From contig JAUSOY010000061.1 of the NCBI GenBank assembly GCA_030656615.1, forward strand, positions 25,319-89,318: a stretch of 64,000 nt of DNA, written 5' to 3'. This DNA comes from Bacteroidales bacterium. GTDB lineage: Bacteria; Bacteroidota; Bacteroidia; Bacteroidales; TTA-H9. Position numbers and translations under genes: made by a program. Shown here piece after piece: positions 1 through 64,000 of this stretch. A model generated the notes under the pieces. The model saw only the letters and a list, made by a program, of their open reading frames with translations. It did not search any database and had not been told where the DNA came from. The stretch's first letter is position 1. Each line of letters begins with the position of its first letter.

Positions 1-1092
1 GACAAAGGAATTTTTCCGAAAGCTTTCTGCAAAATAGTTCCGGATTATCTTGGCAACGACCCGGAGTATTGCAATTTGGTTCATGCCGATGGAGCTGGTA
101 CAAAAAGCTCCTTAGCATATATTTATTGGAAAGAAACAGGTGATTTATCGGTATGGAAAGGAATTGCTCAGGATGCTATCGTAATGAATACCGATGATTT
201 ATTGTGCGCCGGCGTCACCGGCTCCATGTTATTATCAAGCACCATTGGCAGAAATAAACGATTAATACCAGGAGAAGTTATTACTGCGCTAATTCAGGGC
301 ACCGAAGAAATTCTGGAGCAGATGCGATCTTTGGGCGTTGGAATCTGGTCGACGGGTGGTGAAACGGCTGATGTTGGCGACCTGGTGCGTACAATTATTG
401 TTGATAGCACCGTAGTAAGTCGTATAAAACGCGACCAGATAATTAGTAATGATAAGGTGAAAGCCGGCGATGTAATCGTGGGTTTAGCATCCTTCGGCCG
501 GTCTAAATATGAAACCACATATAATGGTGGAATGGGTAGTAACGGACTTACTTCAGCCCGGCATGACGTATTTCAGAAAATATTTGCCAGAAAATATCCT
601 GAGAGTTATGACCCGGAAATTCCGGCAGATTTGGCTTATTCAGGCAAACGATTTTTAACGGAAGCCTCAGAGGTTCCCGGAATTAATATTGGTCAGCTTG
701 TTTTATCACCCACGCGCACCTACGCTCCGGTCATAAACCGAATTTTAAAGGATTTGCGCCCATACGTACATGGGATGATTCATTGCACTGGCGGTGGGCA
801 AACTAAGGTGCTGCATTTTGTGGATAATCTTCGGATTATCAAAGACAATCTTTTTCCAATACCTCCGCTGTTTAAACTAATCCAGGCAGAATCGTTAACG
901 GCCTGGCACGAAATGTACCGGGTCTTTAATATGGGTCATCGAATTGAGTTGTACGTACAGCCAGAAATTGCTGCCGAAATAATATCCATTTCTGAAAGCT
1001 TTGGAATAGATGCCCGAATTATTGGCCGATGCGAGTCGTCTGATAAGTCATCCTTACACATCCGTACATCCCACGGAGAATTTATATATTAA
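1..1092 (+). CDS. purM: AIR synthase-related protein / phosphoribosylformylglycinamidine cyclo-ligase, 5' end outside window
   Basis: Frame 1 is open from base 1 (DKGIFPKAFCKIVPDYLGNDPEYCNLVHADGAGTK...), so the ORF-track start at 76 is not the real start. PurM-family motifs HADGAGTK, STGGETAD and HCTGGGQTK are present. Confidence 0.8.
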   Translation, partial: DKGIFPKAFCKIVPDYLGNDPEYCNLVHADGAGTKSSLAYIYWKETGDLSVWKGIAQDAIVMNTDDLLCAGVTGSMLLSSTIGRNKRLIPGEVITALIQGTEEILEQMRSLGVGIWSTGGETADVGDLVRTIIVDSTVVSRIKRDQIISNDKVKAGDVIVGLASFGRSKYETTYNGGMGSNGLTSARHDVFQKIFARKYPESYDPEIPADLAYSGKRFLTEASEVPGINIGQLVLSPTRTYAPVINRILKDLRPYVHGMIHCTGGGQTKVLHFVDNLRIIKDNLFPIPPLFKLIQAESLTAWHEMYRVFNMGHRIELYVQPEIAAEIISISESFGIDARIIGRCESSDKSSLHIRTSHGEFIY

Positions 1093-1631
1093 TTGCTTTT
1101 TGGAGGATTAACATAAGCTTTTTGCATCTTCTCCTTCAATGCCTGTAAATTTTCCTGCTGTCTGAAAAGATTTTCACCAAACGACACTAATGGAGTAACC
1201 GTTGTCAGAGCCACGTCATTCAATGGATTTAAGTTCATTATATTACGGAGCGCCACATTGTTTTCCGCTTGAATTATAAACGCACATCCGGATTTAATGG
1301 CGAAAATTCCCCCAAAAATCGGAACACCTGCTTTTCGCAGACTGTCAATATATAAATAACCTGGTAGCAGTCGACTTTCAATATAACCCGCTTCTTCAAG
1401 AATAGACATGGAGGGCTTGATGGGCTGAATTTCCATGGTCACCAAATACAGATTCCGCGGAACATAAATTCTGGAAGTATCAAAAGAGCCCATTAAAGAA
1501 TCTACTACCTTGATTTTCATATTATCCGATTTATCAGGCGGGTTGCAGGACACGCACAACATAAATATGAAATATAAGGACAGGAGGCTGATAAAGTTTT
1601 TTGACCAGTGAAACCAATTAATCCTTTTCAT
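1089..1631 (-). CDS. hypothetical lipoprotein
   Basis: 180-aa ORF with a lipoprotein-type signal (LSLYFIFMLCVSC). It overlaps the upstream ORF by 14 nt. No family recognised. Confidence 0.55.
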   Translation of the reverse strand: MKRINWFHWSKNFISLLSLYFIFMLCVSCNPPDKSDNMKIKVVDSLMGSFDTSRIYVPRNLYLVTMEIQPIKPSMSILEEAGYIESRLLPGYLYIDSLRKAGVPIFGGIFAIKSGCAFIIQAENNVALRNIMNLNPLNDVALTTVTPLVSFGENLFRQQENLQALKEKMQKAYVNPPKSN

Positions 1632-2163
1632 AAATTTTATTTTTTAACACTAAGTAATTTAGGGTTGTTATAAATTCATCCGGACAGCGGGTACCTAAAA
1701 TCAGGGTTTTGCCATCAATAAACTCAAATTCAATGGCATTATTTCCATCCATTACAATGCTACGCCGGGTGGTTGTCCCTGTAAAGCCAATTCCAGAGAA
1801 CGCTGCATTCTTCTGCAAATCAAGAAGCCGAAAATTACGGATGGTATAAATAGGAAACAATCGCGAAGGCATCAGAAAGAAAAACCCAACACGAAGGCCA
1901 AGAGATGAAAGCTCTACCTTTAAAGATACTTTTGAGAATAGAATAAATGAAGATAATAGCAGGATAGCATTAAGCATTCCAAAAACAATCACTCCGGAAT
2001 CAATACGAAAAGCAATATTAAATATCGCTTTGGTAAATATTTGATAAAAAATCAAGTATCCCAAAATGGCAATTCCAAACAAAACTGAAACAATCATAAT
2101 GGCCCAGACCCACCATTGCTGCACTTTCTGTTTCTCGTAAAAAAAAACCGGGGTGTTTTTCAT
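1618..2163 (-). CDS. hypothetical membrane protein
   Basis: 181-aa ORF with hydrophobic N-terminal helices followed by a soluble C-terminal domain. ATGA 4-nt overlap with the upstream GNAT gene. Confidence 0.55.
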   Translation of the reverse strand: MKNTPVFFYEKQKVQQWWVWAIMIVSVLFGIAILGYLIFYQIFTKAIFNIAFRIDSGVIVFGMLNAILLLSSFILFSKVSLKVELSSLGLRVGFFFLMPSRLFPIYTIRNFRLLDLQKNAAFSGIGFTGTTTRRSIVMDGNNAIEFEFIDGKTLILGTRCPDEFITTLNYLVLKNKIYEKD

Positions 2164-2651
2164 TCAGATACAGGATTAAATTCCGGCTTTAACAGACCAT
2201 ACTGAATAATATCATGGTATTCGCCATCAATATACTTCGCTTTTCGAAGTACCCCTTCCTTTACAAATCCCAAGCATTCAAACATCTTGATGGAATGGAA
2301 ATTATCATGATTTATTTGAGCTTCCAAACGATAAAAATTCAGCGTATCAAACGAAAAATGGATTATCCGCAACACCGCCTCACGACCAAATCCCTGATGT
2401 TGAAATTCGTTGCTAATCATTACGCTAATTTCTGCTTTTCTGTTTAACCACTTTATATTCTTCAAACTTACCTCACCGATGAGTTTCTTTTTAAAAATTA
2501 CACGAAAGCTCATGGTCGATGGCATCTCGCTACCATGCAACCTAAGTTCGGACATAAAACGTAAATCATCATAGTCGTCAAAGAGCTGTTTTAACTCAGC
2601 ATCATCGGACACGGTACGGGTAAGAGTGAGGCGGCCTGAACGAATATACAT
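2160..2651 (-). CDS. GNAT family N-acetyltransferase (RimJ/RimL-like)
   Basis: 163 aa with an acetyl-CoA binding-type motif (QHQGFGREAV) and typical GNAT length and layout. Confidence 0.8.
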   Translation of the reverse strand: MYIRSGRLTLTRTVSDDAELKQLFDDYDDLRFMSELRLHGSEMPSTMSFRVIFKKKLIGEVSLKNIKWLNRKAEISVMISNEFQHQGFGREAVLRIIHFSFDTLNFYRLEAQINHDNFHSIKMFECLGFVKEGVLRKAKYIDGEYHDIIQYGLLKPEFNPVSE

Positions 2652-2652
2652 G

Positions 2653-3108
2653 CTAATTATCTTTTAAAACAATTTCATCGTATTCGAGTTCGAAACGCAA
2701 TTTATGCTTTGATTCCTCAAAAGCCAGAGACTGAAAAACATTTTTAATTTCTTCATTTTTTGCTTGGCCAGCCAATTCAGTATACATTCTAAAGGCAGCA
2801 AGTTCTTTACGCATGGCTAACTGAAGAGCTTCGGCATATGAAAGAGAAGTAGAAGGAATAACATCCACCAGATAATCAGCAATCCGGAGGTCAAGCACAC
2901 GCTCAGCAGATAACTGGAAAAGACCACTTGATTGTATCTGCAATAATTTCATTTTATGACCCATTTCCTCCTGTGCGTACTGAACAAAGGCTTTTCGCAT
3001 CCCTTCTGACTGAGCCGAATTTGATAAGTAGTTATAAAAATCAACGGCTTCCTGTTCGGCTTGTATGGCAAAATCTAAAACCTCATCAATGGTATTAAAT
3101 GTTCTCAT
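2653..3108 (-). CDS. ferritin-like / rubrerythrin-family diiron protein
   Basis: 151 aa with two E...ExxH pairs (EQEAVDFY...EEMGH and RKELAAF...EESKH) typical of four-helix-bundle diiron proteins. Confidence 0.7.
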   Translation of the reverse strand: MRTFNTIDEVLDFAIQAEQEAVDFYNYLSNSAQSEGMRKAFVQYAQEEMGHKMKLLQIQSSGLFQLSAERVLDLRIADYLVDVIPSTSLSYAEALQLAMRKELAAFRMYTELAGQAKNEEIKNVFQSLAFEESKHKLRFELEYDEIVLKDN

Positions 3109-3280
3109 AATATAGTCCTGGTTATTGGGTTGTTTACAAATTTAAGGAATTCACAACGATAAAGTGTCATCGGTAAAACAAAATTGATGGAAAGATTTCA
3201 GGTGACGAAAGTCTGTCATATAAAAACTTTTTCTTTCTTTGCGTGTTTAATGATTACACTGCCAGCTTTCAACAAAAAGG

Positions 3281-4159
3281 ATGACTACTACATACTCGAT
3301 AAAAGATCTTGAAAAATTCTCCGGAATAAAAGCCCATACCATAAGGATTTGGGAGAAGCGTTTTCAGATCTTCACTCCTGATCGCACCGAAACAAACATC
3401 AGGCGGTATTCGGAAGAAGAGCTAAAGTATCTTTTAAATGTCTCTGTTCTGTATAACAAGGGCATGAAGATTTCGGAAATCATGAATCTTCCTCCCGATT
3501 TAATGCGTGAACGGGTCATGCAATTAGCTATACAATCGGATGGAATTGAAAGTCATCTGGAGAATCTCGTCATTGCAATGATCGAATTAAACGAGGATCT
3601 TTTTGATAAGACGTTTAATACTTCCATGATTAAGTTGGGTTTCGAAAAAACAATAATTCAACTAATCTATCCGTTTTTTGAAAAAATCGGGCTATTATGG
3701 CAAACCGGAAGCATAATTCCCACCCAGGAACACTTCATTTCCAACCTGATTCGTCAGAAACTAATCGTAGCCATCGATTCTATAACTGCTCCACGTTCAG
3801 CCACAGCTAAAAGCTTCCTGTTATATCTGCCAGAGAACGAATGGCATGAACTTGGACTATTATTCAAACATTATCTGATTAAAAAGCGAGGACACCGAGT
3901 TATTTATCTGGGCCCTAATGTGCCCTTCGGAAATCTAAAAACCGTAATTCAAAGTGTCAAACCATGTTGTATCGTCGGGCAATATATCACCTCACGTTCG
4001 TTTGAAGAATCAAAAACTGATTTACAAAATCTTGCTGAATACGCATCTTCGATTCAGATTTTCATTTCCGGGAACTTTTTACAGAAAAATCCGGATTTGC
4101 TCCCCAAGGGTTTATTGGCCTACAAAAACATCTACGAATTCCTAGAACAGACTGAGTAA
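3281..4159 (+). CDS. MerR-family transcriptional regulator with B12-binding domain (CarH/LitR-type candidate photoreceptor)
   Basis: N-terminal MerR HTH (IKDLEKFSGIKAHTIRIWEKR). Wx9EH motif at W140-E150-H151 (LLWQTGSIIPTQEH). ExHxxG motif at E187-H189-G192 (ENEWHELG), followed by a Rossmann-like segment. Confidence 0.8.
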   Translation: MTTTYSIKDLEKFSGIKAHTIRIWEKRFQIFTPDRTETNIRRYSEEELKYLLNVSVLYNKGMKISEIMNLPPDLMRERVMQLAIQSDGIESHLENLVIAMIELNEDLFDKTFNTSMIKLGFEKTIIQLIYPFFEKIGLLWQTGSIIPTQEHFISNLIRQKLIVAIDSITAPRSATAKSFLLYLPENEWHELGLLFKHYLIKKRGHRVIYLGPNVPFGNLKTVIQSVKPCCIVGQYITSRSFEESKTDLQNLAEYASSIQIFISGNFLQKNPDLLPKGLLAYKNIYEFLEQTE

Positions 4160-4339
4160 CCCAACGATTTTTGTTTAATTTCTGTTCAATCCCTTTTTTA
4201 ACATTTTAAACAGTAGATGTGTCTAGAAAAAATATTTTTTATAGATTTATGTTTCTGTTTTTGTGCGTTTTAGATGTTTTTATTTAGAACTATTAAAAAT
4301 TATTTTGTTAAAACACTTGACAAATGGCTTCTTTTTGTT

Positions 4340-4347
4340 TAAATTTG
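4340..4347 (+). promoter_or_regulatory. Bacteroidota -7 box TAAATTTG upstream of ECF sigma gene
   Basis: Matches the TAnnTTTG consensus. A TTGAC lies ~20 nt upstream and the ATG is 54 nt downstream. Confidence 0.5.
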
Positions 4348-4400
4348 TAGTAAATCAGTTAAACAACTTGTGAAGTAATTAACAATAAAAAACGCAAGAA

Positions 4401-4907
4401 ATGACCACAATCGAATTCAATTATAAACTACTCACACTCGAACAGAGTTTGAAAAATTTTGCATACTCCCTAACCATGAACAGCGATGACGCCAATGATT
4501 TGGTACAGGATACTTTTTTGAAAGCTATAACCTATCGGGAGAAATTTCAGCCAAATACCAATCTGAAGGCATGGGCCTACACGATTATGAAAAACACCTT
4601 CATCAATAATTATCGAAAGAAAGTTCGCGAAAAAAGTTTCGTTGATACAACAGACGATTTATATTTTCTAAACTTAAGCAATAATATGGTTAACGAATCG
4701 CCAGATTCAGTTCTCAGAACAAAAGAAATTTCAAAAACGGTTAAAAACCTGACCAACGATCATCGTATACCTTTTGAAATGCACACCCATGGATATAAAT
4801 ATAAAGAAATCGCCGAACACATGAACTTGTCCATTGGAACTGTTAAGAGTCGTATATTCTTTAGCCGTAAAAAGCTCATGTCGTCACTAAAAGACTACGG
4901 AAACTAA
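4401..4907 (+). CDS. RNA polymerase ECF-type sigma-70 family factor
   Basis: 168 aa with a region 2 motif (DDANDLVQDTFLKA...WAYTIMKNTFINNYRK) and a region 4 HTH (YKEIAEHMNLSIGTVKSRIFFSRKKL). Confidence 0.85.
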   Translation: MTTIEFNYKLLTLEQSLKNFAYSLTMNSDDANDLVQDTFLKAITYREKFQPNTNLKAWAYTIMKNTFINNYRKKVREKSFVDTTDDLYFLNLSNNMVNESPDSVLRTKEISKTVKNLTNDHRIPFEMHTHGYKYKEIAEHMNLSIGTVKSRIFFSRKKLMSSLKDYGN

Positions 4908-4976
4908 ATACCAATGTCCATACAAGACTAATGGACACAAACATTCGTTTTTACTAATCCAACCAAAGTTTGATTA

Positions 4977-5014
4977 AAACGAGGAAGATGCATTACCTTC
5001 CTCGTTTGTTTTTT
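4977..5014. terminator. intrinsic terminator between convergent sigma and SRPBCC genes
   Basis: 11-bp stem aaacgaggaag/cttcctcgttt with a 9-nt loop, followed by TTTGTTTTTT. Confidence 0.7.
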
Positions 5015-5484
5015 AGACTTCCAAAGATAGAAACAAGCTTTAGCCTCCTATAACGAAATATGTAACGTAAGCGAGGATAAACTATCCATTTATCAATAAC
5101 AAAGCCAATAAAACCATAACCAAGATCGTATTGCACCGTATCAAGTATACGCATCCCACCTTTGATTTTAATAAATTCGTGCGTATGTTCCCAAATTTTA
5201 AAAGGACCTTTCTGTTGTACGTCAATAAAACGTTCCGGCGCTTCAGATAAAGCAATTTCAGTAACCCAGTTTACCTGATAGAAGGGGAAAGGTTTAATAA
5301 GATACTTAATACGAAAGCCTGTGTGAATTTCTGGTAAAAGTTCAGATATTATTCTAAACTTCATATCAGGTGGTGTAATCAAATCCAGATTAGTAGGATT
5401 TGAAAAAAAATCCCAGCACTGTTTCTGATCGATCGGTAATGTTTGTTCAAACTTTATAATTCTAAGCATATCAAACTTAAACAA
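4993..5484 (-). CDS. SRPBCC (START/cyclase-dehydrase-like) family protein
   Basis: 163 aa with the FKIWEHTHEF-type motif common in SRPBCC ligand-binding proteins. The 3' end overlaps the terminator hairpin of the convergent sigma gene. Confidence 0.65.
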   Translation of the reverse strand: MFKFDMLRIIKFEQTLPIDQKQCWDFFSNPTNLDLITPPDMKFRIISELLPEIHTGFRIKYLIKPFPFYQVNWVTEIALSEAPERFIDVQQKGPFKIWEHTHEFIKIKGGMRILDTVQYDLGYGFIGFVIDKWIVYPRLRYIFRYRRLKLVSIFGSLKNKRGR

Positions 5485-5643
5485 TGCTTCTTTGTTTTAG
5501 TTTACAATATCTCTGCTAAAAAGCAACCAATTACTTGCACAATTAAAGGTTTTTAAAGTAATTTCGTGTTTCAAAAAAATGCTTATTATTTTAAACAGCA
5601 ATAAACACCTATCAAACCAATTATAACCATAATCCCGAGAACC

Positions 5644-8025
5644 ATGAGAAAAATTAGCCAATTCTTGTTTTTTATAATTATCCTGCTTTCGTTTGCCAAT
5701 CAGGCCAATGCTCAGGCTAGGGTTCAATTTATACATAATTCTCCAGACCTGCTCCTCGACTCCATTGATATCTATATCAATAAAACAAAGGTTCTTAATG
5801 ATTTCAAATTCAGAACAGCTTCAGGATTCATGGATGCGTTTACTGGTGTGAATTTAGTAATCGATATCTGTGATCCTACAACCACCACGCCATCCAATGC
5901 CCTGGCTACATTCACTACCCAGTTTGTTGCGAACAATAAATACATCATCGTTACTTCCGGTGAACTATCTCCGCTTGGTTATAATCCTTATCGCCCTTTT
6001 TCGCTACAATCATATAATCTGGCCCGGGAAAATGCGATTACTTCAACCAATACTGACCTGATGTATTTTCATGGATCGCCTGATTCGCCCACTGTTGATT
6101 TATGGCTAAACGGAACAGGGATATTATCCGAAGACTTGGCTTTCAATAGTTTTGATGAGTATTCTGAAATCCCAACCGCTGACTATGTTCTTGAATTAAA
6201 AGATTCGACCAGCCTGACTATAATAAACAGTTATGATTTAAAATTAGCCGAATGGGGCATGAACGGTTTATCCGGAATCCTTCTTACTTCGGGTTTTGTA
6301 AATCCTTCTTCCAATAATTTCGGTTCTCCATTTGGAATATTTATTGCTCCCAGTACTGGAGGTGCCTTTGTAGAAGTTCCCCCGGTTCACGTACCTACTG
6401 CATATCTTCAGGTAATTCATAACTCAGCCGACTTAAGCCTTAGCGTTGTTGATATCTGGGTAAACGATAAAATTGTTGCTAACGACCTTACTTTTCGCAA
6501 TGCGATTTCATTTATTGAACTTGATGGCGATGCAAGTGCCACTGTTGCCATATTACCATCGAATTCTACCAGCCCAGCCAATCCATTGGCATCATTAACA
6601 GCAACTTTTGCTGATGGCGTAAGTTATGTACTCACCACCGCCGGAATCAAAAGCAGTTCAGGTTATAATCCTATGAAGCCTTTTGAAATAAAAAAATTCG
6701 ATAATGCCCGTCAACAAGCCTCCATCACAAATAATACAGATATTCTGTTCTTCCATGGCACAACGGATTTAGAGTCAGTTAATATTACTGAAACTGGCGC
6801 TGGAATTGGTAGTATTGCTACGAATTTATCCTATTCGAATTATCAGGGTTATAAAAACCTGTTGACTGCTGACTATATTTTTACCGTTAAAAATATAGCA
6901 GGAGACGTTAGTTATGGTGATTATATCGCACCACTTTCCCAGTTGGGAATGGCTGGAAAAGCCATCACAATTGTTTGCTCAGGATTTTTAAACCCGGAGA
7001 CTAATAGTAATGGCGAAAAATTTGGTTTATACGTTGCACGTGCTACAGGCGGCAGTTTAATACCACTACTGCCATACACACCTCCAACAACCTCCGATAT
7101 ACAATTTATCCATAATTCTGCTGATACCGCTTTATCCGTTGTAGATGTATGGGTTGATGATCAATTGATTATTGATAATCTGGAGTTCGGCAAAGCTTCT
7201 CCTTTTCATGAAGTTTTAAGTGGTAGCGCGGTTAAGGTATCGATTGCTACCAGCAACAGTACCAGTTCTTTAAATCCAATCATTAGTCAGGAAGTAAATA
7301 TACAGCCTGGCAAAAAAAACATGCTAGTTATCCATGGCATACAATCGGCTACCGGGTACGAACCTAAGAAAGAATTGGCCCTTGAACTAAAAACCAACAT
7401 TCGTACACTTGCCCTCAACCCCTTGAATACCGATGTAAACATTTTCCATGGTTGCACCGATGCTCCAGAAATTGATGTTTATGAATTTACCAGCGGCGCT
7501 TTATTACAAGATATAGGATTTGGAAGCTTTTCCGATTACGCAGAGCGCGTTACGGCCAATGGAGGAATCCACATTTATGATCCACAAGCACAAATCATCG
7601 AATCATATACAACTCCCCTTCTTACAATGGGATTTGCAGGAAAAGCTCTAACGATGATTACTTCGGGATTTATAAATCCGATTGTTAATAGTAATGGTCC
7701 TGCTTTTGGAGTTTATATCATTCCTTTGAATGGTGGAAATCTGATACCTCTTCAAAAAGTAACAGGGATTGAAAATCCTAATTCACTAGTAGCCAGTATT
7801 TACCCGAATCCAGCAAGTCAGTTTTTGTATATCAAATCAGCGTTGAATGAAAAAACCAAAGTTGATATTCAGTTAATGACCATCGACGGAAGTATTGTTC
7901 GTAAAACACAAAGTCAAGGCAGTGAAATTATACAGATCGCTATAGACCAGCTTCCTTCAGGAATTTATCTTCTTAAACTTATCAGTGAAGGCCGAGTTTC
8001 TACAAATAAAGTAGTTATTCAGTAA
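5644..8025 (+). CDS. secreted DUF4397-repeat protein with T9SS C-terminal sorting domain
   Basis: Signal peptide (LLSFANQANAQA). Three ~230-aa internal repeats each open with (V/I)QFIHNS(P/A)D and contain FFHG/IFHG and TSGF(V/L/I)NP. The C-terminus (IYPNPASQFLYIKS...GIYLLKL...KVVIQ) is T9SS CTD-like. Confidence 0.8.
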   Translation: MRKISQFLFFIIILLSFANQANAQARVQFIHNSPDLLLDSIDIYINKTKVLNDFKFRTASGFMDAFTGVNLVIDICDPTTTTPSNALATFTTQFVANNKYIIVTSGELSPLGYNPYRPFSLQSYNLARENAITSTNTDLMYFHGSPDSPTVDLWLNGTGILSEDLAFNSFDEYSEIPTADYVLELKDSTSLTIINSYDLKLAEWGMNGLSGILLTSGFVNPSSNNFGSPFGIFIAPSTGGAFVEVPPVHVPTAYLQVIHNSADLSLSVVDIWVNDKIVANDLTFRNAISFIELDGDASATVAILPSNSTSPANPLASLTATFADGVSYVLTTAGIKSSSGYNPMKPFEIKKFDNARQQASITNNTDILFFHGTTDLESVNITETGAGIGSIATNLSYSNYQGYKNLLTADYIFTVKNIAGDVSYGDYIAPLSQLGMAGKAITIVCSGFLNPETNSNGEKFGLYVARATGGSLIPLLPYTPPTTSDIQFIHNSADTALSVVDVWVDDQLIIDNLEFGKASPFHEVLSGSAVKVSIATSNSTSSLNPIISQEVNIQPGKKNMLVIHGIQSATGYEPKKELALELKTNIRTLALNPLNTDVNIFHGCTDAPEIDVYEFTSGALLQDIGFGSFSDYAERVTANGGIHIYDPQAQIIESYTTPLLTMGFAGKALTMITSGFINPIVNSNGPAFGVYIIPLNGGNLIPLQKVTGIENPNSLVASIYPNPASQFLYIKSALNEKTKVDIQLMTIDGSIVRKTQSQGSEIIQIAIDQLPSGIYLLKLISEGRVSTNKVVIQ

Positions 8026-8040
8026 TAATATTCTTTTAAA

Positions 8041-8078
8041 AGGCGAGGGCAGGCAGATTAATCTGCCTGCCCTCGCCT
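8041..8078. terminator. bidirectional intrinsic terminator (perfect 18-bp GC-rich palindrome)
   Basis: aggcgagggcaggcagat-ta-atctgcctgccctcgcct, flanked by AAAA on the 5' side and TTTT on the 3' side, between convergent genes. Confidence 0.85.
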
Positions 8079-8098
8079 TTTAAATTCAATAATCTTGT

Positions 8099-8710
8099 TT
8101 AAAACAAACTTTTCTTGGCATCCGTTTTAATAAAATCAATGGCTTTAGGAATAGAAAACCTTTCTGAATCTTCCATCTTTTCTAAAACCGATGTTGCCAG
8201 TGAAGCAGCCATTGCATTGTCTTCCATTGCTGCAGCAGAAGTATTAACCAATCGAATCAGTTCTTCTTTTACTTTTCTGATATTTTCCCATGATTCGACA
8301 TCAACGTATAATTGTTGCGATAGATTATGCTCAAATTCTTCCCTAATCGCAGAAATCATCGCCGTTTGTAACTGAAAAGCACTCATTCCCTTCTGACTCA
8401 CCCGCAATATTAATGAAGACGGATTAATACGTTCTAATAATAAAATACAACGTTCATACGCCTGCAACTGTAGTGGAAGTGTATGCTTTCGCATTTCCAA
8501 TTTGCCTTGTTCTGCGCGATAACGTTCCTCTCTGTCCATAAATCCTTTTAACATCAACAATAAGACATCTTCTCTTCCCGATGATGGGTTTTTAATACCT
8601 TTTTCATGCATTGCTGTAACGCTTTTCTGAAAAAAGAACACTGCAACCACTGCAATTATAACCGAAGGCAGTATACATAAAAGATAAAACCATAAATGTA
8701 GATTTTCCAT
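8099..8710 (-). CDS. hypothetical membrane-anchored protein
   Basis: 203-aa ORF with a single N-terminal TM helix (LWFYLLCILPSVIIAVVAVFFF) and a helical soluble part. No family recognised. Confidence 0.5.
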   Translation of the reverse strand: MENLHLWFYLLCILPSVIIAVVAVFFFQKSVTAMHEKGIKNPSSGREDVLLLMLKGFMDREERYRAEQGKLEMRKHTLPLQLQAYERCILLLERINPSSLILRVSQKGMSAFQLQTAMISAIREEFEHNLSQQLYVDVESWENIRKVKEELIRLVNTSAAAMEDNAMAASLATSVLEKMEDSERFSIPKAIDFIKTDAKKSLF

Positions 8711-8722
8711 ATTTCTAATAAT

Positions 8723-9190
8723 TTACAAATTCGAATATTTAATCAATTCAATTTTTCTGGGTTCTTTAGCACTACACCTTTTTAAACCATTGTACCAGAC
8801 ATCTGTACAAATTAGATTACTATTGTTCATATTAAACTTACAACGGATTGTATCCATATCCACGTCATTTAAAAGAATACACGTGCTGGAATATTCCTTT
8901 TCCAGATAATCAGAGGGAAAAAGTCTCATGATAAATTTACCTGATACTTTGTAGAAAAAATACATTTGCGGATAATCCAGATTTCCACGAAAAACTTCTT
9001 CTAATTCTCCATTCTTTTCAAAAAAAACACGAATATCCGGTGAGCCAGCCAGAGTATCGAAGAAATTCGAACCATCCGGTTTAATAAAATGAATATCAGT
9101 AGCCGTATCCACAATTACGCAACAATCTGAATTATCGGAACAGGATATCATCAGAAACAACAAACTTATAAAAACCAAAATTTTACGCAT
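8723..9190 (-). CDS. hypothetical lipoprotein
   Basis: 155-aa ORF with a lipoprotein signal (LVFISLLFLMISCSD). No family recognised. Confidence 0.5.
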   Translation of the reverse strand: MRKILVFISLLFLMISCSDNSDCCVIVDTATDIHFIKPDGSNFFDTLAGSPDIRVFFEKNGELEEVFRGNLDYPQMYFFYKVSGKFIMRLFPSDYLEKEYSSTCILLNDVDMDTIRCKFNMNNSNLICTDVWYNGLKRCSAKEPRKIELIKYSNL

Positions 9191-9199
9191 CGTATTATT

Positions 9200-10150
9200 C
9201 TATTTACAAATTGAAAGAATTTTCCGGGTGATATGGTCAGCAGTAAGTCCGTATTTCAATAATAACTCCGCCGCCTGACCTGATTCACCAAAATGGTCAT
9301 TAATTCCCATTGAAAAAACGGGAACAGGAAAATTACGAGCCGTAAGGGATGCGACCAAACTTCCAAGACCACCGATCATTTGATGTTCTTCAATGGTAAC
9401 AATGCGTCTGGTTTCTTTAGCAGCCTTAATAATAATGTCTTCATCAAGCGGTTTCAGGCTATGCATATTGATAACCCTAACGCTTAATCCCTGGTTGCGC
9501 AATGTAACGGCTGACTGAATTGCCTCCCAAACCATATGACCTGTAGCTATTACAGTAATATCGGCACCATAATTCATCACCTGAGCTTTCCCGATTTCAA
9601 ATGGGAGCTCGGGTGTTGTAAAATCGGCTACTGCTTCTCTTCCAAAACGGATATAAACGGGTCCGGCAGTGTATCCCAGAGCCGCCAAAACAGCCAATCT
9701 AGCCTGAGTAGCATCACAAGGACTTAATACACACATATTTGGAAATGATGTCATTATAGCAATATCTTCCAGAGCCTGATGTGTAGCACCGTCAGGACCA
9801 ACCGAAATGCCGGCGTGTGCACCACCAATAATTGCATGAAGCCGATTATAACACAATGAAACTCTGATTTGATCGGCTGCCCGTATGGCTGCAAACACTC
9901 CATACGTCGAAAAAACAGGGATTTTCCCTCCCAAAGCAAGTCCGGCTGCGACAGCAATGGCATTTTGCTCAGCAATCCCCAATGAGAAGAAACGATCAGG
10001 AAAAGCCTTTGCAAACAAATCGAGTCCAACTGAGCTGGTGATATCGCCTCCGAGAGCCACTACCTCGTTATTTAAAATTCCTGCTTCGAGCACACCTTCA
10101 CCAAAACCGGCACGGGTTGGACGCTCACTATGTTGAATCCACTGTTTCAT
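9200..10150 (-). CDS. transketolase, C-terminal (pyrimidine-binding) subunit
   Basis: 316 aa with a transketolase Pyr/C-terminal domain sequence (FGIAEQNAIAVAAGLA...). 4-nt overlap with the N-terminal subunit gene. Confidence 0.9.
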   Translation of the reverse strand: MKQWIQHSERPTRAGFGEGVLEAGILNNEVVALGGDITSSVGLDLFAKAFPDRFFSLGIAEQNAIAVAAGLALGGKIPVFSTYGVFAAIRAADQIRVSLCYNRLHAIIGGAHAGISVGPDGATHQALEDIAIMTSFPNMCVLSPCDATQARLAVLAALGYTAGPVYIRFGREAVADFTTPELPFEIGKAQVMNYGADITVIATGHMVWEAIQSAVTLRNQGLSVRVINMHSLKPLDEDIIIKAAKETRRIVTIEEHQMIGGLGSLVASLTARNFPVPVFSMGINDHFGESGQAAELLLKYGLTADHITRKILSICK

Positions 10151-10974
10151 AAATCTTCAAGATCTTTTTGAAATTCGATAGCTTGTTCTCTGGATGGTAC
10201 CTTCCCATGCCAGCGATAATCATTTTCAATCGATGGAATTCCCTTCCCCATGATGGTTCGGGCAATTATTACAACCGGACCTACCACATTGCTTATGGCT
10301 TTATCAAAGGCAGTTTCTAAATCTGCGAAATTATTACCGTCACATTCCAACACTTTCCAACCAAAGGATTCCCATTTCTGTTTCAGAGGTTCTATCTCCA
10401 TCACATCCGATGTTTTTCCATCAATTTGAAGACCATTACGGTCAACAATAGCAATCAGCCTATTCAGTTTGTGGTGACTTGCCGACATGGCCGCTTCCCA
10501 AACTGAACCTTCCTGTAATTCTCCATCACCCATAACGACAAAAACACAGGTATCATTATTATTTATGCGTTTAGAGATAGCTAGTCCAACGCCTACCGAT
10601 AATCCCTGGCCCAATGAGCCGGAAGATAATTCAATTCCGGGTAAGCCGTGATCTTTGCCCGGATGACCTTGCAAACGAGATCCAAGTTTACGGAGTGTCA
10701 ATAATTCATCCAGATGGAAATAGCCGGCATGTGCCAATGTGGAATAAAACACAGGCGCCACATGACCTATTGACAATATCAAATGGTCACGCCCTTCCCA
10801 ATCCGGCTGATTCGGGCGGTGCTTCATGACCTTAAAATACAAATAGGTAAAAACATCACTCAGGCCGAGTGAACCACCCGTATGCCCTGAGCCGGCCTCT
10901 GCCAGAGAACGGATAATCCATTGACGAATGGAACGGCTCATGTTTTGCAATTCTTTCAGATTCTGGTCATCCAT
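10147..10974 (-). CDS. transketolase, N-terminal (TPP-binding) subunit
   Basis: 275 aa with a TPP-binding motif region (GHTGGSLGLSD...GDGELQEGSVWEA). Confidence 0.9.
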   Translation of the reverse strand: MDDQNLKELQNMSRSIRQWIIRSLAEAGSGHTGGSLGLSDVFTYLYFKVMKHRPNQPDWEGRDHLILSIGHVAPVFYSTLAHAGYFHLDELLTLRKLGSRLQGHPGKDHGLPGIELSSGSLGQGLSVGVGLAISKRINNNDTCVFVVMGDGELQEGSVWEAAMSASHHKLNRLIAIVDRNGLQIDGKTSDVMEIEPLKQKWESFGWKVLECDGNNFADLETAFDKAISNVVGPVVIIARTIMGKGIPSIENDYRWHGKVPSREQAIEFQKDLEDL

Positions 10975-11000
10975 AGGTGAATTTATATTTCAGGATGAAT

Positions 11001-12971
11001 TTATTTCGAAGGTAATGATTTTTCTGTGGTCCGACTGGTTTTTCGATGCTGAATCATCCATTGAGAAGCCTGTAAAACGGAAAACGCCTGACGTTTTAAA
11101 AATTCATATTGTGCCGCACGACTTGAAATTTTATTTTTAAAGCTTGAATCATCCAACAAAAACAATTGAGAATCAGAATATTCAGGAATTACAATTAAAA
11201 GAGAATCCGATAGTATTCCAAGCTTATCATCCTCATTTAATATTACAAAATTCCGTCTTTCTCGGGTTAGATCCATACCCGGGCTACGATTGGTATAATT
11301 TAAGTCGAGATAGCCACATATTGACGGAAAAACATCGATCTGTGAAGCCAATGCCGTGTCCATTCTTGAAGTAAAACTTGAATCCGGTGAAAAAATAAGA
11401 AAAGGACTATGATGAAAACCCAACGAAAATCCATATGGATTTGAAACCTGTGTTCCATGATCAGCCAAAAACACAAAGAGCGTATTGTAATACCAGGGCT
11501 GAAGCTTTGCATGATTCATAAAATCGCGAAGCGCCCAATCAGCGTACTCTACAATCTGTTTCTGAGATGATTTCGATTTTGGATAAAAAGGAATTCCTTC
11601 GGGGATCGTATAGGGTACATGATCAGATGCTGTAAGAAAAACCGCCAGAAATGGTGATTTATCTTGAGAAACTTCGTTCAAATATTTGAATGAATGCCTG
11701 AACATCGAATGGTCAGGAACTCCGAGGGCACTGACAATTTCAGAAGATGGGTAATCCTTTTGGGAAATAATACGGTCAAAACCATTTGCCCTGAAAAACC
11801 CACCTACATTGTCGAATTGATCGTCGTGTGTTCCGAAATACAAATTTGTATAACCTTTTTGCTTCAAAATTGAAGGCAAACCATCATAGGATAAAATGGG
11901 TGCCGGATTCATCGGATGTTGTCTTTTTAGCGCCGGGTATCCAAAAAGCGTTGCGTACAATCCATTAAAAGTGTGAATACCCGCAGAATACATTCGCGAA
12001 TATGAAATGGATTTTCCTGCCAAACTATCCAAAAAAGGAGTAAGTATCTGTCCATCTTTAACAAGACCTGTCTTATGCATGGCCATACTTTCCATGATAA
12101 CGATAACAACATTTGTTTTTTTCTCCCCGGTCCTGCTCATGAAGCTCCGTTCAAACGGAAGCAAAGAATCAAGCGAATGATTATACAAATTCTTACATAA
12201 AAGGATTGCTTCATTTTCGTCAACCAAATTAAGAGCCCGATATTTATCATCTACATCGTCCAACAGACTTTGGATAAACGTAAATATGGGGTTTAATCCC
12301 AATTGATTAAGAAAGGCATCGTTACAAAAATAAGCCGTACCAATACGAATTGGTGATTTTTTTTCTATTCGGCCACGGACTGCCAGCAGAATAACTCCAA
12401 GAAATAAAATTGAAATGACAATACTGCCAGGTATCCATTTTCGGTTTTTAGTGAAATTTATACGGTACATAGCCATACGCAGGTAAACAAACCTATGGTA
12501 AAACACAAAGCCACAAACCACACTAATCCAAAGAACAAAATAGGGCAAGTATGATATTTCCTGAGCCACCATACCCAGCATAATTTCAGGTGAATCGATC
12601 CACTGCAATGAAGCTGAGTTTAATCGACTACCATAATGCTGGTAATAAGGAATATCCACAGCTGACAGAAAAAATACAAGGCTATAAATGACGTTTACAA
12701 ACCAAAACACCACACACTTGACGGCCTTTTGCAAAAACGGGATATAATAAACAACAATTAACAATAAAGCAGGAATGGCCAGTAAATAACCAGAGATAAC
12801 CGTATCAAAACGGAATCCCATCCAAAAAGACATTAACACAAGATTAAAAGGCGATTCATCAACAATGCTAATAAAAAGCACTAGCCTGAAAAGGGTAAAT
12901 AAAACCAATCCACCCAGATATACCAGTAAAATATACTTCAGATGGTGAAGACTATTTATAAACTCCTTCAT
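11001..12971 (-). CDS. LTA synthase / sulfatase-family membrane phosphotransferase
   Basis: 656 aa with an N-terminal polytopic membrane segment and an alkaline-phosphatase-superfamily sulfatase domain (VVIVIMESM...TASDHVPY...FLADHG). Confidence 0.8.
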   Translation of the reverse strand: MKEFINSLHHLKYILLVYLGGLVLFTLFRLVLFISIVDESPFNLVLMSFWMGFRFDTVISGYLLAIPALLLIVVYYIPFLQKAVKCVVFWFVNVIYSLVFFLSAVDIPYYQHYGSRLNSASLQWIDSPEIMLGMVAQEISYLPYFVLWISVVCGFVFYHRFVYLRMAMYRINFTKNRKWIPGSIVISILFLGVILLAVRGRIEKKSPIRIGTAYFCNDAFLNQLGLNPIFTFIQSLLDDVDDKYRALNLVDENEAILLCKNLYNHSLDSLLPFERSFMSRTGEKKTNVVIVIMESMAMHKTGLVKDGQILTPFLDSLAGKSISYSRMYSAGIHTFNGLYATLFGYPALKRQHPMNPAPILSYDGLPSILKQKGYTNLYFGTHDDQFDNVGGFFRANGFDRIISQKDYPSSEIVSALGVPDHSMFRHSFKYLNEVSQDKSPFLAVFLTASDHVPYTIPEGIPFYPKSKSSQKQIVEYADWALRDFMNHAKLQPWYYNTLFVFLADHGTQVSNPYGFSLGFHHSPFLIFSPDSSFTSRMDTALASQIDVFPSICGYLDLNYTNRSPGMDLTRERRNFVILNEDDKLGILSDSLLIVIPEYSDSQLFLLDDSSFKNKISSRAAQYEFLKRQAFSVLQASQWMIQHRKTSRTTEKSLPSK

Positions 12972-12997
12972 ATAAGAATCACAGAATTATTAATCAA

Positions 12998-13005
12998 CAA
13001 AGCTA
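12998..13005 (-). promoter_or_regulatory. -7 box TAGCTTTG upstream of LTA-synthase-family gene
   Basis: The minus-strand reading matches TAnnTTTG, 27 nt before the start codon. Confidence 0.45.
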
Positions 13006-13166
13006 CGATATGAAGCGATAAGGAAAAAATTAAGTCTTTATTGATCCTTTTAAAACAAAGATTATTTCTTCTGCTCAAATCAGAGTTGATAACATCAGAA
13101 ATCGACATCCGTAAATCCTCTAATTTTGAATCATCCATTTATATTGGATAAGCCTTTTTAAAGAAA

Positions 13167-13202
13167 TAAAAAAAGCGACACCCTGGATTATAGAGTATCG
13201 CT
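13167..13202 (-). terminator. possible terminator of aconitase gene
   Basis: Imperfect stem agcgaca/tatcgct next to an A-run (a T-run on the minus strand). Confidence 0.35.
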
Positions 13203-13227
13203 CCTAAAATATTTACAGCAGAGGCTT

Positions 13228-15489
13228 TTATTTCTGCATACGTATCAAATTTAATGCGCTACCAGCAACAAACCATTCGATCTGATTCTGATTATACGTG
13301 TGATTGACCATAAGTTTCTCTAACGTTCCATCCTTATGATGCAGAATAACCGTTAGTTGCTTACCAGGAACCAGAAATTTCAATCCCGTGATATCAATAA
13401 CATCATCCTCCCTGACTTTATCATAGTCGGATTTATCGGCAAACGTAAGCGCCAACATTCCTTGTTTTTTAAGATTTGTTTCGTGAATACGAGCAAAAGA
13501 ACGCACAATAACGGCCCGAACTCCAAGATAACGGGGCTCCATGGCGGCGTGCTCACGAGAAGAACCTTCCCCGTAGTTTTCATCACCGATAATCACCGAA
13601 CCCTTTCCGCTTTTTTTGTATGCTCTGGCAGCTTCTGGAACCGGTAAATATTGACCGTTTAATTGATTTTTTACCAGATTGGGTTTGCCATTTGCATCAT
13701 TTATTGCACCAATCAGAAGGTTATTTGATATATTTTCGAGATGCCCCCTGTATCGAAGCCAAGGGCCAGCCATAGAAATATGGTCGGTTGTACATTTTCC
13801 TCTGGCTTTTATCAGGAGGTGCATTTGCATTAGATCCCCACCATCCCATGGTTCGAACGGAGTCAATAATTGAAGTCTCTCAGAACGTGGATTCACATCT
13901 AATCTTATACGGCTTCCATCTTCGGCGGGTTCTGCATAACCTTTATCCAAAACATCAAATCCAAGAGGAGGCATTTCAAATCCCTTTGGCTCATCAAGAC
14001 GAACCTTCTGACCATCGGCAGTTTCTAATACGTCGGTCATGGGATTGAAACTGAGTTTACCAGCAAGCGAAAGCGCTGTTACGATTTCGGGAGAAGCTAC
14101 GAAACCATGGGTATTTGGATTACCATCATTTCTTTTAGCGAAATTCCGGTTAAAGGAGGTTATAATGGAATTTTTTTCCTGTTTATCAGCACCATGCCGA
14201 GCCCACTGGCCAATACAGGGTCCGCATGCATTGGCAAGAACCAGTGCTCCCGCTTTATTAAAAACATCAAGTAGTCCGTCACGTTCAACCGTAAATCGAA
14301 CCAGTTCCGAGCCAGGGGTAACCGTAAACTCAGAAACAAACTTCAAACCTTTATCTAACGCTTGTTTGGTAATGGATGCCGCACGAGAAATATCTTCGTA
14401 CGATGAATTGGTGCACGATCCAATAAGTCCAACAGATAATTCTTCCGGCCAACCGTTTTCTTTCAGCACTTTAGCAAATTCCGATAAAGGAGTAGCCAAA
14501 TCAGGAGTAAAAGGTCCGTTTATATAGGGTTCAAGAGAAGACAAATCAATTTCTATCACCTGATCGAAATATTTTTCTGGTTGTGCATATACTTGTGGAT
14601 CCCCTGTCAAATAGGGTGCGATAACATCTGCAGCATCAGCAACTTCTACTCGACCAGTACCACGGAGATAGTCACCCATTTTTTCATCATAGCCAAAGAC
14701 TGAGGTTGTTGCACCAATCTCAGCTCCCATATTACAAATGGTCCCTTTGCCGGTACAACTAATGCTCTGTGCACCAGAACCGAAATACTCAACAATGCAT
14801 CCAGTACCACCTTTGACGGTAAGAATGCCAGCCACTTTAAGAATTACATCTTTTGCGGATGTCCAGCCATTAAGTTTTCCTGTAAGTTTAACACCAATCA
14901 ATTTAGGGAATTTCAACTCCCAGGCCATTCCGGCCATAACATCAACTGCATCGGCACCACCAACTCCGATGGCTATCATACCAAGACCTCCTGCATTAAC
15001 GGTATGCGAATCCGTTCCAATCATCATTCCACCCGGAAAAGCATAATTTTCGAGGACAACCTGATGAATGATACCAGCTCCGGGCTTCCAAAATCCTATA
15101 CCATATTTATTAGAAACCAAAGCAAGAAAATCAAAGACCTCTTTACTTTTTTCAGATGCAGATTTCAAATCTGATTCAGCACCCACCTTGGCCTGAATAA
15201 GGTGATCGCAATGCACAGTGCTTGGGACAGCAGTACGGCTTTTACCAGCCATCATAAACTGTAAGAGAGCCATTTGAGCAGTAGCATCCTGCATAGCTAC
15301 CCTGTCGGGTTTGAAATCGACATATGATTCTCCATTTTCAAATGGGGTACGCGGCATTTTTTCAAATAAATGAGCATACAATATTTTTTCAGTAAGACTG
15401 ATCGGACGACCAATAAGCTTGCGAGCTTCATCCACCTTTTTGGAATAGGTAGAGTAAAAATTTAAAATCATGTCAAGATCGAAAATCAT
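13228..15489 (-). CDS. acnA: aconitate hydratase
   Basis: 753 aa with aconitase Fe-S ligand regions ([24 protein letters not shown]) and a swivel domain. Confidence 0.95.
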
Positions 15490-15683
15490 AGCATCAGATT
15501 TTTCCCTTCAGGGAGGTAAATATATATGATTGGTTAATTATCCTAGAAACAAGCAAAACAAAGCTTTGTTTATTTATCAGCCATGCCTCAAACCTATGAT
15601 TTTAAATTCAAATTTGCAAGTATTCCGAATAGGATATTCCAACCACTTTAATGAACTATTATTCAAACAAATATACATTAAAT

Positions 15684-15713
15684 AAAAAAGCAGAATCACA
15701 TGATTCTGCTTTT
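15684..15713 (-). terminator. intrinsic terminator downstream of SGNH lipoprotein gene
   Basis: 10-bp palindrome agcagaatca/tgattctgct flanked by A-run and T-run. Confidence 0.75.
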
Positions 15714-15736
15714 CCGTTGTTTCTCAGGTAATCGCC

Positions 15737-17134
15737 TTAGGGAAACTTAAGTCCTGGATAGAAATTAACGTCGACCTTAGGAATTTTCGCATTGTATTTA
15801 AGATTGATAGCATCAAGAAAATAGTTGGCAACGATTGCATTACCCTGACCATTTAAATGAATACCATCAAGTGAAAAAATACCACCGGTAACATATTTTG
15901 TGGTAAACAATTGCCCATCATAATAAACACCTGTTTTGGCATTTTTCAGATTTGCATTCATATCAACAAATGCCAAACCCTTCTCAGTTGCTAGACTTTG
16001 GATTTTTGTATTGAACGCTGTTACCGCATTTTTAATATTTGTAACTTCTGTTTCGTCAAGTACGTATTTGGAAGGAATGCCAAATGGCTTAGAATTAGCA
16101 ACACTAAAGGAACCCATTCCATAACATTTCAAAGAGTCCTGAGGAACTGTAAGTAAAATAAGTTCGCCTGCTCTGGCCTGACGGATTTTGAAAACCTTTG
16201 GAAGCCCTGCAATGGGAAAATCTAAGTCTTCAATTACAAAGGCATTGTAACCAGCTGTAAAGTTAAAACCATAGGTAAAGCCAGCCACTCCCATTCCTTG
16301 AATAGCAGCTTCTACAGCAGCGTAAGCACCATTAAGCGCTGCTGCTTTATCCGCATCAAGATAAAGGCCATTAAATGGAACAGTCGTAAAGAAAGGCACA
16401 TCCGTTACGTCAGGGATATTAGCAATAACCCCTTTTGCACCTCCTGCAGTAAGAGCCCCTACGATAAGATCCATCGCACCATTAAACATAACTTCCGGAG
16501 TAATGATTTCATTGGTTACATTACCTCTACCTCCACTGGTGGCATATCCCAATACATCATTATTTCCAATCCAAAGTGAGAAAAAAGTAGGATTAGCTGC
16601 AGCAGCATCCGCAACAACCGAAGTGGTTGTGCTTGATGCAAAACGAACAAAATAAGGGTTAGCCGTTGGGGGCAAAGTCATAAGACCTGCAATACTTCCG
16701 TATCCAGGAGCCAAAAGATGATACGATTTCGCACCCGGAACACCCATATTATTAACGGCATATCCCACGGGAGCTATCGGGGCAAGTGCACCAACATCGG
16801 CTACAGGGCCTAATCCGGCAACATTATTGCAATCGAGAGAAATGCCAAGCTTACGTTTTCCGGGTAAAATCCCGAATTCATTGTCAATAACTGGCTGAAT
16901 AAATACACCACCATCTACAAGTGAAAACTGGGTAGCCAAAATATTTGGGTAAGCATTTTCCTGTGCAGATTTATATAGAGCGCCATCAGCATAACCAGCT
17001 GTGAGGGAATTACCTACAGATACATATTTTGTAAAATCTGCATCGCCGGCACTGGCTTCAAATTCCTGGATTTTAGGTTCGCATGCAGCCAGAAAAAACA
17101 TAGCCGCAAACAGATATAAAAGTTTGTTCTTCAT
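15737..17134 (-). CDS. SGNH/GDSL-family hydrolase lipoprotein
   Basis: Lipoprotein signal (LFAAMFFLAAC), block I motif (VSVGNSLTAGY) and C-terminal DxxH (SLDGIHLN). Sits immediately downstream of the FadL-like porin gene. Confidence 0.7.
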   Translation of the reverse strand: MKNKLLYLFAAMFFLAACEPKIQEFEASAGDADFTKYVSVGNSLTAGYADGALYKSAQENAYPNILATQFSLVDGGVFIQPVIDNEFGILPGKRKLGISLDCNNVAGLGPVADVGALAPIAPVGYAVNNMGVPGAKSYHLLAPGYGSIAGLMTLPPTANPYFVRFASSTTTSVVADAAAANPTFFSLWIGNNDVLGYATSGGRGNVTNEIITPEVMFNGAMDLIVGALTAGGAKGVIANIPDVTDVPFFTTVPFNGLYLDADKAAALNGAYAAVEAAIQGMGVAGFTYGFNFTAGYNAFVIEDLDFPIAGLPKVFKIRQARAGELILLTVPQDSLKCYGMGSFSVANSKPFGIPSKYVLDETEVTNIKNAVTAFNTKIQSLATEKGLAFVDMNANLKNAKTGVYYDGQLFTTKYVTGGIFSLDGIHLNGQGNAIVANYFLDAINLKYNAKIPKVDVNFYPGLKFP

Positions 17135-17151
17135 TTCTGTACAATTTAATA

Positions 17152-18366
17152 TTAGAATTTGTAAGTGATTCCGAGTCCGGGTATACTGCTGGCCGACTTG
17201 TATTTCCCTCCGAAATTACCCGGAGTGTAGTTCATGTCTGTTTCCTGACCAAGGGTCTGTAAAAATGCTACATCAATTTCCAGATTCCTTACAGGGATGT
17301 ATGTAAGACCAGCGGTGAACGCAATCGTATTAAGTGTAACGGTTTCAGGTGTAAAATAATCACTATTAGCTGGTGTGGGATCATAATAACCACCGGCACG
17401 TAGCTGAAGTTTGTCACTTACATTGTACTGAATACCAATACGCGGAATGATTTTACTTTCATACATGCGTGGATTGGATGAATTCAACAGAGCGCCCTGC
17501 TCTTCGAAAGTAAATTTGAGGGTATCATAAACACCCCACATAACATAGTTAACTTCGAAAGCAACAAGCAGATCTTCGGTAGCTTGCCATGAAACACCTA
17601 CATCAAGATTACCAGGTAATGGAAGCGTAGCACCAAATTTATTGGCCGCTGGAATAGCACCAGCCAAAGAAGCTGGAGCATAAAAAGCAGCATCACCACC
17701 TTCGAGTGTAACATCAACCTTTGAACGATAATCAATACCGAAGGTCAGATAATCTGTAGGCTTAAAAATAAGGCCAACATTAAAACCCATCGAAGTGGCA
17801 TCACCACTCAGATTAGCATACGAATTGTCATTATAAGGAAGAGCCTTTTGAAGTTCTACACTTCCCATAACATAATCCAAGCCTACACCAATACTCAGCA
17901 TGTCATGGACTTTGTAAGTTAGAGTTGGCTGAATAAAAACAGCCTTTAAAGCAATATTCTGAATAAGATAACGACCTTTCCAGTCATCAGCCCAAACTGA
18001 CTTACTTCCATAAGGAGTCATAACACCAATACCTGCAACCAGATCATCTGTAATTTTTCCGGCAGCATAAACATAAAACGGTGGACTAACCGGATTTTCC
18101 GTTTTTGCCGTGTAATTCGATTCGAATGAACGGTAAGTAATACTCGAAAAAATCGGACTGATACCAGCCGACACCTCGAATCGATCCTTCATAAATCCCA
18201 AAGCACCGGGATTGTAATACATCGAGTTGACGCCGAAACAAGTGGATGAGCCAACGAGCCCCATTCCTGATTGTTTGACGCCCTGCAGCCTAACCTGGTA
18301 ACCACCAGCATAAGCCATTGTGCAACTAAAAGCCGCAATCAGCAGGATGATAAAAGTCTTCCGCAT
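17152..18366 (-). CDS. outer-membrane transport protein, OMPP1/FadL/TodX family
   Basis: Beta-barrel-like alternating pattern ending in a C-terminal aromatic (GITYKF). Start moved to the internal MRKTFIILL signal peptide (ATG at 18366). Confidence 0.8.
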   Translation of the reverse strand: MRKTFIILLIAAFSCTMAYAGGYQVRLQGVKQSGMGLVGSSTCFGVNSMYYNPGALGFMKDRFEVSAGISPIFSSITYRSFESNYTAKTENPVSPPFYVYAAGKITDDLVAGIGVMTPYGSKSVWADDWKGRYLIQNIALKAVFIQPTLTYKVHDMLSIGVGLDYVMGSVELQKALPYNDNSYANLSGDATSMGFNVGLIFKPTDYLTFGIDYRSKVDVTLEGGDAAFYAPASLAGAIPAANKFGATLPLPGNLDVGVSWQATEDLLVAFEVNYVMWGVYDTLKFTFEEQGALLNSSNPRMYESKIIPRIGIQYNVSDKLQLRAGGYYDPTPANSDYFTPETVTLNTIAFTAGLTYIPVRNLEIDVAFLQTLGQETDMNYTPGNFGGKYKSASSIPGLGITYKF

Positions 18367-18532
18367 AAGTAGATTTTTAATGATTAACCGTGCAAAGTAA
18401 ATAAAAAATACCATCCAACATAAAATTATCTACATATGAGGGTAAATTAAATTTTCGAACTATTTGTTCAAATAGTCGAAAAAAATAAGGCCTCCCAATG
18501 GAAGACCTTATTAATATGTCAGTATTTAATGT

Positions 18533-18991
18533 TTACTGAAGCGTTGTTTTGGTCCAGATGGTCGTTTTACCCAGCAGAGAAATGCCAACATATCCCCTAA
18601 TTTTAAGCGATGTGCTGCTTTCGAATTTCATAAAACAATCGTAGGTTTTACCCGACTTTGGGTCATAAATACTACCATCATTCCATTCTTGCTTACCATC
18701 AAACACAAAAGATTTTAAAATCTCCAACCCAAGGGTTGGGCGCGTACGCAGGCTCTCTTTTGGATTATGTTTATCCACTTTTGGCTTATTTGTTTCCGGA
18801 TCAATCGGAGTAGCAAGCCATACAATTTTACCAAAATACTTATTTCCTTGTTTGGAAATCTCAATTTTTGCATCCTTATCCTGATTCAACCAATACCCAA
18901 CGATATCATCAGCTTTATGCTGTGCTGATACGGTGGTATACGTGAAAAAAGCGGCAAAAACAGCCAGAACCTTCAATAACAATTTGTTCAT
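18533..18991 (-). CDS. DUF2147 domain-containing protein
   Basis: Signal peptide, then the GYWLNQDKDAKIEISKQGNKYFGKIVWL pattern typical of DUF2147. Start set at MNKLLLK. Confidence 0.7.
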   Translation of the reverse strand: MNKLLLKVLAVFAAFFTYTTVSAQHKADDIVGYWLNQDKDAKIEISKQGNKYFGKIVWLATPIDPETNKPKVDKHNPKESLRTRPTLGLEILKSFVFDGKQEWNDGSIYDPKSGKTYDCFMKFESSTSLKIRGYVGISLLGKTTIWTKTTLQ

Positions 18992-19080
18992 GCGTGTAAT
19001 TATTAATGTATACAAAAATAGCAGAATTTGTTTTAGAAATACAGCAAGCTATTTGTAACTTGCATTCATTAAGGAAAACA

Positions 19081-19992
19081 ATGAAAAGTACAAAAAGTTG
19101 GAAACAGCTGTTTAACCTGAGCCGAAGGGAGATGAGAGGCTTCCTTGTTCTGCTGTCAATATCTGCCTTACTTATTATCATTAACATCATTCTGTTTCTT
19201 ATTCCTCAAAAACCGACCGAATACAAAATACAGGATATTCAGCCGATGGAAACAGTATATCAGTCGGAAAACGCTGGTGTTATTTCTCCAAATCACAAGG
19301 AAAACAATAAAGCTAATCTCTTTACTTTCGACCCAAATACTGCAAATGAAGATGAATTTAGAAGTCTCGGTATAAAATCATATGTTATTAAAAATATTAT
19401 TAAATACCGAATGGCCGGAGGCACCTTCAGGCAAAAATCGGATTTCCGAAAAGTATACGGAATGGATAGTACTCTTTTTAAAACTTTAAATGATTACATA
19501 CAGCTTCCGGAAGTTGCAGCCACTATTGAAAAAAGACCATATGATTCAATAAAATCATATTCGCCCAAAAAGTTTTCACGCGTAATCGTTGAAATAAACT
19601 CAGCGGATTCTGCTTTGTTAAATGAGTTAAGCGGAATCGGGCCGTCTTTTTCTTCAAGAATTATAAAATACAGAAAAAGACTTGGCGGATTTTATTGCAA
19701 AGAACAATTGTTGGAAGTATATGGCATGGACAGCTCCCGATATAATGGATTTAAAAATCAAATTGATGTAGATGCCTCATTGCTTAATAAAATTGACCTT
19801 AACCAGATAAGTTTCAAAGACTTGCTAAAGCATCCCTATTTTGAGTATCACACCGTTAAAGCCATCATGGATTACCGGAATAAATATAAAAGGTTTTCGA
19901 GTCTGGAAGAACTTAATAATATAGCCCTCATCTATCCTGATCTTTTATTAAAAATCAAATCCTATATAGTAGTTAATCCCCCTGAGTTATAA
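19081..19992 (+). CDS. helix-hairpin-helix (ComEA-like) domain protein
   Basis: N-terminal TM anchor and repeated HhH motifs (e.g. LNELSGIGPSFSSRIIKYRKRLGGF). Start set at MKSTKSW (19081). Confidence 0.7.
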   Translation: MKSTKSWKQLFNLSRREMRGFLVLLSISALLIIINIILFLIPQKPTEYKIQDIQPMETVYQSENAGVISPNHKENNKANLFTFDPNTANEDEFRSLGIKSYVIKNIIKYRMAGGTFRQKSDFRKVYGMDSTLFKTLNDYIQLPEVAATIEKRPYDSIKSYSPKKFSRVIVEINSADSALLNELSGIGPSFSSRIIKYRKRLGGFYCKEQLLEVYGMDSSRYNGFKNQIDVDASLLNKIDLNQISFKDLLKHPYFEYHTVKAIMDYRNKYKRFSSLEELNNIALIYPDLLLKIKSYIVVNPPEL

Positions 19993-20010
19993 CTTATTCC
20001 AGAACTTTGC

Positions 20011-20018
20011 TATTTTTG
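20011..20018 (+). promoter_or_regulatory. -7 box TATTTTTG upstream of TPR gene
   Basis: Matches TAnnTTTG, 27 nt before the ATG. Confidence 0.45.
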
Positions 20019-20044
20019 TTTACAATTGGCTGATCAAAAAAACT

Positions 20045-21397
20045 ATGCGTTTCTATATACTATTCGTTATCACTGTATTCTCGCTGCCGGCATATACTAT
20101 CGGATCAACATCCAACGCTTCTATTGACAGTTTGCTGGATCTTCATTTTGAAGTACGTAATAAAGACCGCGTTAAAGCACTTGCGGTAGCCAATATGGCA
20201 CTCGAGTACTCACGGGCTGCCTCCGATATGCATAATATGGCCGTTTCTCTGGAATGTATCGCATATTGCCATTATACGAATGGCGATTTTGAAAGTGCCA
20301 AATCGTATTATATTCAGGCATTGGCTGTTTATTCGGAAAATGCAGAAAAAACAGGAATTGCAAGTGTTTATAATAATATCGGACTGATCGAACAGGATCA
20401 GGGAAGTTTTGGAAAAGCACTGCTTCATTTCAAGAAAGCTTTGAAAGTGGATGAGACAGCTGTTTATTCTGTAGGAGATTCATATACCTTAAACAATATA
20501 GGTACGATATATCTATATAAGGGGCATCATCAAAAAGCGCTATCATATTTTGAATTAGCTATGGAAATTGCTGTAAGAGAAAATGATACAGAAGGCAGAA
20601 TCAATTATTACAATAATATTGGATTGGTTTACCAGTCAGTTCAGGAACTCCGAAAAGCAGAAATTTCATTTAATAATGCACTTCGTCTGGCCAAAAATAA
20701 CAACGACCAATTCTCGGCTGCTATAGCCCTGATAAATATCGGCAATATTTTCCGCGACAAAAAGGATTTTTCTAAGGCACAAAAAACATTCAATCAGGCT
20801 CTTGAGATTATTGACCAATTGGATGATTCTGATTTGTTAACTGAGTGTTATATGGCTATGGCCGATGCCCACCAGATAAACCACAATTATAAAGAATCAA
20901 ACAAAATCATCCTTAAAGCCATGAAGTCAAATGAACTTACTGGAAATCAACGAAAAGCAGGTTTCCTTTTATTCATGACTGGTAAAAATCTCTTTTATGA
21001 TGGTTATTTTTCGCCATCACTCGATTATTTTAGGCAAGGATTACATATTTCTAAGAATCTGGGATTGATGCCTTTATCAGCAGAAATTTATCAACAAATG
21101 GCAATTGCATTGGCAGCAATTACAGAATATGACAGTGCTGCACGATGCATATCACTCTTTGGTGAACTTTCTGCAAAAATGTCTTTGCCGGAAGATCGAC
21201 TCGATAGCCTTGGAATAGAAGATCAGGACACCCTTCAAAAAATACTCCCACAAACGCCTCAACAACCTAAAAGTAAGGTTTCGTTCTCCTATGGAAAGAT
21301 ATTGACTGCACTGGCTTTGTTTTGGGGCCTTTTACTAGCGTTTCTTTTTCTTTACCGATGGATAAAAAAACATAAGAATGAAAGGAATCCTTCATAA
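20045..21397 (+). CDS. tetratricopeptide-repeat protein with C-terminal TM anchor
   Basis: Signal peptide, multiple TPR-like units (YNNIGL..., LNNIGTIY..., LINIGNIF...) and a C-terminal hydrophobic helix (ALALFWGLLLAFLFLY). Confidence 0.8.
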   Translation: MRFYILFVITVFSLPAYTIGSTSNASIDSLLDLHFEVRNKDRVKALAVANMALEYSRAASDMHNMAVSLECIAYCHYTNGDFESAKSYYIQALAVYSENAEKTGIASVYNNIGLIEQDQGSFGKALLHFKKALKVDETAVYSVGDSYTLNNIGTIYLYKGHHQKALSYFELAMEIAVRENDTEGRINYYNNIGLVYQSVQELRKAEISFNNALRLAKNNNDQFSAAIALINIGNIFRDKKDFSKAQKTFNQALEIIDQLDDSDLLTECYMAMADAHQINHNYKESNKIILKAMKSNELTGNQRKAGFLLFMTGKNLFYDGYFSPSLDYFRQGLHISKNLGLMPLSAEIYQQMAIALAAITEYDSAARCISLFGELSAKMSLPEDRLDSLGIEDQDTLQKILPQTPQQPKSKVSFSYGKILTALALFWGLLLAFLFLYRWIKKHKNERNPS

Positions 21398-21423
21398 AAC
21401 AGTGATCTTTCCAAACGAATTTA

Positions 21424-21431
21424 TATTTTTG
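21424..21431 (+). promoter_or_regulatory. -7 box TATTTTTG upstream of lipoprotein gene
   Basis: Matches TAnnTTTG, 23 nt before the ATG. Confidence 0.45.
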
Positions 21432-21453
21432 TAAGAGTATTAAAACACAACCA

Positions 21454-21858
21454 ATGAAAGCATTTATTCGTTACAGCCTGATCCTGACGATTATTTCCAG
21501 TATTATTTTCGTCTCCTGCACGCAGGACGATGTTCAGCGCCCGGTAACCCAATATACTGTAAAGTATCAACTTAGTAGCAAAATGGACACTACCTCAGGG
21601 TTTTACCTCACATATTTTAACCCAAAGTACGCAAATCTGGTATCTGAATATTTTGCAGATATTAAAAGCTGGACGTATGAGTTTAAAGGTAAAACATTCG
21701 ACCATTTGTATCTTGAAGCATATTCGGTGCACGATAGTTCACGTTTTGATATCAGTATTTATGTAAACGGCCAATCGGTTGTTACCGCCATGGACAGCTG
21801 TCCATGGCCCATAAAATGTGATACCAACCGGGTTTCGGTCAAATACACCCTTCAGTAA
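21454..21858 (+). CDS. hypothetical lipoprotein
   Basis: 134 aa with a lipoprotein signal (ISSIIFVSCTQDD) and a TAnnTTTG box 23 nt upstream. Confidence 0.55.
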   Translation: MKAFIRYSLILTIISSIIFVSCTQDDVQRPVTQYTVKYQLSSKMDTTSGFYLTYFNPKYANLVSEYFADIKSWTYEFKGKTFDHLYLEAYSVHDSSRFDISIYVNGQSVVTAMDSCPWPIKCDTNRVSVKYTLQ

Positions 21859-21911
21859 ACATCTAGAAACCTTGCTTCCGCGAGGTTTTTTTATACCCAA
21901 ACAATACTTCC

Positions 21912-22610
21912 ATGGCAAACGTCGAAAAATACAAATTGATAAATGCTGCTCTGCCGGGAATGTTTTTTGGAATCATCATGAGTATCTTGATGGTATGGGC
22001 ATACTATGGCCATATTGATATCGGTTTTTTAGGAATTCACCCATTGCACACCGATGGCCTGCCAGGAATATTGACAGCTCCTTTTGTGCATTCCGGTTTC
22101 GATCATTTATATTCAAACCTTATTCCGTTTATATTTTTATCCGCTTTATTATTCCATTTTTACCGAAGTATTGCCTGGGAAGTTTTCTCGCTGATTTGGA
22201 TCATAACTGGCACACTGGTATGGATGGGCGCCCGCGAAAACTGGCATATTGGAGCCAGTGGTGTTGTATATGGCCTGGCTGTGTTCCATGTAAGCAGTGG
22301 AATTGTGCGTCGCGATAATCGCTTAATGGCCATTAGTTTTCTTACCATTTTTCTTTATGGTGGAATGCTTTGGGGGATTTTTCCGGAATTTTTTCCAGGC
22401 AAGCGTATCTCATGGGAGTCGCATCTTGCTGGAGCGATTACTGGATTAATCCTGGCAATTTACTATAGAAAAGAGGGACCTGTAAAAATGATTTACCACT
22501 GGGATGAGGACGAGGACGATCCGGAAACTGACACCGAAGACGCTTATTGGAAAGATACGACCTCAACGCATCCTCAGCAGGGAACGGAAATCAGATATCA
22601 TACCGACTAG
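21912..22610 (+). CDS. rhomboid-family intramembrane serine protease
   Basis: Polytopic protein with a catalytic GxSG (HIGASGVVYG) and a downstream His (SHLAGAITG). Confidence 0.8.
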   Translation: MANVEKYKLINAALPGMFFGIIMSILMVWAYYGHIDIGFLGIHPLHTDGLPGILTAPFVHSGFDHLYSNLIPFIFLSALLFHFYRSIAWEVFSLIWIITGTLVWMGARENWHIGASGVVYGLAVFHVSSGIVRRDNRLMAISFLTIFLYGGMLWGIFPEFFPGKRISWESHLAGAITGLILAIYYRKEGPVKMIYHWDEDEDDPETDTEDAYWKDTTSTHPQQGTEIRYHTD

Positions 22611-22730
22611 TAATTGATAGTAACATTCACAAAAGCACAAAAAACAAAGCATTAAAGGTACCCTGCACTTTTTCATTAAAAAAATCGTTCTCTTTTATAC
22701 CTAACCAATGAAAACCAAAAAGCAAAACCT

Positions 22731-23831
22731 ATGAAAAAATTTCTTACGTTATTAATGACATTATTGATTCTTGGATCTTGTACCAATTCAGACAAGTACA
22801 AGATTACAGGAAACATTCAGGGCCTGACCGATGGCATTGCATATCTGCAGGTTTACAGTGATAATGGGTTTGTTTCCATCGATTCTACAGCGGTTACTCA
22901 GGGCAATTTCACATTCGAGGGCGAAAAAGAATCTCCCGAATTTGTTTTTGTAACTTTTAAAGGAGGCTCCACCGGACAGTTATCTTTTTTTCTCGAAAAT
23001 TCAAAAATATCCATCACAGGAAATATCGACAGTCTCAAAAATATTAAAGTAGCTGGCTCAAAAGCCCACGACGTTTTATCGAACTACAATAAAGAGATTG
23101 AAGTATACCAAAATCGGCAAAGCGAACTGTATACGCAATATAAAAATGCTGAATCAGAAGGTGATACAGTTATTATGAAAAATATTTCAACTATATGGGA
23201 TAATCTGGATCTCGAACAGAAAAAATTCACCTCCGATTTCATTACAAATAATAATAAATCGGATGTGGCCCCTTACCTAGTTTTAAGAAAATTGATTTAT
23301 GATATTTCAGTACAAAGCCTCGATTCGCTTACCGCAACTTTTTCTCCTGCTCTGGACCATTCCGTCTATGTTAAAAAACTGAAGGACAGAGTTGAGATTC
23401 TTAAAAAAGTTGAAATAGGGCAAGCGGCTCCTGACTTTTCGCTTGCAGATACCAGCGGCAATATTATCAGTTTGTCGGGTTTTAAAGGGAAATATGTATT
23501 AGTAGATTTTTGGGCATCATGGTGCAGTCCATGCCGTGCTGAAAATCCAAACCTTGTAAAGGCCTATGCAGAATTTAATCCATTGGGCCTCGAAATTCTG
23601 GGTGTATCACTGGATAAGGACCGCGATAAATGGATTAATGCCATACATTCAGACCACCTTACCTGGTATCATGCTTCCGACCTTAAAGGTTGGCAGTGCG
23701 CTCCTGCAGCTATGTACGGTGTAAATGCCATCCCCCATTCTGTACTTATTAATCCTGACGGAATAATAATCGCCAAAAAGCTAAGTGGCGAAGCCCTCCA
23801 AAACAAATTAAGCGAATTGCTCAAAAAATAA
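22731..23831 (+). CDS. TlpA-family thiol:disulfide oxidoreductase lipoprotein
   Basis: Lipoprotein signal (LILGSCTN). C-terminal thioredoxin fold with a CxxC (FWASWCSPCRAE). Confidence 0.85.
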   Translation: MKKFLTLLMTLLILGSCTNSDKYKITGNIQGLTDGIAYLQVYSDNGFVSIDSTAVTQGNFTFEGEKESPEFVFVTFKGGSTGQLSFFLENSKISITGNIDSLKNIKVAGSKAHDVLSNYNKEIEVYQNRQSELYTQYKNAESEGDTVIMKNISTIWDNLDLEQKKFTSDFITNNNKSDVAPYLVLRKLIYDISVQSLDSLTATFSPALDHSVYVKKLKDRVEILKKVEIGQAAPDFSLADTSGNIISLSGFKGKYVLVDFWASWCSPCRAENPNLVKAYAEFNPLGLEILGVSLDKDRDKWINAIHSDHLTWYHASDLKGWQCAPAAMYGVNAIPHSVLINPDGIIIAKKLSGEALQNKLSELLKK

Positions 23832-23840
23832 TTCTTATCA

Positions 23841-23862
23841 AAGGCCCCTCGGGGCCTTTTTT
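23841..23862 (+). terminator. intrinsic terminator of tlpA-like gene
   Basis: aaggcccc-tc-ggggcctt followed by TTTT. Confidence 0.8.
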
Positions 23863-23914
23863 GTTTGTATTAAACCAAAACAGCGCTTAACTTGTCTGGT
23901 AACTTCAAAAAGAA

Positions 23915-23922
23915 TAATTTTG
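23915..23922 (+). promoter_or_regulatory. -7 box TAATTTTG upstream of feoAB
   Basis: Matches TAnnTTTG, 24 nt before the ATG. Confidence 0.5.
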
Positions 23923-23945
23923 CAATTTAAACTCTGTCTAAATTA

Positions 23946-26432
23946 ATGTATACCTTAAATGAACTTCCGCAAGGAGCCTCTGCCATAATCACAAAGGTTA
24001 GAGGAAGAGGTGCATTCAGAAGGCGAATCATGGAAATGGGGTTTGTGGCTGGGAAAAAACTCACAACGGTCCGTAAAGCTCCCCTTCAGGATCCGGTGGA
24101 ATATAACATTATGGGATACAATGTTACGCTTAGAAACTCGGAGGCTGCACTCATTGAAATAAAAAGTATTGATCCTGAATTTCCAGATGGTGAAAAAACC
24201 GCATATAGCGGAACTTTTCAGGAAGGTGAAATAAAAACAAACGGTATTCCGAAGAGTAAGCAAATTAATGTAGCTCTGGTAGGAAATCCGAATTCAGGAA
24301 AAACAACACTTTTCAATCAGGCCAGTGGTTCGCATGAAAAAGTTGGTAATTATAGTGGGGTTACTGTTAGCGCAAAAGAGGCCATTATCAAACATAAAGG
24401 TTATACAATCGTATTAACCGACCTGCCGGGTACTTATTCCATTACTTCATATACTCCGGAAGAAGTTTTCGTAAGAAATCATATTTTAAATCAACTACCT
24501 GACGTAGTCCTGAATATCGTTGATTCTTCCAATCTGGAACGTAATCTATATTTAACGACGCAGCTCATTGATATGGACACCCGGGTAGTGATGGCGTTAA
24601 ACATGTACGACGAACTCCAGAAAAAAGGGGATGAACTCAATCATGTTGCTCTTGGTAAGCTCTTGGGTATTCCGATGGTTCCAACCATTGGTAGCAAAGG
24701 AAGAGGTATTACAGAACTTCTCGATCGCATCATTGAAGTATATGAAGACCGAGACCCTATTGTAAGGCATATCCATGTAAATTATGGGCCTGTCATTGAA
24801 AAGAGCATCCGTGCAATACAAGAACCCTTGCGTTTACCGGCAAATTCCATCCTGACCGATCAAATTTCGTCCAGGTTTCTGGCTATTAAATTACTTGAGA
24901 AAGATAAAGTTGAAATAGAAAGGGCAAAAATCTGTGTCAATGCTGATGAGGTGCTTCGCATTGCAGCAATAGAGCAAAAACGCATCGAAAGTCTGACCAG
25001 TGAATCAGCAGAAAGCTGTATAACCGATGCAAAATATGGCTTTATACATGGGGCTTTGAAAGAAACAATTATCCTGAGTCCTATACAGGAAAGAAGAACA
25101 AGTGAAATAATTGACACATTTATTACCCATAAAGTATTCGGACTTCCTGTTTTCGTATTTCTAATGTGGCTGATGTTTGAAGCAACATTTACGCTTGGCA
25201 GTTATCCCATGTCATGGATAGAATACGGCATGGATGGCCTGGCTAATATTGCAGGAAGCACATTAAATGAGGGCATGTTTAAAGACCTGTTGGTCAATGG
25301 AATTATTGGTGGAATCGGTGGAGTAATTGTTTTTCTGCCAAACATTTTACTCTTATTTTTCTTCATTTCTTTAATGGAAGACACCGGTTATATGGCGCGA
25401 GCGGTATTTATCATGGATAAAATCATGCATAAAATCGGCCTTCATGGAAAATCATTTATCCCTCTTTTAATGGGATTTGGATGTACTGTCCCGGCCATTA
25501 TGGCAACCCGAACACTGGAAAACCGGAATGACCGTTTGATTACTATGCTCATTAATCCATTTATATCGTGCAGTGCTCGTTTGCCTGTTTATATTCTTTT
25601 GATTTCTGCATTTTTCCCCGGCAATTCCGGAACCATTCTTTTCCTTATTTATTCGTTGGGAGTGTTTGTTGCAGTGATTACGGCCTTATTACTAAAAAAA
25701 ACGATGTTTAAAGCGGAACAGGTGCCTTTTGTTATGGAGCTACCCCCCTACCGCATCCCAACCTCAAGAGTAATTGTTTCGCACATGTGGGACAAAGCCG
25801 TTCAATATCTGCAGAAAATTGGTGGAGTAATATTAATTGCCTCAATTATTATATGGGCACTCGGATATTTCCCGACAAATGTATCGTACAGCCAGGATTA
25901 TAATGCACAAATAAAAGAGCTTCAGTCATCTCAAAATCTTGAAGGCAATAAGAATATCATTCATCAACTCGAATTAAAACGCAAAAAAGAAAAACAAGAA
26001 CAATCATACATCAGTAGCTTGGGTAAATTAATAGAGCCCGCAATTGCACCCCTAGGATTCGACTGGAAAATGGGTATCAGCATTATCGCTGGTGTTGCAG
26101 GAAAAGAAATTGTAGTAAGTACGATGGGGGTTTTGTATGAAAGTGATATTACTTCTGATGAAATTGGAAACAGCAATCTGGTCAGCAAACTCCAGACTCA
26201 GGTTCATACAGAGGGTAAGCGCAAGGGACTTCCTGTTTTTACAAGTCTTACAGCTATATCGTTCATGATATTTGTATTACTGTATTTTCCTTGCATGTCT
26301 ACCATTGTAGTTATCGCCAATGAATCCGGAAGCTGGAAATGGGGCATGTTTGCAATAATATACACCTCCGGTATTGCCTGGTTAGCGTCTTTCGTTGTAT
26401 ATCAGGGTGGGCTTTTACTTGGAATGATATGA
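23946..26432 (+). CDS. feoB: ferrous iron transporter FeoB with N-terminal FeoA fusion
   Basis: FeoA-like SH3 segment (LPQGASAIITKVRG...VEYNIMGYNVTLR), G-domain (GNPNSGKTTLFN, DLPGTYS) and a polytopic permease. Confidence 0.95.
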   Translation: MYTLNELPQGASAIITKVRGRGAFRRRIMEMGFVAGKKLTTVRKAPLQDPVEYNIMGYNVTLRNSEAALIEIKSIDPEFPDGEKTAYSGTFQEGEIKTNGIPKSKQINVALVGNPNSGKTTLFNQASGSHEKVGNYSGVTVSAKEAIIKHKGYTIVLTDLPGTYSITSYTPEEVFVRNHILNQLPDVVLNIVDSSNLERNLYLTTQLIDMDTRVVMALNMYDELQKKGDELNHVALGKLLGIPMVPTIGSKGRGITELLDRIIEVYEDRDPIVRHIHVNYGPVIEKSIRAIQEPLRLPANSILTDQISSRFLAIKLLEKDKVEIERAKICVNADEVLRIAAIEQKRIESLTSESAESCITDAKYGFIHGALKETIILSPIQERRTSEIIDTFITHKVFGLPVFVFLMWLMFEATFTLGSYPMSWIEYGMDGLANIAGSTLNEGMFKDLLVNGIIGGIGGVIVFLPNILLLFFFISLMEDTGYMARAVFIMDKIMHKIGLHGKSFIPLLMGFGCTVPAIMATRTLENRNDRLITMLINPFISCSARLPVYILLISAFFPGNSGTILFLIYSLGVFVAVITALLLKKTMFKAEQVPFVMELPPYRIPTSRVIVSHMWDKAVQYLQKIGGVILIASIIIWALGYFPTNVSYSQDYNAQIKELQSSQNLEGNKNIIHQLELKRKKEKQEQSYISSLGKLIEPAIAPLGFDWKMGISIIAGVAGKEIVVSTMGVLYESDITSDEIGNSNLVSKLQTQVHTEGKRKGLPVFTSLTAISFMIFVLLYFPCMSTIVVIANESGSWKWGMFAIIYTSGIAWLASFVVYQGGLLLGMI

Positions 26433-26451
26433 TTTTCAATTAGCGTAAAGC

Positions 26452-26480
26452 AAAAAACCCGGTTCAATTCCGGGCTTTTT
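26452..26480. terminator. terminator between convergent feoB and etfA
   Basis: cccgg-ttcaatt-ccggg with an upstream A-run and a downstream T-run. Confidence 0.6.
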
Positions 26481-26499
26481 ACTTTTAATAAGTATATAA

Positions 26500-27474
26500 T
26501 CAGCCAGCCGATTTATGCTTTTTGATAGCAGCTACCAGATCGGGAAGAACTTTATGTACATCACCGATGATTCCATAATCCGCCGTTTCAAAAATAGGAG
26601 CTTCCGGATCTTTATTGATAGCAACAATAACCTTTGCTCCGCTTACTCCAGCAACATGCTGAATAGCGCCAGAAATTCCGCAGGCGATATAAAGATTTGG
26701 AGAAATAATTTTTCCGGTCTGACCAACATGTTCGCTATGTGAGCGCCAGCCTTCGTCAGAAACGGGCCTCGAGCAAGCCAGGGCTCCACCAAGTTCTGAA
26801 GCTAATTCTTCGAGGGGTTTCCACTGTTCGGGGCCCTTCATTCCTCTACCTCCTGAGATTACTACATCTGCTTCGGTCAGCAACAATTTTGATGCAGCCT
26901 GCTTTCTATCCAGGATACGGGTTTTAATTTCTGCGGAAGGTTCTGCCTGAACTTCTACCATTGTGGCTGAGTTTCCGTATTCTTTCACCGGGATGGCATT
27001 TCCGGAGATAAGCAATACCTTTTGGGGAGTATTCATTTGCACATGAGCAATTGCTTTCCCGGTAAAGGCGAACTTTGGAACTACGAAAGGATCCTTGGTC
27101 AGTGGCAAACCAGTTACGCCGGTCACCAATCCGCAATTAAGCAAAGCGGCCAGGCCAGGTCCCAGGGTTCTTCCTGCTACTGTAGATGCAAATAATATTA
27201 CGTCGTAATTCGTTGCAACTTTCTGGAGCGCTTTAATCAGAAACATCGCATCAGAAGTCTCCGTATTCAACTTCATATATACAAAAGAATCTGCTCCAAA
27301 TTTCCCAATACGTTCCAATTCGCCAGCTTCTGGTTTTTGAAATGCAGCAACATCCACATTTCCCTGGGGTGTATTTTGCAAAGCACGTGCATAAGCGAGT
27401 TGCTCAAGCGCTGCCTTTTTAAATTTTCCGTCTCTAAGTTCGGTATATACTAATACTTTCATGGAATTTTGCAT
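26500..27474 (-). CDS. etfA: electron transfer flavoprotein subunit alpha
   Basis: 324 aa with a C-terminal FAD-binding region (YIACGISGAIQHVAGV...). Confidence 0.9.
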   Translation of the reverse strand: MQNSMKVLVYTELRDGKFKKAALEQLAYARALQNTPQGNVDVAAFQKPEAGELERIGKFGADSFVYMKLNTETSDAMFLIKALQKVATNYDVILFASTVAGRTLGPGLAALLNCGLVTGVTGLPLTKDPFVVPKFAFTGKAIAHVQMNTPQKVLLISGNAIPVKEYGNSATMVEVQAEPSAEIKTRILDRKQAASKLLLTEADVVISGGRGMKGPEQWKPLEELASELGGALACSRPVSDEGWRSHSEHVGQTGKIISPNLYIACGISGAIQHVAGVSGAKVIVAINKDPEAPIFETADYGIIGDVHKVLPDLVAAIKKHKSAG

Positions 27475-27494
27475 TAAATTATTAAGCCTAAAAT

Positions 27495-28244
27495 TTAAAT
27501 CACCTTCGCCTCATTATGCAATAAATTTACAAGTTCCGATACATTATCGGGCTCGACAAATTTACACGCGGCACGAGATTTAGGCATTTCAAATGAAACC
27601 ATTTGGGTACGGGCTGTTGATTCTGTGCCTTGAATGACCTGCAATGATTTGGTACGTGCTGACATAATTCCACGCATGGATGGAATCCGGGGTTGAAGTG
27701 CAAAACCTTTTTGAATAACGGCGAGCGTTGTTCCATCGGCTTCCACGGTCTGTGAGGCTCCATCAACATCACGCTCAAACTTAAATTTACTGTTTTCGAG
27801 GCTTATGCCAGAAACGGCCGTTATCAGAGCGATATCCAAAAACCCAGCCAGCATACTGCCGGTATAACCGCCATTAAAATCGCTGGATTCGAGCCCTGCT
27901 AAAATCAGGTGATATGAATTCTCGGCGAAATAATCGGCCAGCATAGAAGCCACACCAAATCCATCCGAAGGATCTCCTTGTATTCGAATTGCTTTCTCGG
28001 CACCAATGGCGAGGCATTTGCGCAGTGTTGGTTCAACACCGGCATCTCCTACACAAATAACATCAACCGAAGAAACATTACCGCCAGAAATTTCTTTAAG
28101 TTCTACCGCTCTTGTAAGAGCGAGTTCGTCCCATGGATTAATAATCCATTGAACTCCTGAATAATCCACCGACGTCATCGAAGCATTAAACTTGATTTTT
28201 GTGGTGGTATCGGGTACGTTGCTAATACATACTGCAATTTTCAT
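27495..28244 (-). CDS. etfB: electron transfer flavoprotein subunit beta
   Basis: 249 aa with a typical EtfB N-terminus (MKIAVCISNVPDTTTKI...INPWDE). Confidence 0.9.
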   Translation of the reverse strand: MKIAVCISNVPDTTTKIKFNASMTSVDYSGVQWIINPWDELALTRAVELKEISGGNVSSVDVICVGDAGVEPTLRKCLAIGAEKAIRIQGDPSDGFGVASMLADYFAENSYHLILAGLESSDFNGGYTGSMLAGFLDIALITAVSGISLENSKFKFERDVDGASQTVEADGTTLAVIQKGFALQPRIPSMRGIMSARTKSLQVIQGTESTARTQMVSFEMPKSRAACKFVEPDNVSELVNLLHNEAKVI

Positions 28245-28273
28245 ACAGAAATAAGATTAGAGATGATATTAAA

Positions 28274-29413
28274 TTATTTTAGAAGATCACGTGAAATTAC
28301 AATTTTCTGAATTTCAGAAGTTCCCTCATAAATTTGAGTGAGTTTAGCTTCCCGCATCAGTCTTTCAACGTGATACTCTTTTACATATCCATAACCACCA
28401 TGAATTTGAACCGCTTCTGTGGTAACATACATGGCAGTTTCGGCGGCATACAATTTAGCATAAGCACTTGCAACACCATAAGGCAGATGTTGGTCCTTTA
28501 GCCATGCGGCTTTTAATACAATCAGGCGGGCTGCTTCTGTTCTTGCCGCCATATCGGCCAATTTGAATGCAATAGCCTGATGATTAGCAATTTCTGTTCC
28601 AAATGCTTTTCTTTGCTGAGCATACTTAATTGATAATTCCAGCGCACCTGAGGCAAAGCCCAGAGCCTGAGCGGCAATACCGATTCGACCTCCATCAAGG
28701 GTTGACATCGCGAATTTGAAACCAAAACCATCGTCACCAATCCGATTTTCTTTGGGAACTTTAACATCGGTAAACATCACTGAATGCGTATCGCTAGAGC
28801 GCATTCCCATTTTATTCTCATGGGGTCCGAGACTAATTCCCGGAGCATGTCTATCAACGATAAAAGCATTAATTCCTTTATGTTTTTTCTCGGGATGAGT
28901 TTGAGCAATCACTAAATATGTTCCGGCAGAATCAGCACTGGTAATCCAGTTTTTCGTTCCATTAAGCAGATAATGATCTTCCTTTTCTTCGGCTACGGTG
29001 CGTTGCGAAGTAGCATCTGAACCTGCTTCAGGCTCTGATAATAAAAATGCTCCCATCTTTTCACCACGTGCCAATGGACGTAAAAACTTTTGTTTTTGGA
29101 ATTCATTACCGTAAGTTTCGAGGCCCCAGCATACTAAAGAATTATTGACTGACATTATTACGGATACCGAACCATCGACTTTCGAAATTTCTTCCATCGC
29201 CAGAACATACGAGACGGCATCCATTCCTCCTCCATCATATGCAGGATCGACCATCATCCCCATAAAACCAAGTTCAGCTAGCGCTTTCACATGTTTTGTA
29301 GGGTAAATTGCATTGTCATCTCTTTCGATAACATCTTGAATTAGCTCCCGCTGAGCGTAGTCACGGGCTGCTTGCTGAATCATCAGCTGTTCTTCGGTGA
29401 ATTTGAAATCCAT
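28274..29413 (-). CDS. acyl-CoA dehydrogenase (short/butyryl-CoA type)
   Basis: 379 aa with ACAD signatures (LSEPEAGSD, GTKNWITS, QIHGGYGY...IYEGTSEIQ). Confidence 0.95.
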   Translation of the reverse strand: MDFKFTEEQLMIQQAARDYAQRELIQDVIERDDNAIYPTKHVKALAELGFMGMMVDPAYDGGGMDAVSYVLAMEEISKVDGSVSVIMSVNNSLVCWGLETYGNEFQKQKFLRPLARGEKMGAFLLSEPEAGSDATSQRTVAEEKEDHYLLNGTKNWITSADSAGTYLVIAQTHPEKKHKGINAFIVDRHAPGISLGPHENKMGMRSSDTHSVMFTDVKVPKENRIGDDGFGFKFAMSTLDGGRIGIAAQALGFASGALELSIKYAQQRKAFGTEIANHQAIAFKLADMAARTEAARLIVLKAAWLKDQHLPYGVASAYAKLYAAETAMYVTTEAVQIHGGYGYVKEYHVERLMREAKLTQIYEGTSEIQKIVISRDLLK

Positions 29414-29521
29414 GATTTTTACTTTTGAATATAAATATATGAATATTTTATGATTTAGCCACCTTTCAATGAAATTGTTTTTAACCTATTCAAGAAATCA
29501 GGAAAATATTCGATCCAGAAT

Positions 29522-30307
29522 TTAGACTTTTAAACTTTTTAAAAAGTCAGCCATACTTGTAGTAACGAACTTTTCCATTTCTAAATGTGGTATATGTCCG
29601 CATTTTTCGATAAATATTTTTTCCTTATTGCCTTGAACTCTTTTTTGAATTTCGTCCCACTGCTTCATCGTGGCAAAATGATCTCTGTCGCCCTGAATAA
29701 ATAGCAAAGGTGCCTTTATTTTTATCAAATCATCCAGCATTTGCCATTGCAAACCAACCTCTGAAAGCCATAAACGTATCCACTCCTGAAAAAGAATTCC
29801 GGCTTTATCACCATGATATTTTTTGAGTTTATGTGTCAATATTCCCGATTCCCACAATTGCCGGGTTTGCAACAAACCTAAACGTGTTTCTTCCTCAATC
29901 AATACATGCGGAGCTTCAACAATTACAGCCTTTACATCCAATCGGGGATCAGATGCAGCATACAAAGCAATACTGCCACCATCGCTGTGACCCAGAAGAA
30001 TCACTGGTTGATGAATGCCTGCTTTTTGCAAAACATCTGGAAGTTCCCGGGCTTCTTCCTTAAGAAAATCAATCGAAAGAGAGCTTTGCCAGGCAGTGGA
30101 TTTCCCATAACCCTTTCTGTCATATAGAAAACCGGAATACCCTGTTAAAGCACAAAGTTTCTCCGGAAAACCTTTCCACATCTCGACGCACCCTAATCCT
30201 TCGTGTAAAAAAACAATGAGCGGCGAAGGAGCTGGCAATTCAGATTCAATAAATTGAGTGTATATTGAATGATTACCAATTTGAATAATTTTTTCATGAA
30301 TGCTCAT
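29522..30307 (-). CDS. alpha/beta-fold hydrolase
   Basis: Nucleophile elbow GHSDGG and a C-terminal His (KCGHIPH). Start set at MSIHEKI, a 14-nt overlap with the upstream gene. The longer start at 30340 is possible. Confidence 0.75.
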   Translation of the reverse strand: MSIHEKIIQIGNHSIYTQFIESELPAPSPLIVFLHEGLGCVEMWKGFPEKLCALTGYSGFLYDRKGYGKSTAWQSSLSIDFLKEEARELPDVLQKAGIHQPVILLGHSDGGSIALYAASDPRLDVKAVIVEAPHVLIEEETRLGLLQTRQLWESGILTHKLKKYHGDKAGILFQEWIRLWLSEVGLQWQMLDDLIKIKAPLLFIQGDRDHFATMKQWDEIQKRVQGNKEKIFIEKCGHIPHLEMEKFVTTSMADFLKSLKV

Positions 30308-31256
30308 CTGAATTACAAATTTTATGAAGTGCTTTATCAAATTCTTCCATAATACTTTGAATTATTTCTGCTGCTGGCCTAATGCTCATAATTTGTGAGG
30401 CTACCTGACCAATTTCGAGTTCTCCTTCAACGAGATCGCCTTCGAACATTCCCTTGCGTGCTCTTCCTTTACCTAATAAAGTAGCAAGTTCTTCCTTTCC
30501 CATACCAGAAGATTCAGCTTCCTCAACTTTCGTAAGAAAAGGACTTTTAAGCAAGCGAACCGGGATGAGTTTCTTTAATGCCAACTTCGTATCACCTTCT
30601 TCAGCTTTAACTACTTCATTTTTAAAAGATTCGTGTGCTGATGACTCTTCTGCGGCAGCAAAAAGGCTGCCAATTTGGACGCCCTCGGCACCGAGTGCAA
30701 AGGCAGCAAGCATCGCTTCACCGGATGCGATACCTCCAGCAGCAATCAAAGGAATTGAAATCGCTTTACTTACGGAGGGTAATAATACCATGGTAGTTGT
30801 TTCGTCGATACCATTATGGCCACCCGCCTCAAATCCTTCAGCAATTACAACATCTACACCCGCCATTTCGCATTTAACGGCAAATTTCGTTGATGAAACT
30901 ACGTGTGCTACAAGAATTCCATTATCATGGAATAACTTTGTGTATTTCGATGGACTTCCGGCTGAGGTAATTACAATGGGAACTTTTTCAGCAATTATCA
31001 TATCAATATGGTCCTGAATCTGCGGATAGATTAAAGGGAGATTAACTGCGAAGGGATATGACGTGGCTTGTTTGCATTTACGGATATGATTCTGGAGATT
31101 TTCGGGGTACATCGACCCAGCTCCGATAACACCCAGTCCACCGGCATTACTAACAGCTGAAGCCAATTTCCATCCACTGCACCATATCATACCTGCCTGA
31201 ATTACAGGGTACGAAATTCCAAACAATTTACAAATACGATTATTTTTAAGCTTCAT
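30294..31256 (-). CDS. NAD(P)H-dependent flavin oxidoreductase (nitronate monooxygenase / FabK-like)
   Basis: TIM-barrel FMN protein motifs (YPVIQAGM, AGGLGVIGAG, EGFEAGGH). Start set at MKLKNNR. Confidence 0.8.
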   Translation of the reverse strand: MKLKNNRICKLFGISYPVIQAGMIWCSGWKLASAVSNAGGLGVIGAGSMYPENLQNHIRKCKQATSYPFAVNLPLIYPQIQDHIDMIIAEKVPIVITSAGSPSKYTKLFHDNGILVAHVVSSTKFAVKCEMAGVDVVIAEGFEAGGHNGIDETTTMVLLPSVSKAISIPLIAAGGIASGEAMLAAFALGAEGVQIGSLFAAAEESSAHESFKNEVVKAEEGDTKLALKKLIPVRLLKSPFLTKVEEAESSGMGKEELATLLGKGRARKGMFEGDLVEGELEIGQVASQIMSIRPAAEIIQSIMEEFDKALHKICNSDEHS

Positions 31257-31640
31257 AATTTGAATTAAATGCAATTCTAATAATTGATTTTTACAATTTT
31301 AAGTATATCGTTGAACGTATAACGTGTTTATAAGCGGTTAAATTTTTCTTAAAAATATTAAAATTTGGCTATCTCCCTTAAGAAAAATAAAAAAAGGTGA
31401 CCAGAAGCACCTTTTTTTATCGAAAAAAATAATTTTTCTTTCCGGTCTATGTAAAACGCCCTAAACTGTACTAATAACAGGGCATTGAGTGCGAATGAAG
31501 CAAAAAAGGCAAAAAAGAAAAACAGCTGCTCCGGGAAAACTAACCTATTGTCTATGAGGAAATTCTAAATGGTATCAGTCTCGACACGAACCTTTTGAAC
31601 CGGAACAGCTGCATCCAAATATATAAAATATTCTATCCGA

Positions 31641-32879
31641 TCACAAGATATTTTTCTTATAAATTATTACGACCGCCGAAACATCATCGCCACCCATATT
31701 TATTGACATACCATATGGTCTTGACGGATTAATGGTGATTTGAGCTTTACCGGCTTTACCAGTGAGCTGTTCCCAAATAGTTACAGCCTGATGAACGCCC
31801 GTAGCTCCGGTAGGATGTCCCCAGCCTATCAGACCACCGGTTGTATTCATTGGCATATTTCCGTTTCGGGAAGTATGTCCGGCGATAACGTAATCGGCGC
31901 CTTCGCCTTGTTTTGCCAATCCTAAGGCCTCAACGGTCAATAATCCGGCAATGGTAAAGCAATCATGACATTCCACCGTTGCCAAATCCTGAATGCTTAT
32001 CCCTGCTTGTTTTAAGGCTTTTCCAACGGCCTGGCTTATATTCGACAACTGGGTCAAATCAGGAGGCAATTGGGTTATATTGCGTACGCTTTGTGCCCAT
32101 CCTACAACCTCCACGGCATCTTCCGGCTTGACACCACAGCGTTTCAATCCTTCTTCCGACATAATAGCGATAGAAGATGCTCCATCAGAAACCTTTGAAC
32201 AATCAAATACATTCAGATGATCAACAAAACTTCTTCCATTGGGTTCCATGAGCGCAAGGGTTTCCAAATCCTCAACTTTGTTTTCATATTCCTGAGCTGT
32301 AGTACAAAGTCTTGCATTTTCTATAGCATTTCTAAACCAACGTGCAAAGGCCAAACGGGTTTTTTCGCGGCCGAATTTTTCAAAATACGCTCCGGCCCTA
32401 TTGCTGAACTGACCAGGAAAAAAATAAGCATGACCATTCTTTCGCTCCTGAAACCATCCAGCTCCTGCTAAAATATCAGCTCCATAAATCGCCTTCACCG
32501 TGTTCTGAACTTCTACACCAAGACCTAAAACAACATCGGAAGTTTCAGCCAAAACACTCCGTATACCAGCAATAAGGGCTAATCCACCTGAAGCACAAGC
32601 TCCTTCTACGCTAATGGCTGGCTTATATTCTAAGTCCTTATCAATTATAGGGAAAAATCCCTGAAGATGAGCCTGTTTATTAAAACGGGCCGACATAAAA
32701 TTACCAACCACGCATTCATCAACATTTTTTCCGCCGCCGATTTGGTCAAGAGTTACTTTACCGGCTTCTGTAAAATAATGTTCGAGTCCGGGACGTGTCT
32801 TTTTTGGATTAAATTCACTTCTGCCGGTACCAAGGGAAACTGTATTGTATCCCGCAGTCATATATACTTTTCTTCTCAT
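31641..32879 (-). CDS. thiolase-family acetyl-CoA C-acyltransferase (SCP2-thiolase-like)
   Basis: 412 aa with an active-site Cys context (VEGACASGGLAL) and C-terminal HPTGATG and GGDD motifs. Confidence 0.8.
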   Translation of the reverse strand: MRRKVYMTAGYNTVSLGTGRSEFNPKKTRPGLEHYFTEAGKVTLDQIGGGKNVDECVVGNFMSARFNKQAHLQGFFPIIDKDLEYKPAISVEGACASGGLALIAGIRSVLAETSDVVLGLGVEVQNTVKAIYGADILAGAGWFQERKNGHAYFFPGQFSNRAGAYFEKFGREKTRLAFARWFRNAIENARLCTTAQEYENKVEDLETLALMEPNGRSFVDHLNVFDCSKVSDGASSIAIMSEEGLKRCGVKPEDAVEVVGWAQSVRNITQLPPDLTQLSNISQAVGKALKQAGISIQDLATVECHDCFTIAGLLTVEALGLAKQGEGADYVIAGHTSRNGNMPMNTTGGLIGWGHPTGATGVHQAVTIWEQLTGKAGKAQITINPSRPYGMSINMGGDDVSAVVIIYKKNIL

Positions 32880-32893
32880 AATATTCCGTTTTA

Positions 32894-34237
32894 TTAGTCA
32901 AAATAATTGTTTACAGGTCCGTAAGCATGGAAAAAACCTGTCATAAGCACCGTATTCACATCTGTATCGTTATGCGCCACATTATTATTTACCAGCCTCT
33001 TAGCTATTTGGAGTGATTTATTTCCATAAACAACTGCAAGACTGCTTCCATGTGTATGTACATTCTTCATTGAACCAAAGAAGGTCGACAATTTATTATC
33101 CTTGTCAGCATCACGAACAATATTTTTCCACTGAATTTCTTTATTAGGAATATCGCCTATCCATGCATCCATTTTTGGTTTAAAAGAATCGATGGAAACA
33201 TACGCTTTCTGTCCTGGATCGTAAATAGAAGTCGGGCGACCTCTTTCATATTTTAAAAATCCGTCTTTCTGACTACCATCACTGTTTTGGCCTCCCTTAA
33301 CATTTAAAGAAATCATTAAATCGAGCAGTGGATGATGAAGATTCTCATCCTTCATATACGGATTCATGACCTGCATAATGTATTTACAGACATCAACGCC
33401 AACGTAATCGATTAACTGGTATATACCCATAGGCCTAACCAGAAAATCCTGACTAATACGATTCATGACGTATGCCGATTCGGGGAATGAAAATTCTTTC
33501 TGCAGTTTTTCAGTTTCAGCAAGTGCATGGAGGATATCCCTCATAAAGTGACCGTTTCCAATAAATCCGGCAACATCATTCGAGCGCACAATGGTTTTCC
33601 TTAAATTCTTTGCATACATCAGTGCGAATTCTGTCAAACCGGGGATTGTATTCTCAGTGGTAATGAGCTCAACCAGCTTTTGAATGGCTGGTGGATTATA
33701 AAAATGAAATCCGATAACCCTTCCTTTCAACCCACCCTTTTCTTCGAGATAACCAATGGGGATGGAACTTGTATTTGTAAAGAACCATGGTGAAAGCTTA
33801 CTGTTTTTATCAATTTCGGTAAACAGTTTAATCTTGAGATCCGGATTTTCGCTGGCTGCTTCAAAAACTAAGGAGGCATCATAAGCCGTTTCTATCCTGG
33901 TTGAACAACGAACAATGCTCATAACATCATTCACATAGGCATTAATTATGTCCTCATTTTCAATCAAATCAGCACGATGAGCGTATGTTTTCCGTAGGGC
34001 TACTGTCTTTTTTTCAGCAGCTTTTACCACCTGTGTCCTTAAATAGGACACAAGTCCGGTAAGCCCTGCGTCAGACACATCGATTGCTTGCAGGACAAAC
34101 GTTTTTCCTGCATTAACAGGGGCGAGCATTAAGTCGGCCATTTCTAGAGCCGTTAAAAGAAGTATTCCACTTCCCATTTTACCAGCGGCACCTATTACAG
34201 CTACATTTTTTAAACGATCTGCATAATCCATAATCAT
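32894..34237 (-). CDS. 3-hydroxyacyl-CoA dehydrogenase family protein
   Basis: 447 aa with an N-terminal Rossmann motif (VAVIGAAGKMGSG) and an HFYNPP-type motif of the 3HCDH family. Confidence 0.85.
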   Translation of the reverse strand: MIMDYADRLKNVAVIGAAGKMGSGILLLTALEMADLMLAPVNAGKTFVLQAIDVSDAGLTGLVSYLRTQVVKAAEKKTVALRKTYAHRADLIENEDIINAYVNDVMSIVRCSTRIETAYDASLVFEAASENPDLKIKLFTEIDKNSKLSPWFFTNTSSIPIGYLEEKGGLKGRVIGFHFYNPPAIQKLVELITTENTIPGLTEFALMYAKNLRKTIVRSNDVAGFIGNGHFMRDILHALAETEKLQKEFSFPESAYVMNRISQDFLVRPMGIYQLIDYVGVDVCKYIMQVMNPYMKDENLHHPLLDLMISLNVKGGQNSDGSQKDGFLKYERGRPTSIYDPGQKAYVSIDSFKPKMDAWIGDIPNKEIQWKNIVRDADKDNKLSTFFGSMKNVHTHGSSLAVVYGNKSLQIAKRLVNNNVAHNDTDVNTVLMTGFFHAYGPVNNYFD

Positions 34238-34282
34238 TGTTTTTATTATTCTACACTATCATTTTATTGGGGAATTCCGGTA

Positions 34283-35059
34283 TTACCAACTGGCTTTTCT
34301 CTTTTGAAGAAACGCATTCATGCCTTCTTCAGACTGACTCCCGCCACCAAATAATGCTGCAAATTCACGACGTTCGAGTATGAGCCCATCATCGAGCTTC
34401 ATATCAAATCCCAGACGACTGACTTCTTTAACCCTACGAACTGCAAGCGGCCCTTTGGAGGTGATGTTTCTGGCGATTTTCATAACCTCATCTATAAAGA
34501 CTTCGGGAGCGAACACTTTTGCCACCAAACCGTGCATCAGGGCATCCTGAGCTACGAGCATATCACCAGTAATCAGCAGGTATTTCGCTGTTGAAAATCC
34601 GACAAAACGGGTTAAACGTTGCGTACCACCAAATCCAGGAATCAATCCAAGATTTACTTCCGGTTGACCAAATCGGGCGGTTTCAGATGCGATTCGAATA
34701 TCACAGGCCATTGCAAGCTCCATTCCACCACCAAGAGCGAAACCATTTACGGCAGCAATCACGGCAAATGGGAGCCGTTCAATTCTGCTAAATGTTTCTT
34801 GTCCCAATGCAGAGAATTCGTATGCTTCCGCTTCATCCATACCAGACATTTCAGCAATATCGGCACCAGCAACAAATGCCTTGCCACTGCCTGTAATAAC
34901 CAATACACGGATGGCCGAATCGGATGCAATTTTATCCAGTAAAATATTCATTTCTGCAAAAAATTGCCTGTTGAGTGCATTTAATGCCTGTGGCCTGTTT
35001 ATGGTGATAATTCCCAGATAATCACCATCTTTCTCATAATTCAGAATTTTTTCTTCCAT
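34283..35059 (-). CDS. enoyl-CoA hydratase (crotonase)
   Basis: 258 aa with crotonase-fold motifs (FVAGADI, NGFALGGGMELAMACDIR, GLIPGFGGTQRL). Confidence 0.9.
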   Translation of the reverse strand: MEEKILNYEKDGDYLGIITINRPQALNALNRQFFAEMNILLDKIASDSAIRVLVITGSGKAFVAGADIAEMSGMDEAEAYEFSALGQETFSRIERLPFAVIAAVNGFALGGGMELAMACDIRIASETARFGQPEVNLGLIPGFGGTQRLTRFVGFSTAKYLLITGDMLVAQDALMHGLVAKVFAPEVFIDEVMKIARNITSKGPLAVRRVKEVSRLGFDMKLDDGLILERREFAALFGGGSQSEEGMNAFLQKRKASW

Positions 35060-35210
35060 GAACCTTAATGATTAATTTGACTTATAAAGAAACATAAAAA
35101 ATTTGACATATATCAAATTCACTCTAAAACATTCTTTTTCAAATAGGACAGAAACATCATTTTCGGCCTCGAAAAAATGTATCTTTACCCTCAGGTTGTT
35201 CCATTAATAA

Positions 35211-35852
35211 ATGCACACATTAAAGATAATGAAAATCAGCTATCTTTCTACATTTGTTTTAAATTTTAAAGAAATTCTTCTTGTTTTTCTTCTTCTAGCT
35301 GGCTTAAATTTATTTGCATTTAATCATCCTGAAGCAATGTCAAAGCATGGAAAAGACACAGTGCTTAAAAATATTCGTGTTAAATCTACCATACTAGAAA
35401 ACCTTAAAACTGGCACTGTACAGGATATTCCTCCCAAACCAAAACCATCAACTCAACCCCAACCAATCGTTTCTCATTACACAAAGGTATTTCGTCTTGA
35501 GAGTGGCGGTTTTGCAGCCTATTGCCTTCCAGACGTTATCCAGGGCTCTGAAATGTCCGCATCGTCCGACGCACTATTTCCTTTTGTAAAAAAAGACAAA
35601 AAAACGGATGATTTTCGAATCATTCATTCTCCGTTGACTGTACTACCCAATCCGGCAAGCGATTTAATTACCATCAATGCCTATGAAGGCAACCTTGTTT
35701 ATATATTTAATCACAAGGGAAAACAGGTGTTATTTGCCGAGTTGGATCAGAATGCCGACCTTGATGTAAGTGGTTTAGCCTGTGGTATTTATACAATAAA
35801 AGTCGAAAACAAGGGTCAATTCAGGCAAGTACAACTCATTATTCAGCGTTAA
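35211..35852 (+). CDS. small secreted protein with T9SS C-terminal sorting domain
   Basis: N-terminal hydrophobic segment. C-terminal ~75 aa (VLPNPASDLITINAY...CGIYTIKVEN...LIIQR) are T9SS CTD-like. The 3' end overlaps the convergent ORF by 14 nt. Confidence 0.6.
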   Translation: MHTLKIMKISYLSTFVLNFKEILLVFLLLAGLNLFAFNHPEAMSKHGKDTVLKNIRVKSTILENLKTGTVQDIPPKPKPSTQPQPIVSHYTKVFRLESGGFAAYCLPDVIQGSEMSASSDALFPFVKKDKKTDDFRIIHSPLTVLPNPASDLITINAYEGNLVYIFNHKGKQVLFAELDQNADLDVSGLACGIYTIKVENKGQFRQVQLIIQR

Positions 35853-37356
35853 GGAATAAATTGGTATCAAACTTCCACAAAACATCGTCATTCGCAAAGT
35901 ACCATCCATTTTCAGTCTTTAAACGGCATGCTTCTTCAGGAGTAATAGTAAGGTCAAAGTTTTTACCTTCGAGATACAGATTTTTTAAAATTTCGCCATT
36001 CGAGTTGATTGCAAACGCCCTGACCTTCCCCTTACGCTGAAATGCTTTTAGGTTCGATGGATCACGATTAATATTCGATGTATTGTCATTATATATAAAT
36101 ACCATACGCAATAAGGAATCTACTCCTACAACAAAGCCGGTGCGACTAATATCATTAACAGCCTTTTGATACCGTGGAATAATCTTTTTCCAAACCAATT
36201 TACCATCGGCATCCGATTTAATAACCACGATGTCTGAGGCAGAAAACTCATCGCGAAAATACAAATGTCCCTCCGAATCATTAATGTGCATTTTTCGAAG
36301 TTTTTCGAGGCTAAAGACCATAATGAAACCAGCAGAATCATTAAAAAAGATATCCGACGTCTTTAAATCGTTCAAACCAAGATTATCGGGCTTTTCATCC
36401 GGGAAATAATCAATATTCGTGACGAATAAACGGGGATTAAACATCTGACCCACCGGAAACCGCCAACAAAATCCATTCAACTGATTATCTTTTGTAATTG
36501 CAGATCCGAACACATTCAACTCCCCACCAGGAAGCTTCTTAATAACAACATCTGAAATTCTGAAATCCTTTTCCAATACCAGAAAACTTGTTGCCGAACT
36601 TGCCGGATTCATAACTAAAAGTCGGTATTCAAAACTTTTAGGAAATGTTTCAATCCGGACTAGAATTAACGCTTCGTTCAATGATCCGGTTTCAAAATCG
36701 ATAATCTCACATTCAAGCGAATTAAAGGGTAAATCAAGATTGTATGCACGAACGATTTCAAAATCCTGATTATAAATATTCAAAACAGGACTCCGGTTGA
36801 ATTTATAGTTCGACTCATGATCACTCAACAAATAATATGAAAAGGTTTTTCCGTTTCCTGATTGTTTCAGAAAAAACCGATTATAATTCAGCGAATATCG
36901 ATCCTCTTCGGTAAACGACAATAGTAGTTGAGGCGAAAGAAACACAGTATCTTCTATTGAACTTTTAAAGACCCAGGCCTGATGCGATTTTTCCGATTTC
37001 AGATGTCGTTCGGTAAAAACAACAACATTCTTTGAATTGACGCTAATAGCCACGGGTTTCAAGTAATCAGCTTCCCCGGCTGGTAATGCAATGTGATGAG
37101 GTGCTTTTTCCGTTCTTTCATCAAATACAAGGATACCACACCGATTAGGGTCTTTATTGAGATCCCATAGTTTATTTTCGGGACTAAGAACACATAAATA
37201 TCTATTCTCGACATGTATCCCTGGGCCACCTACATTCATTGAAGATAATGACCCGACGATCTCACATTTTATAATACTTTGAGCGATCGATTGAAAATTC
37301 AATAATCCAACAATCGTAATTAAAAGACCTGGTTTATTAAATTTAAAGTATTGCAT
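35839..37356 (-). CDS. hypothetical secreted protein
   Basis: 505 aa from MQYFKFNKPGLLITIVGLLNFQSIAQ (signal peptide). No family recognised. Lies 40 nt downstream of the HydE-like gene on the same strand. Confidence 0.55.
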   Translation of the reverse strand: MQYFKFNKPGLLITIVGLLNFQSIAQSIIKCEIVGSLSSMNVGGPGIHVENRYLCVLSPENKLWDLNKDPNRCGILVFDERTEKAPHHIALPAGEADYLKPVAISVNSKNVVVFTERHLKSEKSHQAWVFKSSIEDTVFLSPQLLLSFTEEDRYSLNYNRFFLKQSGNGKTFSYYLLSDHESNYKFNRSPVLNIYNQDFEIVRAYNLDLPFNSLECEIIDFETGSLNEALILVRIETFPKSFEYRLLVMNPASSATSFLVLEKDFRISDVVIKKLPGGELNVFGSAITKDNQLNGFCWRFPVGQMFNPRLFVTNIDYFPDEKPDNLGLNDLKTSDIFFNDSAGFIMVFSLEKLRKMHINDSEGHLYFRDEFSASDIVVIKSDADGKLVWKKIIPRYQKAVNDISRTGFVVGVDSLLRMVFIYNDNTSNINRDPSNLKAFQRKGKVRAFAINSNGEILKNLYLEGKNFDLTITPEEACRLKTENGWYFANDDVLWKFDTNLFLNAE

Positions 37357-37396
37357 ACTAGTAAATTCCTTCAAATTTAATAAAACCCGACAAGAA

Positions 37397-38518
37397 TCAG
37401 GTGTTCTCACCTAACTTTTTTCGAAGACGGGCCGCGAAATGAGGAGAGTCACCCCAATCGTCCCATCCAATTTCTGCACCAGCTATATGAATTCGGGCTT
37501 CGAGGCAACGCTGACATTGATCGGCCTCCTCATCAATGCATGGCTTGTCCTGATATAATAAATAATCCTCCCGGTACTTTAGCGGTGTTAAATTGGGCAT
37601 TACAACATTCGCCCCAACTTTTATCGCCTTTTCTCTTCCTTGTGGATCAATTGCCTGCATGGCAGTAGTAGCAGCAATATTGATATCTTTCATCATAATT
37701 CGCAGGAGTGCAACCATCTTCAACGACAAATCAAAACGCTCCTGCCTCGGCAAAAGGGAATCCCGATATTGCCATAATGGTGTGTTTTCATGTTCGATGT
37801 ATGGGCCCATTCCGGCCATATCGATGTCAAGACTCTTGAAAAAGAGCAGGTCCTTAGCAAGGTGATCATACGATTGAAATGGCAAGCCAATCATTACGCC
37901 GGTTCCTACCTGAAAACCTTCTCGTTTTAATGCATATAATGCTTCCAATCTTCTGGAATAATCATGTAATTTGTTGTCAGGATGAAGTTTACGATACAAA
38001 TCTTCATCCGATGATTCGATACGTAAAAGATACCGATGAGCACCACTTTCAAACCAATAACGAAAAGTTTCATCCGTCTGCTCACCCATCGACAGGGTAA
38101 TGCCAAGTTTACCATCCGACATTTTTTTAATATCTGACACGAGTTTGCCAATTCGCCGGATAAAAGTTTTATTAAACCGTTCACCGGATTGTATAACCAC
38201 AGAAGCAAAATGATGCTCATAAGCAAAAACCGCAGCCTGCATCACTTCTTCATCCGACATGACATAGCGCGAAATCGTTTTATTTCCCGAGCGAACCCCA
38301 CAATAAAAGCAATCCTTTGCACAAATATTGGAATACTCCATCAATCCTCTGAAATACACTTTATTGCCAACAAAATTATTTTTAATTTCCGCGGCTTTGG
38401 CAAAAAGCAATTTACGTTCATCTTCATCGGCACTTAAAAGACGTATCAGTTGCTGATGTGAATAATCCGACGATTCCAGAATTTCTTTAAACAAAGGTGT
38501 CATATGAAAAAATTTCAA
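37397..38518 (-). CDS. radical SAM protein, HydE/BioB-like ([FeFe]-hydrogenase maturase HydE family)
   Basis: CxxxCxxC (CAKDCFYCGVRSGN) and HydE-like blocks (VVIQSGE, HRYLLRIESS, GVMIGLPFQS...DIDMAGMGPYIEHENTPL). Confidence 0.75.
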   Translation of the reverse strand: MKFFHMTPLFKEILESSDYSHQQLIRLLSADEDERKLLFAKAAEIKNNFVGNKVYFRGLMEYSNICAKDCFYCGVRSGNKTISRYVMSDEEVMQAAVFAYEHHFASVVIQSGERFNKTFIRRIGKLVSDIKKMSDGKLGITLSMGEQTDETFRYWFESGAHRYLLRIESSDEDLYRKLHPDNKLHDYSRRLEALYALKREGFQVGTGVMIGLPFQSYDHLAKDLLFFKSLDIDMAGMGPYIEHENTPLWQYRDSLLPRQERFDLSLKMVALLRIMMKDINIAATTAMQAIDPQGREKAIKVGANVVMPNLTPLKYREDYLLYQDKPCIDEEADQCQRCLEARIHIAGAEIGWDDWGDSPHFAARLRKKLGENT

Positions 38519-38638
38519 AACAAAATTACAATATTATTTTTTGACGTTCCGCTACAAAAATTCTTAAATAAGCCGATACATGATAACAAAAATCCTGTTA
38601 TTAAGACGATTATCAAATAAATCACTCACATATTGAGA

Positions 38639-38646
38639 TAATTTTG
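38639..38646 (+). promoter_or_regulatory. -7 box TAATTTTG upstream of LytTR regulator
   Basis: Matches TAnnTTTG, 39 nt before the ATG. Confidence 0.45.
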
Positions 38647-38684
38647 ATTATATTTACGCGATGCTCAGCCAAAACAACTGAAAC

Positions 38685-39455
38685 ATGCACCTGCCTGATT
38701 CCATCAATACCCTGATTGTAGATGACGATCAAATAGCACGAACATCGCTACGTCATATACTTGTCCGGTATTTTAGAAACATCCACATTTTGGGTGAGGC
38801 CGATTCGGTGGCTGAGGCCATAAAATTAATCGATGAAAAAGAACCGGACCTGCTGTTTCTTGATATCAATTTACCCGATGGCACGGGTTTCGACATCATC
38901 GAATCCAGTGTTTTTAGAAGTTATCAGGTCATTTTTACTACTGCATATGACCAATACGCGGTTAAAGCTTTCGAATTTTCAGCTTTGCACTATTTATTAA
39001 AACCCATCAAAAAGCCTCATCTGGAAGAAGCATTAAAACGTTATAGACCGCAAAGCATCGATCCATTAATTCATAAAAAACTTGATATTTTTCAGGCTAC
39101 CGCAAGCGGCCGGCCACCCGAAAAAATGCTGATTTCATCGATGGATGGCCTTCAAATGGTGAAAATTAACGACATCGTCCGTTGCGAAGCCGCAGAAGCG
39201 TATACACTGATATATATGAATGATAATAAACGTTATACTGTATCAAAGTCGCTTTCAATTTTTGAAAACATCCTTGAAGGAAGGCATTTTTCGCGCGTTC
39301 ACAACAAACATCTTGTCAATCTGAAATACATAAAACAGTATCATAGAGGAAAAGGCGGAACAGTAATCATGGAAGATGGCACTGAAGTGGAAGTTTCGGT
39401 CAGAAAAAAAAACATTTTTATGGATGAATTAAAATTATATGCTTTGAGCACTTAA
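38685..39455 (+). CDS. LytR/AlgR-family response regulator (REC + LytTR DNA-binding domain)
   Basis: Receiver domain (LIVDDD...DLLFLDINLPDGTG) and a C-terminal LytTR domain (FSRVHNKHLVNLKYI). Confidence 0.9.
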   Translation: MHLPDSINTLIVDDDQIARTSLRHILVRYFRNIHILGEADSVAEAIKLIDEKEPDLLFLDINLPDGTGFDIIESSVFRSYQVIFTTAYDQYAVKAFEFSALHYLLKPIKKPHLEEALKRYRPQSIDPLIHKKLDIFQATASGRPPEKMLISSMDGLQMVKINDIVRCEAAEAYTLIYMNDNKRYTVSKSLSIFENILEGRHFSRVHNKHLVNLKYIKQYHRGKGGTVIMEDGTEVEVSVRKKNIFMDELKLYALST

Positions 39456-39515
39456 CTTAATAGCATATTCACACTTTCACTACTTTTATCCTTTAACTTC
39501 AGTTCATTTGTACCT

Positions 39516-41030
39516 ATGAAAATATTAACTGCAGCTCAGATACGTCAGGCTGACCAATATACCATACAGAACGAGCCAATTGCATCCATCGATTTAATGG
39601 AAAGAGCCGCATTAAAATGTACAGATTGGATACTGCAACACCTTAACAACTTCCAAACTGTTCAAATATACTGTGGCAACGGTAACAATGGAGGTGATGG
39701 ACTAGCGATAGCAAGACTATTGACTGAAAAAAAAATAACAGTAGAAGTTGTTCTGGTTATGGATTCGCAAAAAGGAAGTCCCGACTTCCTTAAAAACCGT
39801 AAGCGTCTAGAAAAATATCCTGATATCCGAATCCATAATGCTACCGAAAATGGCTTTCCAAGCATACCTGATAAATGCCTGCTAATCGATGCAATTTTTG
39901 GATCCGGCCTCAACCGGGCTCCAGAAGGCCTTGCTGCAGAAGCTATACAGCTTATTAATCAGAGTAAGCGAATCGTAATTGCTATAGATATCCCTTCAGG
40001 CTTGCCCGTGGATGAGACCGCAACTGATCCCCAAAAAGTAATAAAAGCAGACTACACATTATGTTTTGCACCGATAAAAATCGCACTTATTCATCCCGAA
40101 AATGAAAATTTCTGTGGCGAATGGCATTTGATTGACATCGGTCATCATCCGGTTTTTATGGAGGAAGTGACTGTCAGTCAGTTTTTCATCAGCCCGCAAA
40201 TGGTCAGATCCCTCATCCCAAAAAGAAGAAAATTTTCTCATAAAGGAACATTTGGTCATGCGCTATTACTTGCTGGAAGCCGTGGAAAAAGCGGAGCTGC
40301 AACGATGGCCGCGATGGCATGCCACCGCAGTGGCTGTGGATTGCTTACCATACATACGCCTCCATCCGTTCTTCATTCCATCGAATGCCATTCACCAGAA
40401 ACAATGGTCAGCATTGATAGTACGGAAACCTACATCAGTTCATTACCAAAACTTGATAATTATACAGCTGTAGCCATGGGACCAGGAATCGGCACCATGA
40501 AAGAAACAGCTAATACTTTAAAATTACTTCTCCAGCAATGGAAGGGCCCACTGGTGTTAGATGCCGATGCATTAAACATTTTGTCTGAAAATAAAACCTG
40601 GATGGCCTTTCTACCACCAGACTGCATACTAACTCCTCACCCCAGAGAATTTGCCCGAATGGCCGGAAAATCCGTCGATAGTTTCGAACAGAAAGAAAAA
40701 CAAAGAGAATTATCAATACGGTATGGTGTATTCATTATTTTGAAAGGCGCCCATACGTGCATCAGCACACCTACAGGGCAATTATTTTTCAATAGCAGCG
40801 GAAACCCTGGCATGGCCGCCGCTGGCAGCGGTGACGTATTAACAGGCATTTTACTCGGCCTATTATCCAGCGGATACACCCCGGCTGCGGCAAGCATAGC
40901 TGCAGTATACCTTCATGGTCTTGCCGGAGATATAGCCATGCAGGAGCATGGTCAGGAAGCGCTGATAGCAACATCCATTATTCAGTCGATTGGGAAGGCC
41001 TTTTTAAAATGCATTTCAGAATGTGAATAA
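39516..41030 (+). CDS. nnr: bifunctional NAD(P)H-hydrate repair enzyme (epimerase + ADP-dependent dehydratase)
   Basis: 504 aa with a YjeF-N domain (CGNGNNGGDGLAIARLL) and a carbohydrate-kinase-like C domain (GPGIGT...GSGDVLTG). Confidence 0.9.
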   Translation: MKILTAAQIRQADQYTIQNEPIASIDLMERAALKCTDWILQHLNNFQTVQIYCGNGNNGGDGLAIARLLTEKKITVEVVLVMDSQKGSPDFLKNRKRLEKYPDIRIHNATENGFPSIPDKCLLIDAIFGSGLNRAPEGLAAEAIQLINQSKRIVIAIDIPSGLPVDETATDPQKVIKADYTLCFAPIKIALIHPENENFCGEWHLIDIGHHPVFMEEVTVSQFFISPQMVRSLIPKRRKFSHKGTFGHALLLAGSRGKSGAATMAAMACHRSGCGLLTIHTPPSVLHSIECHSPETMVSIDSTETYISSLPKLDNYTAVAMGPGIGTMKETANTLKLLLQQWKGPLVLDADALNILSENKTWMAFLPPDCILTPHPREFARMAGKSVDSFEQKEKQRELSIRYGVFIILKGAHTCISTPTGQLFFNSSGNPGMAAAGSGDVLTGILLGLLSSGYTPAAASIAAVYLHGLAGDIAMQEHGQEALIATSIIQSIGKAFLKCISECE

Positions 41031-41108
41031 AAATCACCATTTTTGCCACTGAATACCGGTGAATTGTATTTTTTTTAAGAATTCCTTTTTTCGGTATAAA
41101 AAAAACCT

Positions 41109-41116
41109 TAATTTTG
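41109..41116 (+). promoter_or_regulatory. -7 box TAATTTTG upstream of rpsT
   Basis: Matches TAnnTTTG, 32 nt before the ATG. Confidence 0.55.
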
Positions 41117-41147
41117 CGCTCCCGAAAAAAGAAGAAAATTTAAAAAA

Positions 41148-41399
41148 ATGGCAAACCATAAATCAGCGTTAAAACGCATCCGCGCCAACGAAAAAAGAAA
41201 AATCAGGAACCGTTATTACACGAAATCCATGCGCTCAGCTCTGAAAAAATTCAGAATGATTAGCGACATGGCCGAAGCCAAAACACAGCTTCCCACGGTA
41301 GTTTCGCTTATCGACAAACTTGCCAAAAAGGCAATGATTCATAAAAACAAAGCCTCGAACCTGAAGTCGAAGTTGATGAAAAAGGTGAATTCTCTGTAA
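41148..41399 (+). CDS. rpsT: 30S ribosomal protein S20
   Basis: 83 aa starting MANHKSALKRIRANEKR. Confidence 0.95.
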   Translation: MANHKSALKRIRANEKRKIRNRYYTKSMRSALKKFRMISDMAEAKTQLPTVVSLIDKLAKKAMIHKNKASNLKSKLMKKVNSL

Positions 41400-41427
41400 T
41401 CATCTTCTTTCCTTAAAATATATTCTG

Positions 41428-41454
41428 ACAGCACTCCTGTAGGGTGCTGTTTTA
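41428..41454 (+). terminator. intrinsic terminator of rpsT
   Basis: Stem acagcactc/gggtgctgt (9 bp including one G-U), a 5-nt loop, then TTTT. Confidence 0.75.
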
Positions 41455-41491
41455 TTATTGTACCCAACTCTTCAGAAACAATAATATTTTT

Positions 41492-41521
41492 AAGCCCGTG
41501 GCATATTGCTTCGGGCTTTTT
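41492..41521 (+). terminator. second hairpin + T-run 40 nt after the rpsT terminator
   Basis: aagcccg-(13 nt)-cgggctt followed by TTTTT. It lies inside the spurious N-terminal extension of the next ORF. Confidence 0.6.
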
Positions 41522-41574
41522 GTATATTTATATTTTCAAATTCTGGCCAATTTTTCTATTTAACAATACTGTCC

Positions 41575-43434
41575 ATGTCTAACTTTGTCAAACGCACATC
41601 CATAAGATTCATGCCCGATACCAGTAAAGTAGTCGCTGCTTTACATCAAACAGGAGCTTATACAAGAGTAGTAACGGTGTTAAAACGTATAGATGACATG
41701 CCAGATACTATTGCTCAAATGGCACTGAATCAGGTGCTCCGCGATTTTTCGGGTCGTCACAGAAACCTGTCAAAAACCTTTTTACGTCATCTTCACATTG
41801 TAGTGAATGGACATACTGATTTACAGGACATCATTCAGAAAATGCCGGAGCATAAGCAAATGCTGGCAGGTTCCTATTTCACTACCGAGCATTCAATAGA
41901 ATCAGCAGCAATATATAATCCATGCATCATGCCTGATCCTGATCAAAGTGGATTGGAAGAAGGAATGCAAAGAGTTATTCTGTCTTTCAGAGCAACCGGT
42001 GGTACAAATATCTCCACTATCGTTTTCAGAAGCGGAATTCTCGATGCAAATAATAATCTCTTCGTCGATCAAAGAAGCAGCATTACCGATCAGGCAGAAC
42101 CTCATCGCAACCAGCATTATAAAAAAGAGAATTTTATCAATATCGCGATAGCTCTTAGTTTGAATCCTGATTTAATTAACAAAGTCAGTCAGGAACTTGA
42201 AGATACTTTCAATTACCACCAACTTAGAGAGATTACCATAAAATATGGCGCCAGAGAATACAATGATGAATATACCATGGATTTAACAGCCTTGCGATGG
42301 ATAGCTGAATCATGGGCCGAAATTCATTTTCCTGTTGATTCCACATTAAATGAACGAGCGATATTTCCCATCTCTCCCTCTGACGCTAACGGAATAGAAG
42401 ATGCTCGTTTTGTCAGATTTACAGAGGATAATGGTCATGTTTCGTATCATGCCACCTGTCATTCCACCAACGGATATGCCAATTTACCCCGACTGATAAC
42501 CACCAACGACTTTAAGAGTTTCCGCTTTCAGCCGCTTAAAGGCCACCGGATGATGAATCGCGGAATGGCTCTTTTCCCCCGAAAAATAAACAATAAATAT
42601 GCAATGCTCGGCCGACCGGATGGAATGAACAATTATGTACTTTTTTCTGATCATATCGACCAGTGGCCATCTGAAGGGGCATGCATTCAACAGGCACGAT
42701 TTCCATGGGAATTTATGCAGATAGGCAATTGCGGTAGTCCAATCGAAACTGAAAATGGCTGGCTTGTTATCACGCATGGAGTCGGCCCAATGAGGCGGTA
42801 TTGTCTGGGCGCACTTCTTCTCGATTTGGAAGACCCTACAAAAGTAATTGGACAACTGAATGAACCCCTGCTGGTTCCACACGACGATGAACGAAATGGT
42901 TTTGTACCCAATGTTGTTTATTCCTGTGGATCAATCCTTCATAATAACCAACTCATTTTACCATATACTGTAAGCGATACATACTCAGGAATGGCTACTG
43001 TTCCTATGGAAGAATTATATCATCGAATGCTCACCAGCGGAAAAGAAAACTTTTTAATAGAAAAACAGCAAAAGACCAGAAAGAAAATTTTACTGGTAGA
43101 AGACGATCAAATACAACAAAAAATAGTTGCTTCAATTTTACGATCCGATAATTATGATGTGGAAATAGCAGCCGATGGAATTATTGCCCTGATGCAACTT
43201 ACAAAAAGCCCGTTCGACCTGATATTATCTGATATCAATATGCCCAATTTTGATGGTATTCAGATGCTTGAGTACCTCAATCAAAATAACATACGAATTC
43301 CGGTGGTATTTCTCACAAGCATACAGGAAGCCGAAATACAACAAACAACCCTCCAACTAGGTGCCAAAGCCATTCTTTATAAACCAGTTAACCGTGCATT
43401 GCTAATAAATAAAATACGGGAATTGTCCGGCTGA
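41575..43434 (+). CDS. GH130-like (DUF377/glycosidase-related beta-propeller) protein fused to a C-terminal response-regulator receiver domain
   Basis: The central and C-terminal propeller resembles GH130 phosphorylase/glycosidase-related proteins (GIEDARFV..., NRGMALFPRKI..., ENGWLVITHGVG..., PNVVYSCG...). The last ~120 aa form an intact REC domain (LLVEDD, LILSDINMP, FLTS, YKP). Start set at MSNFVKR because the ORF-track start overlaps a terminator. Confidence 0.75.
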   Translation: MSNFVKRTSIRFMPDTSKVVAALHQTGAYTRVVTVLKRIDDMPDTIAQMALNQVLRDFSGRHRNLSKTFLRHLHIVVNGHTDLQDIIQKMPEHKQMLAGSYFTTEHSIESAAIYNPCIMPDPDQSGLEEGMQRVILSFRATGGTNISTIVFRSGILDANNNLFVDQRSSITDQAEPHRNQHYKKENFINIAIALSLNPDLINKVSQELEDTFNYHQLREITIKYGAREYNDEYTMDLTALRWIAESWAEIHFPVDSTLNERAIFPISPSDANGIEDARFVRFTEDNGHVSYHATCHSTNGYANLPRLITTNDFKSFRFQPLKGHRMMNRGMALFPRKINNKYAMLGRPDGMNNYVLFSDHIDQWPSEGACIQQARFPWEFMQIGNCGSPIETENGWLVITHGVGPMRRYCLGALLLDLEDPTKVIGQLNEPLLVPHDDERNGFVPNVVYSCGSILHNNQLILPYTVSDTYSGMATVPMEELYHRMLTSGKENFLIEKQQKTRKKILLVEDDQIQQKIVASILRSDNYDVEIAADGIIALMQLTKSPFDLILSDINMPNFDGIQMLEYLNQNNIRIPVVFLTSIQEAEIQQTTLQLGAKAILYKPVNRALLINKIRELSG

Positions 43435-43462
43435 TAAAAAATAAAAAAAGTAATAAAAATCA

Positions 43463-44164
43463 ATGGAGACTGGAAACTCAATCAGGTATTGGGCTGAAGA
43501 TGACAGACCCAGAGAAAAATTATTGATGAAGGGTAAAAACGCGCTTAGCGATGCCGAGTTAATTGCAATTTTAATTGGTTCGGGCAGTCGCGAACTTTCT
43601 GCTGTTGAACTGTCGCGTACAATTTTAAAACAGGTTAATGGCAATCTGGCAGAACTTTCGCGTTTGAATACCGGTGACTTACAAAAATTTAAAGGAATAG
43701 GCGAAGCTAAGGCCATTAGCATTATTGCTGCTCTTGAATTAGGAAGAAGACGGCTGGCAGAACTTCCATCGCGAAAAAAACCCATTAGCAGTAGTCGTGA
43801 CGCCTTCGAATACCTCCAACAATACATGGCAGATGAAGCATACGAGGTTTTTTGGGTGCTTTTGGTAAACCGTGCAAATATTCCAATATCGGCTCATAAA
43901 ATCAGCGAAGGAGGCACGGCTGGTACCGTTGCCGATCCTAAAAAAATCTTCCGTCTGGCCCTGGAGCATCATGCCAGCGGCATTATCCTAAGCCATAACC
44001 ATCCTTCAGGGAATATTAAACCCTCCGAAACGGATATCCGGCTGACTACAAAAATTGCTGGTGGTGCTGAACGACTCGACATCAATTTACTTGATCATTT
44101 GATTATTTCAGGTAATCAATATTTTAGTTTTTCGGATGAGAGTATGCTAAATCAGAAATCTTAA
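43463..44164 (+). CDS. radC: RadC-family JAB/MPN-domain protein
   Basis: 233 aa with an HhH segment (FKGIGEAKAISIIAALELG) and a JAMM motif (ILSHNHPSGNIKPSETD). Confidence 0.9.
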   Translation: METGNSIRYWAEDDRPREKLLMKGKNALSDAELIAILIGSGSRELSAVELSRTILKQVNGNLAELSRLNTGDLQKFKGIGEAKAISIIAALELGRRRLAELPSRKKPISSSRDAFEYLQQYMADEAYEVFWVLLVNRANIPISAHKISEGGTAGTVADPKKIFRLALEHHASGIILSHNHPSGNIKPSETDIRLTTKIAGGAERLDINLLDHLIISGNQYFSFSDESMLNQKS

Positions 44165-44201
44165 TTTCACTTTTTTAATAAAAGACGCTTGACCGTTTTC
44201 A

Positions 44202-44218
44202 TATTTTTGGTAAGTTTG
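44202..44218 (+). promoter_or_regulatory. two adjacent -7 boxes (TATTTTTG, TAAGTTTG) upstream of DHOD-like gene
   Basis: Both match TAnnTTTG, 42 and 33 nt before the ATG. Confidence 0.45.
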
Positions 44219-44250
44219 TTTCTTTTCAACAATCTACCAAAATCAACATT

Positions 44251-45237
44251 ATGGGCGATCTACGTACAACATATATGGGTCTCGAATTATCGAGTCCAAT
44301 CATAGCAGGAAGTTCAGGATTGAATAATAATTTGCGCAATCTTTTGGATGCCGAAAAACATGGCGCCGGTGCTGTGGTTTTAAAATCACTATTTGAAGAA
44401 CAGATAAACCATGAAATGTACTCAGCGGTAAACAGCGATTCACAGAATGCAGTTTATCCTGAGGCCATGGATTACCTGAGTAATTATACCAAGCAGCATT
44501 CGGTGGCTAATTATCTAAAACTCATTCGTGAAGCAAAAGAAAACCTGAGTATTCCGGTCATTGCATCCATAAATTGCCTTTCGGCCAACGAATGGATAAA
44601 TTTCGCTTCCCAAATTGAAGAAGCCGGTGCTGATGCCCTCGAACTTAACCTCTTCATCCTGCCTTCCGATCCCTTCCGAAGCGGCGAAGAAAACGAAAAA
44701 GTGTACTTCGATATCATTCAAGAAGTACGTAAAAAAATCACCATTCCGTTAAGTGTGAAAATCAGCTTCTACTTTTCAGGTCTTGGAAAAACCATTCTTC
44801 ATCTCTCTTGGACAGGCATCAGCGGATTGGTACTTTTTAATCGTTTCTATTCTCCTGATATCGACATAAACGAGATGGAAGTAACTACAGCCAATGTATT
44901 TAGCAGTCCGAACGAAATTTATATGCCACTCCGGTGGATTGCCATGCTGAGCGACCACGTACAATGCGATTTATGTGCCTCCACCGGCGTTGAAAACGGC
45001 GAATCAGCTGTTAAACTTATCCTTGCCGGAGCCACAGCAGTTCAGGTTACCTCTGCTTTATACAAGTATGGTATATCAAAAATCACGGACATTAACGACC
45101 AGATTTCCGATTGGATGAAAGTTCATGGATATACCAGCATTAATGATTTTAAAGGGAAAATGAGCCTTAAAAAAGCGCAAAATCCTGCCGCCTACGAAAG
45201 AGTACAGTTTATGAAACACTTCGCAGGAATCGAATAA
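44251..45237 (+). CDS. dihydroorotate dehydrogenase-like protein
   Basis: 328 aa TIM-barrel DHOD-family sequence (LSSPIIAGSSGL...AVVLKSLFEEQ...). Confidence 0.8.
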   Translation: MGDLRTTYMGLELSSPIIAGSSGLNNNLRNLLDAEKHGAGAVVLKSLFEEQINHEMYSAVNSDSQNAVYPEAMDYLSNYTKQHSVANYLKLIREAKENLSIPVIASINCLSANEWINFASQIEEAGADALELNLFILPSDPFRSGEENEKVYFDIIQEVRKKITIPLSVKISFYFSGLGKTILHLSWTGISGLVLFNRFYSPDIDINEMEVTTANVFSSPNEIYMPLRWIAMLSDHVQCDLCASTGVENGESAVKLILAGATAVQVTSALYKYGISKITDINDQISDWMKVHGYTSINDFKGKMSLKKAQNPAAYERVQFMKHFAGIE

Positions 45238-45253
45238 AACGAATTATCTGTTC

Positions 45254-45295
45254 AATAAGCCGCTTCTTCGATCAGAAAAAGCGGCTTATTTTTTC
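45254..45295 (+). terminator. intrinsic terminator of DHOD-like gene
   Basis: 12-bp stem aataagccgctt/aagcggcttatt followed by TTTTT. The 3' arm overlaps the last codons of the convergent EEP gene. Confidence 0.8.
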
Positions 45296-46308
45296 TTCAG
45301 GAAAAGGCGTATGGGCATATGATCACTAAAACCGCCTTCGTATTTCATTCCGTGATATGTCCTGAAAGGCCGCTTTCCCGTGTAGGTTTCGTCGGTTGTA
45401 AGTAAAAAATCTTCCCACACAATTTCTGCATCTTTAACAGAATAAACACTTTCCATATTGTAAAAGGAAGTTGATACAATAAACTGATCGATAACACTCC
45501 ATTTGCCATTAAATTTTTGGGAACCGCGCCCTAAACTTCCTGCCATTTTGTGCGAAACATTTACCAGACCCGAAGAACAGTTTTCGAAAGACTGACAAGC
45601 ACCAAGTTGCTCAATCAGCGATGGATCATCTGGTGTATCATTAAAATCGCCCATGATAATGATTTTTGCACTGGGTTGAAATCCAATAACAGAATCGGTT
45701 AGTGAGCGAAGAAGTCGGGCGGCTGCCGCCCTTCGGCCAATGGTGGCCGCTCCTCCTCCATATTTTGATGGCCAATGATTCACAAAAAAATGGAGCGTAT
45801 CGTCACCACCAAGAACTCCCTTTACATATAGTATATCACGGGTCGTTGAACTGCTCTTTTCGAACACCAGCCTGACCGGTCTGGAGTATAAAATCTCGAA
45901 ATCGGATGGACGATATAAAAATGCACAATCGATTCCACGAGAATCGGGAGAATCGTAGTGAATAAACTTATAATTGAATTCCTTCAAGGGCGTGTATCGG
46001 CAGAGGTTCTTAAGCACAAGCTCATTTTCTACTTCACATAATCCAACCACCGAGGGCAAGGACCATCCGCAGGAAGAAACTATAGTCCGCGCAATATTTT
46101 TCGATTTTTGATTCAGTCTGAATTTATTCCAATGGCGAAGTCCATCCGGAGTAAATTCGTCATCGGATGTTAAACTGTCATTTTCTGTATCAAAAAAGTT
46201 TTCGACATTATAAAACACTACGGCATATGTCCTTCTTGCAGAATCAGATGGGTATGCCATCAGCAGCATTGGAAGCCATAAGCCGATGAAAAACAGTGTT
46301 CGCATCAT
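45286..46308 (-). CDS. endonuclease/exonuclease/phosphatase (EEP) family protein
   Basis: Signal peptide and EEP blocks (VVFYNVENFFD, GLCEVEN, IIMGDFND, SDHMPI). Confidence 0.8.
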   Translation of the reverse strand: MMRTLFFIGLWLPMLLMAYPSDSARRTYAVVFYNVENFFDTENDSLTSDDEFTPDGLRHWNKFRLNQKSKNIARTIVSSCGWSLPSVVGLCEVENELVLKNLCRYTPLKEFNYKFIHYDSPDSRGIDCAFLYRPSDFEILYSRPVRLVFEKSSSTTRDILYVKGVLGGDDTLHFFVNHWPSKYGGGAATIGRRAAAARLLRSLTDSVIGFQPSAKIIIMGDFNDTPDDPSLIEQLGACQSFENCSSGLVNVSHKMAGSLGRGSQKFNGKWSVIDQFIVSTSFYNMESVYSVKDAEIVWEDFLLTTDETYTGKRPFRTYHGMKYEGGFSDHMPIRLFLKKK

Positions 46309-46961
46309 TCAGTTAATTGATGCAATTTATCAATAGCAGCACCAATATCGGCATGAGAAAAAATGGTATTACCTGCCACGAGAATATCAGCACCGGCTTC
46401 CACCAGAAGAGGGGCATTGATAAAATCAACACCTCCATCAATTTCGATGAGTGTCGTAGCATTTTTGCGAAGAATTAATTCCTTTAAATCTCTGATTTTC
46501 TGTATCACATTTGTAATGAAGATTTGTCCTCCAAAGCCGGGGTTTACACTCATCAGCAGGACATAATCGGCCTCGGTAACAATATCAGCAAGAAGTGAAA
46601 CCGGTGTATGCGGATTTAAAACAACCCCTGCCTTCATTCCCATTTGTCGTATCGAATTGAGCGAACGATGCAGATGAATAGAAGCTTCGTAATGTACAGA
46701 CAGCCATTGGGCACCAACTTCCCTGAAACGTTCAAAATAACGCTCGGGCTGCGTAATCATAAGATGAACATCCAGTGGTTTTTCGGCTACCGAGGCAATT
46801 TGCGAAATAATTGGAAAACCATATGAAATATTGGGCACAAAAACACCATCCATTACATCAATGTGTATCAGTTCTGCTGATGATCGGTTAATCTGATTAA
46901 TGGCCTCACCAAGGTGTAAAAAATCGGCCGAAAGAACCGAAGGCGCAATCCAATGTTTCAT
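46305..46961 (-). CDS. rpe: ribulose-phosphate 3-epimerase
   Basis: 218 aa with IAPSVLSADF, HIDVMDG, MSVNPGFGGQ and EIDGG motifs. Confidence 0.95.
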   Translation of the reverse strand: MKHWIAPSVLSADFLHLGEAINQINRSSAELIHIDVMDGVFVPNISYGFPIISQIASVAEKPLDVHLMITQPERYFERFREVGAQWLSVHYEASIHLHRSLNSIRQMGMKAGVVLNPHTPVSLLADIVTEADYVLLMSVNPGFGGQIFITNVIQKIRDLKELILRKNATTLIEIDGGVDFINAPLLVEAGADILVAGNTIFSHADIGAAIDKLHQLTE

Positions 46962-46996
46962 TCGTGAATTTTATGATGTTAAAAATACAATTTTTA

Positions 46997-47004
46997 CAAA
47001 AGTA
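46997..47004 (-). promoter_or_regulatory. -7 box TACTTTTG upstream of rpe
   Basis: The minus-strand reading matches TAnnTTTG, 36 nt before the start. Confidence 0.5.
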
Positions 47005-47217
47005 CGTAATGCGTCAATTCCGAGGGCAAAAACACCAATCGGTGATCCTTTTTCGATAATATTCAAAGGTAATAATGTTTTGAGAAACCGCGTAATTTAC
47101 ATCATTTGATAAATTATTAAATCGCCAGTTTTCTATACGCCTTAATATCAACAGAATAATGTTAGTAATTTAAAATTAAAAAATCAGACAAAATGTTTGT
47201 TTTATTAATTTTTTTTA

Positions 47218-47225
47218 TACTTTTG
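47218..47225 (+). promoter_or_regulatory. orphan -7 box TACTTTTG with no downstream CDS
   Basis: Perfect TAnnTTTG with a TTG ~18 nt upstream. The following sequence GCACTCCCAAACGAAAAGG resembles the rpsT post-box sequence GCGCTCCCGAAAAAAGAAG. Confidence 0.45.
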
Positions 47226-47231
47226 CACTCC

Positions 47232-47517
47232 CAAACGAAAAGGGGATGTTCTATTGAGTTTATTATTCTGATATACAATTAATTAGTCTTGTATTACACA
47301 AATATTAGGAAAATTAATGATGCTTTGGAAACATATGATATCTCGATTTTGAGAGTTGTTGAGTATTCCAGACCTACTTTCAGGAGAATTCTTTAGGACT
47401 TTTTAGAATGATGACAAAAACAACCGGATTGATTATATCAAAAAAGTTGTTTTCTCATAATGTTAGATTTTGGTTGATTGGTGAAAACGGTGGTTGGGAA
47501 ACCGCCGTTTTCTATTT
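47232..47517 (+). ncRNA. candidate small RNA (orphan promoter-to-terminator unit), identity unknown
   Basis: A perfect TACTTTTG -7 box (47218-47225) has no downstream CDS. An 11-bp hairpin (47483-47512) followed by TATTT lies ~285 nt later. The only ORFs here are a 10-codon ORF and an 81-aa ORF that reads through the hairpin. Confidence 0.3.
47483..47517 (+). terminator. hairpin ending the candidate sRNA unit
   Basis: gaaaacggtgg-ttgggaaa-ccgccgttttc (11 bp, one G-U) followed by TATTT. Confidence 0.5.
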
Positions 47518-47771
47518 ACCCCCATTGGATTGCTTCATTCTCAGCCCCATTCCTATTCAGGACAAATACATTTGTTTTTCCATCAGTCTATTGAATTCCA
47601 GACTATTCAAACCTATCTTTACACCTCAAGATTCTGATTCATCAATAAAATGAGTCTGAATGCAATTTTGTAAATGTTTATTCGCTTACACACTGAAGCG
47701 TGGCATTTTTCTGCCTGTATTCGTCAATGTTTAATAAATAGGGTCTGCTGAAAAACTCAGTTTGATGACAA

Positions 47772-47797
47772 TAAAAAACCCGGCTTTTGGCCGGGTT
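47772..47797 (-). terminator. intrinsic terminator of rpoD
   Basis: 8-bp stem aacccggc/gccgggtt. The plus-strand A-run gives a T-run on the minus strand. Confidence 0.8.
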
Positions 47798-47820
47798 AGT
47801 AATAAAATTTTCCATAAAAA

Positions 47821-48684
47821 TTAACCGAGATAGCTTTTCAGGATTTTGCTTCTGGTTGTGTGTTTCAGTCGACGAATGGCTTTTTCCTTAATCTGGCGGA
47901 CGCGTTCGCGCGTTAAATCGAATTTTTCACCAATTTCTTCCAATGTCATTGGATGTTGACCTTCCAATCCGAAATACAGACGAATAACGTCGGCTTCGCG
48001 TGGGGTCAGTGTTGAAATGGCTCTGTCGATTTCCTTGCGCAACGATTCATAAAGTAATCCGCTATCGGGAGTAGCCATGTCATCGTTTTTAAGCACATCG
48101 TACATATTGTTTTCTTCATCTTGTACGAGGGGTGCGTCCATTGATACATGCCTGCCCGAATTTCGCAGCGATTCTTTTACTTCATTTTCACTGATTTCGA
48201 GAATGCCAGCAATTTCTTCGTAATTGGGTTCGCGTTCATATTCCTGCTCCAGTTTGGCGTATGCCTTATTTATCTTATTGATGGAGCCAATTTTATTCAG
48301 CGGAAGCCTTACAATACGCGATTGTTCGGCCAAGGCCTGAAGAATGGACTGACGGATCCACCAAACGGCATAGGAAATGAATTTAAAACCACGGGTTTCG
48401 TCGAAACGCTGAGCAGCTTTAATCAAGCCAAGATTGCCTTCATTAATCAAATCAGGAAGACTAAGTCCTTGATTTTGATACTGCTTCGAAACTGAAACTA
48501 CAAAACGAAGGTTAGCTTTGGTAAGCTTTTCGAGAGCCGCCTGATCGCCTTGTTTAATCCGCTGGGCGAGGGATACTTCCTCTTCGGCGGTGATGAGTTC
48601 CACCTTACCAATTTCCTGCAGATACTTGTCTAAAGAAGCGGTTTCCCTGTTGGTTACCTGTTTTGTAATCTTTAATTGCCTCAT
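47821..48684 (-). CDS. rpoD: RNA polymerase primary sigma factor (Bacteroidota-type sigma A)
   Basis: 287 aa with regions 2-4 conserved ([60 protein letters not shown]). Confidence 0.95.
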
Positions 48685-48744
48685 ATCGTAAATTTAACCA
48701 TGTTCGCTTTTACGGATACCTGATGTTTCAGGTTACAAAAACTA

Positions 48745-50871
48745 TTATTCACCTTCTGGTTTAGGAAGAAGTACTTTCCTCGAAAGCTTCAGTTTTCCGG
48801 TAGATTTATCCACTTCGATGAGTTTAACATCGATGATATCGCCTACTTTCAACACACTTTCAACATCCTTCAACCTTCTCCATTCAATTTCGGAAATATG
48901 TAAAAGTCCGTCCTTACCAGGTAAAATTTCTACAAAAGCTCCAAACGTAGTGATGGTTTTCACTTTTCCCGAATAAACAGTACCAACTTCGGGAATAGCG
49001 ACAATACCACGGATTTTCGCGCGTACAGCCTCAATTGATGCGAGGTCGACCGCAACGATATCGATAATTCCAAATTCACCAACTTCTTCAATAACGATGG
49101 TACAATTTGTTTCGCGCTGCATTTCCTGAATAATCTTGCCGCCAGGTCCAATAACAGCACCAATGAATTCCTTAGGAATAGTCATCTTGACGATACGGGG
49201 AACATGGGGTTTGTAATCAGCCCGTGACGACTGCAATGTTTTCGACATTTCATTCAGAATATGGAGACGACCCAAACGAGCCTGTTCCAAAGCCTGAGCT
49301 AGAATGTCGAATGGCAGTCCGTCAATTTTAATATCCATCTGGCAGGCGGTAATCCCGTCAGCAGTACCAGTTACTTTAAAGTCCATATCACCCAGATGAT
49401 CTTCATCGCCCAGGATGTCTGACAATACAGCCCAACGGTCAGTTTTTGGATCTGTAATCAAACCCATAGCAATACCCGAAACCGGTTTGGTAATTTTTAC
49501 ACCGGCATCCATTAAAGCCAGTGCACCAGCACAAACCGTAGCCATGGATGACGAACCGTTTGATTCGAGAATATCAGAAACAATACGTATAGTATACGGA
49601 TTTTCCTCTCTGGAAGGAAGAACCGGTTTAAGAGCTCTCATAGCAAGATTTCCATGACCAATTTCGCGACGGCCTGTTCCACGATTTGGACGGGCTTCAC
49701 CAACAGAAAATGGCGGGAAATTATAATGCAGAATAAAATTACTCTTACCTTCGAAAACGGCACCATCGATGGTTTGCTCATCTAATTTTGTACCCAGTGT
49801 ACAGGTTGTAAGCGATTGGGTTTCACCACGGGTAAAGATAGCAGAACCATGCACCGAAGGCAGGTAATCTACTTCAGACCAAATTGGGCGAATCTCATCC
49901 AGTTTACGACCATCAAGCCGTGAACGTCTGTCAAGAATTGCATTGCGCACTGCCTCATATTCAACATGATGGAAATATCGTTTTATCATTCCCATTTTTG
50001 AACCACGATCTTCCTCTGAAATTGTTTCGAGAAGAGCCACTTTAACAGCAGCAAAAGCGTCGCTTCTTTCGTGTTTTACAGTAGCACGGCTGGCGATTTC
50101 GTATATTTTGTCGTATGAAAAATCATGAATGGTTTTCTGCAGGTCCTCATCATTCGATTCGTGGCAATAGGTCCTTTTAGGCGATGATTTAGTAACCATG
50201 GCAGCAAGTTCTAATTGAGCCTGACACATAATTTTAATTGCATCATGTGCTATACGCAGGGCTTCAATTAAATCGGTTTCTGATACTTCTTTCATTTCGC
50301 CTTCTACCATCACGATGTTATCGATGGTTGCAGCGACCATAATATCAATATCCGAAAATTCCATATCAGAAACGGAAGGATTGATAACCAACTGACCATT
50401 AACACGACCTACTCTGGCTTCAGAAATTGGTCCATGGAAGGGGATATCAGAAACGGAAAGTGCTGCTGAAGCTGCAAGAGCTGCGAAAGCATCGGGGTTA
50501 GTATTTTTTTCACCAGAAATAAGGCTGATAATAACCTGTGTTTCTGCATGATAATCTTCAGGGAATAAAGGGCGTAAGGCACGGTCGACAAGGCGGGAAA
50601 TTAAAATTTCATATTCAGACGGACGGGCTTCACGTTTGAAGAAACCGCCCGGAAAACTTCCGGTGGAAGCATATTTTTCTTGATAATCAACACTGAGTGG
50701 CATAAAGTCCACATCCTCTTTGGCTTCTTTGTTTGAAACTACAGTAGCCAGAAGCATTGTATTGCCCACTTTAACAACAACCGAACCATCGGCCTGTTTG
50801 GCAAGTTTGCCGGTTTCTATCTGTACCTCCCTGCCATCAGGCAGTTTAAACGTTTTAATGATTGCTTGCAT
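48745..50871 (-). CDS. pnp: polyribonucleotide nucleotidyltransferase (PNPase)
   Basis: Two RNase PH domains plus KH and S1 domains. Start set at [14 protein letters not shown]. The ORF-track N-terminal extension runs into the leader. Confidence 0.95.
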
Positions 50872-51007
50872 AATACTTGTTTTAATTTTCTCACCGCGGC
50901 TTAATACCAAAGACAATGATCCGGCCAAACCACCTATTTACCGAAACAGAATATTATTCAACTGTCATCATTCAGCAATTACGGGCTCACCGGATTTTTA
51001 TAATACC

Positions 51008-51035
51008 AAAAAAGGCAATGCGCCATTGCCTTTTT
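51008..51035 (-). terminator. hairpin between rpsO and pnp (terminator/attenuator)
   Basis: ggcaatg-cgc-cattgcc flanked by A-run and T-run. It sits 25 nt after the rpsO stop and ~140 nt before the pnp start. Confidence 0.7.
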
Positions 51036-51060
51036 AATGCTTTTAAAACTACGAGGCAAC

Positions 51061-51330
51061 TTATTTACGGATGCCCAGTTTTTTAATAATATCTCTGTAG
51101 CGGTTAATGTCCCTTTCTTTGAGATATGTTAGAAGTTTCCTTCTTTTACCAACAAGGTTAACCAATGATCGCATGGTGTTTTTATCCTTTTTATTAACCT
51201 TCAGATGGCCGGTGAGATGGTTAATTCGGAAGGAAAACAGTGCAATCTGGCCTTCGGCTGAACCGGTATTGATCTCGTTCTGACCGTGCTCCTTAAATAT
51301 GTTCTTCTTTACTTCAGGCGTCAAATACAT
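51061..51330 (-). CDS. rpsO: 30S ribosomal protein S15
   Basis: 89 aa containing GSAEGQIALFSFRINHLTGHLK... Confidence 0.95.
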   Translation of the reverse strand: MYLTPEVKKNIFKEHGQNEINTGSAEGQIALFSFRINHLTGHLKVNKKDKNTMRSLVNLVGKRRKLLTYLKERDINRYRDIIKKLGIRK

Positions 51331-51368
51331 GGCTTGAGTTTACGATTAATTCTTCATTTTTAGGGGTG

Positions 51369-51376
51369 CAAATATA
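51369..51376 (-). promoter_or_regulatory. -7 box TATATTTG upstream of rpsO
   Basis: The minus-strand reading matches TAnnTTTG, 39 nt before the start. A second match (TACATTTG) lies at 51428-51435. Confidence 0.5.
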
Positions 51377-51739
51377 CGTATTTTTCCAGATTCGGTATCC
51401 TTTTCTGAAAAAAAATATTTGATGCTGCAAATGTACAGCTATTTCCATTACTAAGTCGAAAAAATATCCCCGAAAGTTTCTATTTGATGCAAAGATGCCC
51501 TCAAAAGCATATCACTAATCAAGCCTTTCGTTCATTTTACATTAATTAATGTCTATTGATTATTTCCATCTTGTACGATACCATACGTCGAATTAAAACC
51601 ATTAAATCTTGGTTTTTAATTATTTAGGTCCTTTTTATCAAATTCTCCGATTTTTGTTCGCCTTTAAATCCATGAATTTCAAAGTCTGTCCATTGACCCA
51701 TATCATAAAGACCTATGAATACATAAACGCAGAATTATG

Positions 51740-51747
51740 TACCTTTG
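51740..51747 (+). promoter_or_regulatory. -7 box TACCTTTG upstream of ffh
   Basis: Matches TAnnTTTG, 45 nt before the ATG. Confidence 0.5.
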
Positions 51748-51791
51748 CAGTCCTTTTTTAAGAAATAAACCTATTAACTTGTTTACTCAGC

Positions 51792-53126
51792 ATGTTTGAA
51801 GGATTAAGCGATAAACTCGAAAGAGCATTCAAGGTTCTGAAAGGTCAGGGCCAAATTACTGAAATCAACGTAGCCGACACCCTTAAAGAGGTTCGCAAGG
51901 CATTGCTCGATGCCGACGTTAGTTATAAAATTGCAAAGCAATTTGCTGAAGATGTAAAAGTTAAGGCTCTTGGACTAAATGTGCTTACAGCCATTTCGCC
52001 CAATCAGCTCATGATTAAGATCGTTCATGACGAGCTGGCCAGCCTCATGGGTGGTTCTAAAGCCGATCTCAATCTGAAAGCAAACCCTAGCGTTATTCTG
52101 ATGGCAGGGCTTCAGGGATCTGGAAAAACCACGTTCTCGGCCAAACTTGCCAATTTCATCAAAAACAAACAAGGGAAGATTCCGCTTCTGGTGGCTTGCG
52201 ACGTATACCGCCCGGCTGCCATCGACCAGCTTAAAGTTCTGGGCGAACAAATTGGTGTTGAAGTATATTCTGAAACAGATCATACCGATGCAGTAAAAAT
52301 TGCCAAAAACGCTTTGGCCTACGCCCGCGAAAAAGGACATCAGGTAATCATTGTTGATACCGCAGGTCGTCTGGCCATCGATGAGATGATGATGACGGAA
52401 ATCAGCAGTCTTAAAAAAGCCATCAACCCCCACGAAACCCTTTTCGTCGTTGATTCAATGACGGGTCAGGATGCTGTTAATACGGCAAAAACATTTAATG
52501 ACCGTTTAAATTTTGACGGTGTCATTCTAACCAAACTCGATGGCGATACCCGCGGTGGTGCAGCCCTCACCATTCGTGCTGTGGTAGATAAACCCATTAA
52601 ATTCGTTGGAATTGGCGAAAAAATGGATGCCATCGACATTTTCTACCCGGAACGTATGGCCGACCGTATTCTGGGCATGGGTGATATCGTGAGTCTGGTT
52701 GAAAAAGCTCAGGAACAGTTCGATTCGGACGAAGCCCGGAAACTTCAACAGAAAATCGCCAAAGACCAATTCAATTTTGATGATTTCCTTCAGCAAATCC
52801 GTCAGATTAAAAAGATGGGAAATATGAAGGACCTGGTTTCCATGATTCCTGGTATGGGAAAAATGATGAAGGATGTAGACATTGATGACGATGCCTTCAA
52901 AGGAATTGAAGCCATTATTCAAAGCATGACTCCTTTCGAAAGAGCCAATCCACACATTCTGAATGGAAGCCGCCGTAAGCGAATTGCACGCGGCAGTGGT
53001 ACCGATATACAAGAAGTAAACCGCCTGGTAAAACAATTTGAAGACACCCGGAAAATGATGAAAATGATGACTTCGGGTGGTGGTAAAAAAATGATGCGTG
53101 CCATGCAAACCATGCGCAAACGCTAA
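51792..53126 (+). CDS. ffh: signal recognition particle protein
   Basis: 444 aa with an NG domain (GLQGSGKTT, DTAGR, TKLDGD) and a Met-rich M domain. Confidence 0.95.
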   Translation: MFEGLSDKLERAFKVLKGQGQITEINVADTLKEVRKALLDADVSYKIAKQFAEDVKVKALGLNVLTAISPNQLMIKIVHDELASLMGGSKADLNLKANPSVILMAGLQGSGKTTFSAKLANFIKNKQGKIPLLVACDVYRPAAIDQLKVLGEQIGVEVYSETDHTDAVKIAKNALAYAREKGHQVIIVDTAGRLAIDEMMMTEISSLKKAINPHETLFVVDSMTGQDAVNTAKTFNDRLNFDGVILTKLDGDTRGGAALTIRAVVDKPIKFVGIGEKMDAIDIFYPERMADRILGMGDIVSLVEKAQEQFDSDEARKLQQKIAKDQFNFDDFLQQIRQIKKMGNMKDLVSMIPGMGKMMKDVDIDDDAFKGIEAIIQSMTPFERANPHILNGSRRKRIARGSGTDIQEVNRLVKQFEDTRKMMKMMTSGGGKKMMRAMQTMRKR

Positions 53127-53145
53127 AAACTGATATTTTTCTCAA

Positions 53146-54021
53146 ATGAAACGGATAGACGGAAAAGCCATTGCTACGCAGATAAAAAACGATATTAAAA
53201 CAGAAGTAGCTGCCCTTATCGATAATGAACAGCCTGCGCCTCACCTGGCAGCGGTAATTGTTGGCGAAGATCCTGCCAGTCAGACATATATTTCCAGCAA
53301 AGACAAGGCTTGTAAAGAAGTCGGTATAACCTCATCCATATACCGTTATCCTGCCAATTTATCTGAAGAAGAATTATTGGAAGTTGTTGATTTCCTGAAT
53401 AATGATGACGATGTCAGCGGCTTTATCGTGCAATTACCCCTTCCGGAACACATCGATGCGAACAAGGTCATTCAACGCATCAGCCCTGAAAAGGATGTAG
53501 ATGGATTTCATCCGCAGAATATGGGAAAACTGGTCATGGGACTCCCTTCTCTACTCCCTGCCACACCTTACGGCATCATGCTTCTGCTCGAAAAATACAA
53601 GATTGAAACCTCCGGAAAACATTGTGTTGTACTCGGACGTAGCAATATCGTTGGCACTCCGGTTTCTCTTCTGATGTCGCGCAAGGCGTCGCCCGGTGAT
53701 GCAACCGTTACCATCTGTCACAGCCGCACAAAAAATCTTAAAGAAATTTGCCTGCAGGCCGATATTCTCATAGCCGCGATCGGACAACCCAACTTTGTTA
53801 CCGCCGACATGGTAAAAGAGGGAGCCGTTGTTATCGATGTGGGAATACACCGTATCCCTGACGAAAAGGCCGAAAAAGGCTATCATATTACCGGTGATGT
53901 GGATTTTGAAAATGTGTCGAAAAAAACTTCTTTCATTACACCCGTTCCCGGTGGCGTTGGTGCCATGACCATTGCAGCACTGCTTCTAAATACGATGAAG
54001 GCTTTTAAAAAAGACTTCTGA
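53146..54021 (+). CDS. folD: bifunctional methylenetetrahydrofolate dehydrogenase / methenyl-THF cyclohydrolase
   Basis: 291 aa with YISSKDKAC, VQLPLP, GRSNIVG and PVPGGVG motifs. Confidence 0.95.
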   Translation: MKRIDGKAIATQIKNDIKTEVAALIDNEQPAPHLAAVIVGEDPASQTYISSKDKACKEVGITSSIYRYPANLSEEELLEVVDFLNNDDDVSGFIVQLPLPEHIDANKVIQRISPEKDVDGFHPQNMGKLVMGLPSLLPATPYGIMLLLEKYKIETSGKHCVVLGRSNIVGTPVSLLMSRKASPGDATVTICHSRTKNLKEICLQADILIAAIGQPNFVTADMVKEGAVVIDVGIHRIPDEKAEKGYHITGDVDFENVSKKTSFITPVPGGVGAMTIAALLLNTMKAFKKDF

Positions 54022-54034
54022 AATCTGAATACGC

Positions 54035-55210
54035 ATGATGATATTCAAGAGACTGACGGGGTTTCTCCTGCTGTTTCTGCTCGGGAGTGCGGTACTAAAT
54101 GCACAGCAGGCCGAAACCATTCAAATCGACTTTCAGCCTGAAGTTGTTATAAGGAAACTTCCGTCCATACTCAACGAAACTTCCGGACTGCTTCGATTCC
54201 AAAACTATTTCTTAAGTCATAATGATAGCGGTGGCACTCCGGAGATATTTCTCATCGATACCTTAAGCGGCGAAATTATCGGAAGCACCCGTGTCAGTAA
54301 TGCGAGCAACCGTGATTGGGAAGATATTGCTTCTGATTCGGTTTACCTCTATATCGGTGATTTCGGAAATAATATCGGAAACCGCAATGATTTATGCATA
54401 TACCGAATCCCCCTCAGGGAGCTTGCAACACAAGGAGTGTCTGAATGCACTGCTGAAAAAATAGAATTCTCCTGGCCCGATCAACAAAGCTTTGAAGCGG
54501 CAAATCAAAAAAATAATTTCGATTGTGAGGCTATGCTTGTTCATAACGGACAGTTGTTTTTATTTACCAAACGATGGAAGGATCGTACATCGGCAATTTA
54601 CAGCCTTCCTGATTCGCCCGGAAAATACATCGCCCGTTTTATCACCCGTTTCAATGCCGATGGCCTCATCACCGGTGCCGATATTTCTCCCAATCAGCAA
54701 AATGTCGTTCTATGTGGTTATAAAAACTATACACCATACATATTGCTCTTTGATGCATCAGCACTCGATAGTGGCTATCTGCAATGCATATTGCGAGTGG
54801 ATTTTTCAGAAATTTTTGCCGCTCAAACTGAAGGAGTATGCTTTGATGCTCAGGGCACTATATGGATATCAGCCGAAAACACTCCATTGCATAAAGCAGG
54901 TATTTACAGAATTAAACCTGCACTGTTACCAATGAAACAAAATCCATTTCGCAGATTTTTTTACGAATGGAAACGCGAAAGCCACGAAATCAGTATTAAA
55001 AGCCGATACAATGGCCAGCGAAAATATCACATAGAAATCCTCAACCGACAAGGAAAAATCTATGATAAGATAAAAATCGGGAGTAAAGATGTTACAGTCG
55101 AAAACACCTTCAGAATAGTCCCGAAAGGTGAAATAATTGTGCGGATGTATTCCGGAAAAGATGAAATTACTTTCCGGATTCCAAAAGAAAACAAATCAGT
55201 CAATGAATAA
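54035..55210 (+). CDS. hypothetical secreted protein (propeller-like N-terminal part)
   Basis: 391 aa with a signal peptide (LLLFLLGSAVLNAQQ) and motifs ETSGL...HNDSGG...WEDIA...GDFGNN. Family not confidently recognised. Confidence 0.55.
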   Translation: MMIFKRLTGFLLLFLLGSAVLNAQQAETIQIDFQPEVVIRKLPSILNETSGLLRFQNYFLSHNDSGGTPEIFLIDTLSGEIIGSTRVSNASNRDWEDIASDSVYLYIGDFGNNIGNRNDLCIYRIPLRELATQGVSECTAEKIEFSWPDQQSFEAANQKNNFDCEAMLVHNGQLFLFTKRWKDRTSAIYSLPDSPGKYIARFITRFNADGLITGADISPNQQNVVLCGYKNYTPYILLFDASALDSGYLQCILRVDFSEIFAAQTEGVCFDAQGTIWISAENTPLHKAGIYRIKPALLPMKQNPFRRFFYEWKRESHEISIKSRYNGQRKYHIEILNRQGKIYDKIKIGSKDVTVENTFRIVPKGEIIVRMYSGKDEITFRIPKENKSVNE

Positions 55211-55835
55211 GGAACAAGAGAATCTCCTTGATTTAGGTCTTATACTCCCTGTGGTGGAAGAGTTTTACAGTTTGCAGGGCGAAGGCTTACAAGCGGGAAA
55301 AGCCGCAGCATTTGTGCGAATTGGAGGATGTGATGTGGGTTGTGCCTGGTGCGATTCAAAAGAAAGCTGGAATCCTTCTGTTTTTCCACCGAAAACAATC
55401 GAGTCTATTCTGAAAAACATTCAGTCATACCATTGCAAGGCTGTGGTTATTACGGGAGGCGAACCCTTGTCATGGAATTTAAATCCATTATGCGAACTTC
55501 TTAAACGTCACGAAATCGAAACCTATCTCGAAACTTCCGGTTCTCAATCACTTACTGGTCAATGGGATTGGGTTTGCCTGTCTCCCAAAAAAAACAGCCC
55601 ACCCCTTCCGGATCTTTTCGCAAACGCCCATGAATTAAAAGTTATCATCCACGACGAAACCGACTTTATTTGGGCTGAGGAAAACGCCAGACGAGTAAAA
55701 AAAACCTGCGCTTTGCTGTTACAACCCGAATGGAGCAGAAAAGATATCATGCTACCTGCGATTATTGATTATATTCTCAGTCACACGCATTGGAGGCTTT
55801 CGCTCCAAATGCATAAGTGGGCTAAAATCCCTTAG
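55203..55835 (+). CDS. queE: 7-carboxy-7-deazaguanine synthase (radical SAM)
   Basis: EEFYSLQGEG, the IGGCDVGCAWCDS cluster motif and ITGGEP. Start set at MNKEQEN, an 8-nt overlap with the upstream stop (ATGAATAA). Confidence 0.85.
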   Translation: MNKEQENLLDLGLILPVVEEFYSLQGEGLQAGKAAAFVRIGGCDVGCAWCDSKESWNPSVFPPKTIESILKNIQSYHCKAVVITGGEPLSWNLNPLCELLKRHEIETYLETSGSQSLTGQWDWVCLSPKKNSPPLPDLFANAHELKVIIHDETDFIWAEENARRVKKTCALLLQPEWSRKDIMLPAIIDYILSHTHWRLSLQMHKWAKIP

Positions 55836-55886
55836 ACCTTCCCGATTTTCTGACATTTGACGTATCTTTACCAGTCAATTTCGGTT

Positions 55887-57839
55887 ATGAGAGTCATCCT
55901 GATATTTCTTCTTTTAATAATATCGTTGCATGCCTATCCGCAACGCCAAGCCTTATCCACGCAATCGTCAAGAGCGGAAAAACATTATACACGGGGTGCC
56001 GGTCACTTGCATATACGAGAATTTGAAAAAGCTGAAAAAGAACTGATAAAAGCCACTGAATCGGACATTCACTTCACCGAAGCATGGATGCTTTTGGGCG
56101 ATTTATACATCGACACCAGAAGATTCGAAGATGCTGCAATCGCATACACAAAATCACTCCACACGGGCCGCAAAACATATCCTGAAGCATTTTTCTTTGC
56201 CGGCTCGGTCGAACTAAAAATAGGCTGGTATGATAGTGCCTATGTTCATCTTGAACGATTTCTTTCTTTCACACAAACGTCGGAAATTCGCAAAAGCATG
56301 GCCAGGCTGCGATTGGCATCTGCTGCTTTCTCGCGCATTGCTATAAAAAATCCCGTTCCTTTCCGGCCAAAAAATCTTGGACCCAACGTCAACTCCTCCT
56401 TCTCAGAATATTTTCCCTGCCTTACGGTGGACGACAAAACGCTATTATTTACCCGGCGGGTCAGCGATAAGGATCACCCCGGACGTGAACAAGAGGATTT
56501 TTACATTTCCAACTGGTCCGATACAACTTGGTCAGAGGCCAAAGCACTGGATTATCCCATTAATACATACATGAATGAAGGAGCGCCTACGCTTTCATCG
56601 GATGGACAACGACTTTTTTTTACCGCTTGTGCGGGTTATAGTGGCTATGGAGAGTCAAGAATCGGTTTCGGCAGTTGTGACCTTTTTATGTCAGTAAAAC
56701 ATGGAAACACCTGGCAAGAACCCGTCAATCTGGGAAATCCTATCAATACATCGATGTGGGAAACTCAGCCAGGATTTTCTTCGGATGGCCGAACGCTCTT
56801 TTTTATTCGAGGTTACACAGATCGTATGAGTGTTTATCACCAGGACATTTACTTCAGTGTTCTTGACACCAATTGGCGATGGAGCCGTCCTGAAAAAATG
56901 CCTGATAACATCAACACCCCTGGCATCGAAGAAAGTGTATTTATTCATCCCGATAGCAAAACGCTTTATTTTTCTTCCGATGGTCATCCGGGAATGGGCG
57001 GACTCGATATTTTTATTACCCGTAAACAAAGCGATGGCAGTTGGTCGGAGCCTGAAAACATCGGATATCCCATTAATACCTTTGCCGATGAAAACAGTCT
57101 GATGGTTTCTGGTGATGGAAAACTGGGATACTTTGCTTCCGATAGAGAGGGTGGGTATGGAAAGTTGGATCTTTATAGTTTCGAAATGCCCGAGCGTATT
57201 CGTCCGAATAAAATCACCTATCTTAAAGGAATCGTATACGATGAGAAAACCCATGAACCCCTGGCAGGTACGTTTGAACTAACTGATTTAGCAACCGCAG
57301 AAGTAAATATCTCTTCGCAGGCAGATGCAACAAGTGGGGAGTTTCTCGTGGCTTTACCCACCGGCAAATCATATGCGCTCAATGTATCTTCTCCGGGTTA
57401 TCTGTTTTATTCTGACCATTTTAATTTAGAAGGCGATTTTGATCGTTTAAACCCATACATTAAAGATGTGCCCCTTCAACCCATTATTGTTGGCGAAACC
57501 GTTATACTCAGAAATGTGTTTTTCGATACAGATTCCTACCTGCTCTTATCAGAATCAAAAATCGAACTCGACCGATTATCGGGTCTTCTGAAAAAAAATC
57601 AGGGAATAACCATCGAAATCAGCGGTCATACCGATAACCAGGGCGATGATGCCTATAATTTGGAGTTAAGCCTGCAAAGAGCAAAGTCTGTTATGGAATA
57701 CCTAATTAATCAAGGCATAAAACCAATCCGGATGACTTATAAGGGATATGGAGAAACACTCCCGGTGCAAACCAACGACACCGAAAATGGACGGGCCAGA
57801 AACCGACGTACAGAATTCAAAATCATTGAAGTAAAATAA
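55887..57839 (+). CDS. OmpA-family protein with TPR and TolB-like beta-propeller repeats
   Basis: Signal peptide MRVILIFLLLIISLHA and N-terminal TPR. Repeated E..P.LS.DG..L.F (WD40-like/TolB) units. C-terminal OmpA peptidoglycan-binding domain (FDTDSY...ISGHTDNQGDDAYNLELSLQRA...NRRTEF). Confidence 0.85.
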   Translation: MRVILIFLLLIISLHAYPQRQALSTQSSRAEKHYTRGAGHLHIREFEKAEKELIKATESDIHFTEAWMLLGDLYIDTRRFEDAAIAYTKSLHTGRKTYPEAFFFAGSVELKIGWYDSAYVHLERFLSFTQTSEIRKSMARLRLASAAFSRIAIKNPVPFRPKNLGPNVNSSFSEYFPCLTVDDKTLLFTRRVSDKDHPGREQEDFYISNWSDTTWSEAKALDYPINTYMNEGAPTLSSDGQRLFFTACAGYSGYGESRIGFGSCDLFMSVKHGNTWQEPVNLGNPINTSMWETQPGFSSDGRTLFFIRGYTDRMSVYHQDIYFSVLDTNWRWSRPEKMPDNINTPGIEESVFIHPDSKTLYFSSDGHPGMGGLDIFITRKQSDGSWSEPENIGYPINTFADENSLMVSGDGKLGYFASDREGGYGKLDLYSFEMPERIRPNKITYLKGIVYDEKTHEPLAGTFELTDLATAEVNISSQADATSGEFLVALPTGKSYALNVSSPGYLFYSDHFNLEGDFDRLNPYIKDVPLQPIIVGETVILRNVFFDTDSYLLLSESKIELDRLSGLLKKNQGITIEISGHTDNQGDDAYNLELSLQRAKSVMEYLINQGIKPIRMTYKGYGETLPVQTNDTENGRARNRRTEFKIIEVK

Positions 57840-57861
57840 CCAAATGCGAACCACAGAACTT

Positions 57862-57872
57862 CCCGTTTCGGG
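57862..57872 (+). terminator. weak hairpin after OmpA-family gene
   Basis: cccg-ttt-cggg followed by TTTC, 23 nt after the stop codon. Confidence 0.3.
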
Positions 57873-58095
57873 TTTCGGCACTTCACTGCGCCCTTCGGCA
57901 GGCTCAGGGTGACATTCCGTGTGACAGTACAGACATTTCGCTTCATTCAGTGAGACACATCGTTGAAAGTCAAAAGTTGAAGGCCTGCCCTGAGTGCCAC
58001 CCTAGCGCAGTCAAAGGGCGGAACGCAGTGGTGTCGAAGGGGAACTCGAAACATTCAGCGTTTTTATCTCTTAGTTTTTAACTTTTAGTTTTTTT

Positions 58096-58180
58096 ATCTG
58101 TGGATTTGCATTTTCTCCCTCTCGCCCTTTCTCCTCTTCTCCCATTCACTTTTTCGTAATTCGTAATTGCTAATTTGTAA
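58096..58180 (+). repeat. 85-nt direct repeat, copy A
   Basis: atctgtggatttgcattttctccctctcgccctttctcctcttctcccattcactttttcgtaattcgtaattgctaatttgtaa. By eye it is about 90-95% identical to copy B. Confidence 0.9.
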
Positions 58181-58182
58181 AT
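58155..58182 (+). repeat. heptanucleotide tandem array (4 units)
   Basis: cgtaatt cgtaatt gctaatt tgtaaat. Confidence 0.8.
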
Positions 58183-58233
58183 AATAGATTGGCCGTTCAA
58201 TTTAAATATTGACCTCTGATTCAGCCCCCATCC

Positions 58234-58274
58234 CCGGCCCTTCCCCCAATTGGTGGAAGGGTGACTATGCCGGC
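58234..58274. other. GC-rich nested hairpin in variable block 1
   Basis: Outer stem ccggc (58234-58238) pairs with gccgg (58269-58273). Inner stem ccttcc (58239-58244) pairs with ggaagg (58255-58260). Confidence 0.6.
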
Positions 58275-58285
58275 GGAAATAATTT

Positions 58286-58320
58286 GATAATTCGTAATTT
58301 CTCTAATTACTGATTACTTA
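58286..58320 (+). repeat. heptanucleotide tandem array (5 units)
   Basis: gataatt cgtaatt tctctaa ttactga ttactta. Confidence 0.8.
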
Positions 58321-58357
58321 TCTGTGTCCATCTGTGTTTTCATCTGTGCCATCTGTG
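58320..58357 (+). repeat. four ATCTGTG motifs at 9-12 nt spacing
   Basis: Occurrences start at 58320, 58330, 58342 and 58351. A single copy lies at 58096 in copy A. Confidence 0.8.
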
Positions 58358-58435
58358 GATCTGCATTTTTCTCCCTCTCGCCCTCTCTCCTCTTCTCCCA
58401 TTCACTTTTCGTAATTCGTAATTGATAATTCGTAA
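58351..58435 (+). repeat. 85-nt direct repeat, copy B
   Basis: atctgtggatctgcatttttctccctctcgccctctctcctcttctcccattcacttttcgtaattcgtaattgataattcgtaa. Confidence 0.9.
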
Positions 58436-58472
58436 TTTCACTAATCACTGATTACTAATAACTAATAAAGTT
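58410..58472 (+). repeat. heptanucleotide tandem array (9 phase-locked units)
   Basis: cgtaatt cgtaatt gataatt cgtaatt tcactaa tcactga ttactaa taactaa taaagtt. Units start at 58410 and every 7 nt after that. Confidence 0.85.
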
Positions 58473-58656
58473 GGCTGTTCATTCGTTTTCAGTGGCTGAG
58501 CCTTCGAGTGCAGTTCGACAAACTCACTGCTTGCCTCAGACCTCGGTTCTCCAACGATGGATGAGGCTCTCGAAGCCAACAGAGAGGAATTTGACTTGCT
58601 CACTGGCCTGGGCTTTAGCTGCCCTTACAGGGCGTTATTCGATTTCTATTTTAATA

Positions 58657-58675
58657 CCCCGGGATTCTCCCGGGG
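58657..58675. other. GC-rich hairpin in variable block 2
   Basis: ccccggg-attct-cccgggg (7-bp stem). Neighbouring small hairpins are gccct-tac-agggc (58621-58633) and gggc-tttca-gccc (58688-58700). Confidence 0.65.
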
Positions 58676-58784
58676 CTATATTTAACTGGGCTTTCAGCCC
58701 GAACCACCACCGGTATTTTCCTGATTTATTTTAAATTGGTCAATTTTTATCAAGCAACTAACAGAATAATGGACATCTCAATTG

Positions 58785-58862
58785 CTCATTTTCTCCCATT
58801 CTCCCACTCTCCCTCTCTCCTCTTCTCCCTCGTAATTCGTAATTGCTAATTCGTAATTTCAC
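58785..58862 (+). repeat. diverged third copy of the repeat
   Basis: Shares ccctctctcctcttctccc and cgtaattcgtaattgctaattcgtaatttcac with copies A and B. The CT-rich part is rearranged. Confidence 0.75.
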
Positions 58863-58865
58863 AAA
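58831..58865 (+). repeat. heptanucleotide tandem array (5 units)
   Basis: cgtaatt cgtaatt gctaatt cgtaatt tcacaaa. Confidence 0.8.
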
Positions 58866-58879
58866 ATTGGCTGTTCATC

Positions 58880-58895
58880 CCCGAAAGCTTTCGGG
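58880..58895. other. perfect 16-nt palindrome in variable block 3
   Basis: cccgaaagctttcggg. Confidence 0.7.
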
Positions 58896-58915
58896 ATTCA
58901 CTGGTCAATATTCGT

Positions 58916-59036
58916 TGCTGCATTTTCTCATCTTCTCCCACTCTCCCTCTCTCAACTTCTCTCTCTCTCACCCTCGCCCTTTCTCCTTTTCTCCCTTTCT
59001 CACATTCCCATCACTTCTTCACTTCTTCACTCCATC
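58916..59036 (+). repeat. ~120-nt polypyrimidine (CT-rich) tract
   Basis: gcattttctcatcttctcccactctccctctctcaacttctctctctctcaccctcgccctttctccttttctccctttctcac..., ending in cacttcttcacttcttcac. Purines on the plus strand are sparse. Confidence 0.85.
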
Positions 59037-59058
59037 ACGCATTTCCTTAAAAACCTCC

Positions 59059-59511
59059 CTAAATAACATCCACTATCTTCGTCTTTAACCCGTTAAACGA
59101 ATATTCGTCCCCTTTCTTAAGTCCGCTGATGTGCTTAAATAACGGAACCTGTGAGGATATTACAAAACAATCCGTTTCCATCACTCTGACTTTTCCAAGG
59201 CCGATACCAACCAATAAAATTGCAGAATCAGTAACCACCAGCGAGCCCGGGCCAATAGTGGAGCCAGACTTTTCAAAGTCGATTTTCCCCATAACTTCAA
59301 TATTATTCAGAGCTCTCTGGTATTGTTGAGCAAACATATCGCGCTTAAGCATGTTCTGAGCCCGGAAAGAATCATATCTATCCTTAGGGGCACCGTAATC
59401 ATTCGCTGCCTGCTGGTGCTCATTCATGGCCGTTTTTGCTGCATCAGCCTGCGAATGAATCAGTTCGTAACATGCCTGCAGTAATTGTTTCTTTAGTTCT
59501 GAATAGTTCAT
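59059..59511 (-). CDS. hypothetical protein, possibly GreA/GreB C-terminal-domain-like
   Basis: 150 aa from MNYSELKK. The helical N-terminal half and the C-terminal segment (IGPGSLVV...ISSQVPLFKHISGLKKGDEYSF) resemble the GreA FKBP-like domain. This is a weak call. Confidence 0.45.
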   Translation of the reverse strand: MNYSELKKQLLQACYELIHSQADAAKTAMNEHQQAANDYGAPKDRYDSFRAQNMLKRDMFAQQYQRALNNIEVMGKIDFEKSGSTIGPGSLVVTDSAILLVGIGLGKVRVMETDCFVISSQVPLFKHISGLKKGDEYSFNGLKTKIVDVI

Positions 59512-59569
59512 AATCGAAAGTGTCTGATAAAAGTACAGATTTCTATCGAAAAATGCCGGCGCGAGTTTG

Positions 59570-59577
59570 TACCTTTG
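59570..59577 (+). promoter_or_regulatory. -7 box TACCTTTG upstream of UPF0316 gene
   Basis: Matches TAnnTTTG, 28 nt before the ATG at 59605. Confidence 0.5.
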
Positions 59578-59604
59578 CCGCCGAAACAACATTTATTATA
59601 TTAC

Positions 59605-60201
59605 ATGAGCGATTTATTAAATACTCAATCCGAACTATTTGCCCTCGTCATTATTCCATTATTAATCTTTATTAGCCGCATCATCGATCAGAGCATCGGG
59701 ACACTAAGGCTGATTTTTGTGGCGAAAGGTTTTAAACTACTGGCACCTCTTCTGGGATTTTTTGAAGTAATAATCTGGGTTATTGCCATTGGACAAATCA
59801 TGCAGCACCTTGATAATGTTTTTTGTTATCTGGCTTATGGTGGTGGCTTTGCTGCAGGAAATTATATTGGAATTTATCTCGAAGAAAAACTATCGCTGGG
59901 AACCGTTCTTATACGCGTAATGCCAAAAAAAGACACGACCGAACTCGTCAGCAACCTTAAGGAAGCCAACTTTGGTGTAACCATGATGGATGCAGAGGGA
60001 AGTACAGGAAAAATAAAGATTTTACTCTCCATCATCAAGCGTAAAGAACTCAAACAATATGTGCCAATAATCAATAAGTTCAACCCAAATGCGTTTTATA
60101 CTGTTGAAGAGATTAAATCGGTTCATAGTGGGATTTTTCGTACCAATGGGAAATCAAAGGGTATTTCAGGAATTCTCGCAGGAATCACCAAGAAAAAATA
60201 A
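59605..60201 (+). CDS. UPF0316/DUF2179-family membrane protein
   Basis: Three N-terminal TM helices (IIDQSIGTLRLIFVAKG...) and a C-terminal DUF2179-like domain (TMMDAEGSTG...FYTVEEI). Start set at MSDLLN. Confidence 0.75.
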   Translation: MSDLLNTQSELFALVIIPLLIFISRIIDQSIGTLRLIFVAKGFKLLAPLLGFFEVIIWVIAIGQIMQHLDNVFCYLAYGGGFAAGNYIGIYLEEKLSLGTVLIRVMPKKDTTELVSNLKEANFGVTMMDAEGSTGKIKILLSIIKRKELKQYVPIINKFNPNAFYTVEEIKSVHSGIFRTNGKSKGISGILAGITKKK

Positions 60202-60279
60202 TTTTTTCTTTTTCATTCAACATCATCGGTTTTCGACTGTTATTTTATAACGAAAGCTGGCTTGCATTCGAAAAACCTT

Positions 60280-60287
60280 TAAATTTG
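60280..60287 (+). promoter_or_regulatory. -7 box TAAATTTG upstream of thrS
   Basis: Matches TAnnTTTG and predicts a ~50-nt leader containing the 60309-60330 hairpin. Confidence 0.5.
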
Positions 60288-60308
60288 CCGCCTTTTAAAT
60301 ATGAACAT

Positions 60309-60330
60309 CTGTCGGGTTTGTAGCCGACGG
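60309..60330 (+). promoter_or_regulatory. thrS leader hairpin with tRNA-Thr(UGU) anticodon-loop-like loop (candidate translational operator)
   Basis: 7-bp stem ctgtcgg/ccgacgg (one U-G). The 8-nt loop GUUUGUAG contains U-UGU-A. It sits 15 nt upstream of the thrS ATG. Confidence 0.35.
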
Positions 60331-60345
60331 AAAAGACACAAAACA

Positions 60346-62286
60346 ATGATAAACATTACTTTACCCGATCTTAGCGTACGTCAGTACGAAACAGGGATTA
60401 CCGGTCTCGAAATCGCCCGCAGTATCAGCGAAGGTTTGGCTCGTAACGTCCTGGCCATCAAAGTTAACGATGAAATTTGGGATGCTACGCGTTCTATTTC
60501 ATCCGATGCCAGTATAAAACTATTAACCTGGGATAGCGATGAAGGCAAGGCCGCCATGTGGCATTCATCCGCTCATTTGATGGCAGAAGCCATTGATGCA
60601 TTGTACCCCGGAGTTAAATTTGGTATAGGCCCCGATATCGAAAATGGTTTCTATTATGATATTGATTTTGGAGACCATCAGATTTCATCCGACGATTTTA
60701 AAAAAATTGAAGATAAAATGACGGAGTTTGCCCGTCAGAAACAAACTTTCCAGCGCAAAGACATCAGTAAAACGGAAGCTTTGGAGTTCTTTACCAAAAA
60801 GGGTGACGAATACAAACTGGAGCTTATCTCCGAACTCGAAGACGGTACCATTACCTTATACGAATCAGGCCAGTTTACAGACCTTTGTCGTGGACCTCAT
60901 ATCCCCGATACCAGTCAGATTAAGGCAATAAAACTATTATCGACCGCCGGAGCGTATTGGAGAGGAAGCGAAAAACGCAAAATGCTTACCCGCATTTATG
61001 GCATTACCTTTCCAAAGGCTGCCTTGCTTACCGAATACTTGCTGATGCTTGAAGAAGCTAAAAAACGCGACCATCGGAAAATTGGAAAAGACCTCGACCT
61101 GTTTCATTTTAGTCAGAAAGTTGGCAACGGATTACCACTCTGGACGCCAAAAGGTGCCGACCTGAGAGAACGACTGACCGATTTCCTTAAAAAAGAATTA
61201 TATAAACGTGGTTACCATCTGGTTCATACTCCAAATATCGGAAATGTAAATCTCTATAAAACTTCTGGTCACTACGAAAAATATGGTGAGGATGCCTTCA
61301 AACCCATTCAAACGCCTGAAGAAGGTGAAGAATTCATGCTCAAACCCATGAATTGTCCCCATCATTGTGAGATTTACAACCGTAAACCCGTTTCTTACAA
61401 AGAGTTACCCATGCGCATGGCCGAATTCGGAACCGTATACCGTTACGAGCAATCGGGTGTACTTCACGGATTAACGCGTGTCAGAGGATTTACTCAGGAC
61501 GATGCTCATATTTTCTGCCGCCCCGATCAATTGAAACAGGAATTTATGGATGCCATCGACTTAGTCCTGTATTTATTCAAGGCATTTGATTTCAAAGAAT
61601 TTATAGCTCAGGTATCCCTGCGTGACCCAAAAAACACAGAAAAATATATCGGAAGCGACGAAAATTGGGAAAGAGCAGAGCAGGCAATTATAGATGCCGC
61701 GAACGAAAAAAACCTGAATCCGATTCTGGAAGAAGGCGAAGCGGCCTTTTATGGACCCAAACTCGACTTCATTGTTAAGGATGCTATTGGCCGTAAGTGG
61801 CAATTAAGCACGATTCAGGTGGATTACAATCTTCCCGAACGCTTTGAACTTGAGTATATTGGCAACGACAATCAACGTCACCGCCCCATCATGATTCACC
61901 GCGCTATCTTCGGTTCCATCGAACGTTTTGTGGCCGTAATGATAGAACATACTGCCGGAAAATTCCCTTTATGGCTGGCTCCCACACAGGCTATCATTCT
62001 GCCGATCAGCGAAAAATATCAGATTTATGCCGAAAAAGTTTTAAAACTGCTGAAAAATTCCGACATTCGCGCCCTGATTGATGACCGAAGCGAGAAAACC
62101 GGTAAGAAAATCAGAGATGCTGAACTTCAAAGAATTCCGTATATGCTGGTTGTTGGCGAGAAAGAAGAAGCCGATGGCAGTGTTTCTGTGCGTAAGCAAG
62201 GAGTCGGAGATTTAGGATCAGAAAGCATCACTGATTATATCGAGCGTATTCATCAAGAAATTAAAGTTGTGGTCAGTGAAGACTAA
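60346..62286 (+). CDS. thrS: threonine--tRNA ligase
   Basis: TGS domain start MINITLPD, editing-domain HSSAHLMA, class II motifs and an anticodon-binding domain. The ORF-track start at 60301 lies in the leader hairpin. Confidence 0.95.
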
Positions 62287-62317
62287 CCCCAACGATTTTA
62301 TTGTTTCACTAATCACT

Positions 62318-62323
62318 GGAGGA
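62318..62323 (+). promoter_or_regulatory. Shine-Dalgarno-like GGAGGA ahead of the putative ATA start of infC
   Basis: GGAGGA lies 7 nt upstream of ATA 62331. Strong SD sequences were not seen by eye upstream of most other genes in this window. Confidence 0.5.
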
Positions 62324-62330
62324 CAAAGCA

Positions 62331-62885
62331 ATAGCTACACCATTTAAACGTAATTACCGACCCGTTCGCAGGGTTCAGGAAGAACCTTACAAGGTCAACG
62401 AAAAAATCAAGGCACCCATAGTGCGTCTGGTAGGCGAGGATATCGAACAGAATATTATGTCGATACGCGAAGCCCTCGAAATTGGACAGCAAATGGATCT
62501 TGACGTGGTGGAGATATCTCCCAGTGCCAATCCTCCTGTTTGTAAACTGATCGACTACAAAAAATTTCTGTATGAATTAAAACGCAAACAGAAAGAAATG
62601 AAAGCCAAGTCGGCTAAAGTAGTGGTGAAAGAAATCAGACTAGGACCCAACACCGATGAACACGATTATGATTTCAAACTAAAGCATGCCTGTAACTTCT
62701 TGAAAGAGGGTGCCAAAGTTAAAGTCGAAGTCTTTTTCAAAGGACGGAGTATTATTTACAAAGATAAAGGCGAAATTATCATGCTCAAATTTGCCACCTC
62801 TCTCGAAGAATTCGGTACGGTGGAAAGCCTTCCCAAACTCGAAGGAAAACGAATGATTATGATCATCTCACCCAAAAAACAGTAA
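62331..62885 (+). CDS. infC: translation initiation factor IF-3, probable non-AUG (ATA) start
   Basis: The IF-3 frame is open back to the TAA at 62310-62312. The upstream in-frame sequence (I)ATPFKRNYRPVRRVQEEPYKVNEKIKAPIVRLVGE matches the IF-3 N-terminal pattern. ATA at 62331 lies 7 nt after GGAGGA (62318-62323). The exact start is uncertain. Confidence 0.8.
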   Translation: MATPFKRNYRPVRRVQEEPYKVNEKIKAPIVRLVGEDIEQNIMSIREALEIGQQMDLDVVEISPSANPPVCKLIDYKKFLYELKRKQKEMKAKSAKVVVKEIRLGPNTDEHDYDFKLKHACNFLKEGAKVKVEVFFKGRSIIYKDKGEIIMLKFATSLEEFGTVESLPKLEGKRMIMIISPKKQ

Positions 62886-62919
62886 GAGATTTTTTTAATA
62901 TAATTCAAACTCAGGAAGA

Positions 62920-63114
62920 ATGCCTAAGATGAAAACCAAATCCAGCGCCAAAAAAAGGTTCACCTTTACCGGTACTGGTAAAATCAAAAGGAAGCATGCT
63001 TACAAAAGCCACATTCTGACCAAAAAATCGAAAAAACGCAAACGGAATCTAACTTATTCTACAATCGTTAGTTCGGCTGATTTGGTTAAGGTACGTGATA
63101 TGTTAGTTTGCTAA
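62920..63114 (+). CDS. rpmI: 50S ribosomal protein L35
   Basis: 64 aa starting [14 protein letters not shown]. Confidence 0.95.
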
Positions 63115-63195
63115 ATTCATTAAATTTTTAACTTGCTCTCAGCTCAAAAAGTTCCTGATTAAACCCCAGGGCGCTGAAGCAAAAAACTCTAAGTT

Positions 63196-63540
63196 ATGCC
63201 AAGGTCAGTTAATACTGTAGCATCAAGAGCCAGAAGGAAAAAACTCCTGAAGCTCACCCGCGGACAATACGGACGCCGCAAAAACGTCTGGACAGTTGCT
63301 AAAAACTCCTGGGAAAAAGGACAAGGATATGCGTATCGCGATCGTAAAACGAAAAAACGCTCCTTCCGTGGTCTATGGATCATGCGTATCAACGCTGCTA
63401 TCCGCGAACATGGAATGTCTTATTCCGTATTTATGGGTAAACTCCATAAAAGTGGTATTGAAATTAACCGCAAGGTCCTTGCCGACCTCGCCATGAACCA
63501 TCCACAAGCATTCAAAGCTGTGGTGGATCAGGTACAATAG
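63196..63540 (+). CDS. rplT: 50S ribosomal protein L20
   Basis: 114 aa starting [16 protein letters not shown]. Confidence 0.95.
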
Positions 63541-63559
63541 ATACACTACGAAAATGATG

Positions 63560-63586
63560 ACCGGCCTCAATAGAGCCGGTTTTTTT
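63560..63586 (+). terminator. intrinsic terminator of rplT operon
   Basis: accggc-(9 nt)-gccggt followed by TTTTTT. Confidence 0.8.
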
Positions 63587-63603
63587 GTACCTTTAACACA
63601 CCT

Positions 63604-64000
63604 ATGACAATCTCTGAAAGATATCAGGAATTCATCGCCTGGTTCAGTAAAAATATGCCCCTGGCAGAAACAGAGCTGCATTACCAAAGCCCTTACCAGC
63701 TTCTGGTGGCGGTAATCCTTTCTGCACAGTGTACGGATAAACGAGTCAATTTAATTACCCCTGATTTTTTCCGGCGTTTCCCCGAAGCCGAAAGTTTGGC
63801 ACTGGCTTCACTTGATGAAGTTTTCAGCCTTATCCGCTCATGCTCCTACCCCAACAACAAAGCAAAACACCTTCTGGGGATGGCTCAGAAACTCGTTACG
63901 GACTTCGGAAGCATCGTGCCGGATTCGGTTGATGAACTTCAAAAGCTACCGGGAGTGGGTCGTAAAACTGCCAACGTCATCGCCTCCGTAGTATTTCATC
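63604..64000 (+). CDS. nth: endonuclease III, 3' end outside window
   Basis: Not in the ORF track because there is no stop in the window. ATG at 63604 opens MTISERYQEFIAWF...PYQLLVAVILSAQCTDKRVN...LPGVGRKTANV (HhH-GPD motif). Confidence 0.85.
   Translation, partial: MTISERYQEFIAWFSKNMPLAETELHYQSPYQLLVAVILSAQCTDKRVNLITPDFFRRFPEAESLALASLDEVFSLIRSCSYPNNKAKHLLGMAQKLVTDFGSIVPDSVDELQKLPGVGRKTANVIASVVFH

Follow-up and report, generated by a model that had tools for sequence, protein, structure and literature searches.

An OmpA-family ORF that stops at position 57839 on the + strand and an ORF that converges on it and stops at 59059 on the - strand (both from the ORF list) are separated by 1219 bp of DNA. 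What is this DNA made of, and how did it come to lie between two gene ends? By a crude gene map, the window (the whole 64-kb stretch of DNA analyzed here) has eight convergent gaps, and the other seven measure -14 to 167 bp. Within 57840-59058 there is no ORF with Pfam support and no tRNA. A preliminary description of the locus had singled it out as a gene-free convergent gap of 1.2 kb and of unusual length; its coordinates and gene ends were right, and the gap is the sole long one among the eight.

The exact product of the left flanking gene, with the Pfam domains PD40 and OmpA, is also carried by a Logan contig (L002). For the protein on the right we found 79 homologues, nearly all of 145-151 aa, which cover ~80-85% of the 177-aa ORF; the real start of this ORF is probably an internal ATG.

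Anatomy of the gap

The gap is dense in short tandem repeats. Of the 30 short tandem arrays that TRF found in the window, 12 lie within 58060-59038, with periods of 7, 8, 10-12 and 14 nt and, at periods of 7-8 nt, 2-9 copies per array. The unit types reported there are TTCGTAA, ACTAATA, TTCTCCCN, ATCTGTG-N, GTTTTTA and TCACTTCT. Doublets of the heptad TCGTAAT, counted with up to 2 mismatches allowed, were found nine times versus 0.72 expected, every one in 58154-58857. A blastn comparison (word size 9) found no piece of the gap repeated elsewhere in the window, which bears out the earlier claim that its words are confined to it within the 64 kb.

The gap also holds the four most pyrimidine-rich 100-nt segments of the 64 kb (0.75-0.89, versus a mean of 0.50 and a standard deviation of 0.06) and the only all-pyrimidine runs of at least 24 nt in the whole window (58807-58831 and 58977-59001). 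The pyrimidine-rich tracts all lie on one strand, as had been stated, and this is the + strand. They had also been called CT-only, and this part of the claim fails: their real content is 87-95% pyrimidine. A reading of the C/T tracts as H-DNA or triplex-forming DNA was ruled out, mirror repeats being absent there.

Above the level of single arrays stands a composite unit of ~100 nt, in which TTGCA-TTTT, a C/T-rich 8-mer tract and TCGTAAT heptads are followed, in this order, by ATTGGCYGTTCA. Four paralogous copies (units A-D; Table 1), all in direct orientation, start 255, 423 and 132 nt apart. Units A and B share 95-98% identity, and C and D have diverged further. An in-register alignment of A, B and C extends over ~100 nt, in agreement with the earlier account of three modules that recur in a fixed order. 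Exact matches to TTGGCYGTTCAW occur in the window at 58189, 58471 and 58867 only, the very positions first given for this 12-mer; judged by the register alignment, these three 12-mers are paralogues and do not count as separate occurrences. Unit A plus the heptad segment at 58284-58321 amounts to unit B split by ~115 nt (58169-58283). What had been taken for a fourth CT tract (58913-59036) is one more copy of the unit, the fourth, in diverged form. Like unit C it opens with TTGCTGCATTTTCTC; its C/T-rich 8-mer tract is expanded, to 8.6 copies of TTCTCCCT, and is followed by TCACTTCT 8-mers in place of the heptads, and the 12-mer is missing. Units of this length, internally repetitive and unevenly spaced, do not form a CRISPR array, as the preliminary description had already concluded.

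Two further readings of the units were dropped. If the 12-mer is read as a promoter (Bacteroidota -7 box, TAnnTTTG), the fit is good only in a metagenome contig (L127), and the three copies here agree at 4-5 of 6 positions. Minus-strand mini-ORFs past the GA tract (MQIHR, MQIHRWHR and MSN, each ending in a stop codon, and a 25-aa ORF) are unconserved between units.

The remainder of the gap contains GC-rich elements. A variable GC-rich block had been described as one part of the recurring module; in fact these blocks bear no relation to one another, and two have conserved counterparts elsewhere. In block 1, the hairpin CCCTTCCCCCAATTGGTGGAAGGG at 58238-58261 overlaps a G-quadruplex (G4) motif on the minus strand, GGGGGAAGGGCCGGGGATGGGGG (58225-58247), which is the only canonical G4 motif found when both strands of the window were scanned. 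The first 220 nt of the gap hold an imperfect inverted pair. The region around it (57835-58060) folds into a single long hairpin (-73.9 kcal/mol, z = -1.9), and its arms align with a score of 22, versus 14.7 +/- 2.4 for shuffles with a maximum of 30. The pair could be the terminator hairpin of the OmpA-family gene; further copies of the element are absent from the window and the fetched loci. Neither the units nor blocks 1 and 2 are flanked by terminal inverted repeats or target-site duplications, and extra copies of them are absent from the window and the fetched loci, which sets them apart from MITEs. The earlier statement that there are no terminal inverted repeats thus stands for the units and blocks 1 and 2, and falls at the inverted pair.

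Table 1. Features of the gap and its flanking genes, in window coordinates.
Feature	Position	Strand	Basis and remarks
Left flanking gene, TPR/PD40/OmpA-family protein	55887-57839	+	ORF list; 650 aa from ATG start
Imperfect inverted pair of a ~45-nt GC-rich element, REPIN/MITE-like	57874-58038		Arms 57874-57917 and 57992-58038
Tandem array GTTTTTAACTCTTA	58060-58093	+	TRF; period 14 or 7, 2.4 copies
Composite unit A	58096-58200	+	TRF, repeat families D1, D2 and D4, alignment A1; ATCTGTG word, TTGCATTTT, C/T-rich 8-mer tract 58111-58153, TCGTAAT-type heptads 58153-58180
12-mer of unit A, TTGGCCGTTCAA	58189-58200	+	Exact search
GC-rich block 1	58201-58283	-	Palindrome I2, folds, G4 scan
Heptad segment TTGATAATTCGTAATTTCTCTAATTACTGATTACTTAT	58284-58321	+	92% identical to 58422-58459 in unit B; family D3
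ATCTGTG-type array	58320-58357	+	TRF; period 10-12, 3.7 copies
Composite unit B	58351-58482	+	Families D1 (98% versus A) and D4 (95% versus A), alignment A1; part order as in A, with additional TAATCAC/TGATTAC/TAATAAC heptads ahead of 12-mer TTGGCTGTTCAT (58471-58482)
GC-rich block 2	58483-58781	-	Strand from better fold; ~300 nt, about 50% GC, several short GGGC/GCCC hairpins
Composite unit C	58782-58878	+	TRF, exact search, alignment A1; TTGCTCATTTT, C/T tract 58789-58831, TCGTAAT heptads 58830-58858, 12-mer TTGGCTGTTCAT (58867-58878)
Near-perfect short palindrome CCCCGAAAGCTTTCGGGA	58879-58896		Direct reading
Composite unit D, diverged	58913-59038	+	TRF rows 58933-59001, 59011-59031 and 59008-59038; family D1; 87% pyrimidine
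Right flanking gene, conserved 150-aa protein	59059-59511	-	No Pfam domain at cut-off

The locus in relatives and its words in other genomes

In the closest relative, whose adjacent protein is 68% identical, the corresponding gap measures 237 bp and contains heptads and the same hairpin block. This block is 87% identical between the two genomes (58225-58300, 76 nt, versus 4072-4147 of the relative's contig L121; E = 4e-17). Where the homologous protein is about 45-48% identical, the 3' gap measures -4 to 138 bp, the neighbors differ and nothing resembling this region is seen. Synteny breaks at this locus relative to the relatives. In L121 the convergent partner is an HhH-GPD gene, with a GTTTTTAACT array beyond it; in this genome the HhH-GPD gene adjoins rplT (contig L001) and the convergent partner is the OmpA-family gene. 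Positions 58072-58093 match the end of L121 (4921-4942), past the HhH-GPD gene, at 22/22 nucleotides. Two strains of the closest relative (L120 and L121, with an identical protein P0002) differ by the insertion or deletion of exactly one 7-nt unit in a heptad array. The complete composite unit was found at no other locus in the window and the searched sequence sets and is, to this extent, restricted to one lineage.

The heptad has a far wider distribution. Sequence searches place (TCGTAAT)n arrays in cyanobacteria, other Bacteroidota, Acidobacteriota and viral contigs, on contigs of 24-67% GC, and elsewhere the arrays are often inverted pairs or lie just 5' of start codons. TCGTAAT words also occur in Saprospiraceae, Chitinophaga and Blastocatellaceae MAGs, and a Planktothrix plasmid has (ATCAGTT)n, (TCGTAAT)4 and (CCCTATT)3 within one gap. 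A blastn search with the whole gap gave one heptad match among plasmids, in Planktothrix, and nothing else, and no match among phages. In viral contigs we counted 65 stretches of (TCGTAAT)3, with ~0.03 expected by chance on our own estimate; two scrambled control heptads of the same composition gave 14 and 17 stretches and TAACTGA gave 107. TCGTAAT is thus ~4x commoner than the scrambled controls, which indicates that the choice of word is not purely random.

Translations of these words had been said to occur as junk proteins in Bacteroidota and cyanobacteria. A synthetic ITNYELR-repeat query did return 453 proteins at E up to 10. Of the named proteins, most come from Nostocales, including Tolypothrix PCC 7601, and others from Pseudanabaena, a Tannerella MAG and Vibrio. 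No relevant paper turned up in a literature search for the translated peptide words, and module A, translated and used as a protein query, gave no candidates. The suggestion that the four-part module is itself a widespread family was not borne out. The strict pattern of heptad plus 12-mer is nearly absent from JGI metagenomes (three contigs, of which L127 alone is a real heptad mosaic and two are chance matches) and from IMG/VR viral contigs (zero). A scan of genome contigs with the pattern TCGTAATT-N5-35-TTGGCYGTTCA, which is too lax, produced 117 rows, nearly all of them chance matches in coding DNA, and its only genuine mosaics are L110, L022 and L024/L116. A C/T tract next to heptads was rejected as a general architecture: around 76 viral TCGTAAT arrays, such tracts stand upstream of 6 and downstream of 1.

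Origin of the gap and readings of its parts

We read the gap as a lineage-specific repeat island, largely non-adaptive, that grew by slippage, local duplication and rearrangement, and we give this reading a probability of roughly 0.6. The meeting point of two convergent units would tolerate the build-up of DNA, with no promoter or coding sequence there to disrupt. In the proposed sequence of events, (i) replication slippage would create and keep resizing the 7-8-nt (and 10-14-nt) arrays, (ii) local duplication or unequal recombination would yield the four direct copies of the ~100-nt unit, the A/B duplication being the most recent, and (iii) a rearrangement would have removed the HhH-GPD gene that separates the hairpin block from the GTTTTTAACT array in the closest relative, fusing two repeat-bearing gaps. 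The GC-rich blocks (the REPIN-like pair, the hairpin/G4 block and the ~245-nt structured block) would be older conserved elements or small insertions, interleaved with the arrays and outside the repeating unit. The anatomy, the paralogy of the units, their confinement to this lineage, the heptad indel between the relative's strains and the synteny break are observed; the slippage and recombination mechanisms, and the lack of a dedicated function, we infer. Against a neutral reading stand the homologue of block 2 in another MAG and its unusually good minus-strand fold, the excess of TCGTAAT over the scrambled heptads in viral contigs, and likewise the confinement of the pyrimidine arrays and of the top C-over-G stretch to one strand, which would suit Rho loading too. 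Since the hairpin/G4 block and block 2 are conserved beyond neutral expectation, these parts may be functional.

It is extremely improbable that the gap is an assembly artefact, a collapsed or chimeric repeat. Short-read contigs from SRR13727525, a separate assembly, match the flanks 57840-58247 and 58832-59058 at 100% identity and so reproduce unit A whole, unit C in part and unit D whole; this is the sole other assembly of this genome, and it is identical wherever the two overlap. In the closest relative, the hairpin block and heptads homologous to these are found at the same gene end, and another MAG carries a homologue of block 2, which likewise speaks for a real locus. Both SRR13727525 contigs, however, terminate inside the gap, and its middle part (58248-58831) is without independent confirmation. 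Such breaks could mean that further copies exist elsewhere. In another reading, small non-autonomous mobile elements of the REPIN, MITE or SDR type, inserting in or beside the arrays, account for the GC-rich blocks, and the ~100-nt unit is perhaps mobile as well. Short-read contigs from two different samples (L002 and L120) end within the hairpin block, and the block 2 homologue lies on a short MAG contig that ends in the block. The comparison of A with B looks like a clean ~115-nt insertion bearing the 12-mer and hairpin block, the inverted pair at 57874-58038 looks like a REP doublet, and the AAGCTT-centered palindrome at 58879-58896 resembles one in a Saprospiraceae repeat mosaic (L110; cccaaaagctttgggg). 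Yet, apart from the orthologous site, no second copy was present in the other 62.8 kb or in ~2.7 Mb of fetched loci, the hairpin pattern had zero matches in viral contigs, and target-site duplications and clear terminal inverted repeats were not seen; the contig breaks may come from the G-rich quadruplex motif and not from multiple copies. We regard mobility as possible but unlikely.

There are also readings in which parts of the gap act on transcripts. C-rich, G-poor, weakly structured RNA favors Rho loading (rut sites), and 58935-59014 has the rut-site composition over ~70-80 nt, by a test of composition only. No other 80-nt segment of the 64 kb has so strong an excess of C over G (C minus G fraction 0.50), three more of the top four also lie within the gap, and all are on the + strand. 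The gap might be a termination and insulation device, with the tracts as repeated Rho-loading sites that would keep transcripts of the OmpA-family gene from running on, in antisense, into the 150-aa gene, and with the - strand hairpin/G4 ending or stabilizing the 150-aa transcript; in the relative, too, the hairpin/G4 block is downstream of the same gene, on its sense strand. We find this device doubtful. Intrinsic terminators numbered 1 versus 1.7 expected, the distance from stop codon to hairpin block is 136 nt in the relative as against about 810 nt in this genome, and none of the seven other convergent gaps has such tracts. Heptad arrays elsewhere run either way relative to transcription (about 29 versus 17 in viral tandem-gene gaps, and in opposite orientations in L022 and L124). 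Another proposal, also improbable in our estimate, is that block 2 would be a structured minus-strand non-coding RNA, be it an independent sRNA or a domain in the 3'-UTR of the 150-aa gene. Its minus strand folds at -94.5 kcal/mol, and the z-score of -3.0 to -3.3 is lower than that of any of 46 background windows (mean -0.43, standard deviation 0.98), though one of these reaches -2.89; the weaker plus-strand fold (z = -1.7 to -2.1) fits G-U pairing on the minus strand. A ~245-nt core (58521-58764) has a homologue in another Bacteroidales MAG (P0200, MDO9511559.1), and tblastn of P0200 versus block 2 aligns in two frames and across stop codons. Since the alignment spans a frame shift and stops, the conservation is non-coding. 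This is the single homologue found, in the form of a translated fragment. By eye there is no Bacteroidota-type promoter, and the lone sigma-70-like match is at chance level. Rfam cmscan gave nothing at threshold (57000-60000 at E up to 1; 58480-58800 at E up to 10), in line with the earlier statement that no known RNA gene is present. An 87-aa ORF in block 2 was rejected as a gene: it has no Pfam family, and its sole real HMMER match is P0200, frame-shifted and through stops, the other three matches of an exhaustive search being unrelated repetitive proteins. Less probable again is a reading in which all conserved pieces are functional and the tandem words non-arbitrary: block 2 would be a new Bacteroidales minus-strand RNA, the hairpin/G4 a 3'-end element of the 150-aa gene, and the TCGTAAT and C/T arrays binding arrays for a nucleic-acid-binding factor shared by phyla and phages. 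The idea of binding arrays comes from the wide GC range of contigs with the heptad, its excess over scrambled heptads, and its occurrence as inverted pairs or upstream of start codons.

Comparison with known repeat systems

As a repeat island, the locus is a well-dissected case of intergenic growth, from 237 bp in the closest relative to 1.2 kb here. Islands of this sort interrupt short-read assemblies, as happened at this locus and in the relative and, probably, in another MAG whose homologous block reaches the contig end. They also seed junk "hypothetical proteins" in databases and mark synteny breakpoints. The locus adds data on why heptamers (TAACTGA, TCGTAAT) recur across Cyanobacteria, Bacteroidota, other phyla and viral contigs.

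Short tandemly repeated repetitive (STRR) heptamers of heterocystous cyanobacteria were reportedly described by Mazel et al. in 1990. Like them, the arrays here are non-coding and of period 7, and proteins of the ITNYELR type, translated from (TCGTAAT)n, are frequent among Nostocales; the host here is a Bacteroidales bacterium, and the likeness is one of description. The SDR of Nostoc, which Elhai et al. are said to have reported in 2008, are 21-27-nt hairpin-forming elements inserted in heptamer arrays, and by that description the short palindromes at 58879-58896 and 58238-58261, between arrays, resemble them. Within block 2, 58657-58701 (+) resembles Acido-Lenti-1 (RF01687) in its two short GC-rich hairpins and GGCUA-containing linker, but its 30.1 bits are below the gathering score of 37, the phylum here is not one of those after which the family is named, and the match lies inside a larger conserved block. 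REP, BIME and REPIN elements (Bertels and Rainey 2011, PMC3116915) are, like the GC-rich elements here, imperfect palindromes at gene 3' ends, in extragenic regions that are mosaic, and the inverted doublet at 57874-58038 is similar to theirs. Unlike them, it has no second copy in 62.8 kb, and the gap consists mainly of direct tandem repeats, not palindromes.

The closest match is in heptamer-repeat mosaics. The preliminary description had called the repeat class uncharacterized, but intergenic mosaics of TAACTGA and related heptamers have been reported in Beggiatoaceae, Cyanobacteria and some Bacteroidetes (MacGregor 2015, PMC4679880). Contigs stop inside those mosaics, close relatives have shorter gaps from which the mosaics are missing, and the mosaics go with altered gene neighborhoods, a link to rearrangement being suggested in Bacteroidetes. 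In the summary given there of the LSSR survey of Mrazek et al. (2007), LSSR have 5-11-nt units, a patchy phylogenetic spread and a proposed origin in polymerase slippage, and heptanucleotide units are the commonest category in most genomes. The arrays of the gap agree in unit range, in their heptanucleotides and in distribution: they are head-to-tail 5-11-nt arrays beyond chance (the 12 TRF arrays and the TCGTAAT doublets), intergenic, with several unit types adjacent, and the same words occur in other genomes of a patchy Cyanobacteria/Bacteroidota set. LSSR, however, are a statistical class of single arrays, without a higher-order unit or interleaved GC-rich elements. With the mosaics of MacGregor the gap shares intergenic 7-nt tandem units, mixed heptamers side by side, one strand with stops in all frames, and ACTGATT/ACTAATA units one mismatch off a permutation of TAACTGA, and here there are a one-heptad indel between the relative's strains and a synteny break. 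It differs in its dominant heptad (TCGTAAT, where theirs is TAACTGA), in its short arrays (4 copies), which sit inside a duplicated ~100-nt unit with an 8-nt C/T-rich tract, and in its position between converging gene ends rather than solely upstream of start codons. The locus is a local, lineage-specific example of the known heptamer-repeat intergenic mosaics, not a new kind of system.

A convergent gap containing four copies of a composite unit

The OmpA-family ORF ends at 57839 (+) and the next ORF at 59059 (−). By a simple map of its genes, the window has eight convergent gaps, seven of them −14 to 167 bp long and this region 1219 bp. Within it, no short ORF gave a Pfam match, no tRNA was found and no Rfam family reached threshold, so the 1.2-kb gene-free gap of the preliminary description is borne out. 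The repeats and composition described there are also present. Tandem Repeats Finder (TRF) placed 12 of the window's 30 short tandem arrays in 58060-59038 (periods 7, 8, 10-12 and 14). The 12-mer TTGGCYGTTCAW matches the window exactly only at 58189, 58471 and 58867, and all nine TCGTAAT doublets (0.72 expected) lie inside the region. The only pure pyrimidine runs of at least 24 nt are at 58807-58831 and 58977-59001, and the four 100-nt stretches richest in pyrimidine (0.75-0.89 vs 0.50 ± 0.06 over the 64 kb) fall here as well. As claimed, the words are absent from the rest of the window, where no segment of the region has a second copy.

Aligning the three modules originally recognized (alignment A1) revealed a composite unit of ~100 nt. 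It runs from TTGCAyTTTT through a C/T-rich tract that repeats every 8 nt (TTCTCCCN) and about four TCGTAAT-type heptads to TTTCAC..AAA and ATTGGCYGTTCA. Units A-D share one orientation, with start-to-start spacings of 255, 423 and 132 nt. Since the units are same-direction copies, the three 12-mers are paralogous and not independent occurrences. At 92% identity, 58284-58321 matches 58422-58459, a stretch of unit B; therefore, unit A and 58284-58321 together represent a B-type unit split by ~115 nt (58169-58283), an interruption that includes the 12-mer and GC-rich block 1.

The original observation is thus confirmed with four corrections: the tracts called CT-only are 87-95% pyrimidine; the supposed fourth CT tract is a diverged fourth unit copy, unit D; the GC-rich blocks are more than variable filler, two of them being conserved elsewhere; and an imperfect inverted pair does occur in the region's first 220 nt.

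Features of the region (window coordinates)
Feature	Position	Description
Block 0	57874-58038	~45-nt element present as an imperfect inverted pair; folds as a single long hairpin
Joint array GTTTTTAACTCTTA	58060-58093	Detected by TRF
Unit A	58096-58200	Left part 95-98% identical to B
Block 1	58201-58283	Hairpin at 58238-58261
Joint array ATCTGTG-N	58320-58357	Detected by TRF
Unit B	58351-58482	Left part 95-98% identical to A
Block 2	58483-58781	~300 nt, roughly 50% GC
Unit C	58782-58878	More diverged
Unit D	58913-59038	C-like start; C/T tract grown to 8.6 copies; TCACTTCT 8-mers in place of heptads

GC-rich blocks

The inverted pair of block 0 has moderate support: its fold z is −1.9, and its arms align with a score of 22 vs 14.7 ± 2.4 for shuffled sequences (maximum 30). 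Block 1 carries, on the minus strand, the sole canonical G-quadruplex motif found on scanning both strands of the window (GGGGGAAGGGCCGGGGATGGGGG, 58225-58247), and the motif is kept in the closest relative (about 4125-4147 of its contig L121). Short-read contigs from two different samples stop at or in the adjoining hairpin.

The fold of block 2 has a z of −3.0 to −3.3 on the minus strand and −1.7 to −2.1 on the plus strand; the minus-strand fold surpasses that of every one of 46 background windows (z averaging −0.43 with sd 0.98, lowest −2.89). A candidate Acido-Lenti-1 RNA in this block was rejected, scoring 30.1 bits vs a threshold of 37 and amounting to no more than two short hairpins of the block. 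When the 87-aa ORF of block 2 was searched exhaustively with HMMER, one match was meaningful: MDO9511559.1, a partial "hypothetical protein" on a 2660-nt contig of another Bacteroidales MAG. In tblastn this protein aligned in two different frames, at 58521-58601 and at 58615-58764, and crossed stop codons. Because the alignment changes frame and crosses stops, what is shared is nucleotide sequence, and the conserved element (58521-58764) is non-coding; MDO9511559.1 is probably an artefact of translating it.

A synteny break at the right-hand gene

The right-hand gene belongs to a ~150-aa protein family of Bacteroidales MAGs in which no Pfam domain was found; a few sources name it GreA/GreB-like or prefoldin-like. 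Nearly all homologues are 145-151 aa long, so the 177-aa ORF (59059-59592, −) probably encodes a 150-aa protein (59059-59511). Its closest homologue, at 68% identity, is carried on two short-read contigs, L120 and L121; these represent two strains, in one of which a heptad array has exactly one 7-nt unit more. On L121 the homologue's gene converges with an HhH-GPD gene, not with the OmpA-family gene, across a 3' gap of 237 bp. This gap contains GTGAATA/GTGAGTA and AGCCAAT/AACCAAT/AGTCAAT heptad arrays and a 76-nt block 87% identical to 58225-58300 (E = 4e-17), which comprises the hairpin/G-quadruplex block and the adjacent AATTCGTA heptad. Past the HhH-GPD gene, the extreme end of L121 matches the GTTTTTAACT array (58072-58093) at 22 of 22 positions. 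In the genome studied here, HhH-GPD adjoins rplT (short-read contig L001), and gene order changes between the two genomes precisely at the 3' end of the ~150-aa gene. Comparison of gap lengths and neighbours at homologues of about 45-48% identity gave 3' gaps of −4 to 138 bp and other neighbours.

Widespread words, a local module and its possible origin

Single words of the region are widespread. One gap of a Planktothrix agardhii plasmid combines (ATCAGTT)n, a C/T-rich stretch, (TCGTAAT)4 and (CCCTATT)3, and among the matches of an over-lax genome-pattern scan were genuine mosaics, with TCGTAAT heptads adjoining TTGGCTGTTCA, in Saprospiraceae, Chitinophaga and Blastocatellaceae MAGs. The Saprospiraceae mosaic (JALHRR010000003.1, locus positions 1398-1831) likewise occupies a convergent gap; its words are GATTGA-type, GGCTGTT-type, (TCGTAAT)3 and AAATCTGA-type, and its palindrome cccaaaagctttgggg is similar to 58879-58896. 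IMG/VR has 65 stretches, with 79 arrays in all, that carry at least (TCGTAAT)3 (~0.03 expected by chance, by our estimate; examples: L160 4791-4856, L152 about 1780-1850, L140 about 3480-3540), on contigs of 24-67% GC. Short gaps between tandem genes hold 46 of these arrays, and ORFs contain only 9. In several of the first 40 viral contexts, the array is part of an inverted pair, (ATTACGA)n-loop-(TCGTAAT)n, with a T-run after it, an arrangement resembling a terminator, or stands just 5' of a ribosome-binding site and ATG. Two control heptads of the same composition were found in 14 and 17 stretches and TAACTGA in 107; heptad arrays are thus a general class in which certain words are favoured. 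Two related viral contigs (L141 about 7220-7370, L150 about 5600-5750) have GTGTTCA/GTGTTTC arrays of >20 units adjoining (TCGTAAT)3 near the contig end. Between tandem genes of JGI24705J35276_12238693 (about 10900-11100), a mosaic of >150 nt with TCGTAAT, TCCTAAT, TTGTAAA and TCCTGAT heptads ends in TAtcTTTGGCCGTTCA, a perfect match to the Bacteroidota-type −7 box (TAnnTTTG) 30 nt before an ATG.

The "hypothetical proteins" that the preliminary description ascribes to translation of such words exist for ITNYELR: a synthetic repeat query retrieved 453 proteins (E up to 10), those named being mostly from Nostocales, with Pseudanabaena, a Tannerella MAG and Vibrio. The module itself, proposed as a widespread family, lacks such a spread. 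The strict heptad plus 12-mer pattern had one real case in JGI metagenomes and none in IMG/VR, TCGTAAT arrays elsewhere seldom have a C/T tract beside them (6/76 upstream, 1/76 downstream), and translated unit A found no match.

We favour, at roughly 60%, a tolerated repeat island produced by slippage, local duplication and rearrangement where nothing essential can be hit. The anatomy, the paralogy of the units, the region's restriction to this lineage, the one-heptad difference between strains and the synteny break are shown; that these molecular processes were at work, and that the region has no dedicated function, is what we infer. In the simplest history, a rearrangement would have deleted HhH-GPD and joined two repeat-bearing gaps, with unit duplications and array expansions superimposed on the fusion; slippage and local duplication would enlarge the arrays and units.

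Other explanations are not mutually exclusive. Insertion of small mobile GC-rich elements into the arrays is rather unlikely. It is doubtful that the one-sided C-rich tracts serve Rho loading or insulation and that the hairpin/G-quadruplex block acts as an element at the 3' end of the minus-strand gene, and equally so that block 2 is a structured RNA. Somewhat less probable still is a joint reading: that block 2 and the hairpin/G-quadruplex block have a function as RNA or DNA elements, and that a shared trans-acting factor underlies the preference for heptads such as TCGTAAT. An assembly artefact is very improbable, because an independent short-read assembly reproduces both flanks at 100% identity, stopping at 58247 and 58832.

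Both the single words and the phenomenon have been described before. The composite unit with its four copies and the pair of conserved GC-rich blocks merit recording as local detail and do not amount to a new system. For the inverted GC-rich pair of block 0, the nearest model is the REPIN (PMC3116915). MacGregor (2015) reported intergenic direct repeats of TAACTGA and other heptamers in Beggiatoaceae, 15 Cyanobacteria and 5 Bacteroidetes, with long mixed assemblages in Gramella, Aequorivita and Elizabethkingia (PMC4679880). Close relatives lacked the repeats and had shorter gaps, some contigs stopped partway through them, and a role in rearrangement was suggested (PMC4679880). As summarized there, Mrazek's survey found heptanucleotides to be the commonest category of long simple-sequence repeats, with slippage as the proposed cause (PMC4679880). 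The region closely matches the description of these heptamer-repeat mosaics (PMC4679880).
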